Assembly (NCBI GenBank): GCA_022009775.1
Contig: CP091723.1
Coordinates: 223,382 to 287,381 of the forward strand
Source of the DNA: Christensenella sp.
GTDB taxonomy: Bacteria > Bacillota > Clostridia > Christensenellales > CAG-917
Length of the DNA: 64,000 nucleotides
Reading direction: 5' to 3'
Shown: positions 1-64,000 of the stretch, piece after piece
How positions within the stretch are numbered: the stretch's first letter is position 1
Layout: the number at the start of each line of letters is the position of its first letter
The notes under the pieces: generated by a model
What the model was told of the DNA's origin: nothing
Seen by the model: the letters and a program-made list of their open reading frames with translations, nothing else
The model's database searches: none
Made by a program: the position numbers and the translations under genes

Positions 1-205
1 GACGTGCGGGAGCCCTTGTGTGTGTAGTACGAGCGACTGCGCCGTGTTGTTGCGTAGCCGGCGCACAAAGCGTGGTGGCATAATGAGTGCACGACACCTA
101 TCTATGCGAGTGCTGAGTGTTGTCCCCCGCCACGCGGTCACCGTGGGTACCCTGAAAGGGGGAACGGTGATAGGGAAAACACCTGAGGAAAGGGGAAAAT
201 TGCAT
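1..205 (+). repeat. L-element copy 1 (multi-copy structured repeat), cut by the window edge; conserved core 27-205
   Basis: Core GTACGAGCGACTGCGCC..GGCGCACAAAGCGTGGTGGCATAATGAG..GGGAAAACACCTGAGGAAAGGGGAAAATTGCAT aligns with 3548-3731. Bases 1-26 carry the same CACACACAAGGG stem arm seen in copy 6. Confidence 0.85.
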
Positions 206-210
206 CCCCT

Positions 211-284
211 ATGCGCGAATCAAAACCCAACGTACACGCAGTACGTGATTTTGAGTAGCGCGTGCGCTGACGCAGTTGTTCGCC
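211..284 (-). repeat. T-module hairpin (terminator-like family) directly downstream of the McrB-like CDS stop
   Basis: Imperfect long hairpin with apical GTAC-N5-GTAC and the conserved flank GACGCAGTTGTTCGCC. No clear U-tail. Confidence 0.6.
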
Positions 285-296
285 GTTTAGCACATT

Positions 297-1813
297 TTAG
301 AAGAGTTTCTTCAAGCGGTTGATATACTCCTTGCTCTCTTGCATATTCTCTTCACCGAAGAGTTCGCTGAGATAAAGGATAAGACCGTCGATTTCGTCGC
401 GGATGTATGACAAGTTGAGCGATTCGAACTTGCGGAATATCTTGTTGCAAAGCACGTAGTCGAGACCGTCGATTTCTGTTCCGCCGCAACCCACGTATGA
501 AGGAACGAACTCTTTGAGCTGCTTCACGATACGGTTACCAAACGCGAGACGGAAGTGTTCGATGACGTAGTCGTCAAGCAAATTGACCTTGTCGAGAATG
601 TCTTGAGAGACCTTGTGTATCTCCTGCGACTCTTTGAACATCGCTTCAAGGTGCTTGTAGCTGATGAAGATGTTGTCCGCCCACGGCGCGTCGAAAGGCA
701 CACCCTTGCTGTTGATGTTGATAGGCATAGCACGGTCGTAAACCTTATCCGATATGGCAAACGTCGAGTCGTCGTTGTTTGCCGTGCCGATAAACCACAT
801 GTTTTGCGGGAGTCTGAAACGGCCTTTGTCGATATGCTTCGGGTCGTTTGGCCAACCGGACGGAACAAGGTCTACAATCCACTCATCGCGTGACGGCATT
901 TCGAGAATAGACAACATTTCCGCGAAATAGTACTCGACACGCGCGATGTTCATTTCGTCGAGAACGGTGAGATAGATCTGATCGTTCCAAGTTGCCTCGT
1001 ACATTTTTTTGAGCACTTCGGTCTCGTTGAAACGTTTTGTAAATTCGTTGAAGTATCCGAAAAGTTCGGTACGGTCACGCCAAGACGGCTGCACGGACGC
1101 GATAGTTGCGGGGTTGTTCAAGAAAATACCCATAGCGTGCGGCAGGGACGTTTTACCTGTACCGGAAATACCCTGCAAGATCATCAAACGCGACGTGGAC
1201 ATACCTGCAATAAACAAGCGGATGATACGCGGATTGTAGAACAGGCGCATACGCGAGCAAGCGAAGTTGCGGAAACGATCGCACAGCTCGGGGAGCGTGA
1301 TCTCGTCGTCATAGACGGGCGGAACGTAGTTCTCGTAAATCTTGTCGATTTCGGTGAGTTTGTAGAAACGTGACTCGCCTGTTGGCGACTGCTCTTCCTT
1401 CTTTTGTTCGCCTTCTTCCCCTTCTTCGCCTTCATAGTTGCCGATATCGCTGACTCTCATGCCGAGAATACGGTCTTTTTCAGCGGACATTTTGATGATT
1501 TGCTTTTTGAGATTGGCACATTCTTCCACGAGATCCTGCGGCAAAACCTTGGCTTTGGAGAGCCTTGCGAGTTTGCGCAAGCCCAGCGCGATAAGCACGA
1601 TGATTGCGATGATGACAGCAAAAATAAGTATTATGAAAATGATAGCGACAGCCCATTCTCCCGCGCCGAAGTATTGGGTGTAGTTCTTGAAAGCGTCGGC
1701 ATACCCCTCGTTGTAGAAGATATGCAGAAAACCCCAGAATATACTCCCGATCCCTTGTCGTAGAATGCGCCCAAAAACGCTTTGAGAAATTCAAATACAA
1801 GATTGATATTCAT
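297..1813 (-). CDS. McrB-like AAA+ (AAA_5) NTPase with N-terminal TM helix; apparent 1-nt frameshift near 1732-1760 (solid ORF 297-1598)
   Basis: Walker A GISGTGKT; LDEMNIARVEYYFAEMLSILE and FIGTANNDDS resemble McrB DEINRA / GTMNTADRS motifs. Upstream frames give MNINLVFEFL.. plus the hydrophobic stretch AVAIIFIILIFAVIIAIIVLIALGL. Confidence 0.7.
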
Positions 1814-2102
1814 GGTATAACTCGTTGAATTCGGCGACCACAAATATGGTGCCGACGTCCTTTCCGAAAGGACGGATTTTGCGAGCAGTATATCTGACTT
1901 AATGTTCGAGCAAGGCAAAGAAGTCAGCGGCGGCGAAAAGTATGTGGTTATGCCGAGCGTTCTCAAAGCCCGAATAGGCTCGAAGAGAGAACGGAGCAAA
2001 CCTTGACAACACCGTAGCGCGCGCCATTTTTTATATCAAAGATATAATGTCGCAAAAGTATAGTCGAACGGCGCATGAATTTTCATGCGCCTTGCAACGT
2101 TT

Positions 2103-3065
2103 TTATTCTTTGTCTTGGTTGGATCCTTCGTCCGCGGATTCGTTGTTTTCACTGCCAATCGAATCGTCTTTTTGCTCGCTGTCCGTGCCACTTGCCTGTT
2201 GTTGCAAGGACGCAAGATATTCTTGCGCAAGACGACGCTTTTCTTCGTCCGAAAGGCTGTCCACCGTCACCACTTGTTGAGCTTGCACCTTGCGTTGATT
2301 TTCAAGCTTTGCAATGACAATGGTGCGGATAAGCACAAATGCGTAGATCACAAACAAAAGTATGAGCGGAAGCACGACCACGCAGAAGAAACGCACTTTT
2401 TGGCTTGCGCCGAAGTGTTCGGTGTCCTGAATCCAGTTGGAGAAACCGCCCACGCCTTTGAGCATTTTGCCGCTTGTGAAAGTGCCGTCTTCATTCACAC
2501 TGCCCCACGTTGCGACAATTGCGCTTGGTTGTACATAGTCGCGGTCGATGTCGCCGATGATATTTTTATCTTGCTCGCTTTCTTCTTTGAGCAATTCTGC
2601 AGCAGCAGCTTGCCAAGATCCTGTTTGATTGTCACCACGAGTTCTGAAACTTGTCACAGCACCTGCATCGTTTCTGTTGATAGCAACGATTCTGTGGGTG
2701 TTGAACACTTGATAACGTCCCGAAGTCGTTACAGCAATCGTCTTAAACGTCACGACTTGACCGACTTTGAGCGTTGCCACATCCTTTGAGTCGAATGCCT
2801 TGGCAATTATGACGTCGTCGGACGAGAACGTGGGAGCCATAGAGTCGGTGGCGACGTTGAGATAAATCTTGTCACCGAATCTTGTGAGATGATCGTCATT
2901 GGTTGCGCCGGCGATTGTGAAAATCGCGACCACCAAAGCGAACACTATGACAACGATGCAAACGCCCGTCGCAACCCAGTTGAGAATGGATCTGACCTTC
3001 TGTTGCTTTGGAGAGAGTTCTTTTTTCTCTTTCGCTTTTTGAGCGAACTTTTCTTTGAGATTCAT
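2103..3065 (-). CDS. sipW: Signal peptidase I, SipW/archaeal-ER type (S26B), with long C-terminal extension, second TM and acidic tail
   Basis: N-terminal TM, catalytic-Ser box VATDSMAPTF, FNTHRIV (His) and TRGDNQ box. Start chosen at MNLKEKF (3065). Confidence 0.8.
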   Translation of the reverse strand: MNLKEKFAQKAKEKKELSPKQQKVRSILNWVATGVCIVVIVFALVVAIFTIAGATNDDHLTRFGDKIYLNVATDSMAPTFSSDDVIIAKAFDSKDVATLKVGQVVTFKTIAVTTSGRYQVFNTHRIVAINRNDAGAVTSFRTRGDNQTGSWQAAAAELLKEESEQDKNIIGDIDRDYVQPSAIVATWGSVNEDGTFTSGKMLKGVGGFSNWIQDTEHFGASQKVRFFCVVVLPLILLFVIYAFVLIRTIVIAKLENQRKVQAQQVVTVDSLSDEEKRRLAQEYLASLQQQASGTDSEQKDDSIGSENNESADEGSNQDKE

Positions 3066-3421
3066 GATAAACCTGCCTGATTGATGCTTCTCCGCTTCCG
3101 CCCGAGACTTATTGCCACACACCGCGCCAAAAGCGCAGCCGAGAGATCAGCGAATGACTATTGACGTCGTGCGAGCCATGCTTGTTGCCCTTAAACGGAT
3201 AATATCCGCTTCACTCGCCCGATTTTGCTGAAACGCATAGTTATACAACTATACATATTGTATTGTAACTTATCGCGCGCACGATGTCAACAGCAAAAAT
3301 CGCAAAACCGCCCAAAATCATCCGAAAATCTTCCCCAACCGCCCGATCTCGCCCATATTGCGCGCTTTTTCTCTTTTAAGTGGTTTACGCAGAGTTGCGA
3401 TCATAAGTCGCAACTCTGCGT

Positions 3422-3928
3422 AAAGCCGTCCTTTTGCCACAAACGGAAAGCCTATTCGGGGCGTACTTATAAACGGAATGTGTGACTTCGAAGACGGATT
3501 TGGAGCCGCAAGGCGGCGACCGTATCGAACGCCGAGCTTGACGATAAGTACGAGCGACTGCGCCATGTTGTTGCGTAGCCGGCGCACAAAGCGTGGTGGC
3601 ATAATGAGAGAATGGCACTTATTTATGCGAGTGCTGAGTGTTGTCCCCCGCCACGCGGTCACCGTGGGTTCCCTTGCAAGGGGGAACGGTGATAGGGAAA
3701 ACACCTGAGGAAAGGGGAAAGTTGCATTAAAGTTTGCACACCCAAACCACACTCTCACTTGCAGAACAGAACAAAACAAAAAAATAAATTTAGGGATAAG
3801 GTTTTTGAAAGGGGCTTTATCTCGATAAGGAGAAAAACGATGAAAAAGAAAGGTTTGATTATATCAACAGTCGTCATGGTTGTTGTGCTGATCGCATCTC
3901 TCACCACCGCTACTTACGCTTGGTTTAC
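3422..3928 (+). repeat. Left arm of the ~505-bp inverted repeat. Contains L-element copy 2 (core 3548-3731), 5' UTR/RBS and the first 29 codons of CDS 3840-4862.
   Basis: Reverse complement of 7584-8087. The only differences seen are a T4/T3 run, a 3-nt GCA indel (~3761) and an A7/A8 run. Confidence 0.95.
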
Positions 3929-4862
3929 GACTTCTGCATCTACAAGCATTCAAGGCTTTGACGTAAGTGTTGCAGCCGGTAACGTTATGAATATCGGTTT
4001 GAACAAAAATGGGCATACAACTTACAGTGCTTCTGCAACACCAGATAATTTTGTTTCAGGAGCATGTGAATATGTCGCTGATCCTACAAACGGTCAATTT
4101 GCTGCCGGTTATTGGACTGGAGAAGTTGAATCCCTTGGTTCTACAATAACACATAATATAAAGTGGAGCACGCAAAATAAAGCCGTTGGATTTTCTTCAG
4201 ATGCTACAGTAGGAACCGATGCAAAAAATGCAACTTTTGCAAATACTAAATTAATCACACAAACTGGCTGGACACATGCAGTTAAAGCAAATGGTGACTC
4301 AACCAAATTTACGGGAAATGCAGAATATGCAAGCGCAAATATTGGAGCCGGTGATACAAATGGTGACTATGTTTATATGTTCCTTGGTGCACAACCGACA
4401 AAAGCGATTCAAACTGGAACTAATAAACTCTATGTGGTCATCCAACCCCAAGGCAATGGTACGACTAATGGTATGGCAGCAGCAATTCACGTTGCGTATA
4501 AGCTCAACGCCGCAACTACTTGGAATGATGTTGATTTCTCTACAGTTGCAAAAGAAGGTAACAAAAAGTATTCAGATCCTAAAGCTGGCAATACTGCAGT
4601 GATATACGGTGATTATCATGATGCCGCTGGAATGCAAAATGGTACTTATTCTGCAGAAACAAAACAGACTACTTTTACAGGTGCAGTCGTAGTTGAAATT
4701 TCTCTCAATGACTGGGACGGAACTGGCAAAGCTCCGCTTGATCAAATCCAACTTGTTATTTATCTTGCTGGTGCTGATACCGATTGTGTTGATGCAGCAA
4801 AAAATGGTACCGTAAAGATTGGTTTGTTCTTTGGCGCACAAGAAGTCCAAATTGGTGGCTAA
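3840..4862 (+). CDS. Secreted protein with SipW-cognate-class signal peptide (TasA-like fibre/matrix subunit candidate), paralogue A
   Basis: MKKKGLIISTVVMVVVLIASLTTATYAWFT matches the K-rich / TM / (G)TYAYF(T) pattern of SipW-dependent signal peptides. Strong RBS AAGGAG. C-terminal motif VIYLAGADTDC..GTVKIGLFF is shared with the paralogues. Confidence 0.8.
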   Translation: MKKKGLIISTVVMVVVLIASLTTATYAWFTTSASTSIQGFDVSVAAGNVMNIGLNKNGHTTYSASATPDNFVSGACEYVADPTNGQFAAGYWTGEVESLGSTITHNIKWSTQNKAVGFSSDATVGTDAKNATFANTKLITQTGWTHAVKANGDSTKFTGNAEYASANIGAGDTNGDYVYMFLGAQPTKAIQTGTNKLYVVIQPQGNGTTNGMAAAIHVAYKLNAATTWNDVDFSTVAKEGNKKYSDPKAGNTAVIYGDYHDAAGMQNGTYSAETKQTTFTGAVVVEISLNDWDGTGKAPLDQIQLVIYLAGADTDCVDAAKNGTVKIGLFFGAQEVQIGG

Positions 4863-4888
4863 TAAAATATCAAACATAACACAATAGT

Positions 4889-4922
4889 AAAAAATCGCGG
4901 CTCACACGAGCCGCGATTTTTT
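4889..4922. terminator. Bidirectional intrinsic terminator (paralogue A on +, HEPN gene on -)
   Basis: A6-AATCGCGGCTC-acac-GAGCCGCGATT-T6: an 11-bp perfect stem with A- and T-runs. Confidence 0.85.
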
Positions 4923-4957
4923 ATTTATTTACAGATCTTTGCGTTACAGTTTGTTTT

Positions 4958-5704
4958 TTATGGCAATAATGGCTTTTGCGCTTGTTTGATGTCAAGATTT
5001 AATACAAGCGTGTCTGGGAGATCCCATTCTGTTTCATTTGGTTCATTCCTGTCAATTTTGCATGCGTTGATTTCGGTTTTGCATTTTTCACCGACTTCGG
5101 TAGGCAAAAAAGAAATTAGATTTATTATATGTGCGGACAAAGATGTTTGTACGGTTTCAATGCCGTCAATATAGCACTCCCAAAGCCCACGATAAAGCAA
5201 CAAGAACTTGTTGTGCATAACTGCATTTCTTAAACGTATTAGTGCATCTACATTTTCTTCAAAATGATTATGCGGAAATGCAAACTGTTTTTTGACTTTT
5301 GACGGGCACATCTTGCATTGTTCAAGTAATGCTGCAAAATCTAGATGTTCCAACGCCCTGTCCATATCGTTTTTATTGCGTTTTAACTTCTCTTGCATTT
5401 CGATAGTCCAAAACTTCTGTTTCGTATTCTTAAAGTATGCGTCACAAATTTTTGCCCGATAGAATTCTTCAAGATATGATATATATTTGAAAAGTACAAG
5501 GCGAATACGTTTGTCGTATCTATATGCAGTTGCAATTTGAGTGTATTTTACATACTCTTTCTCAGTTTTCTCACGCCATAAGGATAGTTTTTGCTTTATT
5601 AAGATGTGTTTTTGCACACCTTTTGAATATAGGGCTCGTTCTGCTCGTTCTTTGTCTTCGTCCTTGATTTGTAGATAGGTGTAAAAATACTCTTTTGGAT
5701 TCAT
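4958..5704 (-). CDS. Abi_2 (AbiD/AbiF-like) HEPN-domain protein, putative abortive-infection RNase
   Basis: YRYDKRIRLVLFKYISYLEEFYR resembles the Abi_2 N-terminal block. LIRLRNAVMHNKF carries the HEPN R-x4-H motif. It lies 3 nt downstream of the NTase gene. Confidence 0.65.
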   Translation of the reverse strand: MNPKEYFYTYLQIKDEDKERAERALYSKGVQKHILIKQKLSLWREKTEKEYVKYTQIATAYRYDKRIRLVLFKYISYLEEFYRAKICDAYFKNTKQKFWTIEMQEKLKRNKNDMDRALEHLDFAALLEQCKMCPSKVKKQFAFPHNHFEENVDALIRLRNAVMHNKFLLLYRGLWECYIDGIETVQTSLSAHIINLISFLPTEVGEKCKTEINACKIDRNEPNETEWDLPDTLVLNLDIKQAQKPLLP

Positions 5705-5707
5705 TTT

Positions 5708-6325
5708 TCACCACCTATATTCATTGAGAGTCTCCAAAAAAATCGAAAACGATTTCAGGTTGTCTTGTCTGCTTAAATGCATATTTTTCAATGCCAAATA
5801 GCGTTTCTTGAAGTCGGGATACAAATTGTTTCTTTTTATTGCCAAATATTTTTCCGCATAGTCTTTTGAATATGGCATACGATTCCAAATATAGTATTGT
5901 TCGTTTTTTACAAGTTTGTATGCATACCCATCATCACCGTCAACCAGAATGGCAACATCGAATTTGAATCTTACATTGCAACTTTTATCAAAAACAATTA
6001 CTGTCACAACAGATGTTGAATCTTCAACATGATTGTATGTTTTTAAGTTTTCTGTCAAAACTTTTTTGAAAGCATTACGAAATAATTGTTTTATTTTTTT
6101 TGGATCGTCAATCAAATCTTGTTTATCGCGTTTTATAAAAAGATTGTAGTCAAGATCAAAAGGCTTATCGCCATTTTGAGTAACCAATCTTTTATCCCCA
6201 CTACCAATCAAACGTATATCAAAAGTGAAGTAATCTCGCAACAAGTCTTGGACTCCATTGAGAATTTTCATGCACCAATTGTGTTGATTTGTAACGATTT
6301 GTTGTTTTACATAACTATATGCCAT
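5708..6325 (-). CDS. Pol-beta-superfamily nucleotidyltransferase (MNT/SMODS-like), 205 aa
   Basis: RLIGSGDKRLVTQNGDKPFDLDYNLFI has the G-S-x(n)-D-x-D NTase signature, and FDVAILVDGDD offers a third acidic residue. RBS TAGGGGGAAA. Confidence 0.6.
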   Translation of the reverse strand: MAYSYVKQQIVTNQHNWCMKILNGVQDLLRDYFTFDIRLIGSGDKRLVTQNGDKPFDLDYNLFIKRDKQDLIDDPKKIKQLFRNAFKKVLTENLKTYNHVEDSTSVVTVIVFDKSCNVRFKFDVAILVDGDDGYAYKLVKNEQYYIWNRMPYSKDYAEKYLAIKRNNLYPDFKKRYLALKNMHLSRQDNLKSFSIFLETLNEYRW

Positions 6326-6358
6326 AAAAATTTCCCCCTAAATGAAGTTGATAAGAGA

Positions 6359-6386
6359 ATTATAGCACAATTTGGCGGATTGTCAA
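6359..6386 (-). promoter_or_regulatory. Near-consensus sigma-A promoter for the NTase-HEPN operon
   Basis: Minus strand reads TTGACA-16 nt-(TGc)TATAAT (-35 at 6386-6381, -10 at 6364-6359), about 30 nt upstream of the RBS. Confidence 0.7.
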
Positions 6387-6403
6387 ATTTTGCCCGAAAG
6401 CTT

Positions 6404-6436
6404 AAAAAATACGGCTCATCCGAGCCGTATTTTTTT
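6404..6436. terminator. Bidirectional intrinsic terminator downstream of paralogue B
   Basis: A6-AATACGGCTC-atcc-GAGCCGTATT-T7. The stem is homologous to the 4889-4922 terminator (shared CGGCTC..GAGCCG). Confidence 0.85.
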
Positions 6437-6463
6437 GAAGAACTGCTATATTGTGATTGATTA

Positions 6464-7672
6464 TTATGCGAATGTTATTGGTGCGCCGTCAGTGAAATCC
6501 CAAGTAATATTAGTAGTATCTTTCGGAGCGTATGCAAAGTTGATTTTAACAGTCATTGCAGTACCAGTTGTGACGTTTTTACATTCAGCATCAGTGCCTT
6601 CAACCCAAATATACATAGACACATAGTAAACATTGTTTGCAACAACATTGCCGTCGCTCAAGACGCAAGTATATTTACCATTTTCATTTGCCTTGCCGTC
6701 TTTTGCTTCCGTATACCCATTGCCGTCTTCTTTAGACATTGTGTTGCTAGCAGTGAGTTTATATTTGCTGAAGGGGGCAATTTCAGTCTCTTTAAATGTA
6801 GGAGCTGTCTCACCGTTGCGTTGTGCTGTTCTTACTTTTATTCTTGTCGCCGCAGCCATACCGGGATTGGTAGCACTTGCTTCTTTTGTACCAGAAAGGT
6901 TTGTTAAACCACTAGGAACAACCTCAATACTGAAACCAAGTGCGCCAACATCCATAAGGTTGGTTACTGCCATTGTCAAATGGTAATATGTTCCGGTTTG
7001 GTTTGCCGATACAAGTTTGTATCCCAAAGGCTCGGTTTTGCTATCATATCCAATAGGTTGATAATATGCACCAGTAGAATTGGTATCCTCCGTTTTGACA
7101 ACCAAATAGTTTGCAAAACCAGCACTCGTAGGAGCTTCAACTGAGGTGATTGAAACGTATCCGTCCAAATCTCCAGCAACCGCTTTGCCTGTTGCTTCCT
7201 TGTAAACATTAGTTGCAGTATCAAGTTTATAGAAACCATCAACACTAGCACCTTCAGTTACAGTTTTAGGAGAAGCTGTAAAATAATCTTCATTCGCGTT
7301 AAAGGTTCCAGTTGCTTTGGTATAGCCCACGAAAGTTTTAACTGCAGTACCATTTGCAAAATAAGTTGCTGCGTGTTCAAGTTTTCCAACTGTAATTTCT
7401 CCAAAGCCAAGATAAGTACCCCAAGTATCAGAGTCACCGCTCCAAGCATTGTTTTCGTATCTCAATGCACCAGAATAAAGACCATTTGAAATTGAACCTT
7501 CTTTTCCGGTCATTGCAATTTGAAGACCTTGAGCCGCTTCAGTTGTGATTGTCAAATCGTCAACTGTTGCCTGAGCTTGCGAAGTAAACCAAGCGTAAGT
7601 AGCGGTGGTGAGAGATGCGATCAGCACAACAACCATGACGACTGTTGATATAATCAAACCTTTCTTTTTCAT
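6464..7672 (-). CDS. Secreted protein with SipW-cognate-class signal peptide, paralogue B
   Basis: The first 29 codons are identical in nucleotide sequence to paralogue A, then diverge. Shared internal GMAAA motif and C-terminal YIWVEGTDAEC..TVKINFAY. Confidence 0.8.
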   Translation of the reverse strand: MKKKGLIISTVVMVVVLIASLTTATYAWFTSQAQATVDDLTITTEAAQGLQIAMTGKEGSISNGLYSGALRYENNAWSGDSDTWGTYLGFGEITVGKLEHAATYFANGTAVKTFVGYTKATGTFNANEDYFTASPKTVTEGASVDGFYKLDTATNVYKEATGKAVAGDLDGYVSITSVEAPTSAGFANYLVVKTEDTNSTGAYYQPIGYDSKTEPLGYKLVSANQTGTYYHLTMAVTNLMDVGALGFSIEVVPSGLTNLSGTKEASATNPGMAAATRIKVRTAQRNGETAPTFKETEIAPFSKYKLTASNTMSKEDGNGYTEAKDGKANENGKYTCVLSDGNVVANNVYYVSMYIWVEGTDAECKNVTTGTAMTVKINFAYAPKDTTNITWDFTDGAPITFA

Positions 7673-14345: not shown

Positions 14346-15572
14346 TCAGTTCTCCTTGTTGAGTTCGATTTCTTTTACGGTGGCTCTCACCGTTCCGTCT
14401 CCGCCCGTAGCGGTTATTTCGTCTCCGACTTTCAGCGTTGACACTTTGCTTATCGTTTCGTTTCCCGACTGCAAGCGGAAGTATCCGCGTTTCAGAATTT
14501 TGAGCGGACTCAGATTGTCCAACGCGCCCGTGGCTTTCTCCGCTCTTGCCGCCGCCAAATCGAATTTGCGTTGAACGAGATTTTTGCTTTTTTCAAGGCA
14601 CTGCTCGACTTTGCGCGTACGCTGCATATAAAACTCCGACGCAAGCCTTTGAAGTTTCGACATATCGAGTTGCGCTTTTGCGGTCTTCCTTTCGTAACTT
14701 CTCTTCGCCCCTGTCAAAAGACGTTGCATATCCTTTTTGAGTTCGTCCGCCATTGCGTAATAGTCATACGTCACCAGTTCGCCTGCCGCCGTCGGCGTTG
14801 CCGCTCTTGCGTCCGCAACGAAATCGCAGAGAGAAAAGTCCGTCTCGTGTCCGACAGCCGAAACGACGGGAGTCTTCATCTTGTACACCGTGCGAACGAG
14901 TTGTTCGTCATAAAACGGCGCAAGGTCTTCGAGCGAACCGCCGCCGCGCGCAATGATTATAACGTCGTATCCGAGATTGTCCACTCTTTCAAGCACCTTG
15001 GCAATCTCCTTGCCTGCGCCTTCGCCCTGCACTCTCACGTCTTTGACCACTATGTCGATAACAGGATTTTTTCTGCGCACGGTGGTGACGATATCTCGTA
15101 TCACCGCGCCCGTTTTTGACGTCACGACGAGAACGCGCTTTGCAAACTTCGGTATCGGTTTCTTGTGCGCCGCGTCGAAAAGACCTTCTTCGAGCAACTT
15201 TGCTTTGAGTCTTTCAAACTCGAGAAACAGCAATCCTTTTCCGACCGGCTGAATGGAACTCACCTGCAAGGACAATCGCCCGCCCTTGACGTAATAATCG
15301 ACAGAGCCTTTGCAAATGACGCTTTCGCCGTCTTTCGGATTGTACGTCTTTGCGGCATAGAAGCAAACGCAGGAGAGTTGCGACTCTTTGTCCTTGAGCG
15401 TGAAATATGCGTGCGGGCCGCTGAATTTGAAACCCGAAATTTCTCCGAAAACTTCCAAACCTTTGAAAATAGGAGAGTCAACGCACGCTTTTATCGTGGC
15501 GTTTACTTCGCTTACGGATATGGTATTTGCAGAAAATGGGGTTTTATCTGACACAATCGACACTTTATTCAC
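14346..15572 (-). CDS. xseA: Exodeoxyribonuclease VII large subunit
   Basis: 408 aa. OB-fold N-terminus (VSEVNATIK..GEISGFK) and GGGSLEDL motif. Synteny with xseB. Confidence 0.9.
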   Translation of the reverse strand: MNKVSIVSDKTPFSANTISVSEVNATIKACVDSPIFKGLEVFGEISGFKFSGPHAYFTLKDKESQLSCVCFYAAKTYNPKDGESVICKGSVDYYVKGGRLSLQVSSIQPVGKGLLFLEFERLKAKLLEEGLFDAAHKKPIPKFAKRVLVVTSKTGAVIRDIVTTVRRKNPVIDIVVKDVRVQGEGAGKEIAKVLERVDNLGYDVIIIARGGGSLEDLAPFYDEQLVRTVYKMKTPVVSAVGHETDFSLCDFVADARAATPTAAGELVTYDYYAMADELKKDMQRLLTGAKRSYERKTAKAQLDMSKLQRLASEFYMQRTRKVEQCLEKSKNLVQRKFDLAAARAEKATGALDNLSPLKILKRGYFRLQSGNETISKVSTLKVGDEITATGGDGTVRATVKEIELNKEN

Positions 15573-15684
15573 CTTTTTTGCAGTAAATCACCGAATTTTC
15601 GGCGTTTTTGAGTTAAAAAATCCCGAAAATCGCGTCGTTTTGAGACCAAACGGGTCAAAATCCGCAAATTTCGGGAACTTCTTC

Positions 15685-16080
15685 TTATTTTATATCTTTG
15701 ACAATCTTTGCGAGCACACCGTTGACAAACGAGCCTGATTTGTCCGTGCCGTATTTCTTGCTCAAATCAACCGCTTCGTTGATTATCACGGCGTTGGGCG
15801 CAGTGTGTTCGAGAAGTTCGTACGTCGCAAGAAGAAGAACCGCATAGTCCGGACGATACACTCTTTCGATTCTGTATCCTTCGAGATGCTCTTCGATCAT
15901 CTTTTTTAGTTCGTCTTCTCTCGTGACGATGCCGAAGTAACAACCGTTAATGAAATTCCTATCGTCTTCCGTAAGGTCGCTGCCTTGCAACATCAATTCC
16001 AACGTCTGGTCGTTGGCTGTGCCGTAAAAGGTGTATTCAAACACCAACTTGAACAAATTTTCTCTTGCTACTCTTCTCAT
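15685..16080 (-). CDS. nusB: Transcription antitermination factor NusB
   Basis: MRRVARENLFKLVFEY.., 132 aa. The longer ORF (to 16452) overlaps asp23 in another frame. Confidence 0.85.
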   Translation of the reverse strand: MRRVARENLFKLVFEYTFYGTANDQTLELMLQGSDLTEDDRNFINGCYFGIVTREDELKKMIEEHLEGYRIERVYRPDYAVLLLATYELLEHTAPNAVIINEAVDLSKKYGTDKSGSFVNGVLAKIVKDIK

Positions 16081-16082
16081 AA

Positions 16083-16394
16083 TTATTGCTGAATGTTGAC
16101 GTTCATAACCTGAACGTTTACAGATTGTACTTTGAACTTGGTTGCGCTTTCGATGCTGTTTTTCACTTTCTCCTGAAGCGCGGCGACGGTTGCCGGCACA
16201 GTGTAGCCCTGCTCGATGTTGACGCTCAGATCCACTGCGACTTTCTCGTTTGGCAAAACGTATGCCGACACTGCCCCGCGATTGCGCTTGGACGTAAGAA
16301 TGCAAATGCCTTCCGCATCGCTTGCCGCTTCGGTTGCCAAAGATACGAGCACTTCTGCAAGTACGCTTGAATTTTTCATGGAATCCTTTGCCAT
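16083..16394 (-). CDS. Asp23/Gls24-family envelope stress protein
   Basis: 103 aa. Sequence pattern ..VAVDLSVNIEQGYTVPATVAALQEKVKNSIE.. is typical of Asp23. Conserved position upstream of nusB. Confidence 0.75.
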   Translation of the reverse strand: MAKDSMKNSSVLAEVLVSLATEAASDAEGICILTSKRNRGAVSAYVLPNEKVAVDLSVNIEQGYTVPATVAALQEKVKNSIESATKFKVQSVNVQVMNVNIQQ

Positions 16395-16534
16395 AGCCGT
16401 CTCCTTTTTCAGTATTATAGCACAGCGAAAAAATTATATCAATCGTTCGCAAAAATTATTTTATCCCCTACGACGCGAAACCGCCGCGATTGCGACGGTT
16501 GCATCCTTTATTCTCTCCCTATGCTTTTTAAAAA

Positions 16535-17031
16535 TCAGTTGTAAGGAATGACGTTGACTTCGGTTGCCTTGAACGTCGTCTCGCTCACCACGACGGAAAG
16601 AATCTGGTTTGCCTGTTCTACGGTCAACTCTTCACTGCCGACCACGATACTCACGCCTTTGTCTCCTATCGTCACGATGACGTCGTCAAAGCCTTTACCT
16701 TTAATGAGCGTTTCGAGTGCGAGTTCCTTTTCCATTCTTTCAACGAGCGCGAGTTTTTGTTCCTGCGCGGTCTTCTTTGCACTTTCGGTGCTGGAATCGG
16801 AATTCATAATTGCGTCGAGATACAAAAACTCTGATTCGCGAGTGGCATCTCTGTCGCTTCTTGCCGCCGCAAAAACGTTTGCGTGACGTCGTCAGTGTTG
16901 CCGTTTCCGGAAATCTGACTCGTCGAGTTGAGTTTGTCGTTGAGAACGAAATTCAACACGCCCGTCGCAATAAGCAACGCTACCATAACCGACAATACGA
17001 TTATCTTTTTTGTCTTTGATTTTATTTTCAT
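16535..17031 (-). CDS. spoIIIAH: Stage III sporulation protein AH (frameshift in an A5 run near 16825)
   Basis: N-terminal TM, then ..ALETLIKGKGFDDVIVTIGDKGVSIVV.. Last gene of the spoIIIA operon. Confidence 0.75.
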
Positions 17032-17048
17032 ATACTCCTCCTATAAGT

Positions 17049-17456
17049 TCAATTTGATTTTCTCGACAACACGCTCACTACGTCTTCGTCAACGCCCAGC
17101 GCACTCGAGCCTGCCTTTAGCAGTCTTATTCTCACAAGCGGGTTTTTCGCTCCGTCCGCTATAATAAGCACTCCGACGATTTTGCCGTCCGCACAGGTTA
17201 TCATCGTTTCCACTTCACCCGCGCCGTCCACGCTCGAAAGAATTGCCGAGAGCCTTTTTTCGTCGTCCGTCATCGTTGAGACGTTCTTTTCGCTCGCCTT
17301 TGACGAAGCCACGGTAGAGTATATGATGAGAGCAATCGCGATTATGAATGTCGCAGCGATAATCTTTACGTTTTTCACGCCTTTGACGCGCTTTATAAAA
17401 TCGCTCTCCTTTATTTTCTCGGCAATTCCCTTTTTCCTTTCGTCAAGAACTTCCAT
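17049..17456 (-). CDS. spoIIIAG: Stage III sporulation protein AG
   Basis: Single TM plus SSVDGAGEVETMIT..GVLIIADGA motif. Operon position. Confidence 0.7.
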   Translation of the reverse strand: MEVLDERKKGIAEKIKESDFIKRVKGVKNVKIIAATFIIAIALIIYSTVASSKASEKNVSTMTDDEKRLSAILSSVDGAGEVETMITCADGKIVGVLIIADGAKNPLVRIRLLKAGSSALGVDEDVVSVLSRKSN

Positions 17457-17541
17457 ACCCTGCTCCAAGATAACTATACGCGAGGTTTTCCTTATAAATT
17501 CCCTATCGCATAAATTTTTATATTTCGACGGTTTTCGTCTT

Positions 17542-17624
17542 ATTTCGCGCGCGCGTGCGCGCGCATAAATTCTTTTGTACGCACACACACGCTCACGCGT
17601 AATGCGCGCGCACGCGCGCGAAAT
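17542..17624. repeat. (CG)n-rich 23-25-nt inverted repeat in the spoIIIAF-spoIIIAG spacer
   Basis: ATTT(CG)5T(GC)4AT at 17542-17566 and its complement at 17602-17624 (one CG unit shorter), separated by 35 nt. Confidence 0.9.
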
Positions 17625-17642
17625 TTAAAGCGAATTGCAAAA

Positions 17643-18086
17643 TTAGTTTTGTCCGTACAACACCTTTATTTTATATGCGGCAATGCCAAGACTTTCCGAC
17701 ACTATGCTAACGACTTTTTCACCAGACACGGACACGTCGTCGACATACACCCTAACCGAGCGCACCACCGCCGACGAATACTCTATTTCGACGCTTGCGG
17801 TTATCCCCAGCTTTTTCAATTCTTCTTCGCATTTTTCCGCTCTACAAGAAAACATATCGGAAACTTCGATTTCTTCGGCAATGTCGCTTGACGAAAACGC
17901 CGAATTGTCAAAAGAGAAATTCCACTCTTTTTTAAGAAGAGACGGAAGCGGCGAAACGATGACGAGAATCACGATAAGAGAAAACGCGCCGCGTATATAC
18001 TTGGTGGTTTTACCGTCCGGAAGAACTATATCGAGCAATATACCTAGGCAAATCACTCCCGTTATCGAAATTATCCACGCACCCAT
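17643..18086 (-). CDS. spoIIIAF: Stage III sporulation protein AF
   Basis: MGAWIISITGVICLGILLDIVLP.., two N-terminal TMs. ATGA overlap with spoIIIAE. Confidence 0.7.
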   Translation of the reverse strand: MGAWIISITGVICLGILLDIVLPDGKTTKYIRGAFSLIVILVIVSPLPSLLKKEWNFSFDNSAFSSSDIAEEIEVSDMFSCRAEKCEEELKKLGITASVEIEYSSAVVRSVRVYVDDVSVSGEKVVSIVSESLGIAAYKIKVLYGQN

Positions 18087-19345
18087 CACACCCCCATATT
18101 GCACGAACTCATCAACATCATAAGTATCAGAAAGAACATAAATCCCACACCTGCAAGCGCGCTTACGAGCAAATTCGCATTCTTTGCCACGGACGTCAGA
18201 AGCGTTGCGACGCGCGTATCCCCTATCGGCTCGGCAATCGCTCCGCAAAGTTTGAGCGAGAGCGAAAACACAACGACCTTGACGAGCGGAAACACGACGA
18301 TGCAACACAATATTATCGCGCCGACGTATCCGAGCGCATTTTTGACTATGACGACGGATGCGGTTAGCAAATCAAAGCCGTCGGACAAGTATCCGCCGAG
18401 TATCGGGACGTAACTCGACACGGCAAACTTTGCGACGTTGAAACCGAATTTGTCCACAACTCCGCCCGATATACCCTGCACCGTCAAAAAAGTGCCGAAC
18501 AATCCGAAAGATATGCCGATGAGCCACCCCGACGCCGAACGCACGAAGTTTGCGAGTTTGTCGAGTTTTACGCTCTTCGACACGTTGCCGACAACGGAAA
18601 AAACTATGCACGCCACGAATGCGGGAAGAACGACCGCCGTCGTCATTTTCATAATCGTAGAACAAAACACCGCCATAAGCGGCGAAAATCCGCCTACGCT
18701 CCCCGCTCCGCCCAAAGCGGAAAGCAGTGCAAGCAATACGGGAAAGATCGCGTTTGCAAAATTCGTGAGCAATTCAATCGTGTCGGCAACCGCGAAAACT
18801 ATCGTAAAAACGCCGCTTACAAGCACTATGACGATTGAACAATAGCACACCGTATGCACCACTTCGCTCGTGGAGTTGTTGAGAAAATCACCCGTCACGC
18901 CGCACAATATGTTTTTTAGAAGGCATATTGCAAGAATGGTTATAAGTCCCGGCAAAAACGACAAAAAATATCGCCCTGCGGTCTTGGAAAGGAAATTAAA
19001 AAAGCTCTCGTAAAAATCAACCGATTCTCCGTTTGCGAGCGATTTGAGCATTTGTTTCACGTCGTTTGCGTTCAGCGCGGTTTTCCCGTCGCCCGAAAGA
19101 TTGTCGAGAAACTTCTGCAAATCTTTCAAATCGAGAGAATCGATTGCTCCGTTCACAGCGTCGGACAATTCTTTGCGTATCTCTTCTTCCGTTTTTCCGT
19201 CGTCGGCGTATGCCACACTCGAGTCAAAAAACAGCGGCAACAAAAGAAAAACGACGAACAGTATCGCAAGATACGGCAACCGTTTTTTCAACGATTTCCG
19301 CCCGGTCGTTGTCTTTGTCAAGTCACAAAACACTTTCCTTTTCAT
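18086..19345 (-). CDS. spoIIIAE: Stage III sporulation protein AE (polytopic membrane protein)
   Basis: Signal/TM, then a soluble segment, then about 8 TMs. Start chosen at MKRKVF, abutting the spoIIIAD stop. Confidence 0.8.
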   Translation of the reverse strand: MKRKVFCDLTKTTTGRKSLKKRLPYLAILFVVFLLLPLFFDSSVAYADDGKTEEEIRKELSDAVNGAIDSLDLKDLQKFLDNLSGDGKTALNANDVKQMLKSLANGESVDFYESFFNFLSKTAGRYFLSFLPGLITILAICLLKNILCGVTGDFLNNSTSEVVHTVCYCSIVIVLVSGVFTIVFAVADTIELLTNFANAIFPVLLALLSALGGAGSVGGFSPLMAVFCSTIMKMTTAVVLPAFVACIVFSVVGNVSKSVKLDKLANFVRSASGWLIGISFGLFGTFLTVQGISGGVVDKFGFNVAKFAVSSYVPILGGYLSDGFDLLTASVVIVKNALGYVGAIILCCIVVFPLVKVVVFSLSLKLCGAIAEPIGDTRVATLLTSVAKNANLLVSALAGVGFMFFLILMMLMSSCNMGV

Positions 19346-19731
19346 ATTGCGGAAACAAGAGCCGACACCACGTCGATAAGCGACGTAACGATTGATATAC
19401 TCATAAGAAAAATCACTATTTTGCCGCCAAACTGCAACTTTTGCGCAATAGACGGACACCCGGCGTCGCTTGCCAGCGACGAAGAATACTCGGTGAGATA
19501 GCCTATGCCTATGATTTTAAGCACCGCTGAGAAAACGGCGTCGTCTATTCCGCTCTTTTCGACTATACCGTCAAATGCGATGACGACGTCGCGAAGCGCG
19601 GACAACATGGTGATGACCATAACGACTCCCGTCGCTATGGTTGCAAACACCGCAAATTCAGGCTTTGCGGATTTAAGAAGCGTGATGACAATCACGCCTA
19701 TCACTGCTATCCCTATGAGTTTGAATATCAT
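19342..19731 (-). CDS. spoIIIAD: Stage III sporulation protein AD
   Basis: 129 aa, 4 TM. ..KIIGIGYLTEYSSSLASDAG.. is typical of SpoIIIAD. Confidence 0.85.
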   Translation of the reverse strand: MIFKLIGIAVIGVIVITLLKSAKPEFAVFATIATGVVMVITMLSALRDVVIAFDGIVEKSGIDDAVFSAVLKIIGIGYLTEYSSSLASDAGCPSIAQKLQFGGKIVIFLMSISIVTSLIDVVSALVSAI

Positions 19732-19733
19732 GA

Positions 19734-19931
19734 CTAGTACAGCGACAAAATCGAGCGCAACGTGTCAAACAAGCCGCCAAGCATATCTATCACGAGCACC
19801 GCAACGATGATAAGCCCCGCAAGCGTGGCAAACGTGGCAATTTCGTCTCGGTCGGTCTTTTTGAGTATCACGCACACGATTGCCGTCAACAACCCCACTC
19901 CTGCAATTTTCAAAATTATATTTACGTCCAT
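19734..19931 (-). CDS. spoIIIAC: Stage III sporulation protein AC
   Basis: 65 aa, 2 TM. Operon position. Confidence 0.8.
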   Translation of the reverse strand: MDVNIILKIAGVGLLTAIVCVILKKTDRDEIATFATLAGLIIVAVLVIDMLGGLFDTLRSILSLY

Positions 19932-19939
19932 ATCTCACC

Positions 19940-20445
19940 TTATGCCAGTATCAAAAGCACCGCAAGTCCAAGCAATACGCACAACTTGAAGTACGTTCCG
20001 CCAAGTCTTTTGTTCTCGTCTTCGCATTTCGTTTTTGCTTGCTCGAACCGCTTCGCATAATACGCCGCATGAGCAAGTTGCTCGTCAAGCATGGTCTTTC
20101 CCATTCCGTCGAAGAAATCGAACAACTCTTTTTTTCTTCGGTTTTGAGAAGCGGAATTGCGTTTTTCTCAAATACGGCAATTCTCGTCTCTCCATTTTTC
20201 GCGCTTGTCTGCCACGCACGAAGCGCAGTCTCGAACTCTCCTTTTCTTCCCTGCAAAAACTTTTGTATTATCTCGGGCACGGGCGTTTTTCGCATGGAAA
20301 GCTCGGTCGTAAGCACGCCTACGAAATCGCTTGCAGATTTGAAAAACTCGACTCTTTTTGCATACCTTCTTTTTATCAACACGCCTATATACGACAAACA
20401 AAGTGCAATAAGTCCGCCTGCAATGAGCCGCAATACGTCGCTCAT
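19940..20445 (-). CDS. spoIIIAB: Stage III sporulation protein AB (frameshift in a homopolymer near 20115-20125)
   Basis: N-terminal TM, ..LSMRKTPVPEIIQKF.., C-terminal TM. The two ORF fragments join cleanly. Confidence 0.75.
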
Positions 20446-21287
20446 AGTCGCACCTTTTCAACGATTTTGCCAATAGGACTTTTTGACAGCGACACCGCAA
20501 AATCGAACGCTTCCGCAAGCGGAGAAAAGCGGGAATCTGACAAAACTTTTTCAACGCTTTCACCGTGCACGGACGCAAACACCCTGACGCCGCAGCGCAC
20601 CACGTCGCATATCGCCGCAACTTCGTTTGGAGAAAACAACTCGTCGGTTACTATAACGTCCGGATTCATCGCCCTTATGCAGTTTTCATACGCAACGACT
20701 TTCGGCACTCCGCTCACAATTTCGCAATCCCCGACGTCAAGATTTGCCGCGCCGTGAGATACGGCGCAAAGTTCGTATCTCTCGTCGATAATCACGACGT
20801 TTTTGTCTTTTGACGCAAGCCTTGCAAGCTCTCTGAGCATCGTGGTCTTGCCCGCTCCCGTAGGTGAAATCACAAGCGTTGACAATACGCCTTCGCTCAT
20901 CACTTCACCGACGATTTCGTCTGCAACGTGCTTTATTTGATGCGGTATACGCACGACAAGATAAGACACGTTTTTCATTGCAAGCAATTTTCCGCCGTCG
21001 GATACGCCTTCACCGCCGATGCCTATACGATACGAGCCGAACGGAATATATCCCTTTTTCATCTCGTCTGATGCGGAATAAACCGACATATTCGTTGCTC
21101 GCATAAGCACGTCGTCGATGTCCTTTTGCGACACGACATACGGCGAGCCGTACGCTTTTGCGACCTTTCTCTCCCCTTTAACAGTGCAATATGTCAAAGG
21201 CCGAGAAATACGCATACGAATTTCGGTGAGATTGTTCTCGTCTCCGACCGCACGCGCAATATTCGCCCCAACCAAATTTTCAAGCAT
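20442..21287 (-). CDS. spoIIIAA: Stage III sporulation protein AA (secretion-type ATPase)
   Basis: Walker A SPTGAGKTT. First gene of the spoIIIA operon. Confidence 0.85.
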   Translation of the reverse strand: MLENLVGANIARAVGDENNLTEIRMRISRPLTYCTVKGERKVAKAYGSPYVVSQKDIDDVLMRATNMSVYSASDEMKKGYIPFGSYRIGIGGEGVSDGGKLLAMKNVSYLVVRIPHQIKHVADEIVGEVMSEGVLSTLVISPTGAGKTTMLRELARLASKDKNVVIIDERYELCAVSHGAANLDVGDCEIVSGVPKVVAYENCIRAMNPDVIVTDELFSPNEVAAICDVVRCGVRVFASVHGESVEKVLSDSRFSPLAEAFDFAVSLSKSPIGKIVEKVRL

Positions 21288-21348
21288 ACAAAAATATATG
21301 ACTTAAAAAGACTTACTTGCACCACCGCAAAATAAGACATTTTTCGCA

Positions 21349-21372
21349 TAAAAAAAGAGCGTCTCCGCTCTT
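21349..21372 (-). terminator. Intrinsic terminator between L-element copy 5 and spoIIIAA
   Basis: Minus strand: AAGAGCG-gaga-CGCUCUU followed by U7. Confidence 0.7.
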
Positions 21373-21411
21373 GATTTCGATTTTATATAAAAATAATTTT
21401 CCGTCGTGTAT

Positions 21412-21700
21412 TTTAATGCAACATTACCCCTTCCCTTCGGGCTTTCCCCTACTTCTCGAAGATAGTGCTTTCTCTTTTTAGCTATACATCGCTCGAAGAT
21501 GGGAAGTCGGCACTCGCATAGACAAGTATCGTCCTCTTGTTATGCCACCACGCTTTGTGCGCCAGGCAGTAGCTAACAACACGGCGCAGTCGCTCGTACA
21601 ACCGTCAAGCTCGGCGCTTATTTGCTCGCCGCCGTTGCGGCTCGTGTTCCGTCTTCAAAGTCGCACAGTCCGTTAATAAGTACGCTCCGAATAAGTTTTC
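21412..21700 (-). repeat. L-element copy 5 (subtype 2; core 21412-21599)
   Basis: Conserved blocks TTTAATGCAAC.., ..GGCACTCGCATAG.., TTATGCCACCACGCTTTGTGCGCC..GGCGCAGTCGCTCGTAC. The variable hairpin is replaced. Confidence 0.85.
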
Positions 21701-21708
21701 ATTTCAGG

Positions 21709-21826
21709 TGTGGGTGTCCCGCCCAATTAAAACACCAAGCCGACAATCTTGCGAAATTGCGGTAGGGGTTTTTATCCGTGACTGAACTAATAGCAAAGAT
21801 TTTCGGCGCGGTTAGCAGAACAAAAG
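21709..21826 (-). repeat. Module-2 repeat, copy b
   Basis: Aligns with 10190-10312. Confidence 0.8.
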
Positions 21827-21893
21827 CCTAATGCAGCTCTCGGTGTTGCTTGCAAGCAAGCGATGCCGTTGCCGCCATGACGGCTTTTGTTCG

Positions 21894-21940
21894 GATGAAG
21901 AGCGAGAAAAAGCTCTTGCAGGGCAACCACTAAATTTTTT
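21894..21940 (-). repeat. Truncated T-module (only one stem arm plus the U-tail flank)
   Basis: GATGAAGAGCGAGAAAAAGCTCTTGCAGGGCAACC then diverges. Compare 22053-22090. Confidence 0.6.
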
Positions 21941-21956
21941 TATATAAGTCAAGAGT

Positions 21957-21999
21957 CTGAAACAGATGAAGAACAAGGAAAAGTTATTCGCTGTTTCAG
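21957..21999 (-). repeat. 'Empty' T-module: both conserved flanks with no central stem-loop, closed by a 9-bp outer stem
   Basis: CTGAAACAG-ATGAAGAACAAGGAAA|AGTTATTCG-CTGTTTCAG. Confidence 0.7.
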
Positions 22000-22034
22000 A
22001 GTATTTGAGCTCGAAGTTTAGATAAAGAACTGTT

Positions 22035-22159
22035 ATCTCGCGTATAAAACGGATGAAGAGCGCGAAAAAAGCCCTTGCAGGGCAACCCTAACGTACTAAT
22101 CGTACGTGAGTTGTAATGCAAGGGCTTTGACAAAGCTATTCGCCGTTTTATACGCGAGA
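22035..22159 (-). terminator. T-module / efp intrinsic terminator with a 17-bp outer stem that includes the efp stop codon
   Basis: Inner stem AAAGCCCUUGCA..UGCAAGGGCUUU followed by U-run. Outer arms 22036-22052 and 22143-22159 are perfectly complementary. Confidence 0.8.
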
Positions 22160-22711
22160 CATGTATTCGCCGGTGCGAGTATCAATACGTATAGTATCAC
22201 CCTCGTTGACAAACATAGGAACTTGAAGTTCATAGCCTGTTTCGACGGTTGCGGGTTTGGTTGCATTGGTGGCGGTGTTGCCTGCAACTGCGGGTTCGCA
22301 AACGGTGATGAGAAGTTCGACAAAGTTTGGCGGTTCAACGGAGAACGGTGCGCCTTGGAAGAACTTCATGGTGACGTTCATGTTCTCTTTGACAAAGTTG
22401 AGTGCGTCTTCCACTTGGCTGTGGTTGAGCGGAATTTGTTCGTAAGTGTCTGCGTCCATGAAATAATAGAATTCTCCGTCGTTGTAGAGATATTCCATCG
22501 TCTTGGTCTCGATGTGAGCAAGTTCAAATTTTTCGGTGGGGTTGAACGTTTGTTCAAGCACTGCGCCGGTGACGACGTTTTTCATCTTCATACGGACGAA
22601 AGCTGCGCCCTTGCCCGGTTTGACGTGCAAGAAATCGACGACGGTCATAATCTTGTTGTCATAAAGGAAAGTTACGCCCTTTCTCAAATCGCCTGCCATA
22701 ATTTGTGCCAT
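22148..22711 (-). CDS. efp: Elongation factor P
   Basis: 187 aa. ..[16 protein letters not shown].. is the canonical EF-P loop. Confidence 0.95.
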
Positions 22712-22841
22712 AGTTGTATTCTCCTAAATATGTTTTCTTGATTTAAGATGCTTTTTAATCATTTTAGCACCTTATATCGCATATTGCAAGTTTTCGCTTT
22801 TATTTTGCCTTGCAATATGCGGATTTGTCATTGGTTTTCGC

Positions 22842-24458
22842 TTATTTGGCGTATTCTACGCTGCGCACTTCCCTGATGACGTTGACTTTGATTTGTCCGG
22901 GGTACTCGAGTTCGTTTTCGAGTTTCTGTGCAATCTCTTTTGCAAGGAAAACCGTGCTTGCGTCGTTGACTTGTTCGGGCTTGACCATAACTCTGATTTC
23001 TCTGCCCGCTTGCACTGCAAACGTTTGTTCGACGCCGTCAAAGGATTTTGCGATATCTTCGAGTTTTTCGATACGTTTGACGTAAGTTTCGACGGATTCG
23101 CGTCTTGCACCGGGTCTTGCACTTGAAATTGCGTCCGCCGCCTGAACGAGCACCGCCGAGATTGTTTGCGGTTCGATGTCATTGTGGTGCGCCGCGATTG
23201 CGTGAATGACTTCGGGGCTTTCCTTATACTTCTTTGCGATGTCTACGCCGAGTTGAATGTGCGTGCCTTCGAGTTCGTGGTCGACGGCTTTGCCGATGTC
23301 GTGCAACAAACCTGCTCTTCTTGCAACTCTTGGGTCTACGCCGAGTTCTGCCGCCATGACAGACGCAAGAGACGCGACTTCGATTGAGTGTTTAAGCACG
23401 TTTTGTCCGTAACTTGTGCGGTATTTGAGTCTGCCGAGAATCTTGATGATTTCGGGGTGCAAGCCATGAACGCCCACTTCAAACGCCGCTTCTTCGCCTG
23501 CTTCTTTGATGCCTGCTTCGACTTCTTTTCTCACCTTGTCGACCATCTCTTCGATGCGTGCGGGGTGAATACGTCCGTCGGTGATAAGTTTTTCAAGCGT
23601 AAGTCTTGCGACTTCTCTTCTTACGGGATCGAAACTTGAGAGAGTGATGACGTCGGGCGTGTCGTCGATGATAAGGTCGACGCCGGTTGCAGATTCCAGC
23701 GCACGGATGTTTCTGCCCATGCGGCCGATGATTCTGCCCTTCATCTCGTCGTTGGGAAGAGCGACGACTGAAACGGTGTTTTCGGTTGCGTGATCAGCCG
23801 CGCAACGTTGAATCGCTTGAGATATGATGTTTTGCGCTTCCTTCACCGCATTGTCTTTTGCTTCTGCGATGAGATTCTTTGCGTCTTGTGCGGCACTCTT
23901 TTTCACACCGTCAAGCAATGCTTCTTTGAGTTCCTGCGATGCTTCTTCCTTGGTCATGCCCGCAACTCTTTCGAGTTCCTTTTGCATCTTTTCTTGCGAA
24001 TTGTTGAGTTCCGCTTCGATGCCTTTGAGGCGTTCCTTGGTTTCTTCGATTTGTTTTTGAGATTTTTCGACGTCGTCGAGTTTCTTGTCAAGAGTTGCGT
24101 CCTTTTTGTCGAGAACGTCTTCTTTCTTGTCAAGTGCCGCTTCCTTTTGTGCCAAGCGGTTTTCGGTGCGTTGCCAATCCTGTTTGCGCTCTTTTGTCTC
24201 GTTTTCAAACTCGACGCGCATTTTGTTCATAGTTTCTTTTGCTTCGAGCAAGCCGTCTTTGCGAATGGTCTTCGCTTCGAGATTGGCTTCTTCGACTATT
24301 CTTGCCGCTTCGCGCTTCGCGTTGCCGATTTTGTTTTGAGAATAGAGTCTGTAAACAAGCCAGCCGACGAGTGCGCCCACGATGAGAGCGACTGCCGCAG
24401 CGATACCTGCCGCACCACCCATCGAAATGGCAAGCAATGAATTAAAATTGCCGGTCAT
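22842..24458 (-). CDS. rny: Ribonuclease Y
   Basis: N-terminal TM, coiled coil, KH ([12 protein letters not shown]) and HD domain (LLHDIGK). Confidence 0.95.
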
Positions 24459-24648
24459 AGTGGACCTCCATATATATAATCAAAACCACAAATGAAAGCA
24501 AAAATACGGCGTATCAAAATATCCGTCGGGCAAAATCGCGCCCATGCGAAATCTATTGAACTTTATCTATACCAAACATTGTTTCCAATATATAGTTTTG
24601 TCGATATAAAGTATATACTATTTATAGCGTTTCGTCAACGGGGGCGGT

Positions 24649-24680
24649 AAAAAAAATCGCCTTTCGCAATGCAAAAAGCG
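24649..24680 (-). terminator. Candidate recA terminator
   Basis: Minus strand: CGCUUUU..AAAGGCG stem followed by U8. Confidence 0.5.
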
Positions 24681-24728
24681 ATATTTTTTTAATTTTTTGC
24701 AAAATTGACACTTAATCTTGAAAATACG

Positions 24729-25739
24729 TCAGTTCATCTCGTATTTTTCGCGGATTTTCGCGTCGATTTCTTCAAACACTTCGGGGTGAGCCTTCAAGAA
24801 ATCCATTGTCTTGTCTCTGCCCTGTCCGATCTTTTCATCGTTGTAACTGAACCAACTTCCGCTCTTTTGAATGAAGCCGTTTTCAACCGCAAGATCGAGC
24901 ACACATCCCATGTTGGAAATGCCAGTGCCGTACATAATGTCGAATTCCGCAACTTTGAACGGCGGTGCGACTTTGTTCTTGACTATTTTTGCTTTGACGT
25001 GGTTGCCCACGATGTCGCTGCCGTCTTTGATTGTGTCTGCCTTGCGCACTTCGATACGCACGGAAGAATAGAATTTAAGTGCTTTGCCGCCCGTCGTGGT
25101 CTCGGGATTGCCGTACATAACGCCGATCTTTTCACGCAATTGGTTGATGAAAATGAGCGTACATTTGCTCTTGGAAGTCGCCGCCGTGATCTTGCGAAGT
25201 GCCTGCGACATAAGACGAGCTTGCATACCAACGTGACTGTCCCCCATATCACCGTCGAGTTCCGCTTGCGGAGTGAGCGCGGCAACGGAGTCGATGACAA
25301 TGATGTCGATTGCGCCGCTTCTGACGAGCGTTTCTACGATTTCGAGTGCTTGTTCACCGCTGTCGGGCTGTGAAATGTAAAGGTCGTCGAGATTTACGCC
25401 GAGTTTTGACGCGTAAATGGGGTCGAGTGCGTGTTCTGCGTCAACGTACGCCGCAGTGCCGCCCTTCTTTTGCACTTCCGCCACGCAGTGAAGCGCGACC
25501 GTCGTTTTGCCCGAAGATTCGGGACCGTATATTTCGATGATTCTTCCTTGCGGAATTCCGCCGATGCCGAGTGCCACGTCGAGCGTCAAACAACCCGTCG
25601 AAATCGCTTCGACTTTGGGAATTTCGGTCTCGCCGAGACGCATAACCGCACCTTTGCCGAAATCTTTCTCGATTTTGGCAAGAGCAAGTTGCAAATTGTG
25701 CGCTCTATCGGTGGATTTGTCTTGAACTTTGTCTGCCAT
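24729..25739 (-). CDS. recA: Recombinase A
   Basis: GPESSGKTT Walker A. Full-length RecA pattern. Confidence 0.97.
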
Positions 25740-25842
25740 AGTGTTTCTCCTTTATATCCGTTCGCCCGTCGGGCGATCCCTTTTTTCAAGTTTATTATAT
25801 AACGTTCTATGTCCCGAAATCGGTACATTGACGCGTTTTTCT

Positions 25843-26544
25843 TTACAGTCTCAGAATGTCGCCTTTCAAATACCTTATCAGATAAAACAACGCAACGTTT
25901 GAAGTGGCTTTTCTTATCTCGTTGCGACTGCCCGAAAACTTCCTTTCAAACACGGTTATGAAGTCTCCGCCGCCGACTGCTATATACACAAGTCCGACGG
26001 GTTTTCCTTCGTCTCCTGCAGGGCCTGCAAGCCCTGTGGTCGCAAGCGCAATGTCAACGGGTCTTCTGCAAAGACCTTTCACCATTGCGTACGCAGTTTC
26101 TCTCGACACCGCGCCGTATTCTCCGAGCACCGCTTTCGGCACTCCGAGTCTGTCCATTTTAGAGCCACGATTGTAGCATACGATACCTTCGTAAAAGTTT
26201 GCGCTTATGCCGGGTATCGCCGTAAGTCTTGAACAGATTTCGCCGCCCGTGAGACTTTCGGCAACCGCCAGCGTGCGATTGTTCATTTTGAGAAGTTTAG
26301 CCGCAATATCTTCGAGAACGCCGTCGACTGCCGAGTATACTTCTTCTTCAAAGGCATTGTAAACTCTGCTCTTCACCATTTCGAACGTGGTTCTGTCCCC
26401 CGTCGATTTCATGGTTATAGCGGCATCGAGACAATCTTCTTTCACGGAAAAATCAACGCCGAAACTGTCGAACTTTTTAAGTCTTTCCGCAATCTCTTCG
26501 CCGCTTAATCCGCATATTTTGATAGTCTCGCAACAGTTTGCCAT
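25843..26544 (-). CDS. cinA: CinA-family protein (PncC-type nicotinamide-nucleotide amidase C-terminal domain)
   Basis: LAVAESLTGGEI motif. Conserved cinA-recA synteny. Start uncertain (ORF extends to 26586). Confidence 0.75.
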   Translation of the reverse strand: MANCCETIKICGLSGEEIAERLKKFDSFGVDFSVKEDCLDAAITMKSTGDRTTFEMVKSRVYNAFEEEVYSAVDGVLEDIAAKLLKMNNRTLAVAESLTGGEICSRLTAIPGISANFYEGIVCYNRGSKMDRLGVPKAVLGEYGAVSRETAYAMVKGLCRRPVDIALATTGLAGPAGDEGKPVGLVYIAVGGGDFITVFERKFSGSRNEIRKATSNVALFYLIRYLKGDILRL

Positions 26545-26636
26545 ATTACGCCTTAATTTCGTTTTTCGATATTCTAACGCACTCAACCGTCAAATCAACG
26601 TCAAGCGCATATCATAAAATCACACTCAAAACAGTC

Positions 26637-27290
26637 TTACGCTTTTTCTTGCTCGGCTTCGTCTTGCTTTTTGTCTTCTTCGTCGTCCTGTTTGAGAACC
26701 TGCTTGTTTTTGAAAACGTAGTTGAAGCCGCTGTAAACCGCCAAAATCGCACCGATATAGAACACTATCGTGCCTATCCAGCCGATTATGTAATGCACGC
26801 CTGCAAGCATAAGAAGCGTCACGCCTATGTCGAGCATAACCGTCTTCACCTTGCCATAGATGTCCGCCGCAAGCACGAGACCGCGACTTGCCGCAATGGA
26901 GCGGAAAACGCCTATCATAAGTTCTCTCGATAAAATGATGCCCGAAAGTATCGCTATGACAAGCGCATTGTACGGATACACACCGCCCATCGAGAGTCCG
27001 TCTTTGAAAAGAACGATGAGAAAGAGCATAACCACGATGACGACTTTGTCTGCGAGCGGGTCTAAAAACTTGCCGAGCATTGACACCGTGTTGGTCTTTC
27101 TTGCGATATGACCGTCTATAAAGTCGGTTGCGCAACACACCGCAAACAAGAACGCCGCCACCGCAAGAAGCGCGATATGCGTTGCAGTGCTCACACCCGT
27201 GAGAAGTTCCGCCACGATGAACATTGCCACCGTCGGCACTATTAGAATTATTCTTGCAATCGTGATTTTCGTTGCCAAAGTGATTTTCAT
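26637..27290 (-). CDS. pgsA: CDP-diacylglycerol--glycerol-3-phosphate 3-phosphatidyltransferase
   Basis: CDP-alcohol phosphatidyltransferase motif DFIDGHIARK..GKFLDPLADK. Confidence 0.9.
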   Translation of the reverse strand: MKITLATKITIARIILIVPTVAMFIVAELLTGVSTATHIALLAVAAFLFAVCCATDFIDGHIARKTNTVSMLGKFLDPLADKVVIVVMLFLIVLFKDGLSMGGVYPYNALVIAILSGIILSRELMIGVFRSIAASRGLVLAADIYGKVKTVMLDIGVTLLMLAGVHYIIGWIGTIVFYIGAILAVYSGFNYVFKNKQVLKQDDEEDKKQDEAEQEKA

Positions 27291-27327
27291 TGTTTCACTC
27301 TCCCTACCAAATCCACGCCTGTCGAGC

Positions 27328-28593
27328 CTACAATCTCGACATCGTAAAATTGCCTATCTTCACTTCGTCTTCCGACGTGAAATATACGACGTTGTCTATG
27401 TCCGGTGCTTGCGATTGAGTTCTGCCCACAAAAGACTGTCTGTCATAATCGATGTCGTCGTATATCACTTTCACCGTCTTGCCGACAAGCGAAGCGTTGT
27501 GTTTTTCTATGATTTTTTCTTGCAACTTTTTGAGTTCTTCAGCGCGTTTTTCCCTTGTTCTTTCGGGCAAATGTCCGTCAAGTTTGTCGGCAGGCGTCCC
27601 CTCTTCTCTCGAATAGGCAAAAAAACCCGCATAATCGAATTCGGTGTCTTTGACGAATTGTCTGAGTTTCTCGAATTGTTCTTTCGTTTCTCCCGGAAAA
27701 CCGCAAATGAACGTGGTGCGCACAGTCATACCTGCGGATTTGAGTTTTGCAATCAACTCTCTCACGCTCTTTTCGTTCGTACGACGATTCATACGTTTAA
27801 GCACCGTATCGTCAATATGTTGCAAAGGCACGTCTACGTACTTCACCACTTTCGGACTGTTTTTTATGTACTCGATGAGTGCGTCGACCACCATTTCGGG
27901 ATAGAGATACAAAAGGCGTATCCACTCGAAATCGAGTTTCGAGAGTTCGTCAAGCAATTCTATAAGGTGCGGCTTTCCGTCAAAATCCGTGCCGTATCTC
28001 GTCACGTCCTGCGCAACGAGAATGAGTTCTTTCACTCCGTCGTCCGAAAGTTTCTGCGCTTCGGAGAGCAAATCCTGCATTTTTTCCGAACGATATTTGC
28101 CGCGTATTGACGGAATCGCACAATAAGTGCAATGGTTGTTGCATCCGTCCGCGATTTTAAGATATGCGTAGTGATATGGAGTTGTCAGCACTCTGCCCGA
28201 ATAAAATCCGTCTTTGCAATCGTGAGAAAAAACTCTCTCTCCATTTTCGACTTCCTGCACCGTTTCGAGCATTTTGTCGTAGTCCGCTATTCCGAGAACG
28301 GCGTCGACTTCGGGAAATTCTTCCTTTATCGTATCGGCATAACGTTGAGCAAGACAACCTGTGACGATGACTTTTTTCTTTTTATCCGCCTTTTTTGCGG
28401 AAATTGCGTTCAAAATCTCGTCTATCGATTCTTCTTTTGCTTTGTCGATAAACGCGCAGGTATTGACGATTATGACGTCCGCTTCTTCTTCGCTGCCAAC
28501 GAGCGTATGTCCGCCGCCGACGAGCCTTGAAAGCATCTTCTCGGTGTCTACTCTGTTTTTATCGCAACCGAGCGATATTGCTCCGATTTTCAT
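27328..28593 (-). CDS. rimO: Radical-SAM methylthiotransferase (RimO-type)
   Basis: MTTase N-domain SLGCDKNRVDTE, radical-SAM CNNHCTYC, TRAM C-terminus. ftsK-rimO-pgsA synteny. Confidence 0.8.
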   Translation of the reverse strand: MKIGAISLGCDKNRVDTEKMLSRLVGGGHTLVGSEEEADVIIVNTCAFIDKAKEESIDEILNAISAKKADKKKKVIVTGCLAQRYADTIKEEFPEVDAVLGIADYDKMLETVQEVENGERVFSHDCKDGFYSGRVLTTPYHYAYLKIADGCNNHCTYCAIPSIRGKYRSEKMQDLLSEAQKLSDDGVKELILVAQDVTRYGTDFDGKPHLIELLDELSKLDFEWIRLLYLYPEMVVDALIEYIKNSPKVVKYVDVPLQHIDDTVLKRMNRRTNEKSVRELIAKLKSAGMTVRTTFICGFPGETKEQFEKLRQFVKDTEFDYAGFFAYSREEGTPADKLDGHLPERTREKRAEELKKLQEKIIEKHNASLVGKTVKVIYDDIDYDRQSFVGRTQSQAPDIDNVVYFTSEDEVKIGNFTMSRL

Positions 28594-31500
28594 TCTTCGT
28601 CTTCCTTTTCGGCTTCTGCACGCAGATTTGCCAGTTCTTCGTAACTGATGTTGACTTTCTTCTTCTTCGGATCGTGTTCGTCGGGAGAGAGATATCCCAT
28701 TCTGTCCATAAGGTCGTAAATCTTTGCCGCCTTAGGCCAGCCAAAGCCCATACGACGTTGCAGGAAAGATATGCTGATAGGCGCGTCCTGCTCTTCGCGA
28801 AGTTGTATGCCGAGTTCGAGCACGTCGTAAAGTTCGGGCGGAATCTTGTTGCGGTCGTTGGCGTGGGTGTTGCCGTTTCCTTGCGGCTTCTCTTCTTCCT
28901 TCTCCTTGAAGATTGCGTCCTTGATGTTGTTGTCAAAGTACGCGTCGTTCTTTGCCTTGACAAAGTCCACGATGTCCTTGACTTCTTCGTTGGAGATGTA
29001 TGCACCTTGCATACGTTCGAGCGCGCTCGCTCCAGGCAACATAAACAACATATCGCCGTTGCCGAGCAATTTGTCCGCACCAACGCTGTCAAGCACCGTC
29101 TTACTGTCAAAGCTAGACGTGACTTTGAATGCGATACGCGCCGGGAAATTATTTTTGATCGTGCCGCTGATAACATCAACGGACGGTCTTTGCGTTGCAA
29201 GCACAAGGTGTATGCCCACTGCACGCGCAAGTCTTGCGATGCGGTTTACGGTGTCTTCAACCGCTTTCTTGCCGGTTGACATAAGGTCTGCAAATTCGTC
29301 GACGATGATGACGATTCTCGGCATCTTTTCATAGCCGTTCTTCACGCAATCTTCGTTGTATTCTTCGATGTTGCGATAGTTGACTTCCGCAAGATATTTG
29401 ATACGACGTTCCATCTCGGTTATCGTCCAGTTGAGCGCGCGTATAGCCTTGTCTGTGTCGCAAATTATTTCGTCCATAAGGAGATGCGGAATGCCTGCAT
29501 AGATACTAAGTTCCACACGTTTGGGGTCGATAAGGATAAGACGCACGTCATCGGGTGACGCTTTGTAGAGCAAGCTGACTATGATTGAGTTTATGCAGCA
29601 GCTCTTGCCTGCGCCGGTCGCGCCTGCGATAAGCACGTGCGGCAACTTTCTGACAAGCACAACTTTTGATTGACCGTACAGGTTTTTGCCCAGCGCAAAC
29701 GTGTTGGGATCTTTTGATCCGTTAAACTCGGGAGAGCCGATAATCTCGGACAAGTTTACGTTGCGGCGATGCTTGTTAGGAACTTCGATACCGACGGCGT
29801 TTTCGCCCGGGATAGGCGCAATTATACGCACGCTTTCCGCTTCCATCTTCATCGCTATATCGTTTTCAAGCGTGGAAATGTAGTTGATCGTCCTTCCGCG
29901 CGGCATCTCGACACGCAATTTGTACATCGTAAACGTCGGACCGACCATGATGTCGATCACTTCACTCGCAATATTGAAGAAAGAAAGCGTTCCGATGATC
30001 TGTTCTTTCTTTTGCTCGTAGTCTTCGTTTTGATCCACTTCGGGAGCAGGCGGAACAAGTAGGCTCATGGGCGGAGCAACGTAAGGGCGTTTCGGCGTGG
30101 CTTGAGATATTGCCTGATCCACGTTGACCTGCGTGAGACGTTGTTTTTCGCTCTTTTCCGCTTTTACGGTCTTGGGTGCGTCGTCCTTTTGCAAACCGCG
30201 ACTCTTTGCCGCATTCATCTTCTCTTCGCGCATGAGTGCTTCACGTTCGTATTGCCCCATTTGCGGAGTTTCTTTGATTGCTTGTTTTATATTCTGGATA
30301 CGAGCGTTAACTTCGGCGTTTTCGATGTTCTTTGCCGATTGCTTTGCGATTGCGGTCGTAGACTGAATCGCACTTCTAGACATATCGCCGCCCGTAACTT
30401 TCTGCTGAACGGGTGCGGGGGCACTTGGCACTTCACCGCCGACCGTCTTGTCGTCGTCAACGTATTTCGCGCGCTGACTTTCAAGCGTAGCCTTACTCAT
30501 TTCGTATGGTTTTGCAATCGGCTTGGATTTGCCTATGCCACCGAAATAGTTGGCTTCCGTGTTCTCTGACGGCTCTTCTTTCGTGACAGCAGTCTGTGCA
30601 AACGCTCTCGGGATTTTGGTCTCTCCTTGAACGGGCTTGTATCCGCTTCTGTCAGCGTCTTCGACACTCTGATTTTTCTTTGGTTGAACGACGGGCGGTT
30701 GAACTTCGACCTGCTTTTGTTCACTCTTGGTGACGTCGTTTTTCGCTTTTTGAGAAACGGCGGCAGGTGCTTTTTGAGTTTCCGCTCCGTCACGAGCGAT
30801 ATACACCATATCCGTCTTCGGTTTGTCGTACGCTTCGGAAGTTATCTCTTCTTTCACGACGGGCTTGGGCGGTTCTTCACCCGAAATCGCTCTGTTGAGC
30901 GCGCCGAGCATCCCCACGTTGACCTGAGATTGTCCCGTTGCGTTCTGCGCTTTTTGTATGGTTGCGTTTATTGCGTCTCCGCCGCCGACAACTTTCGTGG
31001 GCTTGACAACTTCTTTCTTGACGGGTTCTGCAATGAGACACGCTTCGTCTTGTTGTTCGAGATGCACTCCCGCTTCAAACTCGGGCTTTGCGTACATCTC
31101 GCCGAAACGCTGAGTCTGCTCTTGTTTCAACGCATTGAAATCGCGCTTGAAATCGAGCGGAGATTGAATCTTGCTCGTTGCGCTTTCTTGCTCTGCCGCC
31201 TGCAAGGCAGGTTTTGCCGCCTTGTCGTCTTGCTGATAGGACGCGCGGTATCTGGACATAAAGTCTTCTTTGATCGCACTGGACGTGGTGTCTATGCCGA
31301 GTTTGTTTTTAAGCTCGTTTCTGCGCATTGCGCTGTAAGAGGGAGAAACGTTGCCGAGCGCGTTTTTTCGGGTCGCTTGCCGAGCCGAAGCGCGCAAGAT
31401 TGTCTTTGCTCGGACCGGAACCGAAAAGAATGTCCTTTGCTATGCCGCGCGGTGAGAATTGCTCAGGATTGTACGGACGTTTTTGCTCGTCTTCGATGTT

Positions 31501-32301
31501 TCCGCTTGCATTCGGATAAAGCGGATTGAATCCTATGGGCTTGTATCCGTCTGCGCCGAGAGCCTTTTTATCCCCCACTCTTTCTCTGTCGTCGCTGTTT
31601 ACGTCAACGACGTACAAATCCTTTTGCGGATTTGAAAAATCGGTGAGAATAGGCGCGTTTTGCGCGTCAATAAGTCTTCCGTTTGCAGTCTGTTCCTGTT
31701 TTGATTTTTTCTTGAAAAGATTGCGTTTTTGTTTGGGCTTGCTTTGATTGGCAACTTGTCTTTGTCTGTCCGACTTGTCGGCAACGGTGTAAGTGACGTT
31801 ACGCTTAATTGACGGAAATATCGCAAAAAACGCAAGGATAAAAAACGCCACGCACGCAACGACCAACGCCCCCACCGACGTGATGAGTTTCATAAGCGGA
31901 AATGCGAGTATACCGAAAAGCATACCGCCTGCGGTGTTGGTGTTGTTGTAGCAGTTGAGAAGATATCCGCCCCAGTCAGCACCGATGATGTGTGCGCTCG
32001 ACGAGTAAATGTGCAGTGCAAAAATGCCGATGATAAGCAAGCCGAAATACATGATTGCTTTTGAAGGGCGCATCTTCACTCTCACGTTGAAAGTCACGGC
32101 AATGCCGATGATGAGTCCCATAAGAAAATATGCGTACGCCGCAAGACCGAAAAATCCCGCTAGAAAACCGTACACCATTCTGCCGACTCCGCCCAACGCT
32201 CCGACCAAAGATAAGAAACAGAAAAGCGACACTATGATGACCAAAATGCCAGCCGCAATCCTGTTGCCCCTATTCGCTTTTGCTTGTCTTGTATTCTCCA
32301 A
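28590..32301 (-). CDS. ftsK: DNA translocase FtsK/SpoIIIE (frameshift in a T6/A6 run near 31365-31375)
   Basis: N-terminal 4-5 TMs, long linker, motor domain with GATGAGKS Walker A, gamma domain at the C-terminus. Confidence 0.9.
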
Positions 32302-32505
32302 GGTTTACCTTCCTAGTAATATATAATATTAGTATTGAAAATTATACCACAAACAAGACGCGTTTTCAAGAGAAAAGAAAGAGAAAAATTATCGTATATT
32401 TTTTGACAAGGTTAGATAGCCGAATTTGAATTAATAATTAATAATGAACAATTAACAATTAATTTTTTTAGTAGGATAACACGCAACATAAAAACGCGAT
32501 ATTGA

Positions 32506-32650
32506 GATGAAAAACAAGAAAACACCCATCCAAAACAAAACCCAACGTACATTGGGTACGTGATTTTGGAGCGGATGGGTGTTGTAAGGAACGAAGTGAC
32601 GGAATAGCGATTGTTACGCTTTGCGTCAATCGCGTCCGATGTTATTCGCT
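32506..32650 (-). terminator. T-module (variant) terminator, second of two after the M16 peptidase gene
   Basis: Minus strand: ACACCCAUCC..GGAUGGGUGU stem with apical GUAC..GUAC, then UUUUCUUGUUUUUCAUC. Confidence 0.7.
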
Positions 32651-32670
32651 ATTGGCGTTTTCTAAAAAAT

Positions 32671-32836
32671 GCGCTAAATAGATGAATGACGCGAAAGTGC
32701 CCCGAGAATGACAACCCTAATGTGCATGTAGTACATGAGTTGGCAGGCTCAGGGCACTGTAAGGAACGAAGTGACGGAATAGCGATTGTTACGAAGTCAA
32801 TCGCGTCCAAAGTCAGTCGCTATTTAGCGCGTTTTT
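32671..32836 (-). terminator. T-module whose outer arm pairs with the last codons of the M16 peptidase CDS
   Basis: GCGCTAAATAG (32671-32681) is complementary to CTATTTAGCGC (32820-32830, inside the CDS). Apical CAACCCTAATGTGCATGTAGTACATGAGTTG. Confidence 0.7.
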
Positions 32837-34079
32837 GATGTCGATGTCGTCGAAACGAGATACAATACTACTGCACACGTTCGTGAAATCAAAGATTTCA
32901 CGCGAAGCACGCAAAACGTCTTCGGCGGTAGTTTGGTCTATCATTGATATGCAGGTATCGAAGTCATAAAGTTGTCCGGTTTGAACGGCGTGCGCACCGA
33001 AAGTTCGCATCATTGCGGAAGTACTTTCCTGCCCGAGAACAAGCGACGTTTTGAGTTGTTGTTTGCCTTTTTCGAGTTCCTGCTCACTCACGCCTTTTTC
33101 GAGCAAAAGATCTATTTCTTCCCTGATTGCGTGCACCGCTTTCAAGGCGTTTTCGGGGCTTGTTGACGTGTAGATTATAAAGGCACCGTTCTTCTCGTAT
33201 GCGGACGGATAGCCGTAAATCGTATAGCAAAGTCCGTGCTTTTCTCTGACGCTTTGGAAAAGTCTTGACGACATTTCCATGCTGAAAATTATGCACATAA
33301 GTTGCATAGCGACTCCCCTGTCGTCGTTGTACGGATAGCACGGGAACGCAAATGCGATATGGCTTTGTTCGATGTCTTTTTTCTTCTTGCAGGACGTCGA
33401 ATGTTCGGGACGCACGTTGACAGGTTGCGCGTCGTATTTCACGCCTTTTTCAAACTTGCTCTCGAAATATTTTTCCACGAGTGAAACGGCTTGCTCGACG
33501 GTCATATTGCCGGCAATGGAAACAATCGTGTTTGGTGCGACGTAATGCTTTGCGTGATACGCTCGCAAGGTCTCGCTCGTCATAGATTTCAACGTCTTTT
33601 TCGTGCCGAGAATGGTCTTTTCAAGCGTGCAACCTTTGAAAAAGTTGCTCATAAGGCGTTCAAGACACAAATCGTCGGGGGGTATCTTCACTCTCGTTGA
33701 TTTCTTCGATGACAACCCTGCGCTCCTTTTCGAGTTCGATAGGGTCGAATGCGGGATTGAAATACATATCCGAAAGCACGTCTGCGCATTTTTCAACGTT
33801 CGTATCCAACGAAACAGTGTGAAAACACGTATAACTTTTTGCCGTATACGCATTGATTTGCGCACCGATAGAGTCAATTTCGTTGACGATATCGAAACTG
33901 GAACGAGTTTTCGTGCCTTTGAAAACCATGTGTTCTATGAAGTGAGATATTCCGTTGATTTCGGGAGTTTCACGCACTACGCCTGCGCCGACGAATACGC
34001 CGAGCGCAACCGACCTGACGGCTGTGTTCTGAACAAATACAAGTTTAAGCCCGCTTGGGAAATTTATCATTTTTTGCAT
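32813..34079 (-). CDS. M16-family (pitrilysin/insulinase-like) zinc peptidase (frameshift in a G6 run near 33683)
   Basis: HFIEH zinc motif (HxxEH) and EEINESED. The two ORF fragments are contiguous. Confidence 0.8.
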
Positions 34080-34127
34080 ACGGACATTATAACACATAGA
34101 TTGATAAGCGCAATCATATTTTATGGT

Positions 34128-34846
34128 ATGAATGAAATTAAGTTCCGTACTTTTTGCGCAAATTTTGTCATAATCGCAACGCTGCTTATGTCGTTTGCGG
34201 TGGCTTTCATTGCCGCTTATCCCGAAAAAAGCGACGTGATGACAGTCAACAACGCCATATACGAAGGCAACAAGGAATCGGGAAAAGTCGCACTGACTTT
34301 CAACGTGTACGAGCGCACGGACAACGTGCTGAAAATAGCGGAAATTCTCAACGATCACGGTGCGAAAGCAACGTTTTTCGTGGGTGGATGTTGGGTCGCA
34401 AAAAACGCCGATACGCTTCTAAAACTATCATCTAACGGCTTTGAAATAGGAAATCACGGATATTCTCATCGCGACCACGCAGAACTGAACGTGAAGAGCA
34501 ACGCCGACGAAATCAGAGTCACCGAAAGACTTATCGACAAGGCTTTGTCGTCACTTCCCGACTACAAAAATTCAAAACTATTCGCTCCACCGAGCGGCAG
34601 TATGGGGAAAACATGTTCATCGTCTGCAAGGACATGGGATACAAGGTGATAATGTGGACAAGCGATACGATAGACTGGCGTGACCACGACGCAAATCTAA
34701 TATTCGAACGCGCAACGAATAACTTGAAAGCAGGCGATATAATTCTTATGCACCCAACAGACGACACCGTCACCGCCCTACCAAAAATTCTCGAATACAT
34801 CTCGGCGCAAGGTCTGACAGCCGACATCGTAAGCAACGTGATTTAA
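34128..34846 (+). CDS. Polysaccharide deacetylase (NodB-type; PdaB-like) (frameshift near 34600-34615)
   Basis: N-terminal TM, LTFNVYE.., GNHGYSHRDH (NodB His motif). Confidence 0.75.
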
Positions 34847-34855
34847 TATGGAAAA

Positions 34856-35234
34856 ACTAAACGCTATATTGATTTTATAACAAGAAAGGGCCGCTCTTCA
34901 CAGGCGGGAGCGTACTTGTTGTACGTGACTGTCTGTGAAGTGGCTCTGCCGTAGTTATTCTCCCCACTGTCCCCCCTATATCCTAAACGCAATATTTAGA
35001 TGAAGAACAAGGAAACACCGCCAAACACAGACAAGAGTGTACTTGCTGTACATGACTGTTTGTGGTGGCGGTGTTGACGCAGTTATTCACCCCAACATTC
35101 TACATACCCTAAACGCACAGTTTAGATGAAGAACAAGAAAGAGCCCCTTGAACAGCAACCCTAATGTACATTTAGTACATGAGTTGATGAGCAAGGGACT
35201 CTGCCGAAGTTGTTCGCTAAACTGTGCGTTTAGG
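34856..35234 (-). terminator. Three tandem T-modules downstream of pnp (approximately 34856-34980, 34981-35107 and 35108-35234)
   Basis: Each unit is CTAAACGCnnnnTTTAGATGAAGAACAAG(G)AAA + a long stem with different but self-complementary sequence + apical GTAC..GTAC + G(A/C)CG(C/A/T)AGTT(A/G)TTC. On the minus strand each stem is followed by UUUCUUGUUCUUCAUC. Confidence 0.8.
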
Positions 35235-37344
35235 CTTTGGAGATGACTTCTTTAAGGCGAAGATCCACCCTATGCTTCTCGTCGATCTTGATGACTTTCA
35301 CGAGAACGATGTCTCCGACGTTGACGACGTCGGTGACCTTCTCAACTCTCTGATCGGAGAGCTTGGAGATGTGGATCATTCCGTCTTTGCCGGGAGCAAA
35401 GTTGACGGATGCGCCGAATTGTCCTTTGTCGTTTTCCATGATTTTGGTGACTTTGCCTTCATACACGTCGCCAACTTCAACGTCGCGAACGATGTTTTCG
35501 ATGATGGTACGCGCTTTCTTGATGGCTACGTCGTCGCTGGATGCCACGAAGATAGTGCCTTCGTCGTTGATGTCGATCTTGACGCCGGTGTCTTCGATGA
35601 TCTTGTTGATGGTTTTTCCGCCCGTGCCGATGACGTCACGAATCTTATCGGGATCGATGGAGAAGGACACGATCTTGGGGGCGAACTTGCTGAGTTCTGC
35701 ACGCGGTGCGGGAAGCGTTGCAAGCATCTTGCCGAGAATTTCGAGTCTGCCGAGTCTTGCTTGTTCCAGAGCGCGAGTGAGAATCTCTTCGTCGATGCCC
35801 TTGATCTTGATATCCATTTGAATTGCCGTGATACCTTCCGTCGTACCTGCGACTTTGAAGTCCATATCGCCAAGGAAGTCTTCAAGTCCCTGAATGTCGG
35901 TGAGCACTGCGACTTTGTGGCTCTCTTCGTTCTTGATAAGCCCCATAGCGATACCTGCGACGGGTGCTTTGATGGGAACGCCTGCATCCATGAGAGCGAG
36001 CGTGCTGCCGCAAACGGACGCTTGTGACGTTGAACCGTTGGAACTCAAAATATCGGATACCGTGCGGATTGCATACGGGAATTCTTCTTCACTGGGAAGA
36101 ACGGGTTCGAGCGCGCGTTCTGCGAGTGCGCCGTGACCGATTTCACGTCTGCCCGGACTCTTGAGTGCTTTCGCTTCACCCGTGGAGTAACCAGGCATAT
36201 TGTATTGATGCATGTATCTCTTGTAGAAATCGTCGTCGAGACCTTCGAGTTTTTGAGCTTCGCTTATCGTGCCGAGAGTGCAAGTGGTGAGAGCCTGAGT
36301 TTGTCCGCGAGTGAACACTGCACTGCCGTGGACTCTGGGGAGCATGCCGACTTCGCACCAGATAGGACGAATCTCGGTGAGAGTTCTGCCGTCGGGACGT
36401 ACGCCGTTGTCGAGAATCTTTGCACGAACTTTTTCTTTCTTGAGATAGTAAAGGCTGTCGAGAATGAATTTGATTTTCTTGGGTTCGTCGTTGAAATCGT
36501 CTGCGAAGTGAGCAAGAACGTCTTCGTTGAGTGCTTCTTCTCTGTCTTCTCTTTCATAGCGGTCGAACGCTTCGAGAACGTAGTCCATCTTTTCGTTTGC
36601 GTATGCACGAACTTTCTCGTTGATTTCGTCGGGGATATGTTCGAGATCCATATCGAGTTTGGGCTTGCCGACTTCTTTTTGGATTTCTTCGATGAACGCG
36701 ACGATTTTCTTGATTTCTTCATGACCGAACATGATTGCGCCGAGCATTTCTTTTTCGGTGATGACGTCTGCGCCTGCTTCAACCATCATGATTGCGTCTT
36801 TCGTGCCGCTGAGATTGAGAGTAAGGCGGGATTTTGCGCGTTGTGCGCTGTCGGGGTTGATGACGTATTCACCGTCAACCAAGCCGACCACGACCGAGCC
36901 CGTAGGACCTGCCCAAGGAATGTCGCTTATAGAGAGTGCGACGGAAGAGCCGATCATGCCGAAAACTTCGGGCGGAATGTTGGTGTCAACAGACAAAACC
37001 GTTGCGATGACGGTGACGTCGTTGTAAAGTCCCTTCGGGAAAAGCGGGCGAATAGGACGGTCGATAAGACGTGAAGTCAAAATCGCCTTGTCGCTTGCTC
37101 TGCCTTCTCTTTTCTTGAATCCGCCGGGGATTTTGCCGATTGCGTACATTTTCTCTTCGTAGTCAACGCTCAAAGGGAAAAAGTCCATACCGTCACGGGG
37201 TGCTTTGCTCATCGTGGCGTTGACCATAACGACCGTGTCACCGCAACGAACGATACAAGAACCGTTGGATTGTCCGCAGTATGCGCCTGTTTCGACGGTC
37301 ATTTCTCTGCCGCCTACCGTTGTCTTAAAAATTCTTTTTTCCAT
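35230..37344 (-). CDS. pnp: Polyribonucleotide nucleotidyltransferase (PNPase)
   Basis: 704 aa. Two RNase PH domains, KH and S1 (..GDVYEGKVTKIMENDKGQFGASV..). Confidence 0.97.
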   Translation of the reverse strand: MEKRIFKTTVGGREMTVETGAYCGQSNGSCIVRCGDTVVMVNATMSKAPRDGMDFFPLSVDYEEKMYAIGKIPGGFKKREGRASDKAILTSRLIDRPIRPLFPKGLYNDVTVIATVLSVDTNIPPEVFGMIGSSVALSISDIPWAGPTGSVVVGLVDGEYVINPDSAQRAKSRLTLNLSGTKDAIMMVEAGADVITEKEMLGAIMFGHEEIKKIVAFIEEIQKEVGKPKLDMDLEHIPDEINEKVRAYANEKMDYVLEAFDRYEREDREEALNEDVLAHFADDFNDEPKKIKFILDSLYYLKKEKVRAKILDNGVRPDGRTLTEIRPIWCEVGMLPRVHGSAVFTRGQTQALTTCTLGTISEAQKLEGLDDDFYKRYMHQYNMPGYSTGEAKALKSPGRREIGHGALAERALEPVLPSEEEFPYAIRTVSDILSSNGSTSQASVCGSTLALMDAGVPIKAPVAGIAMGLIKNEESHKVAVLTDIQGLEDFLGDMDFKVAGTTEGITAIQMDIKIKGIDEEILTRALEQARLGRLEILGKMLATLPAPRAELSKFAPKIVSFSIDPDKIRDVIGTGGKTINKIIEDTGVKIDINDEGTIFVASSDDVAIKKARTIIENIVRDVEVGDVYEGKVTKIMENDKGQFGASVNFAPGKDGMIHISKLSDQRVEKVTDVVNVGDIVLVKVIKIDEKHRVDLRLKEVISKA

Positions 37345-37439
37345 AAAATACTCCTTCTGGGAATTCCGTCATTCCCTTTATCGTCGCTTTGCGACGTTTT
37401 TATTTTTTACTTGTTTCGTAGCGGAAAAACGTTTTCCGC

Positions 37440-37471
37440 AAAAAAATCGGGTGCGGAAAAACCACACCCGA
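37440..37471 (-). terminator. rpsO intrinsic terminator
   Basis: Minus strand: UCGGGUGUGG-uuuuu-CCGCACCCGA followed by U7. Confidence 0.8.
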
Positions 37472-37476
37472 AAATT

Positions 37477-37740
37477 TTACTTTCTCAAACCGAGAGAGTT
37501 GACGATCGCACGATATCTTTCGATGTCCATTTCCTTAAGATAGTTGAGAAGACTTCTTCTGTGACCGACCATCATCAACAAACCGCGACGGCTGTGGTGA
37601 TCTTTCGGGTGATTCTTAAGGTGTTCGGTGAGTTCGGAAATACGAGCGGTCAAAAGCGCGATTTGCACTTCGGGAGAACCGGTGTCGCCTTCCTTGCGAG
37701 CGTACTTTGCGATGATTTCTTGTTTTACTGCTTTATCCAT
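37477..37740 (-). CDS. rpsO: 30S ribosomal protein S15
   Basis: 87 aa. ..[38 protein letters not shown].. Confidence 0.95.
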
Positions 37741-37890
37741 TGTTTTGCCTCCTTCGTTGGATAATTTATTCGCTTTCAACCAAGTGGAGACTCGGAGTTT
37801 TGTCTAAACCTAGTCGAAAGTACTTCTGTTATATTAACATATAAAACCATGAAAGTAAACAAAATTCGCAACATTGCGGAAATGATTTTT

Positions 37891-39303
37891 TTATTTCCAA
37901 AATTGCGCCTGCCTTTCAAGCATTTCGTCGATGTGTTTGACGTATTCGAGCGGCTCTTTGTAGTTTGCGCAACGAGTGATGAGATTGCGTCTTTTGTCCC
38001 ACTTCTTCGATATTGCATTTGCGCCGTTTGCGATGATGGACGTGTCTTCTTCCATGATGTCGATATTGTAAATGCACGCCTTACCGGGCTTTGCGTATCC
38101 GACGTTTTCAAGATTGCCGCTTGTATACTTTTGACGGTACATATAATACGGCTCGTATCCCGATTCCGTCAGTTTAGAATACGCATAATCCACCATTTTC
38201 GACGCCGTGTCGTAGTCGGTGTTGTCGTATCCGCACTGTTTGAGCGCAGAACCCTTTTTCATATAAAGCGTATGCACGGTTATATTTGCGGGGGGCGAGT
38301 GCGACGGCAATATCTACGGAGCGTTTGAAGTCTTCAAAAGTTTCTCCGGGAAGACACGCAATCAAGTCCATATTCACGTCGAAATCGTCTTTGACAAGCA
38401 TATACGCGTTGTACGTATCCGCGCATTTATGGCGTCTGCCGATAATCTCCAAAGTCTTGTCGTTGAAGGTCTGCGGATTGACGGAAATTCTCGTCACGCC
38501 GTGCTTTTTCAAAACATCGGTAACGTCTTTGTTTATAGTGTCGGGACGTCCTGCTTCAACGGTGAATTCCTTTCCGCCGAAGTGGCAATGCGCAAGCACT
38601 TCGTCAAGAAGTTCCGCTCCGACAGACGTCGGAGTGCCCCCCACCGACGTATACCGCCCTGACCTTGATTTTCTTGCTTCTAATCAACTCTTTTGTCTGT
38701 TCGAGTTCTCTTATAAGGCAATCGACGTACGGGCGCACGAGTTTCTTTTTGTTTGTCTATGGGAAGGCTTACGAACGAACAATACGCGCATCTCGTCGGG
38801 CAAAAAGGTATGAACACGAAAACGTCGTATTCCTTGCTCGTTTTGTTGCGCAAAGGACGTTGAACGTCAACTATTCTTTCAACCAGTTCCACTTTGTTTT
38901 CGCTCACGCTATAATCTTTTTCAAACACTTCGCGAGCGGTTTTCCCGTATTTTTTTTCGTCGTTTTGAATTTCGAGATAAAGTTTGGTCGGACGGATACC
39001 CGTAAGGCAACCATAGGGCAAATTTACGCCCGTGAGAAAACTCAACGTGCGATAAATGGCAATTTTGAGATAACGTTTTTCTATTCTTTTTCTTTCGAGT
39101 TCGTCTTTTGCGACGACGTTGAAAGCATAATTTTTGACAAATCCGCAGAGCGCGTCCGACGATATGCGGACTTTCATGCCTCCTTTCTCGTCCGAATACT
39201 CGACGTCAATTGACAAATCGTCGCTCGTCCTTGTTTCAAAAGGACGGACGAGTTCCATAAGATCGTTGAGATATTCGTCGTTTGATATGGTCAGATTTAT
39301 CAT
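37891..39303 (-). CDS. HemN/HemZ-like oxygen-independent coproporphyrinogen-III oxidase family radical-SAM protein (two frameshifts, in a G6 run ~38290 and a C6 run ~38640)
   Basis: FIPFCPTRCAYCSF radical-SAM cluster motif. The three ORF fragments are collinear. Confidence 0.7.
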
Positions 39304-39305
39304 TT

Positions 39306-39989
39306 TCAGTCAACCGCGCGCGGAGTTTCTTCTGCCGTAAGTATGGGATTGTTTCTTCTTTCGAATTCGAGCGTCGTGGGCTCGCCGTGTCCCGACAAAA
39401 GCGTATAGTTGCCTTTGAGTCTGAACAGTTTGTTGATAATGGAGTTTTTAAGTTCCTGAAAATCGCCGTCGTAGAAATCGTATCTGCCGTATGACATGAA
39501 AAACAGAGTGTCGCCTACGAATATTTTGTCTTTTACGATATAGCAAACTCCGCCTTTCGAGTGACCCGGGGTGTGCAACACTTTGACTTCCAAACCTGCG
39601 ATATCCAAAGTTTCTCCGCCCTGCAAAAGCACGTCAGGCGTGAATTTTTCGACTTTTACGCCCATAGAAAAGCCCATATTCTTATACGAGCCGATTTTGT
39701 CAAGGTCTAACCTGTGCATAAACACCGTCGGCGCAAGCGACGCGTCTTTATTGCCGTTTTCGTCAAGGCTTGCAAGTCTCACGAGATTTGCGACTCCGCC
39801 TATATGGTCGAAATGCGCATGCGTGAGCAAAATCGCTTCTATTCTTGCTTTCGCGCCCTTGAAAATGTCGATTATAGCCTGCTCTTCACCGCCCGGATCA
39901 ACGACGAAACCTTTGTCGCCGTTGATGACGATATACGCGTTTTCGTCGAGTTTTCCCGTGTATAAGTGAAAATATCTTACGTCGCTCAT
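39306..39989 (-). CDS. MBL-fold metallo-hydrolase
   Basis: LLTHAHFDHIGG motif. 227 aa. Confidence 0.8.
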   Translation of the reverse strand: MSDVRYFHLYTGKLDENAYIVINGDKGFVVDPGGEEQAIIDIFKGAKARIEAILLTHAHFDHIGGVANLVRLASLDENGNKDASLAPTVFMHRLDLDKIGSYKNMGFSMGVKVEKFTPDVLLQGGETLDIAGLEVKVLHTPGHSKGGVCYIVKDKIFVGDTLFFMSYGRYDFYDGDFQELKNSIINKLFRLKGNYTLLSGHGEPTTLEFERRNNPILTAEETPRAVD

Positions 39990-39990
39990 T

Positions 39991-42135
39991 TTATCTCTTT
40001 ACGTCAAGCACTCCCGGGACTGTTTTGATTTTCTTGACCAAATCTTCCAGTTCGCTTGCCTTTTTTATCTGCACGGTGACGGAAATTTCCGCAAGACCGA
40101 GTTTTTCGTCGACTCTGGCGTTTACGCCGACGATACCGAGATGCGCGTTTGCAATCTGAGCCGTAACGGACGCGAGAAGACCGCTTCGGTTGTCGGAGAC
40201 GATGATGAGCGTTGCGTTGAAACTTTCGTCTCCGTCGCTGTCCCAACTCGCCTGAATGAGTCTTTCTTCTTCCATTCCTTTGACGTTCGGGCAATCTTTG
40301 CGGTGGACGGAAACGCCTCTGCCGCGAGAAATGTATCCCACGATTTCGTCACCGGGAACGGGTGAACAACACTGCGCCATACGCACTGTAAAGTTTGCGT
40401 TGCCGTTGATGAGAACGCCGCTCTTTGAGTGTTTATGCGGCTTTTGCTCGACGGTTGACACCATATCGGGCGTGATTTCTTTCTTTGTGTTGTCTTCTTT
40501 TTTGAAGCCTTCGATTATTTTGGTCAAAACCTGCGCCGTCGTAAGTCCGCCGTAGCCGACTGCAGCATACAAGTCTTCTTCGCTGCTCATTGCATGGCGT
40601 TGAAGTATGCTTTCGAGAATATCGGGCGTGAAGATTTCTCCGAGTGCGTATCCGCGGCGTTTTGCTTCCTTTTCAAGCATATCCTTGCCGCGTTCGATGT
40701 TCTCTTCCTTCTTTTCTTTCTTGAAATAGGCTCTGATTTTCGAGCGTGCGGAAGCGGTATGGACATATTTGAGCCAGTCAAGGCTCGGACCTTTCGACGA
40801 ATTTGAAGTTATGATTTCAACTATGTCGCCGTTTGAAAGTTTCGTGGACAACGGCACCATACGCTTGTTTATCTTTGCGCCGATGCACTTGTTGCCGATT
40901 GCGGAGTGAATCTTATACGCCAAATCGAGCGGCGTAGAGCCGACGGGCAAGTCGAAAACGTCTCCTTTTGGCGTGAACACGAACACTTCGTCGTCGAAAA
41001 CGTTGATTTTGACGGCGTCCATAAACTCTTTTGCGCCGTCTATATCCTTTTGAGCGTCCATGACTTCGCGAAGCCAGCGGACTTTGCTGTCAAGTTCGCT
41101 ATCCTTACCCGTCGTGCCTTCCTTATATTTCCAGTGCGCCGCGATACCGTATTCAGCGATACGGTGCATTTCGTAGGTGCGAATCTGAATCTCGAAGGTT
41201 TCGTTGTACGGAGTGACGACAGTCGTGTGCAAAGACTGATAATTGTTGGCTTTGGGCATTGCGATATAGTCTTTGAATCTGCCCGGCATAGGCTTCCACA
41301 TCGTGTGGATTTCACCAAGCATCGTGTAGCAGTCCTTGACGGAATCGACAATGATTCTCACCGCAAGCAAATCGTAAATTTGGTCGATGTCGATATGCAG
41401 ATTGTGCATTTTCTTGAAAATCGAATAGAAATGCTTGGGTCTGCCGTTGACTTCGCCGTGTATGCCCATTTCTTTGAGTTTTTCTTCTATTTGCTTGCAA
41501 ATTACGTTCAAAAAGCCTTGTCTTTCGCTCTTTTTGCGGTCGACTGACTCCTTGATATACTTGTATTCGCTCGGATAAAGATACTTCATCGCAAGGTCTT
41601 CGAGTTCGCACTTGAAAAACGAAATACCGAGTCTGCCTGCAAGCGGGGCGTATATATCCAAAGTTTCCCTTGCTATGCGCTGTTGTTTTTCGGGCGGAAG
41701 ATATTGCAAAGAACGCATATTGTGCAATCTGTCCGCAAGTTTTATGATGATAACGCGCAAATCCTTTGCCATTGCAAAGAAAATCTTGCGGAAGTTTTCC
41801 GCCTGCGCTTCTTCTCTGTTGACGAATTGCAGTTTGTCGAGTTTGGTGACGCCGTCGACGAGTTCGCATATCTCGTCGCCGAATTCTTCGCGAAGTTGCT
41901 CGTAAGTCACCGACGTATCTTCAAGAACGTCATGCAAAAACGCGGCTATGACCGTTGAACTGTCAAAGCCGAAGTCCGCAAGGATTTCAACGACGGCGCA
42001 AGGATGTATGAAGTAGTCTTCACCCGAACTTCTCTTCTGTCCGCGGTGCGCTTCTTCGGCAAAGTCGTGCGCCTTCTTGATTTCCGCATAATTCGCAGGA
42101 TAAATCTTGCGAAGTTTTACAAGCAAATCGTCCAT
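39991..42135 (-). CDS. relA: Bifunctional (p)ppGpp synthetase/hydrolase RelA/SpoT (Rel)
   Basis: HD domain (HPCAVV..LHDVLEDT), synthetase, TGS and ACT domains. 714 aa. Confidence 0.95.
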   Translation of the reverse strand: MDDLLVKLRKIYPANYAEIKKAHDFAEEAHRGQKRSSGEDYFIHPCAVVEILADFGFDSSTVIAAFLHDVLEDTSVTYEQLREEFGDEICELVDGVTKLDKLQFVNREEAQAENFRKIFFAMAKDLRVIIIKLADRLHNMRSLQYLPPEKQQRIARETLDIYAPLAGRLGISFFKCELEDLAMKYLYPSEYKYIKESVDRKKSERQGFLNVICKQIEEKLKEMGIHGEVNGRPKHFYSIFKKMHNLHIDIDQIYDLLAVRIIVDSVKDCYTMLGEIHTMWKPMPGRFKDYIAMPKANNYQSLHTTVVTPYNETFEIQIRTYEMHRIAEYGIAAHWKYKEGTTGKDSELDSKVRWLREVMDAQKDIDGAKEFMDAVKINVFDDEVFVFTPKGDVFDLPVGSTPLDLAYKIHSAIGNKCIGAKINKRMVPLSTKLSNGDIVEIITSNSSKGPSLDWLKYVHTASARSKIRAYFKKEKKEENIERGKDMLEKEAKRRGYALGEIFTPDILESILQRHAMSSEEDLYAAVGYGGLTTAQVLTKIIEGFKKEDNTKKEITPDMVSTVEQKPHKHSKSGVLINGNANFTVRMAQCCSPVPGDEIVGYISRGRGVSVHRKDCPNVKGMEEERLIQASWDSDGDESFNATLIIVSDNRSGLLASVTAQIANAHLGIVGVNARVDEKLGLAEISVTVQIKKASELEDLVKKIKTVPGVLDVKR

Positions 42136-42253
42136 ATTTCCCTTCCGTGTATACGCGTATATACGGTTTTTGTTTATATATTACATATAATTATACTTTA
42201 TAAATCGCAACATTGCAATACCGCTCGGACGCAAAGGAGCGATTTTTTCTTTC

Positions 42254-44545
42254 TTATTCGTGTTGTACGTTTCGATATACAACGCTATCGGCAAGTTTAA
42301 CGCTCTTCTTCGATATGCTGACAAATCCCTTGTCGCTTATCGTAACAAGTCCGACTTGTTCGAATATCATAAGTGCGAGATTGAAAACCGTTTCGCTCAC
42401 CTTATATCTCTGACAAAGTGCGACGTACATCTTGTGCGGACTGCCCATCTTCGTCGTGCGGGAAGCAAGATTGACTATCTCCTTGTAAACGTGACGAAGC
42501 GTATCGTCGCTCACCGAAATACGTTGAGCTGTGCACTCACCAAGCGCGTAACACTCGTTTGAAACTTCGTCAAGATAAGCAAGATAACCGTCCGTGAGCG
42601 GATGTCCCGACACGATGACTCTCGAAAAGAACGAGAAATCGAAACACTCGGCAGGACATACGACAACGCAGTTTTCGGGATTGAGACAACGCGGTGTCGC
42701 AATCAACACGGGCAACTTCTTTATCTCGTCGCAAGCGTCGCAAAGTCTTTCGTAATCGGACTGCGAAAAACACGCTATAACCGTCCCGAACGGATGTTTA
42801 AGCCACTCTTTTACACTGTTTAAGTCCGTTTTTTGCAAATTCGCTTCACCTTCTTTGAGAAGATGATGCATGTTCATGAGATTGCTCTCTTCCTTTGTCA
42901 CGCACACGTTTTCAAACTGCAAAGTCTGTATGATGCCCTGTGCGGTTTCTCTGTTTTGAAACACGTTGACGCCGAGAGAAACTTCAAGGTCCACCCTTCC
43001 CGTCTTTGCCGTAAGACACGGGGCAAACTTTGAAAAGCCCATAAGGTCGATGTTCTGCCCCACGTATTTGACGTGTTGTGAAAAGCCTATACGTTCAAAA
43101 CGCAGTCCGTCCGCTTTGAGAAGGAAAGTCGGCTTCGGATTCTGGTATCCGGTCGGTTCGAGTAGTTCGAGTTCCTTGGCAAATCGCAGGAAATCGGTGT
43201 CCATAGGAAGTTCCATTTCGCAAACAATCTCGTGCGTAAAATCGTCGTAGGTATGCTCTGCCATGAGCGTTTCGTTCGCGCTCTTGACAAACTCGTCGAA
43301 TTGGTCGACCTGCATGCTTACGCCTGCCGCCTGTGCGTGTCCGCCGAAGCCCGTGAAATATCTTGACAGGCTAGAAAACAATTCAAATATGTTGACGGAC
43401 GGAACCGAACGTGCCGAACCGCGCAATTCGTCGCCGTTTTTTGCAAACAAAACGGTGGGGCGTTTGAATTCTTCAACGAGACGGGCGCATGCGATACCGA
43501 GTATACCTGGCTCCCAACTGTCGCTGTAAAGCGCGATTATGCCCATATTTTCAAAATCCGCGCCTTTTAGCATCGCTTTTGCTTCGACAACCGCTTTCTC
43601 GCACAAATCCTGTCGTTGCGAATTGTCTCTTGCAAGTTCTTCCGTGAGCGTGCGAAGAAGAAAATAATCGTTTTCAAGGAATAGCCCGACGACTTTCATT
43701 GCCGAGTTGAGCCTGCCTGCCGCATTCATTCTCGGTGCGAGACGGAACATAACGTCTTGTGCGGAGACTTTCTCCTGGTCGAGCAACATTTTCACGCCCT
43801 TTCTTGCGGAAGTCGTGATTTGTTTCAAGCCGTAATACGCAATGATTCTGTTGTCTTCTTTGAGCGGCACTACGTCGGCAATCGTAGCAATGGCAACGAC
43901 GTCTAAATACTTGCACGCTTCTTCTCTGCCGGCAAGTGCTTCCACGAGTTTTAGCGCAACGCCCGCGCCGCAAAGGTCGTAAAAACCTTTTCTTGCGACT
44001 TTGGGGTCGACGACTATACAATCGGGGATTTTCTCTTGCGGCTCGTGGTGGTCGGTGACTATGGTGTCTATGCCGCGGCTTTTGAGATATTCTATCTCGT
44101 CTACGGCGGTTATACCGGTATCGACCGTGATAACGAGACTCGGCGAGCGTTTGGACAATATCTTTTCGAGCGCTTCTATGCTTATTCCGTATCCGTCTTT
44201 GTTGCGGTCGGGTATGAAATAGAAAACATCGAGTTTGTCCCGTAAATACAACATAAGCGTTGAAATCGCGCAAATGCCGTCGCAGTCGTAGTCTCCGTAT
44301 ATCAACACTTTTTCCTTGCGTGAAATCGCAAGTTTTATACGCTCCGCCGCTTCTTTCATTCCGTCGTACACTAACGGCGAAGACATCTTGTCGAGCGACG
44401 GATGTAAAAAAGTCGTAAAGTTCGTCTTCTTTCATTCCGCGCCCGAGAAGCAAACGCAAAAAGTCTCGGGATATGCCGAGATTTTTGCACAATGCGTTCT
44501 GTTCGCTCGTGAGCGGAAGTCTGTCTGTTTTACGACGTACTTCAT
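42254..44545 (-). CDS. recJ: Single-stranded-DNA-specific exonuclease RecJ (solid ORF 42254-44386; the N-terminal ~50 aa need one or two homopolymer frameshift corrections)
   Basis: DHH motifs IYGDYDCDGI, VDTG, VTDHH and DHHA1. An upstream fragment reads ..LGISRDFLRLLLGRGMKEDE.. Confidence 0.85.
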
Positions 44546-44567
44546 TACCTTTTATAAAACGACGCCC

Positions 44568-45809
44568 TCACACGTTTTGGTGAGGGCGCAAACGTTGTTT
44601 TTGTTTTTCGTTTATTTCTTCTTTTTTGAATGTCGTATTCTTCTTTGAATACTTATAAACGGTGTTGTTTGCTTTCTTCTTTTGTTGTTGCTGACCTGCC
44701 GTCTTCACTTGCGTGGGTCTTGCTTCGTCTTCGGTTGCAACCGTGCCGACGATTTCTTCTTCGTCGTCTTTCTTGTCGTAAGTGACTGCGTGGCGTTTTG
44801 CGTATTTCTCTTTGGTCTTGTCAAAGGAGATACTCATAGTTGCCCAAAGCGGAGTTGCGAGGAAGAGTGCCGAGTAGAGACCTGCGAGCAAACCGAGAAT
44901 GATCGGGACGCAGAACTCGCGGATGGTGTCGCTTCCTAAAATTGCAAGGAAGATGATGGTGACCATCGTCGTGCCGGTCGAATAAACCGTACGAGTGACG
45001 GACGCGCGAACCGCTTGATCGCCTATGCCCTTATAGTCGATGTTCTTTTGACCTTTGAGCGGTTTTATCATTTCACGGCAACGGTCGAAGATGATGATCG
45101 TGTTGTTGATCGAGTACGCGACGATCGTGATCATTGCGGCAACGTAAGAACTGTTGATTTGAACTCTGCAGATAACCGTGAGAGCAAACATGATGACGAC
45201 GTCGTGAATGAGCGCGATGATTGCCGCGCATGCACTCGTGAACGTAAATCTAATCATGATGTACACGAGAATGAGAGCGAGAGAAACCGCAAGTGCGATG
45301 CCTGCCTTGGAGAGCAAGTCGCTTGCCGCCGTTGCACCGATGGATTCAAACGAAATGTTGTTTGCGAGCGCGATTTCGGGATACGCTTCGTCAACGGCTT
45401 TTCTTATCGCTTCGTTCATTGCGTTGATGCTTGCATCGTCGCCGTGAACGTTTTTGTATCTGAAGATGATTGCTGTTTTGTTTGCGTCGTTTGCTTCTTG
45501 CAACTGCGAGTAACTGACAACGACTTTTTGACCTTTGTATTCGACGTTTTCGATGACTTGCGTGATTTTCGCACGGTTCGTATCGTAGTTGTCTATTGCG
45601 TCTTGTCCGAGAGTAACCGTCAAAATCGTGCCGCCTTCGAAGTCGATACCGATGCCGACTGCGTCGGAATAACTTCCCGATTGTGCGCCGAGTGCGACGA
45701 TTAGCACGATTGCCACGATAAGAATGATTGTCGGCAAAATCGCGACGAATTTTGCATTCTTACAAACGCTGAAGTTGTTGCAAAGATTGCGGAATTTAGT
45801 TTGTTTCAT
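44568..45809 (-). CDS. secF: Protein translocase subunit SecF (with K/Q-rich C-terminal tail)
   Basis: SecD/SecF family TM pattern. Follows secD. Confidence 0.85.
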   Translation of the reverse strand: MKQTKFRNLCNNFSVCKNAKFVAILPTIILIVAIVLIVALGAQSGSYSDAVGIGIDFEGGTILTVTLGQDAIDNYDTNRAKITQVIENVEYKGQKVVVSYSQLQEANDANKTAIIFRYKNVHGDDASINAMNEAIRKAVDEAYPEIALANNISFESIGATAASDLLSKAGIALAVSLALILVYIMIRFTFTSACAAIIALIHDVVIMFALTVICRVQINSSYVAAMITIVAYSINNTIIIFDRCREMIKPLKGQKNIDYKGIGDQAVRASVTRTVYSTGTTMVTIIFLAILGSDTIREFCVPIILGLLAGLYSALFLATPLWATMSISFDKTKEKYAKRHAVTYDKKDDEEEIVGTVATEDEARPTQVKTAGQQQQKKKANNTVYKYSKKNTTFKKEEINEKQKQRLRPHQNV

Positions 45810-45811
45810 GA

Positions 45812-47170
45812 TTACGCCTCCTTTGCAAGTTGCGCGTCAACGCCCTTGACTTCTTCTTTGTTTTCTTCAGACTCGCGTTTGAGACCGTAGAATTTCTCGT
45901 TGGTGCTATTGAGCGGCATGAACACTTTCAAGATAAGTCTCGTGATGACAAGAGACGTAAACATAGAAAGCACGATACCGATGAAGAGCGTCACTGCAAA
46001 TCCGACGATGGACGCAGAACCGAGAACCCAAAGCACGATTGCGCCGATGAGCGTCGTGACGTTGCCGTCGATGATTGCGCCGGTCGAACGCTTGAAGCCC
46101 GTCTTGATTGCCGTCGGAATGGGCTTGGAAGAATGTTTGTATTCGTCCTTCACTCTCTCGAAGATGACGACGTTTGCGTCGACTGCCATACCGATTGAGA
46201 GCAAAATACCCGCGATGCCCGGCAAGGTGAGTTGCACCCACGGAAGCACTGCGCAGAACCAAATGAGAAGCACGATGTAAACGCAAAGTGCAAGGTCTGC
46301 CGCGATGCCGAGTCCGCGATACACGACTGCCATAAACACGAATATGAGCGCGATGCCGATGACGCCTGCGATAAGCGCGATGCGAATGGAGTTTTCACCG
46401 AGCGTTGCCGAGATGCTTCTCACTTCGGAGATCTGAAGCGTCACGCCAAACGTGCCCGATTGCAACTTGGTCGCGTATTCATACGCTTGTGAGTAAGTGT
46501 AACTTCCCGTGATAACTGCAGAACCGTTGGTTATTGCCGAATTGATTTTCGGAGCCATAATCTTGGTACCGCCCACGTAGATGTAAGTGCTCTTGCCGAC
46601 GTTTGCGGAAGTAATTTCAGAGAATTTGGTTGCGCCTGCGGAGTTGAATTTCAATCCGATTGCGTAATTGCCGCTGTCGTCGGTGGTGACGTATGCCGTT
46701 TCAAGATGTTCGCGTCCGTTAAGGAATGCTTTTTCTTCAAGTTTCGATGTGGTGGCTTCGTTGCCGAGATCTTCGAGTGTGAAGTAGAGCGATGCCGGAC
46801 GACCGACGAGTTCGAGAACGCGTTCGGGTTCGTCAACGTCGGGGATTTCGACACGGATTGTGGTGAGACCGTCGCTGGTCGTGCCTTTCGTCACGGTCGC
46901 TTCGGTGTATCCCTTTGACACGAGCAAACTCTGCAAAGAACTGATCGTTCCGCTGATACGATTGTCGAGATTGTCGTATTCGTCGGGAACGACTTTGAAC
47001 ACGGCGGATACGCCGCCTGACATATCCAAACCTAGTTTGATTGTCTTAGCATAGCCGGTATAATCATAGACGGTACCCGCGATCGGGAAAGACACGACCG
47101 CAAACACTGCCATAAGGATTATGAAGATACTCACTATGCACAAGACGACTATTGACTTCTTTTTGTTCAC
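45812..47170 (-). CDS. secD: Protein translocase subunit SecD
   Basis: 452 aa. ..LGLDMSGGVS.. periplasmic-domain motif plus 6 TMs. Confidence 0.9.
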   Translation of the reverse strand: MNKKKSIVVLCIVSIFIILMAVFAVVSFPIAGTVYDYTGYAKTIKLGLDMSGGVSAVFKVVPDEYDNLDNRISGTISSLQSLLVSKGYTEATVTKGTTSDGLTTIRVEIPDVDEPERVLELVGRPASLYFTLEDLGNEATTSKLEEKAFLNGREHLETAYVTTDDSGNYAIGLKFNSAGATKFSEITSANVGKSTYIYVGGTKIMAPKINSAITNGSAVITGSYTYSQAYEYATKLQSGTFGVTLQISEVRSISATLGENSIRIALIAGVIGIALIFVFMAVVYRGLGIAADLALCVYIVLLIWFCAVLPWVQLTLPGIAGILLSIGMAVDANVVIFERVKDEYKHSSKPIPTAIKTGFKRSTGAIIDGNVTTLIGAIVLWVLGSASIVGFAVTLFIGIVLSMFTSLVITRLILKVFMPLNSTNEKFYGLKRESEENKEEVKGVDAQLAKEA

Positions 47171-47327
47171 AGGATTATTCCTCCATATAGTAAAACATAA
47201 ATATTATAACTACAATGATTATATTAGTCAAGAAAATAGAGAGTTATAAAATCAAATTTAACCCTAAATATCACGATTTTTTTTGCGTATCGGGCATATA
47301 CGACGTTTCAAAGTCATAATTTGTGGT

Positions 47328-47717
47328 ATGGAAAAAACGAAAAACATAAAAGCAGACGTCGTAGACGTGCTAAAAACCGTGCTGTTTTCAACCTTAATAT
47401 CTCTCGGTCTCGTGCTGATATTCGCAATAATCGTGCGCTTTGCGTCCGTGCCGAACAAGATCATTCTCCCCGTAAACATTGCAATCAAAATTCTGTCCGT
47501 GTTCGTCGGCGTTCTGATAAGTTTCAAAAACGCGCAAAACGGACTTCTCAAAGGCGCGATTTCGGGGCTGTTGTACATGCTATTCACGTTTCTTATCTTC
47601 TCCGCTCTTACGGGCTTCAAAGACGTGAAATTCAGTTGGATAGACCTTGTCACCTTGCCGATTGCAGGGGCGATTTCGGGAATACTGGCTGTAAACGTCA
47701 AAGCACGCAAAAACTGA
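47328..47717 (+). CDS. Small 4-TM membrane protein (YrzE/TIGR04086-like)
   Basis: Four predicted TMs and a GLLKGAISGLLY motif. Function unknown. Confidence 0.55.
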   Translation: MEKTKNIKADVVDVLKTVLFSTLISLGLVLIFAIIVRFASVPNKIILPVNIAIKILSVFVGVLISFKNAQNGLLKGAISGLLYMLFTFLIFSALTGFKDVKFSWIDLVTLPIAGAISGILAVNVKARKN

Positions 47718-47727
47718 GTATAAGAAT

Positions 47728-47757
47728 AATCGCGGCATTTTGCGCGCGATTTTCTTT
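47728..47757 (+). terminator. Hairpin terminator after the 47328-47717 CDS
   Basis: AATCGCG-gcattttgcg-CGCGATT followed by TTTCTTT. Confidence 0.5.
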
Positions 47758-47783
47758 CCCTACAACTGGTACTTGTCGAGTAT

Positions 47784-48185
47784 TTTAATGCAACATTACC
47801 CCTTCCCTTCGGGCTTTCCCCTATTGCAAAAATAATGACATTTCTCTATCAAAAAAACATCGTTTGCAAAAGGGTAACTCGGCACTCACATAGATATGTA
47901 TCGTTCACTCGTTATGCCACTGCGCTTTGTGCGCCAGGCAGTAGCCAACAATACGGCGCAGTCGCTTGTACTTCACACACAAGGGTTCCCGCGCGTCAAA
48001 AACAAGCGAACTTGTGTTTGAGTTATAAGATGAAAGAGCAGTTTTTTTGCGCGTGGGATAAAGGAACACCAAGACCAAAATGCAAACGGTTGTATCTTGT
48101 TGCAATCGTTGCAATAGGGCTTGTGTGTGACGTAAGTTCGGCGCTCAAAGGCTCGCCGCCTTGCAGCTCGAAATTCCGTCTCTAT
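47784..48185 (-). repeat. L-element copy 6 (subtype 2) with a ~150-nt expansion helix (core 47784-47971)
   Basis: Core blocks are conserved. After ..GCGCAGTCGCTTGTAC, a stem TCACACACAAG (47973-47983) / CTTGTGTGTGA (48121-48131) encloses extra sequence. The distal conserved part (..GCTCGCCGCCTTGCAGCTCG..CCGTCTC) then resumes. Confidence 0.8.
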
Positions 48186-48188
48186 AAC

Positions 48189-48227
48189 AAAACGTTCGGT
48201 TTGAAAACTCAAACCGAACGTTTTTTA
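48189..48227. terminator. Bidirectional intrinsic terminator (yajC on -, also competent on +)
   Basis: AACGTTCGGTTTGA-aaac-TCAAACCGAACGTT followed by T6 on the + strand. UUUUGUUAU follows it on the - strand. Confidence 0.85.
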
Positions 48228-48242
48228 TTGTTTGCGTGAAAA

Positions 48243-48734
48243 TTATTTGTCTTCTTCCACTTCACCGCTCACGGCTTTGTCGCAAGCGTCTTTGTCTTTG
48301 CACTCGTCGCAGTTGCTGTCGCAAGCGGGTGCTTCCGCTGCGGGAGCTTCTTCTTGAGCAGGTTCTGCTGCCGGTGCCGCCTCAACGGGTGCTGCGACTT
48401 TTTCAAGAACATAGCCGACTGCTTTCTTGTCGATGACAATGAGAGTGGGGTTTGCGTCCGTGCCGACGTTGATGATGAGAGTGTTGTCGGAGTTGACTTG
48501 CGTAATCTTGCCGACCATGCCGCCGACGGTCATAAGTTTCGTGCCGACGCAAAGGCTATTCATCATGTTTTGTTGTTCTTTTTGACGTTTCTTTTGGGGG
48601 ATGATCGTCAAGACAATCATGAGAACGAGCACAACGCCGATGACAACGTACATAACCCAGCTCGGAATTTTGGATTGAGTGGTCGTACCTGCACCTGCGC
48701 CGCTTTCTGCCAATATTTGAAGAATGTTGAACAT
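48243..48734 (-). CDS. yajC: Preprotein translocase subunit YajC with a ~50-aa Ala/Pro/Glu- and Cys-rich C-terminal tail
   Basis: TM followed by KKRQKEQQNMMNSLCVGTKLMTVGGMVGKI (YajC core). Tail ..APACDSNCDECKDKDACDK.. Confidence 0.8.
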   Translation of the reverse strand: MFNILQILAESGAGAGTTTQSKIPSWVMYVVIGVVLVLMIVLTIIPQKKRQKEQQNMMNSLCVGTKLMTVGGMVGKITQVNSDNTLIINVGTDANPTLIVIDKKAVGYVLEKVAAPVEAAPAAEPAQEEAPAAEAPACDSNCDECKDKDACDKAVSGEVEEDK

Positions 48735-48920
48735 AGTATCTCCTTGTTTCGCTATTTTGCGATTTTAGATTTATCTTGTTAAATCATACACGATGTCTAA
48801 AAGTTTTGCAACACATTTTAAGATTTTTGTCCGATTATTAAAGTGTTTTAATATAATAATCGGTGGCAAAAGAGCAAAACTTTTCCGTCTCCGCGCGATT
48901 TTTGTCTATATCAAATTCCA

Positions 48921-50033
<1,113 letters not shown>

Positions 50034-50113
50034 TTAATATCGGTTGTTTTTTATGTTTGTATTCTCGGTAGCAAAGGAATGTTGATATGTGGTTTGCGAC
50101 TTTTCAAGTGTGT

Positions 50114-51166
50114 TTAATTGAAAAAACATGCGTCGCCGAACGAGAAGAATCTGTATCTTTCCTTCACCGCTTCGTTGTATATTTCAAGCGTCTTTTCTCT
50201 GCCCACAAGCGCGGATACAAGCATAATCAACGTGCTTTCGGGCAAGTGGAAGTTGGTGATGAGTGCTTTGACGCACTTGAACTTGTAGCCGGGATATATG
50301 AAGATGCTCGTGTCGCCTTTCTGCGCACGGACGTATCCGTTTTCGTCTGCCACCGTTTCCAACGTACGCACGCTTGTCGTTCCCACGCAAATAACTCTGC
50401 GCCCTTCCCTTGTGGCTTTGTTTATCTTTTCGGCGTTTTCTTCGTCGATTTCGTAATACTCGGTGTGCATCTCGTGGTCGAGAATATTCTCTTCCTTTAC
50501 GGGACGGAACGTGCCGAGTCCTATATGCAAAAGCACCGTTGCAAACTCAACTCCCATGTCTTTGAGTTTCTGAATAAGTTCGGGCGTGAAATGCAATCCC
50601 GCAGTCGGAGCGGCGGCAGAACCTTCGATTTTGCTATACACCGTCTGATAGCGTTCTTTATCCGCGAGTTTTTCCTTGATGTACGGCGGAAGCGGCATAT
50701 TGCCCACTCTGTCGAGAATGTCTTCGAATACGCCGTCGAATTTGAACTCAATCGTTCTTGCGCCGTAGTCGCCTATCTCGGTGACAACCGCAGAAAGTTC
50801 GTCACAGAAATGAATGACAGAACCGAGACGCGCCTTGCGTGCAGGCTTCATTATGGTCTCCCAATGCGTGTAGTCTTTGCGTTTCAAAAGCAAGACTTCG
50901 AGCACGCTTTCGTGATTTTCGATATGACCGAAAATACGCGCGGGAATAACTCTCGTGTTGTTGACAACGAGCAAGTCGCCCTTCTTCAAAAAGGACGGCA
51001 AATCGTAAAAATGTTTGTGTTGCACTGTATCGGTGGCACGATCGTAGACGAGAAGTCTCGAATGGTCGCGCGGATCGATAGGCGTTTGAGCAATCAACTC
51101 TTCGGGCAAATCGTAATAGAAATCGTGCGTCGTAAGAGTGGTTGCGTTTTTGTCGTTTTCTTGCAT
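50114..51166 (-). CDS. queA: S-adenosylmethionine:tRNA ribosyltransferase-isomerase
   Basis: FYYDLPEELIAQ..PRDHSRLLV, GTTSVRTLE. Confidence 0.95.
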   Translation of the reverse strand: MQENDKNATTLTTHDFYYDLPEELIAQTPIDPRDHSRLLVYDRATDTVQHKHFYDLPSFLKKGDLLVVNNTRVIPARIFGHIENHESVLEVLLLKRKDYTHWETIMKPARKARLGSVIHFCDELSAVVTEIGDYGARTIEFKFDGVFEDILDRVGNMPLPPYIKEKLADKERYQTVYSKIEGSAAAPTAGLHFTPELIQKLKDMGVEFATVLLHIGLGTFRPVKEENILDHEMHTEYYEIDEENAEKINKATREGRRVICVGTTSVRTLETVADENGYVRAQKGDTSIFIYPGYKFKCVKALITNFHLPESTLIMLVSALVGREKTLEIYNEAVKERYRFFSFGDACFFN

Positions 51167-51231
51167 AATCAGTGTTTTATCCGTTGATTTTCACCGTATG
51201 AACGGCGTTTTACGTTTTTGTTTCGTTTTCT

Positions 51232-52273
51232 TTATTCTTGTGTGTACGCACGTCCTAGATGGTCGTAAGCGTTCTTCGTGCAGACTCTTCCGCGCGGTGT
51301 GCGAGAAATAAATCCGAGTTGAATAAGGAAAGGCTCGACGACGTCTTCGATTGTTGACGCTTCTTCGCCTGTTGCCGCCGCAAGCGTATCGAGTCCGACA
51401 GGGCCACCGCCGAATTTGTCTATTATCGCTTCTATGACCGTGCGGTCGGTGACGTCGAGTCCCAGTTCGTCAACGTCCATAAGCGTGAGTGCCTTTTGAG
51501 TTATTGCGAGATTTATGCCGTCAAGTTTTTCATATTCGGCAAAGTCTCTGACGCGTCTGAGCAGTCTGTTTGCGATACGCGGAGTGCCGCGCGAACGTTT
51601 TGCGAGTTCGAGAGCCGCCTGCTCGTCGATGCCTATTCCAAGTATCTTTGCAGAACGTGCGATTATACGTTTCAACTGTTCGTCGGTGTACATTTCAAGT
51701 CTCAAAGACATGCCGAAACGGTCGCGCAACGGGCTTGACAACATACCTGCTCTCGTGGTTGCGCCTATAAGCGTAAAGTGTTTGAGCGGTATGCGAATGC
51801 TTCTTGCCATAGGTCCCGTGCCGTTGACAAGGTCGAGCGAAAAGTCTTCCATTGCAGGATACAGCACTTCTTCGATGTTGCGATTGAGTCTGTGAATTTC
51901 GTCAATGAAAAGCACATCGCCTTTTTCAAGGTTAGTAAGAATCGAAGCAAGATCTGCCGCTTTTTTCGATTGCAGGGCCGCTCGTCACTCTGATTTGCGC
52001 GCCGAGTTCACTTGCAATGACGTGTGCAAGCGTGGTTTTGCCAAGACCGGGCGGGCCGTAGAGCAACACGTGATCGAGCGCGTCGTTTCTCGCCTTTGCG
52101 GCGGATATGAAGACTTCGAGATTTTTCTTTATCTTCTCCTGACCGACGTATTCGTCCATACTGTGCGGACGAAGGCTGTTTTCTTGTTCGTCGTCTTCGA
52201 TTGTGAGCGAGCTCACCACCCTGTTTGCGACGTCAAAGTCCTGATTTTCTTTTGTGAATTGAGATTTGATCAT
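51232..52273 (-). CDS. ruvB: Holliday junction branch migration helicase RuvB (1-nt insertion in an A/T6 run near 51950)
   Basis: [14 protein letters not shown], and after frame correction ..[31 protein letters not shown]. Confidence 0.92.
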
Positions 52274-52329
52274 ATATCACCTTTTGGTGTTGATATTTTT
52301 GCCGAACGTTTGTTAGATGAGTTGCACTT

Positions 52330-52363
52330 CGTTTAGTCGTAAGTACGCTCCGAATAAGTTTTT
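52330..52363 (-). repeat. Isolated distal-end fragment of an L-element
   Basis: CGTTTAGTCGTAAGTACGCTCCGAATAAGTTTTT matches the distal end of copy 5 (..GTTAATAAGTACGCTCCGAATAAGTTTT). Confidence 0.6.
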
Positions 52364-52457
52364 GTTTCGGGCGCAAACAAAAAACTTTGTCATCCTGAGC
52401 GAAAAGGATCTCGTGGAAACGAAACTACCAACTTTTTGCGCCCGATAAGTTTTTTTG
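52354..52457. mobile_element. MITE-like 77-bp insertion (52368-52444) with 10-bp perfect terminal inverted repeats and flanking ~13-nt direct repeats
   Basis: TIRs CGGGCGCAAA / TTTGCGCCCG. Direct repeats ATAAGTTTTTGTT (52354-) and ATAAGTTTTTTTGTT (52445-). Confidence 0.45.
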
Positions 52458-52490
52458 TTCACGTCTCTACAAGGGGTGGGTGTTTTAGAC

Positions 52491-52745
52491 TTTAATGCAA
52501 CTTTCCCCTTTCCTCAGGTGTTTTCCCTATCATCGTTCCCCCTTGCAAGGGAACCCACGGTGACCGCGTGGCGGGGGACAACACTCGGTCGAGACATAAC
52601 TTGCGCCATTTCTCTTATTATGCCACTTCGCCTGCGTGGCAGCTACGCAACAAGATTCCACGCATTCTTGTACTTTTCGTCAAGTCCGACGCTCGATTTG
52701 CTCGCCGCCGTTGCGGCTCGTGTTCCGTCTTCGAAATTGCACATT
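52491..52745 (-). repeat. L-element copy 7 in the ruvA-ruvB intergenic spacer (core 52491-52673)
   Basis: Conserved blocks are present. Carries the compensatory TGCGTGG/CCACGCA helix variant. Confidence 0.9.
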
Positions 52746-52751
52746 ATAGCG

Positions 52752-53336
52752 TCATTTGCTCAAATTCTGAAGACATCTGCGAATGATCTCTTCTGTGCCG
52801 TGGCACACTTTGCTTGCTTCCGTTGCCATACGCACCGCGTCCGTCTTGGACAAGCCGAGACTTTCGAGTGCGAACACGGCGTCGGCAATGTCTTCGCCCG
52901 TGATTGCGTCTTGGTGGTCATTGAAGAGAGTGATGTCATCCGCAACCTGTTCGCGAAGGCTGAGTATGATAAGTTCCGCCGTCTTTTTGCCGAGTCCTTT
53001 TATCTTGCAAAGCGTCTTTGAATCTCCGCTTGCGATGGCGACGGTGAGCGTTTTAAGATCGTATCCGCCGAGAATCTGCATTGCGAGCTTCGGGCCGATG
53101 CCGCTTATGTCAATTAGGCGCATGAAAAGTTTTTTCTCTTCAAGACGTGAAAAGCCGTAAAGGGACATCTCGTCTTCTCTCACGTAAAGATAGGTGTAAA
53201 TCTTGACGATTTCTCCCATATCGACGTCCATAAGCGTGTTGCCGCTCACGCCGATTTCATAACCTATGCCGTTGTTGTCAACGACAATTGCGGTGAGTGT
53301 CTTGTCTACGATTTTGCCTTGAATGTAGTTGTACAT
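52752..53336 (-). CDS. ruvA: Holliday junction DNA helicase RuvA
   Basis: MYNYIQGKIV.., HhH motifs ISGIGPKLA and IKGLGKKTAE. Confidence 0.95.
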   Translation of the reverse strand: MYNYIQGKIVDKTLTAIVVDNNGIGYEIGVSGNTLMDVDMGEIVKIYTYLYVREDEMSLYGFSRLEEKKLFMRLIDISGIGPKLAMQILGGYDLKTLTVAIASGDSKTLCKIKGLGKKTAELIILSLREQVADDITLFNDHQDAITGEDIADAVFALESLGLSKTDAVRMATEASKVCHGTEEIIRRCLQNLSK

Positions 53337-53375
53337 GTCTGCTCCTGAATTGGTTTTATCTTGCTATATTTGTCT

Positions 53376-53873
53376 TTACAGAACGCGGAAATTGTTGAGC
53401 ATACGGCTGGTGCATGCGTGGCATATCGCAACCGCAAGCGCGTCTGCGGCATCGTCGGGGCGCGGAACGCTCTTTAAGCGCAGCAAAGCCTGAACCATGT
53501 GTTGCATCTGGATTTTGTCCGCTCCTCCGTAGCCCGTCACCGCCTGTTTTATCTGATTCGGCGTGTACTCGTACACTTCCGAGCCTAGTTTCTTCACTGC
53601 AGTGAGCAATATGACTCCCCGTGCCTCGGCAACGGGTATGCCGGTGGTGACGTTCTTTGTAAAGAACAACTCTTCGATTGAGATATTGTCGGGCTTATAC
53701 GTGTCGATAAGTTCCACAACGCCGTCTTCGAGTTGCATCAATCTTTCGGGCAAAGTGCATTCTTTGGGCGTGGTGACCACTCCGTAGTCAATCACGGAGT
53801 AGTTCCCTTTCACGGAGTTTATAACGCCGTAACCCATAGTCGCAAGACCTGGGTCAATGCCGAGAATTATCAT
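53376..53873 (-). CDS. ruvC: Crossover junction endodeoxyribonuclease RuvC
   Basis: MIILGIDPGLATMGYG.. 165 aa. Confidence 0.95.
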   Translation of the reverse strand: MIILGIDPGLATMGYGVINSVKGNYSVIDYGVVTTPKECTLPERLMQLEDGVVELIDTYKPDNISIEELFFTKNVTTGIPVAEARGVILLTAVKKLGSEVYEYTPNQIKQAVTGYGGADKIQMQHMVQALLRLKSVPRPDDAADALAVAICHACTSRMLNNFRVL

Positions 53874-54922
53874 AAATTGCCCTTCACTATGCTGTTTTCG
53901 TTTGTATCGTCAAAAAGCCTTGTCGCGTTTGCCAAAGGCAAAGTGCCGACTTCGTTTGATTTTTCTCTGCTCTTCACTCGCGAATCGCCGCATACGAGAA
54001 TGTATCCGTCTTGGCGTTTCAGTGCGTAATCGACTGCGATTTTTCTCTCGCCGTCAACGTCGTAGCAATCGCTTCTCCACCCTGCAAGAACGGTTTTGCC
54101 GATATACTCGGGCGCGACTTTGCCGCAAAGATGCGAAACGTCTATCTTGTAGCCGTCGCACGTTTTGCAAACGAGCGCACCGTTTTTTACGTCAAGCGTC
54201 GCTTTTTCAAAGTGATAATCTTCGTCAAAAGCCTGCGCCGCCCATACGTTTGACGGATTTTGCATTACGTCTTCGTAAGTGCCTATTTGCTTGACTTCGC
54301 GGTAGTGCAAAACGACTATTCTGTCTGCAATCGACAACGCCTCGTCTTTATCTCTCGTGGCAAAAATCACGCTCTTGCCTTCTCTTGCTTTTTCAACGAG
54401 AACGGGTGCGACTTCGCTCCAAAGCGTTGCGGCTTCTTCCTTGTCGAGACCGCGCGTTATATCGTCGACGAGTACGGCTTTGCAATCTCTCAAAAACAGT
54501 CTCGCAAGCGCAAGACGTTTTCTGTCTATAAGCGACGCTTTGCCTGCTCGTTCGTACAAAATTGCGGTTATTCCCGCTCTTTTTGCACATTCCTTGACTT
54601 TTACGTCTATTGCGGCTTTGTCAAGTCCGCGTATTTTCAAAGGATACGCAAGGTTGTAATAACACGAACGGTTATCGAAAATAGCAAGGTCGTCAAAGAC
54701 CATAATCACGTCGTCGGGCTTTTTTGCAATCGGCGAGCCGTCGATAAGCACCTGCCCTTCACAATCCGTCACGCCGGCAACGACTTTGAGCAAAGTGGTT
54801 TTGCCGCTCTGCTCATCGCCCAACACCGACACTATCTCGCCGTCTTTTACTTCGAGATCAACGCCGAAAAGCACTCTTGCGCCGTATAGATATTGTTTCG
54901 ATACGCCGTCGAGTTTTATCAT
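53870..54922 (-). CDS. ABC-transporter ATPase-like protein with divergent motifs (MalK/MsmX-like architecture, C-terminal OB/TOBE-like part)
   Basis: Walker A reads GDEQSGKTT. There is no clear LSGGQ signature. Walker B reads VLVDDITRGLD. 4-nt overlap with ruvC. Confidence 0.55.
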   Translation of the reverse strand: MIKLDGVSKQYLYGARVLFGVDLEVKDGEIVSVLGDEQSGKTTLLKVVAGVTDCEGQVLIDGSPIAKKPDDVIMVFDDLAIFDNRSCYYNLAYPLKIRGLDKAAIDVKVKECAKRAGITAILYERAGKASLIDRKRLALARLFLRDCKAVLVDDITRGLDKEEAATLWSEVAPVLVEKAREGKSVIFATRDKDEALSIADRIVVLHYREVKQIGTYEDVMQNPSNVWAAQAFDEDYHFEKATLDVKNGALVCKTCDGYKIDVSHLCGKVAPEYIGKTVLAGWRSDCYDVDGERKIAVDYALKRQDGYILVCGDSRVKSREKSNEVGTLPLANATRLFDDTNENSIVKGNL

Positions 54923-54924
54923 AA

Positions 54925-56322
54925 TCAGCCTATGATATATTTTGCGGATTTCTTGGGAGCGGCTTCGAGTTCCGCCTTCTTTTGCTCGTAACCCACTCTG
55001 TCAAACATTGCGTAAGTTGCGTTCTTTCCTTCTTCTACGCCCGGTTGATTGAACGTGTCGATGTTGAGCATCTTTCCGCAATATGCGGTTTCAAGTTGGA
55101 AGAACATGAGAAGTTGTCCGACGGTGTTTGCGTTGACTTCGTCAAGCACTATCGTGCGATTCATGTGTTTCGAGCGTGTAAGAGCGTATTCGGTCGCTTC
55201 TCTTTCGGTATTGATAAGTTCGCCCATAGTGTGTCCGCAAAGGAAGTTCACGTCGGGGAATTCTTCCGCACCGTTTGCAATCACGACGTCTCCGCGATAC
55301 TTCTTCACCGCAATGAACGTCACGACTTTGTCGAACGGACCTTCGGTGTAAAGTTGCACCTGGGAGTGTTGGTCGGTCACGCCGAGAGACTTGACGGGGG
55401 TTTGTCCTTTGTGAACGACGTTGCCGTCAAAATCGACCGCTTTGCCAAGGCTCTCGCCCCAAAGTTGGCAATACCAGTCAGCCATAAGTTTGAGACTGTC
55501 GGCATACGGCATCATAACGGATACGTTGATGCCCTTTTGCTCCATTGCGATATATTGCAAGGTTGCCGCCATAAGCGCGGGGTTCTTGTACGGGTCGGAA
55601 GAGTTGCACGCTTTGTCCATCTCTGCCGCGCCGCGCAAAAGTCCGATGATGTCGATTCCGAGCACCGCCGCCGGCAAAAGTCCGACAGGGCAAAGTTCGC
55701 TGAAACGACCGCCCACTCCGTCCGGAATATAATAGGTCTTGAAGCCTTCTTTCTTTGCGAGTTTGATAAGGTTGCCCTTGCTTTCGGACGTGGTTGCGAT
55801 GATGTGTTTCGCCCAGTCTTTTCCGCATCTCTTTTTGAGAATGTCGGTTATGATGAGATATTGGCTCATAGTCTCTGACGTCGCACCGCTCTTGGTGATG
55901 ACGTTGAACATGGTCTTTTCCACGTCGATGACGTCAAGAAGCGCAAGCATACGCTCGGGGTCGACGTTGTCTTCCACGAAAAATTTGACTCCGCGTTTCT
56001 TTTGATCGAGATCGTTGTATCTGAAATGGCAAAGCGCATTGAAAACAGCCATCGGACCGAGTGCGCTGCCGCCGATGCCGAGCACCACGAAATTGTCGTA
56101 ATGCGCTCTCACATCCGCCGCCGTGTAGATTATATCGCGCACGATTTCTTCTTGATTGTACGGAAGTTCCGCCCAACCCATCCAGCCTGTGCCGCGATTT
56201 TTCTCGAAATAAGCATAACTGTCCGCCGCCTTTTCGCTGACTGCCTGTATGTCCTTTTCGCTGATGCCTTTGTCGCCGATAGACGATTCCATCATATTGT
56301 TAAAGTCAAATTTGATTTGCAT
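54925..56322 (-). CDS. pgi: Glucose-6-phosphate isomerase
   Basis: 465 aa. ..VLGIGGSALGP.., ..TKSGATSET.. Confidence 0.92.
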   Translation of the reverse strand: MQIKFDFNNMMESSIGDKGISEKDIQAVSEKAADSYAYFEKNRGTGWMGWAELPYNQEEIVRDIIYTAADVRAHYDNFVVLGIGGSALGPMAVFNALCHFRYNDLDQKKRGVKFFVEDNVDPERMLALLDVIDVEKTMFNVITKSGATSETMSQYLIITDILKKRCGKDWAKHIIATTSESKGNLIKLAKKEGFKTYYIPDGVGGRFSELCPVGLLPAAVLGIDIIGLLRGAAEMDKACNSSDPYKNPALMAATLQYIAMEQKGINVSVMMPYADSLKLMADWYCQLWGESLGKAVDFDGNVVHKGQTPVKSLGVTDQHSQVQLYTEGPFDKVVTFIAVKKYRGDVVIANGAEEFPDVNFLCGHTMGELINTEREATEYALTRSKHMNRTIVLDEVNANTVGQLLMFFQLETAYCGKMLNIDTFNQPGVEEGKNATYAMFDRVGYEQKKAELEAAPKKSAKYIIG

Positions 56323-56327
56323 TTTAT

Positions 56328-57107
56328 TTATGCCTCCAAAATGTTTTTCAAGTATTCAACCGACTCTTTCACTTCGTCGTACGAGTCGTAATTTTTTGCG
56401 TATTGCTCAATCATCAGCGGACCGTCATAGCCGACATCTTTGAGCCTTGCCACAAGTTCTTTGAACGGGAAATCGCCTTTCCCGACCATCTTTATTTCGC
56501 CGTCCTTGACGTCGGACAAATGCACGTTTGAAAGGTGAGAACCCATCACGTTGATATATTCTCGCCAATCAAAGCCCGATTGCCACGCCTGTTTGATGTC
56601 AAGCACCGTGCCAACGTTCGGCGCGTAATCTCTTGCCTTGACGTAAAAATCGGGAGTGTTGAACACCGCCCAATGCACGTTTTCAAGGCACAGTTTCACA
56701 CCGTACTCGCTCGCGATTTCTTCGAGCATTTCAAGACGCTTCCCGACGAACACGGGGTCGAAGTACGCGTTGCGTTTGAGCCTGCCCTGTCCGTGAAAAG
56801 TGTACGCTTTCGCGCCTATCGTGTTTGCGACGGTCAGGACTTTGCGATACATATTTTCCGCGTCGTTATAAGTGCGCGGCGCAAGATTGAAAAGTTGCGG
56901 TTCGAACTCGGTGTTGAGCGCGTGAACGGAATATACGTCAAGGTCGCCTTTGCGCTCTTTGAGAAGGTCTCCGAACTCCTTTTCGTACTCGCAAAAAGTG
57001 GTGAGAAAAACTTCGCAAGTTTCTCCCCCACAACGTTGAATGACCGAGAACGCATTCTCGGTCAATTCTTTCAAAAAAAACGTGGCGGTTGATATCCCGA
57101 CTTTCAT
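56328..57107 (-). CDS. Sugar phosphate isomerase/epimerase (xylose isomerase-like TIM barrel)
   Basis: AP-endonuclease-2/TIM-barrel pattern (..LCLENVHW.., ..HLSDV..). Confidence 0.65.
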   Translation of the reverse strand: MKVGISTATFFLKELTENAFSVIQRCGGETCEVFLTTFCEYEKEFGDLLKERKGDLDVYSVHALNTEFEPQLFNLAPRTYNDAENMYRKVLTVANTIGAKAYTFHGQGRLKRNAYFDPVFVGKRLEMLEEIASEYGVKLCLENVHWAVFNTPDFYVKARDYAPNVGTVLDIKQAWQSGFDWREYINVMGSHLSNVHLSDVKDGEIKMVGKGDFPFKELVARLKDVGYDGPLMIEQYAKNYDSYDEVKESVEYLKNILEA

Positions 57108-57434
57108 TTATTCTTCGTCGTCGGGCGTGTCGGTGACTCCGCCCTTCTTATCCTTTTCCCAAATGTCTTTTTGCTTGCGCACCTGTCCCAAAAGTCTCGG
57201 AATGACTTCGTCGATATTGTCGAAGGGAGACTCTCCTTGCGCGCTTGCGCGGTAGGTTACGCCTTTTGCGGTGACGACCATGTCCGTCGTGTAATCGCCG
57301 TTTTCGTAGGTTACGGTGAATTTGACTTCCGCGTCGTCGTCAAAACGTCTGTCGAGTTTTGCGCATTTCTTTTCGGTGATCGCTTTGAGTGAATCACTTG
57401 GATTGTAGTTCTTGCCAAAAATTTCGATTCTCAT
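57108..57434 (-). CDS. hpf: Ribosome hibernation factor (short HPF/RaiA/YfiA type)
   Basis: 108 aa. MRIEIFGKNYNPSDSLKAITEKKCAKLDR.. is a typical sigma-54-modulation-protein fold sequence. Confidence 0.85.
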   Translation of the reverse strand: MRIEIFGKNYNPSDSLKAITEKKCAKLDRRFDDDAEVKFTVTYENGDYTTDMVVTAKGVTYRASAQGESPFDNIDEVIPRLLGQVRKQKDIWEKDKKGGVTDTPDDEE

Positions 57435-57777
57435 AAAGTAACCTCCTAAGTTTCTTTATTAGTTGCATTATAACAAGTTTTATTAAAATATTCAATAGCA
57501 AACGAGCATTTTTTCGCACCTTAAAATTCTATTTTCGACAAAATTTTCGGAATTTATCGTTCCGTGCGTTTAGATATTGATTTTTAAAGTTAAAAATAAA
57601 ATCGACTTTTTGCCGATTTTAACATTTCTGTCAGAATCTCTTTGCAAAAAGCCGATTGCTTCTTCAAATTTCAGACGATTTCGTCCGTTCTCCGCAAAAA
57701 GCAGTTCAGGAAACAAAAACTATCGCACGCGTCAACGAAACAAAACGGATTGCGATTTTTATCGTCTGTCGCTTGCG

Positions 57778-60316
57778 TTACGCTTTCTCGAACGTAAGTT
57801 TTTCGCCGTCAAACCCTATCTTCACTTTGTCGGACGAGCCTATTTCTCCGCGTATGATTTTTTTCGCTCAAAACGTCTTCGACAAGGCGTTGAATCGTTC
57901 TTCTCAACGGTCTTGCGCCGTATTCGGGATCGTATCCGACGGTGACGATATAATCTTTCGCTTCTCCTGAAAACTCCGTCGTAACTCCGCGCTCCGCAAG
58001 GCGTTTGACAAGGGACGCAAGCATAAGGTTCGCAATCTTCACAAGACTTTCTTTGTCCAGTTTTTTGAAAACCACGATTTCGTCTATGCGGTTGACTATC
58101 TCGGGTTTCATCACCTGTTTCAACGCTTGAACGTGGCTCTCTTTTGCCCGCTCGAAGTCGTTTTCTTTTTGAGCCGCAGACGTAAAACCAAGCGTGTGAT
58201 GCGGAGTTGCCGCTTCTTTTGCGCCGATGTTGGAAGTGAGAATGACGACTGTGTTTTTGAAACTTACCGTGCGTCCGTGACTGTCGGTGAGTATGCCGTC
58301 TTCAAGGATTTGCAAAAGGAGATTGAATATGTCGGGATGTCCTTTTTCGATTTCATCGAAAAGCACGACGGAATAAGGCTTTCTGCGCACTTTTTCGGTG
58401 AGTTGTCCGCCTTCTTCGAAGCCGACAAGCCCCGGCGCAGAACCGATAAGTCTCGACACGCTGTCTTTTTCCATATACTCGCTCATGTCTATGCGCACAA
58501 GAAGGTCTTCGTCTCCGAACAACGCGCCTGCAAGAGCCTTTGCTAGTTCCGTCTTTCCGACACCCGTCGGACCAAGGAATATGAACGAGCCTATCGGGCG
58601 TTTGGGATCTTTCAGTCCAGCCCTTGCACGTTTCACCGCTCTTGCCACCGCACTGCAAGCATCGTCCTGTCCGATAACTCTAGATTTGAGAATATCTTCG
58701 AGTCCCGCAAGTTTTTCGCTTTCGCCCTGCGTGTTTTTTTTTACGGGAATACCCGTCCAGTTGCCGACGACTTCCGCAATCTCGTCTTCGCCTATCGAAA
58801 GGGATACGTTTGCGCATTTTTCCTTCCATTCGATTTCCGCTTTTTCGCGTTTTTCGATGTAGTCGTCGCGAAGTGCCTTATACTTTGCGCACAGTTCGAA
58901 ATTGTCTCTTCTTTTCGCTTCGAAAAGGTCGAGGTCGGCTTGTTTTATCTTCTCGTCAAGGTCCCTTATTTCGCTAGGCGTGGTGAAATTGAAAATCTTC
59001 TTTCTCGACGCAGCCTCGTCAATAAGATCAATCGCCTTGTCCGGCAAAAATCTGTCCGCAACATATCTGTCAGATAGTATCGCCGCCGACGAAATTGCTT
59101 CATCGGTGATGATTACGCCGTGATGTTTTTCGTATTTCTCTTTCAGCCCTTGCAAGATTTCTATCGTGTCGCTGACGCTCGGCTCTTCCACCAAAACGGG
59201 TTGAAAACGGCGTTCTAACGCACTGTCTTGCTCAAATTGCTTGCGATATTCTTCAAGCGTGGTCGCGCCTATCGTCTGCAACTCGCCCCTTGCGAGCATA
59301 GGCTTCAACACGTTGGCGATGTCAAGTCCGCCTTCCGACGAACCCGCTTTGAGAATGGTGTGTATCTCGTCGATAAAAAGAAGCACGTTGCCCCTTTGTT
59401 TTATGCCCGAAAGAGTCGCTTTGAGTCTTTCTTCGAAGTCTCCGCGGTATCTCGTGCCTGCAACGAGAGACGTAAGGTCAAGCGAAAAAACCGTTTTTCC
59501 GCGCAAAGCGTCGGGAACGTCGCCTTTTACGATTGCTTGCGCAAGTCCGTCCACAACCGCACTTTTGCCAACGCCCGGTTCGCCTATGAGAACGGGATTG
59601 TTCTTCGTACGTCTGCAAAGCACCTGTATCACGCGCTCCGTCTCTTTTCCCCTGCCGATGACTGGATCGAGTTTTCCGTCGCGCGCTTTCTGCGTCAAAT
59701 CAGTGCCGTATTTCGACAAATCGAAATCTGCGCTCTTTTCTTCGGGATTGCGACTGAAATTTTGAGAAAAAGCGGTATCTAATTCACTGTTTTTGCTTTT
59801 TCCGACTTGTCCGCCGTCTCCGTAAAAATCACTGACGTAACCTGCAAGCGCATCGTTTACGCTTTCTTTTGCGCCTGCTCCGCACATGCTCGGTTGCGCG
59901 CCGCCGCCCGACACTATCGCACCGTACGCAAGCCTTTGAAGGCTTTCGGGGTCTATACCGAACGAGCGTATGAGTTGCACCGCAACCGAACTCGTTTCAT
60001 CAAGAAGCGTGTACATAATATGCTCCGTGCCGACCGCAGGCGAGCCGAGTCGAAGCGCAATTTTTTTTGCTCCCGCAAAAGCGTTGTTTGCTCTTGAGGA
60101 CATCTGAACGTTGTTGCGCATAGGCATAGGTTGAAATACGGAAATCACGTCTCCTTCGTATATTCCGCATTGATTGAGCAATCTTTGCGCGCTCGAGCCG
60201 TCGGACGCAAGCAATCCGTAAAGTAAATGCTCCGTGCAAACGAGACCGCCCGTGCGAGCGGCAAGTTCCTGCGCGATTTCAATAACCTGTTGTGCGTTGT
60301 GCGAGTAAGTTATCAT
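57778..60316 (-). CDS. clpC: ATP-dependent Clp protease ATP-binding subunit ClpC (1-nt insertion in an A/T7 run near 57855 alters the last ~30 codons)
   Basis: Clp_N repeats and two AAA modules (GEPGVGKSA, GPTGVGKTE). The corrected C-terminus reads ..SEKIIRGEIGSSDKVKIGFDGEKLTFEKA. Confidence 0.92.
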
Positions 60317-61761
60317 TTTGTCTCCGAAAGTATGTCTCTGACGATACGGGCACGCAATTTGTCGCGCTCTTCGCTCGATTCGCCCGCAATTATTTTCAGT
60401 GCGGACGACGTGCAAGACCATATCGTCTCGTCAAGTTTTTGAGTTGATTTTATGGGTAAAACGCCAAGTATGACGCCCATTTTGACGTCGACGAGCAACT
60501 TCATCAAATCCTGTGCGGACAGCGCGTACGCGCCCTTCAACACCGCATAACTCTTGGATATGCCGTCCAAAAGCGACGTTTGTTGCTCTTTTGCAAGTTT
60601 TTCGAGCGCGACTCTTTCGAGATAGCACATTCTCACTGCCGCCTGCTCCACCTGCTCTATTATCTCTTCTTCCGTCACGCCGAGCGTTCTTGAATTCGAT
60701 ATTTGATACATATCGTACATTGCGTCGCTACCTTCACCGAAAACGCCGCGCACGGTCAAACCGAATTCGTTCTTGAACGTTTTGAGTGCGTCTTCGATCG
60801 CACCCGCTCTTTTGAGCGCAGGCAAAAACAACATAACCGAAGCGCGCATCCCCGTGCCGAGATTTGTCGGGCACGCCGTGAGAAAGCCGAGTTCGTCGTC
60901 GTATGCGATAGGCAACGTGTCGAGCAGTCTGTCGTCGTACTCTTTCAACTTTCCGTACGCACCGTGAAGGTCGAAGCCGTCAACTACGCATTGCTCTCTT
61001 ATATGATCTTCTTCGTTGACCATAACGGACACGCCGCCGTACTTTTTGTCTCCTTCGACGATGACCGCACCAACGTCGTTGTTTGCGAGCGCAAGCGAGA
61101 TAAAGTGGCGTTCTATCAATGCTTTTTTCTGGTCTTTCCCGAGTTTGCGCATAGGCAAAAGCCTTGCGTTGAACAGTCCTTGCGCCGCCGCGTACGCACC
61201 GTTGATGAGATTTACGTCTCTTTCGTCAACCGATTTGCGATTGCGCGGAAATTCGAGTCCGCGCACGTTTCTGGCAAGTCGTATGCGAGAAGAAACGACG
61301 TTGTTTTCGACAAGTTCGAGCAAAGTGCATTCGTTTGCGCTTTTGAGAATTCGTTTTTCTTCGCAATCGCGATTATATTCTCGTCTTTGCGCAAAAAGCG
61401 TGCTTTGCATATCCATTCCGCGCCCGAAACAATCCCGTCTCGGATTTTTCAAATCCGCATACGTCATTCCCTGCGATTTCAACGCGCTTTCAACGGCTAT
61501 ATTCCGCATTTGCGTATAACACTCGGGACAGCCGAAAAGAAACGTTTTTTTGAATTCTTCCTGCGTGTATCCGCATACGTCGCATTCTTTGCCTATTCTC
61601 GCAATGCGTTTTTTCGCTTCTTCGCTCGGCGTTTTGCCGTCTTTGAGCAACGACGTGTAGCACGCCCGACAATAAGCGTACTCGACGGTTCTTCCGTTTT
61701 CTGTCACGCGGTCGAACATTTCCGCCGCCATGCGCCTGCATATATCACACGTCTTTTGCAT
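60313..61761 (-). CDS. mcsB: Protein arginine kinase McsB fused to an N-terminal McsA-like 4x CxxC zinc-finger region
   Basis: N-terminal CDIC..CRAC..CDVC..CPEC, then SSRIRLARN.., EEDHIR, CPTNLGTGMRAS (guanido-kinase motifs). ATGA overlap with clpC. Confidence 0.85.
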   Translation of the reverse strand: MQKTCDICRRMAAEMFDRVTENGRTVEYAYCRACYTSLLKDGKTPSEEAKKRIARIGKECDVCGYTQEEFKKTFLFGCPECYTQMRNIAVESALKSQGMTYADLKNPRRDCFGRGMDMQSTLFAQRREYNRDCEEKRILKSANECTLLELVENNVVSSRIRLARNVRGLEFPRNRKSVDERDVNLINGAYAAAQGLFNARLLPMRKLGKDQKKALIERHFISLALANNDVGAVIVEGDKKYGGVSVMVNEEDHIREQCVVDGFDLHGAYGKLKEYDDRLLDTLPIAYDDELGFLTACPTNLGTGMRASVMLFLPALKRAGAIEDALKTFKNEFGLTVRGVFGEGSDAMYDMYQISNSRTLGVTEEEIIEQVEQAAVRMCYLERVALEKLAKEQQTSLLDGISKSYAVLKGAYALSAQDLMKLLVDVKMGVILGVLPIKSTQKLDETIWSCTSSALKIIAGESSEERDKLRARIVRDILSETK

Positions 61762-61786
61762 TTTTCGTTGCTAGTTTATAGTCGCA

Positions 61787-61819
61787 TATCTGCGTTTTCA
61801 ATCACCGAAAACGCAGATA
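61787..61819 (-). terminator. Hairpin downstream of galU (weak terminator candidate)
   Basis: 13-bp perfect stem TATCTGCGTTTTC/GAAAACGCAGATA with a 7-nt loop. No U-tail on the minus strand. Confidence 0.4.
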
Positions 61820-61855
61820 CGACAAACAATGTTTCGTTCTGAAAACAATTGCGTT

Positions 61856-62718
61856 TTACGCCTTTATGCTTTCGATGTATTTTTTGAAATTCTTTTTGAG
61901 ATTTTCGTCTCTTAGTGCGTATTCGATCGTGGCTTCGAGATAACCTTCTTTGTTGCCTATATCGTATCTTCTCGCTTCGAACTCGCAAGCGTATACGCCC
62001 TTCGTCTCCGCAAGCAAATTTATGGCTTCGGTGAGATACACTTCGCCTTTCGTTTCGGGCGTTTTTTCTATTGCGTCGAATATGTCGGGAGAAAGAATAA
62101 ATCTTCCGAGAGATACGAGTTTGCTCGGAATTTCACCCTGCGGTTTTTCGATTATGCCCTTGATTTTGGTTATCTTGTCCGAAACGGGCTTGTCGACAAT
62201 CATCACTCCGCAACGTCTTGCCACGTCTTCGGGCGTTTGCTGACATCCGACTATCGTTCCGCCCGTCTTTTCATATGCGTCAATGAGTTGTTTCGTGACC
62301 GGCGTCGCGCTTCCCGAATACATGACGTCGTCGCCGAAAAGCACCGCGACAGGCTCGCCGTTTGCAAATTTTTGCAAAGCAAAATGGCGTTGGCGTTGCC
62401 GTTCATCGTCTCTTGGGTGACAAACGATATTTTTGCATTTATAGACTTATTGGCAAGCAAATACGACTCTTTGTCACCAACTTCTTCCAGTCTTGCGTTG
62501 AGCGCAACGTTGGGCTCGAACAAACGCCTTATATCTTCCTTTTGCGGAGATATGACGATGACGATTTCTTCTATGCCGCTTGCCACCGCTTCGTCAACGA
62601 TATACGACAAAGCGGGCGTGTCCACGATAGGCAAAAGTTCCTTTGGCAAAACTTTCGTCACGGGCAAAAATCTCGTGCCGAAGCCGGCGCAAGGAATGAT
62701 CGCTTTCTTCACTGACAT
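61856..62718 (-). CDS. galU: UTP--glucose-1-phosphate uridylyltransferase (frameshift in a homopolymer near 62365-62380)
   Basis: KAIIPCAGFGTRFLPVTK..PKELLPIVD and ..FGDDVM.. Confidence 0.9.
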
Positions 62719-62802
62719 ACGCGTGTCCCCCCTACGGTCGTTTTTTATACCTTATGCGACGAAAACGTCGCTTATACTGTGAGATAATGCGTTTAAAGCA
62801 AA

Positions 62803-63789
62803 TTATTTCTCAAATCCGTGCGGATGAGTGGAATGCCACTTCCATGCGGACGAAATGATGCTTTCAAGGCTGTCGTATTGCGGCTTCCAACCGAGTTCGC
62901 GCTTGATTTTTTCACTTGAAGCGACAAGCGTTGCCGGGTCGCCGGGACGACGTCCTTCTATCGTGCGTTTGATGGGAAGTCCCGTGACTTTTTCCGTCAT
63001 ATCGATGACTTGTTTGACGGAAAAGCCGTTGCCGTTGCCGAGATTGTAGTGCGTGGATTTTCCGCCTGCTTTGAGATATGCGAGCGCGCGGATGTGTGCG
63101 TCGGCAAGGTCCGTGATGTGAATGTAGTCTCTAACGCAAGTGCCGTCAGGCGTGGGATAATCTTCTCCGAAGATTCCGATGTGGTCTCTCGTGCCGTTTG
63201 CAACCTGCAAAATTATCGGAATAAGGTGCGATTCGGGATTGTGCGCTTCACCGATTTCACCGCTCTTGTGTGCGCCTGCCGCATTGAAATAACGAAGTGC
63301 GACGTATTTGAGGCCGTACGCCTTGTCATAGTCCTGCATGAACTGCTCCATCATAAGTTTGGTCTGTCCGTAAACGCTAGTGGGATGTTGGGGGCTGTCT
63401 TCTGTGATGAGACCGTCTCCGCAGTCTCCGTATGTTGCCGCCGACGACGAGAAAACGAGATATTTCACGTCTCTTGCAATCATTGCGTCAAGAAGGGCGA
63501 GCGTGCCTGCAACGTTGTTGTGATAATACTTCGCAGGGTTGGACATACTCTCTCCGACGAGCGAGAACGCCGCAAAGTGAATGACTGAATCCACACCGTA
63601 TTTTTCAAAAGTGTTTTTGAGAAGTTCGACATCAAAGATGTCGCCCTTGACAAACGGAACGTCCGACGGAACGGATTCGATATGACCTGTGGAAAGATTG
63701 TCGTACACCACAACGTCCATATTACGCTCTTTGAGTTCTCTTACGCAATGCGAGCCGATATAGCCGGCTCCGCCCGTGACCAAAATCAT
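62803..63789 (-). CDS. galE: UDP-glucose 4-epimerase
   Basis: MILVTGGAGYIGSH, YGQTKLM (YxxxK). 328 aa. Confidence 0.92.
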   Translation of the reverse strand: MILVTGGAGYIGSHCVRELKERNMDVVVYDNLSTGHIESVPSDVPFVKGDIFDVELLKNTFEKYGVDSVIHFAAFSLVGESMSNPAKYYHNNVAGTLALLDAMIARDVKYLVFSSSAATYGDCGDGLITEDSPQHPTSVYGQTKLMMEQFMQDYDKAYGLKYVALRYFNAAGAHKSGEIGEAHNPESHLIPIILQVANGTRDHIGIFGEDYPTPDGTCVRDYIHITDLADAHIRALAYLKAGGKSTHYNLGNGNGFSVKQVIDMTEKVTGLPIKRTIEGRRPGDPATLVASSEKIKRELGWKPQYDSLESIISSAWKWHSTHPHGFEK

Positions 63790-63908
63790 ATTGCACTCCT
63801 TGTGCGCAAGCGCATAACGATACGCATTTGCGCCGATATTAAAATTCTATGACATATTATAAACTAGAACCGCTTGTTTTGCAAGACAAAATCGTATATA
63901 ATCAAATC

Positions 63909-64000
63909 GTGGGAAGAACAATTTTACATTGCGACCTTAATAATTTCTACGCATCGGTAGAACAAAAACTGCATCCCGAATACGACGGGATGCCACTTGC
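63909..64000 (+). CDS. Y-family DNA polymerase (DinB/Pol IV-like), 5' fragment running off the window
   Basis: GTG start. ..ILHCDLNNFYASVEQKLHPEYDGMPL matches the N-terminal h-h-H-x-D-h-D/N-x-F-Y-A-S-V-E motif. Confidence 0.6.
   Translation, partial: MGRTILHCDLNNFYASVEQKLHPEYDGMPL

What the first reader, a model, noticed from the sequence alone, without database searches (positions are those of the whole stretch)
3422..3745. L-element: a multi-copy structured element with a ~185-nt conserved core, compensatory stem substitutions and a sharp boundary (7 copies in 64 kb)
**Copies.** Core copies lie at 27-205 and 3548-3731 (+ sense), and at 7779-7962, 9813-9996, 21412-21599, 47784-47971 and 52491-52673 (- sense). 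The sense is always co-directional with at least one flanking gene.

**Conserved blocks (sense).**
- GTACGAGCGAC
- TGCGCC-[TTGTTGCGTAGC loop]-GGCGCA, followed by CAAAGCGTGGTGGCATAA
- TATGCGAGTGC
- GGGAAAACACCTGAGGAAAGGGGAAAGTTGCATTAAA

**Evidence for a folded RNA or ssDNA rather than a protein or plain DNA repeat.**
- The helix TGCGCC/GGCGCA, present in six copies, is TGCGTGG/CCACGCA in copy 7, while its loop motif is kept.
- The helix TCACCG/CGGTGA (copies 1-3) is TTGCCG/CGGCAA in copy 4, a double compensatory change. In copy 7 it is TCATCG/CGGTGA, which pairs with a G-U wobble.
- In copies 5 and 6 that same position holds unrelated hairpins that are still self-complementary, for example CCCTATTGCAAA...TTTGCAAAAGGG.
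- The GCATAA/TTATGC helix encloses a different internal hairpin in each subtype.
- ORFs crossing the element are not conserved in frame or sequence between copies.

**Boundary.** All copies end exactly at ..GTTGCATTAAA and diverge immediately after it. That sharpness is reminiscent of transposon-end-derived guide RNAs (omega/reRNA scaffolds) or of a site-specific junction.

I could not match the element to any RNA family I know. I considered T-box, c-di-GMP-I/II, raiA, OLE, RNase P, tmRNA, 6S and group II intron domain V.
- Against: copy 6 ends at a terminator whose T-run reads better on the opposite strand.
- Against: copy 1 lies antisense to its only visible neighbour.
- If the candidate promoter at 7722-7751 is real, the element lies upstream of the paralogue transcription start and is not a 5' leader.
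Basis: seen in the sequence. Interest (0 to 1): 0.85.

Follow-up and report, generated by a model that had tools for sequence, protein, structure and literature searches.

The report
Mosaic structured intergenic repeat family
The seven "L-elements" are real copies of a non-coding, base-paired, modular repeat that is scattered between genes in a group of uncultured human-gut Clostridia; it matches no catalogued RNA family and looks like a large relative of the classic bacterial intergenic repeats, not a transposon guide RNA.

Summary
There are exactly seven core copies at the stated coordinates, none expected by chance, and none is protein-coding. No Rfam family matches, and there are no plasmid or phage matches.

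About 200 further copies occur in related human-gut MAGs and metagenomes, with at least 22 in one MAG. Several helices are kept through changes on both sides, with up to six different but self-complementary stem sequences per helix. Optional hairpin domains are inserted at fixed points.

- Copy 7 has a C•A mismatch, not a G-U wobble.
- The "sharp boundary" is not general. Similarity continues past GCATTAAA within subfamilies, and TTGCAT itself decays in more distant copies.

The element is one module set in a longer mosaic of 270 to more than 450 nt. Copies swap internal modules by gene conversion. They are present or absent between near-identical strains. They lie 60:23 sense:antisense between tandem genes and often sit between convergent genes. 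Neighbouring genes share no pathway, and no transposase-like gene was seen in 1.25 Mb of flanks.

Best reading: a lineage-specific ERIC/BOX/BIME-like interspersed repeat under selection for sense-strand structure. It probably acts in cis on transcripts through a stable fold plus an exposed Shine-Dalgarno-like tract. The guide-RNA idea is not supported.

The parts
3447..3543 (+). Copy 2, 5' module (modA). It holds the small hairpin GUAC..GUGY, the hairpin GCCGC-AAG-GCGGC, and ..GCUUGACG.
   Evidence: nhmmer modA hit, E=2.6e-25. The GCCGC/GCGGC stem is replaced by GCGTTCGC/GCGAACGC in relatives.
3548..3731 (+). Copy 2, core, type I: helices H1-H6 plus the purine-rich tail GAGGAAAGGGGAAAG.
   Evidence: nhmmer E=1.5e-55.
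27..205 (+). Copy 1, core, type I. It belongs to the insertion-bearing subtype and is cut by the window edge. Bases 16-26 are the 3' arm (TTGTGTGTGTA) of the stem that closes the optional domain. The copy ends GCATCCCC.
   Evidence: It lies in a convergent arrangement with the gene at 297-1598 (-).
7779..8063 (-). Copy 3, modA (8063-7967) plus core (7962-7779). It is identical to copy 2 and is part of an inverted segmental duplication that includes the downstream paralogous gene.
9813..10098 (-). Copy 4, modA (10098-10001) plus core (9996-9813). H5 allele is TTGCCG/CGGCAA.
10122..10150 (-). Sigma-70-like promoter TTGATA-17-AATAAT inside an AT-rich heptad module, directly 5' of copy 4.
   Evidence: 10 of 12 matches. 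The same AT-rich module precedes copies in L008, L012, L014 and L033.
9777..9805 (.). 29-nt perfect direct repeat bracketing the copy-4 unit. Its partner is at 10171-10199.
   Evidence: It is absent from the orthologous loci L012 and L033, so it is a product of module shuffling, not a target-site duplication.
21412..21699 (-). Copy 5, modA (21699-21603) plus core (21599-21412), type II (long hairpin 3' domain).
21355..21372 (-). Intrinsic terminator about 40 nt after copy 5, upstream of spoIIIAA.
   Evidence: This stretch is retained in strains that lack the element.
47784..48221 (-). Copy 6: modA (48221-48134), a ~160-nt optional domain closed by TCACACACAAG/CTTGTGTGTGA (48133-47972), and a type II core (47971-47784). 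It lies between two terminators in a convergent gene arrangement.
   Evidence: The same optional domain is present in L062 and deleted in the near-identical L084. Its closing stem covaries (CGCACACAAG/CTTGTGTGCG).
52491..52761 (-). Copy 7, partial modA (52761-52678) plus type I core (52673-52491). It starts at the ruvA stop codon and lies inside the ruvA-ruvB interval. H1 allele is TGCGTGG/CCACGCA. H5 has a C•A mismatch.
52335..52443 (-). Companion modules downstream of copy 7. Module 'Z' is GGGCGCAAA..UUUGCGCCC with an inner hairpin AUCCU/AGGAU. It is followed by the first ~30 nt of another modA, truncated before ruvB.
   Evidence: The inner hairpin is ATTGC/GCAAT in L023 and L025. A weak modA hit lies at 52361-52336.

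Best explanation
The element is one copy of a lineage-specific family of non-coding, modular, interspersed intergenic repeats. The family occurs in uncultured human-gut Clostridia of the Christensenellales type.

**Shown**
- Each unit is assembled from reusable modules. These are:
  - optional AT-rich promoter-like, 'Z' and periodic modules;
  - a ~100-nt 5' module;
  - an optional ~150-nt domain;
  - a ~185-nt core with one of at least three alternative 3' domains;
  - a purine-rich tail;
  - a further hairpin.
- The helices of these modules are maintained by complementary changes on the G-rich strand.
- Copies exchange internal modules by gene conversion.
- Whole intergenic cassettes that carry them are gained, lost, inverted or replaced between very close strains.

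**Inferred**
- Most copies are read through as part of neighbouring transcripts, more often in sense.
- There the stable multi-helix fold, together with the invariant exposed tract GA(G/A)GGAA(A/G)GGGG, acts in cis on the RNA. This tract can pair with 7-8 nt of the canonical 16S 3' end CCUCCUUUC.
- The likely effect is that of a 5' or intercistronic stabiliser, a barrier to RNase J or Y, or a ribosome-loading site for the downstream cistron. This would be analogous to REP, ERIC or BOX elements and to STAB-SD sequences.
- The host effect may be small. The family may persist largely through duplication and conversion.
For: **Multi-copy and non-coding**
- 7 copies in the window.
- 198 core hits, 99 of them unique, falling into 27 clusters at 90% identity.
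- No reading frame is conserved.

**Structure**
- 96.6% of cells pair. 9 pairs and 100 cells show changes on both sides. 0 of 500 shuffles reach the observed count, and slid controls give at most 6 cells.
- H1 has six different self-complementary stem sequences and H5 has six.
- H3 changes T-A to C-G, and H4 changes CCGC/GCGG to CUGC/GCAG.
- Optional domains are inserted at fixed points and have covarying closing stems.
- The type II domain is 92% paired, with G·U alternating with Watson-Crick pairs.

**Strand**
- The sense strand folds better in 99 of 99 cores (mean -63.4 against -50.9 kcal/mol).
- G·U is the majority state at three pairs.
- In tandem intergenic regions the orientation is 60 sense to 23 antisense.

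**Mosaicism and conversion**
- At the orthologous copy-4 locus, the window and L033 have 95-100% identical flanks but different H1, H2 and H5 alleles.

**Turnover**
- queA-tgt is empty in the window and filled in L006 and L009.
- The tRNA-Leu site differs, as does L113 against L150.
- L055 and L100 carry the element in opposite orientations.
- The spoIIIAA cassette is swapped in samples with an identical SpoIIIAA protein.

**Other**
- Neighbouring genes share no pathway. They include spoIIIAA, ruvB, tgt, secDF, prmC, adhE, ppa, glgA, pepF, radical-SAM genes and tRNA-Leu.
- The tail is invariant in all 51 type-I and all 36 type-II cores and is mostly unpaired in MFE folds.
Against: - There is no expression data, so transcription, transcript ends and strand are all inferred.
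- A single-sequence fold of copy 2 is no more stable than shuffles (z = -0.74).
- 23 antisense copies and 24 copies between convergent genes, several of them between two terminators such as copy 6, cannot act on a downstream cistron.
- Among minor variants in type-I helices, C•A mismatches (about 10 cells) are not rarer than G·U (about 6). The wobble argument therefore rests on a few majority-G·U pairs that I defined on the sense strand.
- Part of the covariation signal reflects whole hairpin alleles moved by conversion, not independent events.
- The gene calls behind the orientation counts come from my own codon-usage caller, and orthologous loci are counted more than once.
- A short ORF after the tail is not conserved.
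- The Shine-Dalgarno pairing assumes the canonical 16S 3' end, which is not in the window.
Confidence: 0.45

Rival explanations
1. It is a purely selfish, non-autonomous mobile element. The fold is the substrate recognised by an enzyme encoded elsewhere in the genome. That enzyme could be a Y1/HUH transposase of the RAYT or IS200/IS605 type acting on single-stranded DNA, or a reverse transcriptase acting on the RNA. Any effect on the host would be incidental.
For: - Copies are present, absent or inverted between near-identical strains.
- Copy number is high, at least 22 in one MAG.
- Several copies sit at contig ends in fragmented MAGs.
- The orientation bias in a Firmicute could reflect the replication strand and not transcription. 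The minus strand is the G- and A-rich coding strand across the window.
- Copies occur at sites where no cis role is possible.
Against: - No clean insertion was seen. Every filled/empty comparison shows replacement of tens to hundreds of bases.
- There are no terminal inverted repeats or target duplications. The one 29-nt flanking repeat is absent from the orthologous loci.
- No transposase-like or multi-context ORF was found in 1.25 Mb of flanks.
- A 270-450-nt multi-junction fold with alternative domains is far more than HUH enzymes need.
- Copies at ruvB, tgt and spoIIIAA are retained across species that are 88-96% identical.
Confidence: 0.25
2. It is a family of trans-acting non-coding RNAs or RNP scaffolds. 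This includes the first reader's idea of omega/reRNA-like guide scaffolds derived from a transposon end, with the sequence after the boundary acting as a guide.
For: - It has a conserved scaffold with an invariant single-stranded tract.
- Some copies have a promoter-like site or a downstream terminator, so they could be separate transcription units.
- No known family matches.
Against: - The 3' flanks fall into a few conserved classes and are not unique guides.
- The terminal TTGCAT is not conserved in the wider family.
- There is no TnpB, IscB, IS110 or RAYT-like neighbour.
- Most copies have no recognisable promoter.
- Copies inside operons start at the upstream stop codon.
- Dozens of near-identical sRNA genes with no partner protein have no precedent.
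Confidence: 0.08
3. It is a DNA-level element. It would be a binding platform for a nucleoid, replication or recombination protein, or a recombination hotspot, with hairpins extruded as cruciforms or formed in single-stranded DNA.
For: - It is strictly intergenic and lies at sites of frequent rearrangement and cassette exchange.
- It is common between convergent genes.
- Hairpin covariation alone cannot distinguish RNA from ssDNA.
Against: - There is strong strand asymmetry: G 31.5% against C 20.5%, and the sense strand folds better in 99 of 99 cores.
- Its features are typical of RNA architecture, not of protein-binding DNA. They include GNRA-type loops, majority G·U pairs, a nested multi-helix junction and optional peripheral domains.
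Confidence: 0.07
4. It is a cis-regulatory leader, either a riboswitch or a T-box-like element, that senses a global signal and controls the downstream gene.
For: - It has a conserved structured core upstream of, and co-directional with, many genes.
- Copy 5 is followed by a terminator before spoIIIAA.
Against: - There is no Rfam match.
- Downstream genes share no pathway, and one is a tRNA.
- The 23 antisense and 24 convergent copies do not fit.
- The element is absent upstream of the same gene in strains with an identical protein, while the terminator stays.
- The copy-6 terminator belongs to the convergent gene.
- Copies are 80-100% identical even in loops. This points to recent duplication or conversion, not to independently conserved aptamers.
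Confidence: 0.05

Closest known systems
ERIC/IRU elements of enterobacteria, and BOX elements of Streptococcus pneumoniae
   Same: - Dispersed, non-coding and strictly intergenic.
- Tens to hundreds of copies per genome.
- Usually inside transcribed regions, in either orientation.
- Stable predicted RNA folds.
- Modular (boxA-B-C), or with extra segments inserted at fixed internal sites (ERIC).
- Variable presence between strains.
- No transposase of their own.
   Different: - This unit is larger (270 to more than 450 nt, against about 127 nt or 100-200 nt).
- It is not a simple imperfect palindrome. It is a multi-helix junction with alternative 3' domains, an invariant purine tract and several companion modules.
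- Its host lineage and its sequence are unrelated.
- Membership of these families cannot be claimed. The resemblance is one of kind only, and my knowledge of ERIC and BOX comes from memory of the literature, not from a test here.
REP/BIME mosaic elements (with RAYT transposases), and the bcr1-bcr18 repeats of the Bacillus cereus group
   Same: - Mosaic combinations of a few motif types in intergenic regions.
- Frequent at 3' ends of genes and between convergent genes.
- Hairpins kept by compensatory changes.
- A proposed role in mRNA stability.
- Some bcr repeats were reported to have conserved RNA structure.
   Different: - REP units are about 35-nt single hairpins with a GTAG motif and an identified RAYT partner. 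No RAYT was found or could be searched for here.
- No terminal inverted repeats or target duplications like those of the MITE-type bcr repeats were seen.
TnpB/IscB omega RNA (reRNA, HEARO) scaffolds
   Same: - A structured scaffold of 150-300 nt.
- It can occur as orphan copies.
- The conserved part ends near a boundary.
   Different: - There is no adjacent tnpB or iscB.
- There is no variable guide after the scaffold.
- There is no HEARO or other Rfam match.
- The boundary is not conserved in the wider family.
STAB-SD and 5'-stabiliser elements of Bacillus mRNAs
   Same: An exposed, extended Shine-Dalgarno-like tract (GAAAGGGG) with no conserved ORF after it, placed upstream of cistrons.
   Different: STAB-SD is a short single-copy motif, not part of a multi-copy structured repeat. 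The function here is only inferred.

Membership tests
Any Rfam 15 family (T-box, riboswitches, OLE, ROOL, GOLLD, raiA, HEARO, 6S, RNase P, tmRNA, group I/II introns) | A covariance-model match at or near the family's gathering score. | tested here: not met
   The whole window at gathering thresholds gives only 4 tRNAs. E-value scans of copy 2, copy 5 and copy 7 with their flanks give only sub-threshold miRNA/snoRNA noise.
TnpB/IscB omega RNA (IS200/IS605 right-end-derived guide RNA) | The scaffold overlaps or adjoins a tnpB or iscB gene, or an IS end, in at least some copies. | tested here: not met
   Pfam scans of 30 flanking proteins show housekeeping or unknown secreted proteins. An all-against-all comparison of 1051 ORFs of at least 220 aa, drawn from the 155 sequences held at that point (1.25 Mb), found no multi-context or transposase-like family. 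Limit: whole genomes could not be searched.
TnpB/IscB omega RNA | A sharp scaffold end followed by a copy-specific guide of about 16-20 nt. | tested here: not met
   The 3' flanks fall into a few shared classes (GTTTCAAAC..TTGTAGAG, ATAC.CGAC, ATTTAGRG). The terminal TTGCAT varies in distant copies.
MITE (non-autonomous DNA transposon) | Terminal inverted repeats and a short target-site duplication; clean empty sites. | tested here: not met
   There are no terminal inverted repeats at copy 4. The 29-nt flanking repeat is absent from orthologous loci. Five filled/empty comparisons all show segment replacement, not clean insertion.
Interspersed structured intergenic repeats (ERIC/BOX/BIME kind) | Non-coding, strictly intergenic, and many dispersed copies per genome. 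| tested here: met
   There are 7 copies in the window, at least 22 in MAG UMGS1043 and at least 14 in H07686. All lie between called genes.
Interspersed structured intergenic repeats (ERIC/BOX/BIME kind) | Modular or mosaic build, with optional internal segments and strain-to-strain presence/absence. | tested here: met
   Modules and alternative domains are shown. Conversion between copies is shown. Polymorphism is shown.
Interspersed structured intergenic repeats (ERIC/BOX/BIME kind) | Co-transcribed with flanking genes and folding as RNA. | not testable with these tools
   Only indirect evidence is available: 60:23 sense bias, strand-asymmetric folding and helix covariation.
REP/RAYT system | A cognate RAYT (Y1 HUH) gene in the genome, and a GTAG-type cleavage motif next to a ~35-nt hairpin. 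| not tested
A recurrent UUGUAGAG follows many copies, but its meaning is unknown.
Riboswitch or T-box-type leader | Sits in the 5' UTR of genes from one pathway, and is kept at orthologous genes. | tested here: not met
   The downstream genes are unrelated. The 47 antisense or convergent copies do not fit. The element is absent upstream of an identical spoIIIAA and of tgt in the window.
Group II intron (ORF-less) | A 5' GUGYG, a domain V of about 34 nt with the AGC triad, and a domain VI. | tested here: not met
   GUGCGAC occurs near the 5' edge of the minimal unit. However, there is no domain V-like helix, no Rfam Intron_gpII or group-II-D1D4 match, and the unit is too short.

The most novel reading that the evidence does not exclude
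The family is a new class of large, multi-domain structured RNA with biochemistry of its own. It could be a ribozyme or an RNP scaffold whose fold drives its own copying or exchange between intergenic sites (an RNA-level mobile element). Alternatively it could recruit ribosomes or RNases in a way not yet described. The invariant purine tract and the conserved unpaired CGAUGU and AGAGAAA motifs would then be functional sites.
Probability: 0.12. Interest if true: 0.85.

Novelty: new variant of a known kind. Interest (0 to 1): 0.55.

Why it matters
If transcribed, this would be one of the largest and most elaborate interspersed structured repeats described in bacteria. It has interchangeable domains, and it sits next to core genes (ruvB, tgt, secDF, spoIIIAA, tRNA-Leu) in abundant but uncultured human-gut Clostridia.

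It offers a natural system for studying three things:
- how structured RNA modules spread, recombine and are kept folded;
- how such repeats reshape promoters, terminators and operon spacers between strains;
- why MAG assemblies of this clade break at these sites.

It also supplies a ready-made alignment for a new Rfam-type family.

Tried and rejected
- **Rfam.** Gathering thresholds on the whole window and E-value scans on three copies gave nothing.
- **Other collections.** The viral contig scan found nothing. BLAST against plasmids and phages found nothing.
- **Single-sequence folding** of either strand of copy 2 was no better than shuffles.
- **RNAalifold on mixed subtypes** gave a poor consensus because MAFFT misaligns the alternative domains. 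I split the set into type I and type II.
- **A closing helix between the 5' GCGACU and the 3' AGUUGC** is rejected. It uses different registers in different subtypes and is broken in distant copies.
- **Pairing of the H1 loop GCGUAGC with GCUACGC in H4** is 7 bp perfect in some copies but does not covary.
- **CGAGA/UCUCG pairing** is contradicted by mosaic copies such as L030.
- **A mini-ORF (TTG CAT TAA) after the Shine-Dalgarno-like tail** is not conserved. ORF lengths range from 1 to more than 28 codons.
- **The 29-nt direct repeat around copy 4 as a target duplication** is rejected because it is absent from the orthologous loci.
- **A naive longest-ORF gene caller** gave wrong orientations because of long antisense ORFs. 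I replaced it with a codon-usage caller.
- **Sigma-70 promoters as part of the element** were found only for the AT-rich module of copy 4.
- **CsrA-type GGA repeats, RNase P CR-I (GAGGAAAG) and Cas12a-like UUGUAGA resemblances** were noted by eye and not pursued. They are recollections, not tests.
- **Literature searches** found no description of this element.
Full report

Yes, in its main points.
- A 35-nt motif from the 3' part of the core, TAGGGRAAANNCCNNAGGRAAGGGG(N)AANRTTGCAT, matches seven times in the window against 0.00 expected.
- Profile searches place the cores at 27-205 and 3548-3730 (+), and at 7962-7780, 9996-9814, 21599-21413, 47971-47785 and 52673-52492 (-).
- A maximum-sensitivity search finds no eighth copy.
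- The element does not code for protein. No frame is open in more than 20 of 99 unique cores, and core lengths fall evenly into the three mod-3 classes.

**2.

- *Copy 7.* It carries TCACCG/CGATGA, a C•A mismatch on the proposed sense strand, not a G-U wobble.
- *The boundary.* It is not sharp.
  - Copy 1 ends GCATCCCC.
  - Copies 2 and 3 are one inverted segmental duplication that runs on into the downstream paralogous genes.
  - Copies 4 and 7 and many relatives continue with GT(T/C)TCAAAC..CACCC..TTGTAGAG..GTGAAC.
  - Copies 5 and 6 continue with ATAC.CGAC.
  - In more distant copies TTGCAT becomes TTTAAT, TTCTAT, TTACAT or TGTAT, while a block ATTTAGRG and a further covarying hairpin follow.
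- *Extent of the unit.* The 185-nt core is only part of it.
  - A ~100-nt 5' module (modA) precedes six copies, although in copy 7 its 5' end is truncated (profile positions 16-98).
  - In copy 6, and by inference the truncated copy 1, modA is separated from the core by a ~160-nt optional domain. That domain is closed by an 11-bp stem, TCACACACAAG/CTTGTGTGTGA.

**3. Wider family**

- One scan of species-representative genomes found 34 loci in five MAGs. These are uncultured Clostridiales UMGS1043 and UMGS1366, 'bacterium' H07686-L1, an uncultured Clostridia bin, and Christensenella sp. UBA7588.
Every stretch whose record title names a source is a human-gut assembly.
- Across the 155 sequences held at that point (1.25 Mb) there are 198 core hits. 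99 are unique full-length cores, in 27 clusters at 90% identity.
- UMGS1043 alone carries at least 22 copies.
- The window's genome is not one of these. It is 88-96% identical to them in syntenic stretches.
- No copy was found in viral contigs, plasmids or phages.

**4. Structure**

I compared the variants and derived six helices for the commonest ('type I') core.
- *Overall.* On 51 distinct sequences, 96.6% of cells pair. Nine pairs and 100 cells show changes on both sides. Shuffles give 35.9±4.6 such cells and none of 500 reaches the observed value. Sliding the 3' partners by 1-3 columns leaves at most 6 such cells and 34-55% pairing.
- *H1.* It occurs with at least six unrelated but self-complementary stems: TGCGCC/GGCGCA, TGCGTGG/CCACGCA, GCAAGTGC/GCACTTGC, GCCGACAA/TTGTCGGC, ACGGGCGA/TCGCCCGT and TGTGAC/GTCACA.
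- *H5.* It also has six: TCACCG, TTGCCG, TTCCG, TCGCCG, ACGCCG and ACGTCG, each with a matching 3' arm.
- *H3 and H4.* H3 changes T-A to C-G. H4 changes CCGC/GCGG to CUGC/GCAG.
- *Type II cores (copies 5 and 6).* H4-H6 are replaced by one long hairpin, CCCCU.UUGC../..GCAA.AGGGG, which is 92% paired. It varies mostly by G·U alternating with Watson-Crick pairs, and it has conserved unpaired CGAUGU and AGAGAAA. A third 3' domain also exists (L119, L122).
- *Optional hairpin domains.* They are inserted at fixed points:
  - 47 nt after GACCG;
  - about 85 nt inside UAGGG^AAAAC;
  - the ~150-nt domain between modA and the core. This domain is present in L062 but deleted in the 99-100% identical L084, and its closing stem covaries.
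- *Companion modules.* They are also structured. One example is the 'Z' module, whose inner hairpin AUCCU/AGGAU becomes AUUGC/GCAAU.
- *Caveat.* Copies are related, and hairpin alleles travel as units (section 6). The cell counts therefore overstate the number of independent events. The number of distinct, perfectly complementary alleles per helix is the stronger argument.

**5. Which strand?**

It folds better than its complement in all 99 cores, with means of -63.4 against -50.9 kcal/mol.
- G·U is the majority state at three pairs.
- In tandem intergenic regions, sense copies outnumber antisense copies 60 to 23.
- Against this, rare variants in type-I helices are as often C•A as G·U.
- A single-copy fold is no better than shuffles.
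- Sense-strand RNA is the likelier reading, but single-stranded DNA cannot be excluded.

**6. Genomic behaviour**

- *Neighbours.* They have nothing in common. They include spoIIIAA, ruvB (inside the ruvA-ruvB spacer, starting at the ruvA stop codon), tgt, secDF, a DUF1385-PrmC fusion, adhE, pyrophosphatase, glycogen synthase, oligopeptidase F, radical-SAM/SPASM proteins, secreted proteins of unknown function, and tRNA-Leu.
- *Position.* With a codon-usage gene caller, copies fall as 60 tandem-sense, 23 tandem-antisense, 24 convergent and 9 divergent. Copy 6 lies between the terminator of its upstream gene and a terminator that belongs to a convergent gene. It therefore cannot be a 5' leader.
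- *Gene conversion.* At the orthologous copy-4 locus, the window and UMGS1043 share flanks that are 95-100% identical. They carry different H1, H2 and H5 alleles, while H07686 has the window's alleles.
- *Turnover between close relatives* is frequent.
  - queA-tgt lacks the element in the window but has it in two relatives.
  - A tRNA-Leu site and the L113/L150 site differ in the same way.
  - L055 and L100 have 98-99% identical flanks but carry the element in opposite orientations.
  - Samples that encode an identical SpoIIIAA protein carry a 131-aa ORF where the window has copy 5.
- *No clean insertion.* In none of these cases is there a clean insertion with a target duplication. Tens to hundreds of bases are replaced instead.
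- *Copy 4 repeat.* Copy 4 is bracketed by a perfect 29-nt direct repeat. That repeat is part of another common module and is absent from the orthologous loci.
- *No mobility genes.* No terminal inverted repeats were found. No transposase-like or multi-context ORF appeared among 1051 ORFs in the flanks.

**7. What it most likely is and does**

*Shown.* It is a lineage-specific family of non-coding, modular, interspersed intergenic repeats. Its helices are maintained by selection, it recombines among copies, and it turns over quickly.

*Inferred.*
- Most copies are read through in the transcripts of their neighbours. One module does supply a good promoter, TTGATA-17-AATAAT, ahead of copy 4.
- They probably act in cis at the RNA level.
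- The most conserved feature is a mostly unpaired purine tract, GA(G/A)GGAA(A/G)GGGG. It is invariant in all 51 type-I and all 36 type-II cores.
- From general knowledge of the 16S 3' end, this tract could pair with 7-8 nt of CCUCCUUUC. No conserved ORF follows it.
- A stable 5' or intercistronic fold plus a ribosome-binding decoy is the recipe of known Firmicute mRNA stabilisers. I therefore favour a stabiliser, processing-barrier or ribosome-loading role. The evidence is modest, and about 40% of copies are badly placed for such a role.
- The main rival is a purely selfish element whose fold serves an enzyme encoded elsewhere.
- Guide-RNA, riboswitch and DNA-binding readings are less likely, for the reasons given under each.

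**8. Comparison with known systems**

- No Rfam family matches.
- In kind it resembles ERIC, BOX, REP/BIME and the structured bcr repeats. Like them it is intergenic, multi-copy, mosaic, foldable and strain-variable, and it has no gene of its own.
- It differs in size, in its multi-junction architecture with interchangeable domains, and in its invariant purine tract.
- It fails the tests I could run for omega RNAs, MITEs, riboswitches and group II introns.
- I rate it a new variant of a known kind.
- Literature searches, including a survey of structured RNAs in human microbiomes (PMC8040213), turned up no description of it. It could still be hidden among unnamed candidates.

**9. Verdict**

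It is a real, unusually elaborate, uncatalogued structured repeat family. The guide-RNA interpretation is not supported, and the function remains inferred. Interest is 0.55.

Noticed in passing
window 51232-52273 (-): ruvB is split into two ORFs (51932-52273 and 51232-51915) that together cover the RuvB domains. The orthologue in L006 is a single 346-aa ORF. This is either a frameshift/pseudogene or an assembly error.
   Followed up: partly
window 9777-9805 and 10171-10199; 10152-10170 and 10342-10360: Two nested pairs of long perfect direct repeats (29 nt and 19-28 nt) bracket the copy-4 unit and a ~160-nt module that is also found upstream of copy 5 (10188-10311 matches 21704-21825 at 84%). 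The orthologous loci L012 and L033 lack both the extra module and the repeats.
   Followed up: yes
L155-L160 (2200-2990), compared with window 21380-21900: Samples that encode an identical SpoIIIAA protein carry an AT-rich 131-aa ORF with no Pfam hit where the window carries copy 5. The junctions are at ..CTCTTCATCCG and ATCGAAATCAAGAGCGG... In L159 a large serine recombinase gene lies immediately upstream.
   Followed up: partly
L033 1330-1480, L012 80-200, L062 8900-9060; window 12482-12520: Next to the element upstream of tRNA-Leu(UAA) there is a 25-nt duplicate of the tRNA 5' end (GCCGGAATGGCGGAATAGGCAGACG), followed by a different hairpin. The window has only the tRNA. Its origin is unexplained. 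It could be an integration scar or a tRNA-like decoy.
   Followed up: no
window 52335-52443 (-); L011 3600-3690; L023 3' flank: Additional structured companion modules travel with the element:
- 'Z', GGGCGC..GCGCCC, with an inner hairpin that covaries (AUCCU/AGGAU against AUUGC/GCAAU);
- a 32-nt periodic unit, CTTATACACGCAC.CTGC.CATTCGGAGCG, repeated 2-3 times;
- a recurrent UUGUAGAG.
   Followed up: partly
window 3759-4862 (+), 6464-7672 (-); L144, L148: The paralogous proteins downstream of copies 2 and 3 have no Pfam hit. Their N-termini are of the SipW/TasA type (..LTTATYAWFTTSAS..). This region (4-8 kb) also has a low GC content of 38.8%.
   Followed up: no
window 3384-3424: A perfect 17-bp palindrome (TTTACGCAGAGTTGCGA..TCGCAACTCTGCGTAAA) lies directly 5' of copy 2. 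It caused the only Rfam near-hits, which were miRNA models and are noise.
   Followed up: no
window 32583-32824, 34857-35243, 10478-10660: There are other local repeat families unrelated to the L-element: direct repeats of about 70 nt and about 126-160 nt at 72-86% identity, and a palindromic stretch at 35099-35243. Tandem Repeats Finder reported nothing for 32400-35400; 10478-10660 was not scanned.
   Followed up: partly
L055 6500-7150, compared with L100 2200-3400: Flanking genes are 98-99% identical, but the intergenic region is wholly different. The element lies in opposite orientations in the two. L100 additionally has a ~190-nt tandem duplication that includes the start of the downstream gene.
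   Followed up: partly

Follow-up and report, generated by a model that had tools for sequence, protein, structure and literature searches.

We describe an abundant repeat of uncultured gut Clostridia, the T-module, which has not been described before and whose two outer arms pair with each other to form a helix of about 17 bp at gene ends. The distal arm complements whatever 17 nt precede the conserved core of the repeat, in agreement with the earlier note, which held that this arm was either copied from its target or selected to pair with it. The arms resemble terminal inverted repeats with a family consensus; complementarity alone is strictly kept, and because of this the arm sequence differs from locus to locus and is each locus's own. 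At efp the distal arm tracks native codons allele by allele, so that the description of an inverted copy of the gene's own 3' end holds there. As a general account of the arms as locus-specific inverted copies, that description proved only partly right: elsewhere in the window (the whole 64-kb stretch of DNA analysed here) the M16 peptidase arm is the family consensus itself, and pnp has a variant of it.

The element family and its outer helix

A search profile built from 27 copies was run with nhmmer over the window and loci fetched from public genomes and returned 73 T-module copies, 45 of them full length and drawn from about 30 gut Clostridia genomes. The hosts are all uncultured Clostridia bins, mostly from the gut, and eight copies lie in the window. 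An initial scan of genomes with a 17-nt pattern was unspecific, with about 40 of 120 loci being real copies. The element is non-coding and interspersed, and its 93-nt core is conserved and structured, with a rod-like fold. In the sense direction, the proximal arm is followed by CGAATAAC, a short internal loop and a G+C-rich stem in which the sequence is free and pairing is always kept; the return strand of the stem leads to UUUCUUGUUCUUCAUC and the distal arm. The conserved inner part of the core reads CAACUCAYGUAC-loop-GUACRUUAGGGUUG, the core ends are CGAATAAC and GTTCTTCATC, and the hairpin contains conserved internal loops. Module interiors may differ where the arms are identical (L121 versus L123). 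We also observed a sub-module of about 50 nt (GACGCGATTGAC..CGCTATTCCGTCACTTCGTTCCTTA) nested in the 5' internal loop of some modules, in the window at about 32758-32807 and at 32590-32645, and in L020, L027, L050 and L177; it is missing from the same M16 module in the same-species contig L159.

The T-module is short, non-coding and multi-copy, and its arms are terminal inverted repeats with a family consensus (AAAANYGCGATATTKAG / CTMAATAGCGCRNTTTT, with a locus-specific outer portion), as in miniature inverted-repeat elements (MITEs). We found no sign of a direct target-site duplication: repeats of 2-5 nt at the arm boundaries, TA included, are no commoner than in permuted controls, and the stop codon with its complement accounts for the frequent TA..TA at the helix ends. 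The within-species differences (E versus A, and among W, B and C, see below) are replacements or stackings, not simple insertions. A search of the window against Rfam returned only four tRNAs at the gathering score, and the module regions had no credible match at E-values up to 10; on both thresholds we rejected the T-module as a known RNA family. Inspected by eye, the conserved loops were unconvincing as a K-turn or hammerhead. A strict two-gap pattern search found no copy among viral contigs, and on this result a phage origin was set aside. Literature searches, both on the motif strings and on descriptions of an element of this kind, turned up nothing relevant.

All three arm pairs singled out in the earlier note were recovered where it had placed them, with 17/17 (efp), 18/18 (pnp) and 16/17 (M16) complementary positions. 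A scan of the 64-kb window for inverted repeats with arms of at least 15 nt lying at least 60 nt apart returned six, of which four flank these modules. The flanks of the 45 full copies pair in fixed register with the core, over a median of 17 nt and typically 17-20 nt, and their mean anchored arm score of 11.6 compares with 3.5 for cross-locus arm pairings and 1.3 for shuffled flanks, so that the complementarity extends across T-module copies, a point which the earlier note had proposed to check. When 46 arm pairs were aligned without gaps, 86% of cells were paired, changes were two-sided in 19/20 arm pairs, and the covariation score was 0.57, against 0.154 in shuffled pairs (0/500) and about 0.1 when partners are slid. 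Chance as the source of arm pairing is excluded. Pairing is at least 0.79 at positions 0-16, position 7 (0.47) excepted, where a mismatch is conserved. The outer edge of the helix is sharp, with pairing of 0.62, 0.50 and 0.32 at positions 17-19 and background levels thereafter. Across 34 loci no complementarity was left over past position ~19, which rules out decayed longer inverted copies.

The view that the arms are unrelated between loci, and hence not fixed terminal inverted repeats, did not survive the alignment, which revealed a clear family consensus with a mismatch built in. In the sense direction the consensus is TAAAAC-Y-GCGCTATTKAG / CTMAATATCGC-R-GTTTTA; on the plus strand, the left arm is AAAA-N-Y-GCG-A-TATT-K-AG and the right arm CT-M-AATA-G-CGC-R-N-TTTT. 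Arm positions 0-6 and 8-11 are conserved between loci. The conserved mismatch is found in about half of the arm pairs: near-consensus arms retain it, whereas diverged arms are Watson-Crick there (mean divergence, 0.74 versus 3.6; p = 2e-7), and it is gone in 22 of the 25 arms having at least two consensus differences. Where it has been resolved with a consensus base kept, the gene-side base (C-G) was kept 11 times and the distal base (A-T) never, a bias that fits copying from the gene side outward into the distal arm. G-U pairs are few in the arms and have no strand bias (105 versus 105), which fits complementarity made at the DNA level; they do not tell which strand a functional RNA would be read from. 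Of the two strands, the antisense is the more stable by a small margin. Some modules lack the distal arm entirely (L159 pnp and L171 efp), which means that loci can do without the helix, at least for some time.

Gene ends at efp, pnp and the M16 peptidase

The efp, pnp and M16 peptidase genes all lie on the minus strand, with modules downstream of each. The features at efp are as follows:

22148 to 22711, minus strand: efp (EF-P) CDS, ending ..GEYMSRV*, stop codon at 22148-22150
22143 to 22159, minus strand: efp proximal arm, sense TCT CGC GTA TAA AACGG, the last three codons, the stop codon and 5 nt
22053 to 22142, minus strand: efp module core, sense CGAATAGC.., with an inner hairpin at 22068-22128 and the U-tract TTTTTTCGCGCTCTTCAT (nhmmer and fold)
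22036 to 22052, minus strand: efp distal arm, sense CCGTTTTATACGCGAGA, a perfect inverted copy of the gene end (0 mismatches; shuffled best, 5)
22006 to 22030, minus strand: fossil, an older module 3' remnant GTTCTTTATC and an older distal arm CTAAACTTCGAGCTCA
21948 to 22005, minus strand: fossil minimal element, with proximal remnant TCTGAAACAG, core ends CGAATAAC-TTTTCC-TTGTTCTTCATC and old distal arm CTGTTTCAGACTCTTGAC
21893 to 21930, minus strand: sense 3' half of a further module, adjoining a repeat that begins CGAACAAAAGCC.. at 21892

The two efp arms, each 17 nt long and 90 nt apart, are 100% complementary, confirming the perfect reverse complement of 22143-22159 at 22036-22052, and the proximal arm can be read through the S-R-V codons and TAA to 5 nt beyond, as had been claimed. 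Folding, one of the checks that the earlier note had proposed, gave a single rod for the sense RNA of the element (-69.7 kcal/mol; z = -12.2; 0/200 shuffles as stable). The GEYMSRV* C-terminus is native to efp and is conserved in about 120 homologues. In the efp orthologues that lack a module (10 loci), the gene end has no inverted copy, with best matches of 5-7 mismatches that equal those of shuffled queries; these genes have ordinary terminators starting 17-27 nt past the stop codon. Neither arm is present there, as against the case of such orthologues already containing both, which the earlier note held would refute its reading.

Comparison of efp alleles revealed one rule over all types: the 17 nt before the core, whatever their sequence, are complemented by the distal arm. 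The types are as follows:

Type A: gene end G TCA AGA GTC TGA AACGG; TCAAGAGTCTGAAACGG paired with CCGTTTCAGACTCTTGAC
Type B: gene end ..GTC TAA AACAG; ..TCTAAAACAG paired with CTGTTTTAGACTCTTGAC; L153 is a one-mismatch intermediate
Type W (window): gene end TCT CGC GTA TAA AACGG; TCTCGCGTATAAAACGG paired with CCGTTTTATACGCGAGA
Types C, D and others: stop codon followed by a consensus-like arm, with a matching arm; just the stop codon and 1-2 coding bases pair

Alleles that spell S-R-V-stop differently (TCTCGCGTATAA, TCAAGAGTCTGA, TCAAGAGTCTAA) each have an exactly matching inverted copy; they differ at 4-6 synonymous or stop positions, and the distal arm follows each. Between the arms of alleles W, A and B and the inverted gene end there are 0-1 mismatches, as in template-switch products. 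Type B equals type D minus 8 nt of arm, and past this apparent 8-nt difference, 9 new bases are complementary to the coding sequence. Read from the sequences, this suggests that a deletion put the core beside the efp stop codon and that the helix was then rebuilt from coding sequence.

Much of this variation occurs within a single species. Overall identity to the window is 98.5% for contigs L153, L155, L159, L160 and L177, with 540 nt of efp matching at 98-100%; among them and the window the last three efp codons and the stop have three synonymous spellings (W, B and C), each with its own matching distal arm. Divergence among W, B and C begins exactly past ..TACATG (window 22148-22159 region). 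The distal arms of these same-species alleles differ at 8 or more positions, and each is perfectly matched. From the gene outward, the distal arms are arranged as follows:

Window: W, C, B, then a W-like half module
L153: B, W, C, B
L177: C, B
L159: B, then a W-like half module

The fossil arm in 22006-22030 matches the efp end and arm of allele C (TGA GCGCGC..TTTAG) found in the same species (L160, L177 and L153), and the old distal arm in 21948-22005 mirrors efp allele B/A (G TCA AGA GTC TGA AACAG). In a sister species (about 83% identical), the region downstream of efp is a variable-number array of units consisting of a module 3' end and a distal arm, and in some strains and not others a new module lies between efp and the old module. 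Type C-like ends are also found in contigs whose efp is just 63-82% identical at the nucleotide level. To judge from such sequences, the within-species efp alleles may be old, or may be imports from other species by recombination, and speed is thus no safe argument for copying. We also observed, in L137-L142, L147, L152 and L161, arrays downstream of efp of a unit of about 75 nt, a module 3' end and distal arm of one type followed by a module 3' end and arm of another type, with copy numbers that vary among strains of one species.

The other modules with assigned arms in the window are as follows:

35217 to 35234, minus strand: pnp proximal arm, CC TAA ACGCACAGTTTAG, stop codon at 35230-35232
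35126 to 35216, minus strand: pnp module core, the window's best profile match (E = 1.6e-20)
35108 to 35125, minus strand: pnp distal arm, perfect over 18 nt
34857 to 35090, minus strand: two further tandem modules, cores at 34998-35088 and 34879-34960
32820 to 32836, minus strand: M16 proximal arm, AAAAACGCGCTAAATAG, of consensus type, inside the ORF (K N A L N S)
32682 to 32819, minus strand: M16 module core (profile match), with a nested sub-module of about 50 nt at about 32758-32807
32665 to 32681, minus strand: M16 distal arm (arm complementarity)
32490 to 32661, minus strand: second, tandem module downstream of M16, with the same sub-module and consensus-type arms
220 to 299, minus strand: truncated module (profile match), proximal arm at 283-299, whose outermost 3 nt are the stop codon of ORF 297-1598

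At pnp, the perfect complementarity of 35108-35125 and 35217-35234 was borne out, with the stop codon inside the arm. The pairing can be extended to 27 nt at 89%, which looks like a local exception. The window's arm (CCTAAACGCACAGTTTAG) departs from the consensus arm at two positions and is matched perfectly by a new distal arm, whereas the same-species L159 (98.5% identity) keeps a consensus-type pnp arm (CCTAAACGCACTATTTAG). The arms that follow the tandem cores, at 34982-34999 and 34857-34872, pair in part with the pnp end, and the former is a fossil that matches the older consensus-type pnp arm of L159, canonical mismatch included.

The M16 locus presents the opposite case. Its arms (32665-32681 / 32820-32836) are complementary over 17 nt at 94%, the one mismatch being as noted before, and the proximal arm is wholly coding, since ORF 32813-33877 reads through it as ..KNALNSD*. 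The mismatch results from a synonymous substitution, AAT>AAC, seen against a same-species strain whose contig has a 17/17 helix. The proximal arm is the family consensus and encodes the last seven codons. This tail is common only to relatives at least 84% identical; more distant relatives have other tails of similar length. Because the arm is the consensus and the tail is confined to those close relatives, the gene end derives from the element, so that the proposed direction of copying is reversed here, with the gene borrowing its tail from the element. Loss of a former M16 stop codon at the edge of the arm was considered and rejected; the similar length of the homologues' tails makes replacement of the tail by the arm likelier.

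The position of the stop codon recurs across the family. A sense-side ORF of at least 190 codons is present in about 28 of the 45 full copies, whereas an ORF of at least 100 codons ends there from the other side in only 3; the T-module is thus downstream of the gene and in the same orientation. At most of the ~28 long-ORF loci, 15-21 nt separate the start of the stop codon, usually TAA, from the core, and the codon lies in the outermost base pairs of the helix. Even in consensus-type arms, the outer 4-6 bp pair with the gene's own stop codon, be it TAA or TGA. The element carries stops of its own: a TAA marks the arm edge, position -3/-4 has TAG or TGA, and position +4 has TAA or TAG. We also observed that all three frames are closed inside about 25 nt of the element, such that an entering ORF terminates in at most 8 codons. 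A few ORFs pass through the arm to later stops, and one database protein (P0001) reads across the element as SRVWNGE*.

Origin of the arms

We give an even chance to a model in which the T-module is a mobile terminator similar to MITEs or SPRITE, with a basal helix maintained jointly by selection and by fold-back (template-switch) copying from the gene side. A change in the gene-side arm would be followed by rewriting of the distal arm, which is free of constraint, as the reverse complement of the changed arm. The gene-side changes observed include point mutation, the apparent 8-nt difference that places the core beside the efp stop, and allele replacement. The likeliest route would be fold-back DNA synthesis (intramolecular template switching, or quasipalindrome mutation), after which selection, favouring a helix no shorter than about 17 bp, would trim and hold the product; the efp distal arm that mirrors S-R-V-stop would arise by such copying and selection. 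Modules turn over: interiors are exchanged, new modules arrive beside the gene, and old 3' ends and distal arms stay behind in a downstream stack. Template switching is a documented creator and repairer of perfect hairpins and produces multi-base “compensation” (PMC8794818). The loss of the mismatch with divergence and the 11:0 bias lend it indirect support. We found no rooted ancestor-descendant pair with a single multi-base conversion; the same-species alleles differ at many arm positions and are unrooted. Template switching alone does not predict the sharp 17-bp edge or the end of the helix at the stop codon, and to account for them, a functional constraint on length or insertion by a ruler-like mechanism has to be assumed as well.

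A functional RNA or DNA stem maintained by point mutations and stepwise compensation, with no templated copying, would yield strong covariation and a sharply set helix length, as a functional requirement predicts. One-mismatch intermediates such as L153 A.C and L147 G.U, which look like ordinary point mutation, and the AAC of the window's M16 arm likewise agree with selection alone. We nevertheless consider it unlikely. Arms are mostly perfect or carry the family mismatch only, with G-U pairs rare and free of strand bias; same-species distal arms differ at 8 or more positions yet match perfectly; the mismatch is lost in 22/25 diverged arms and resolved 11:0 to the gene-side base; and 9 new coding-complementary bases follow the apparent 8-nt efp difference. 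The sharp edge could instead reflect insertion itself, if an enzyme or process copied about 17 nt of target in inverted form at or beside the stop codon, in which case the arms would date from insertion. Such a ruler is in keeping with the constant helix length and the lack of complementarity past its edge, with the absence of a direct target duplication, with the outer 4-6 bp that pair with the gene's own TAA or TGA even in consensus-type arms, and with new modules recurring beside the gene while older distal arms are displaced downstream. It appears improbable, since unrelated genes and genomes share conserved inner 11-12 nt of the arms, which hence are not target derived, and since no clean filled/empty pair was found, the within-species difference between E and A being a replacement. 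In addition, we know of no bacterial mechanism by which a target would be duplicated in inverted form.

Insertion into the loop of a pre-existing terminator hairpin, which would make the arms its old stem, was suggested by the plain terminators of the window, perfect 16-17-bp hairpins with A/T runs whose length and style are like those of the arms; many arms, too, start with an A run and finish with a T run. At efp it is ruled out by the module-less orthologues, whose unrelated terminators lie 17-27 nt past the stop with no inverted copy, and the efp arms consist of native codons and covary with their spelling. Elsewhere it is very improbable, given that arm positions 8-11 and 0-6 are conserved between loci and that the plain hairpins do not abut stop codons, unlike the arms. 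A further reading is a self-installing terminator cassette, which taken as a whole we regard as unlikely. A module would arrive beside a stop codon, and the same event would copy a fixed ~17 nt of the gene end in inverted form by fold-back synthesis, giving an inverted target duplication; repeated arrivals would stack the old distal arms downstream as a dated record of former gene ends; and the archived inverted copies, copied back, would rewrite synonymously the last codons of essential genes. The copy-back step is suggested by the occurrence of three S-R-V-stop spellings in one species whose efp is otherwise 98-100% identical.

Predicted terminator function, related systems and neighbouring repeats

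On the sense strand, the T-module has the features of an intrinsic terminator, a G+C-rich stem of 9-12 bp followed by the U-rich UUUUUUCGCG (efp) or UUUCUUGUUCUU (consensus); the tail on the antisense strand is not U-rich. In the efp core, a terminator-like prediction falls at 22083-22071. The inner hairpin and U-rich tail therefore read as the predicted intrinsic terminator of the upstream gene. A clamp enclosing the stop codon, which the earlier note had suggested, is half right: the stop codon does lie inside the helix, but the helix cannot form in terminated transcripts because the distal arm is 3' of the predicted terminator. The outer helix could form solely in read-through RNA, antisense RNA or single-stranded DNA. 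We infer that the element may act as a compound, polar terminator and 3'-end structure in which the inner hairpin stops sense transcription; the outer helix might be the base of a backup or bidirectional terminator, or an RNase III-type duplex, and a DNA hairpin is a further candidate role. Plain hairpins are also present in the window at 3384-3424, 4888-4923 and 48189-48224, with perfect stems of 16-17 bp and loops of 4-7 nt; their stem length and style are like those of the module arms, and two of the three have A/T runs at the stem ends.

The closest known systems are the pneumococcal SPRITE and MITEs such as Correia. Like the T-module, SPRITE is a small, non-coding, multi-copy Firmicute repeat with a terminator-like fold, AAAA/TTTT ends, no detectable target duplication and a strong enrichment near gene 3' ends (PMC3049150). 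Compared by description, SPRITE differs in having an 18-bp duplex with a U-rich tract and just 4-nt terminal inverted repeats, and no locus-specific covarying 17-bp helix, stop overlap or coding mirroring is reported for it. Correia/NEMIS and other bacterial MITEs end in fixed terminal repeats and duplicate their target directly, as TA in the case of Correia; the T-module, unlike elements of this type, has no direct duplication, and its arms vary by locus while remaining complementary within each locus. Correia/NEMIS and other bacterial MITEs are similar to the T-module in their size of about 100-150 bp, their location at gene ends and the pairing of their terminal inverted repeats in the transcript, and those of the Correia/NEMIS type have termination effects and undergo RNase III cleavage at the paired repeats (PMC10969869). 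Template-switch (quasipalindrome) mutations share with the arms the copying of a reverse complement, multi-base compensation and perfect stems (PMC8794818). Template switching is, however, a general mutational process and not an element, whereas in the T-module it would recur on one family, take in coding sequence and stop at about 17 bp.

Two further comparisons concern structure at gene ends. Integron attC sites are imperfect hairpins at gene 3' ends that keep their structure with varied sequence, often overlap the stop codon and have the core sites RYYYAAC ... GTTRRRY. The T-module core ends in GAATAAC / GTTCTTC, which fails at the YYY and RRR positions, and we rejected attC identity. The T-module core is also strongly conserved, unlike attC, and the flanking genes are housekeeping genes and not cassettes: modules follow efp, pnp, the M16 peptidase and other chromosomal genes in conserved synteny. 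Bidirectional intrinsic terminators resemble the consensus arms in having an A tract, a stem and a U tract in both orientations; they differ in that the “loop” of the T-module is a 93-nt conserved structured module holding its own terminator, and in that efp-type arms have no U tract. The T-module family is set apart from SPRITE and Correia-type MITEs by its locus-specific yet complementary arms, by the absence of a direct duplication, and by its overlap with stop codons and, at efp, with native codons.

The T-module would be a widespread, unannotated class of 3'-end element in Clostridia that are abundant in the human gut yet uncultured. It bears on gene calling, as a repeat provides or overlaps stop codons and C-terminal tails, on terminator prediction, and on assembly, as many contigs break at the elements. 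If the arms are kept by fold-back copying, they would constitute a natural and highly replicated system, with hundreds of loci per genome in many gut-metagenome strains, in which template-switch mutation could be watched as it makes and repairs hairpins and imposes synonymous change on the last codons of conserved genes. A 17-bp helix placed exactly at the stop codon also raises the question of coupling among translation termination, transcription termination and mRNA 3'-end processing.

Several other repeats accompany the modules. The non-coding region 21281-21895 between efp and the next gene contains further interspersed repeats, with no ORF noted and no credible Rfam match. One of these, about 190 nt long, has at least six more copies in the window; repeats of this kind also lie at 24-113, 3446-3634, 7873-8064, 9907-10090, 47775-47971 and 52678-52743. 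A second element, starting CGAACAAAAGCCGTCAT.., is a hairpin (CGAACAAAAGCC ... GGCTTTTGTTCTG) fused exactly to the ..CTTCATC end of modules, where it replaces the distal arm (window 21892/21893, L159 1331, L171 and L056). Many public contigs stop inside or just past the module downstream of efp (L121-L124, L131, L175 and others), and T-module repeats probably break short-read assemblies. Also present in the window are a 33-nt imperfect inverted repeat rich in alternating GC (..CGCGCGCGCGTGCGCGCGC..) at 17534-17634 and a cluster of four tRNA genes on the minus strand at 12428-13220.
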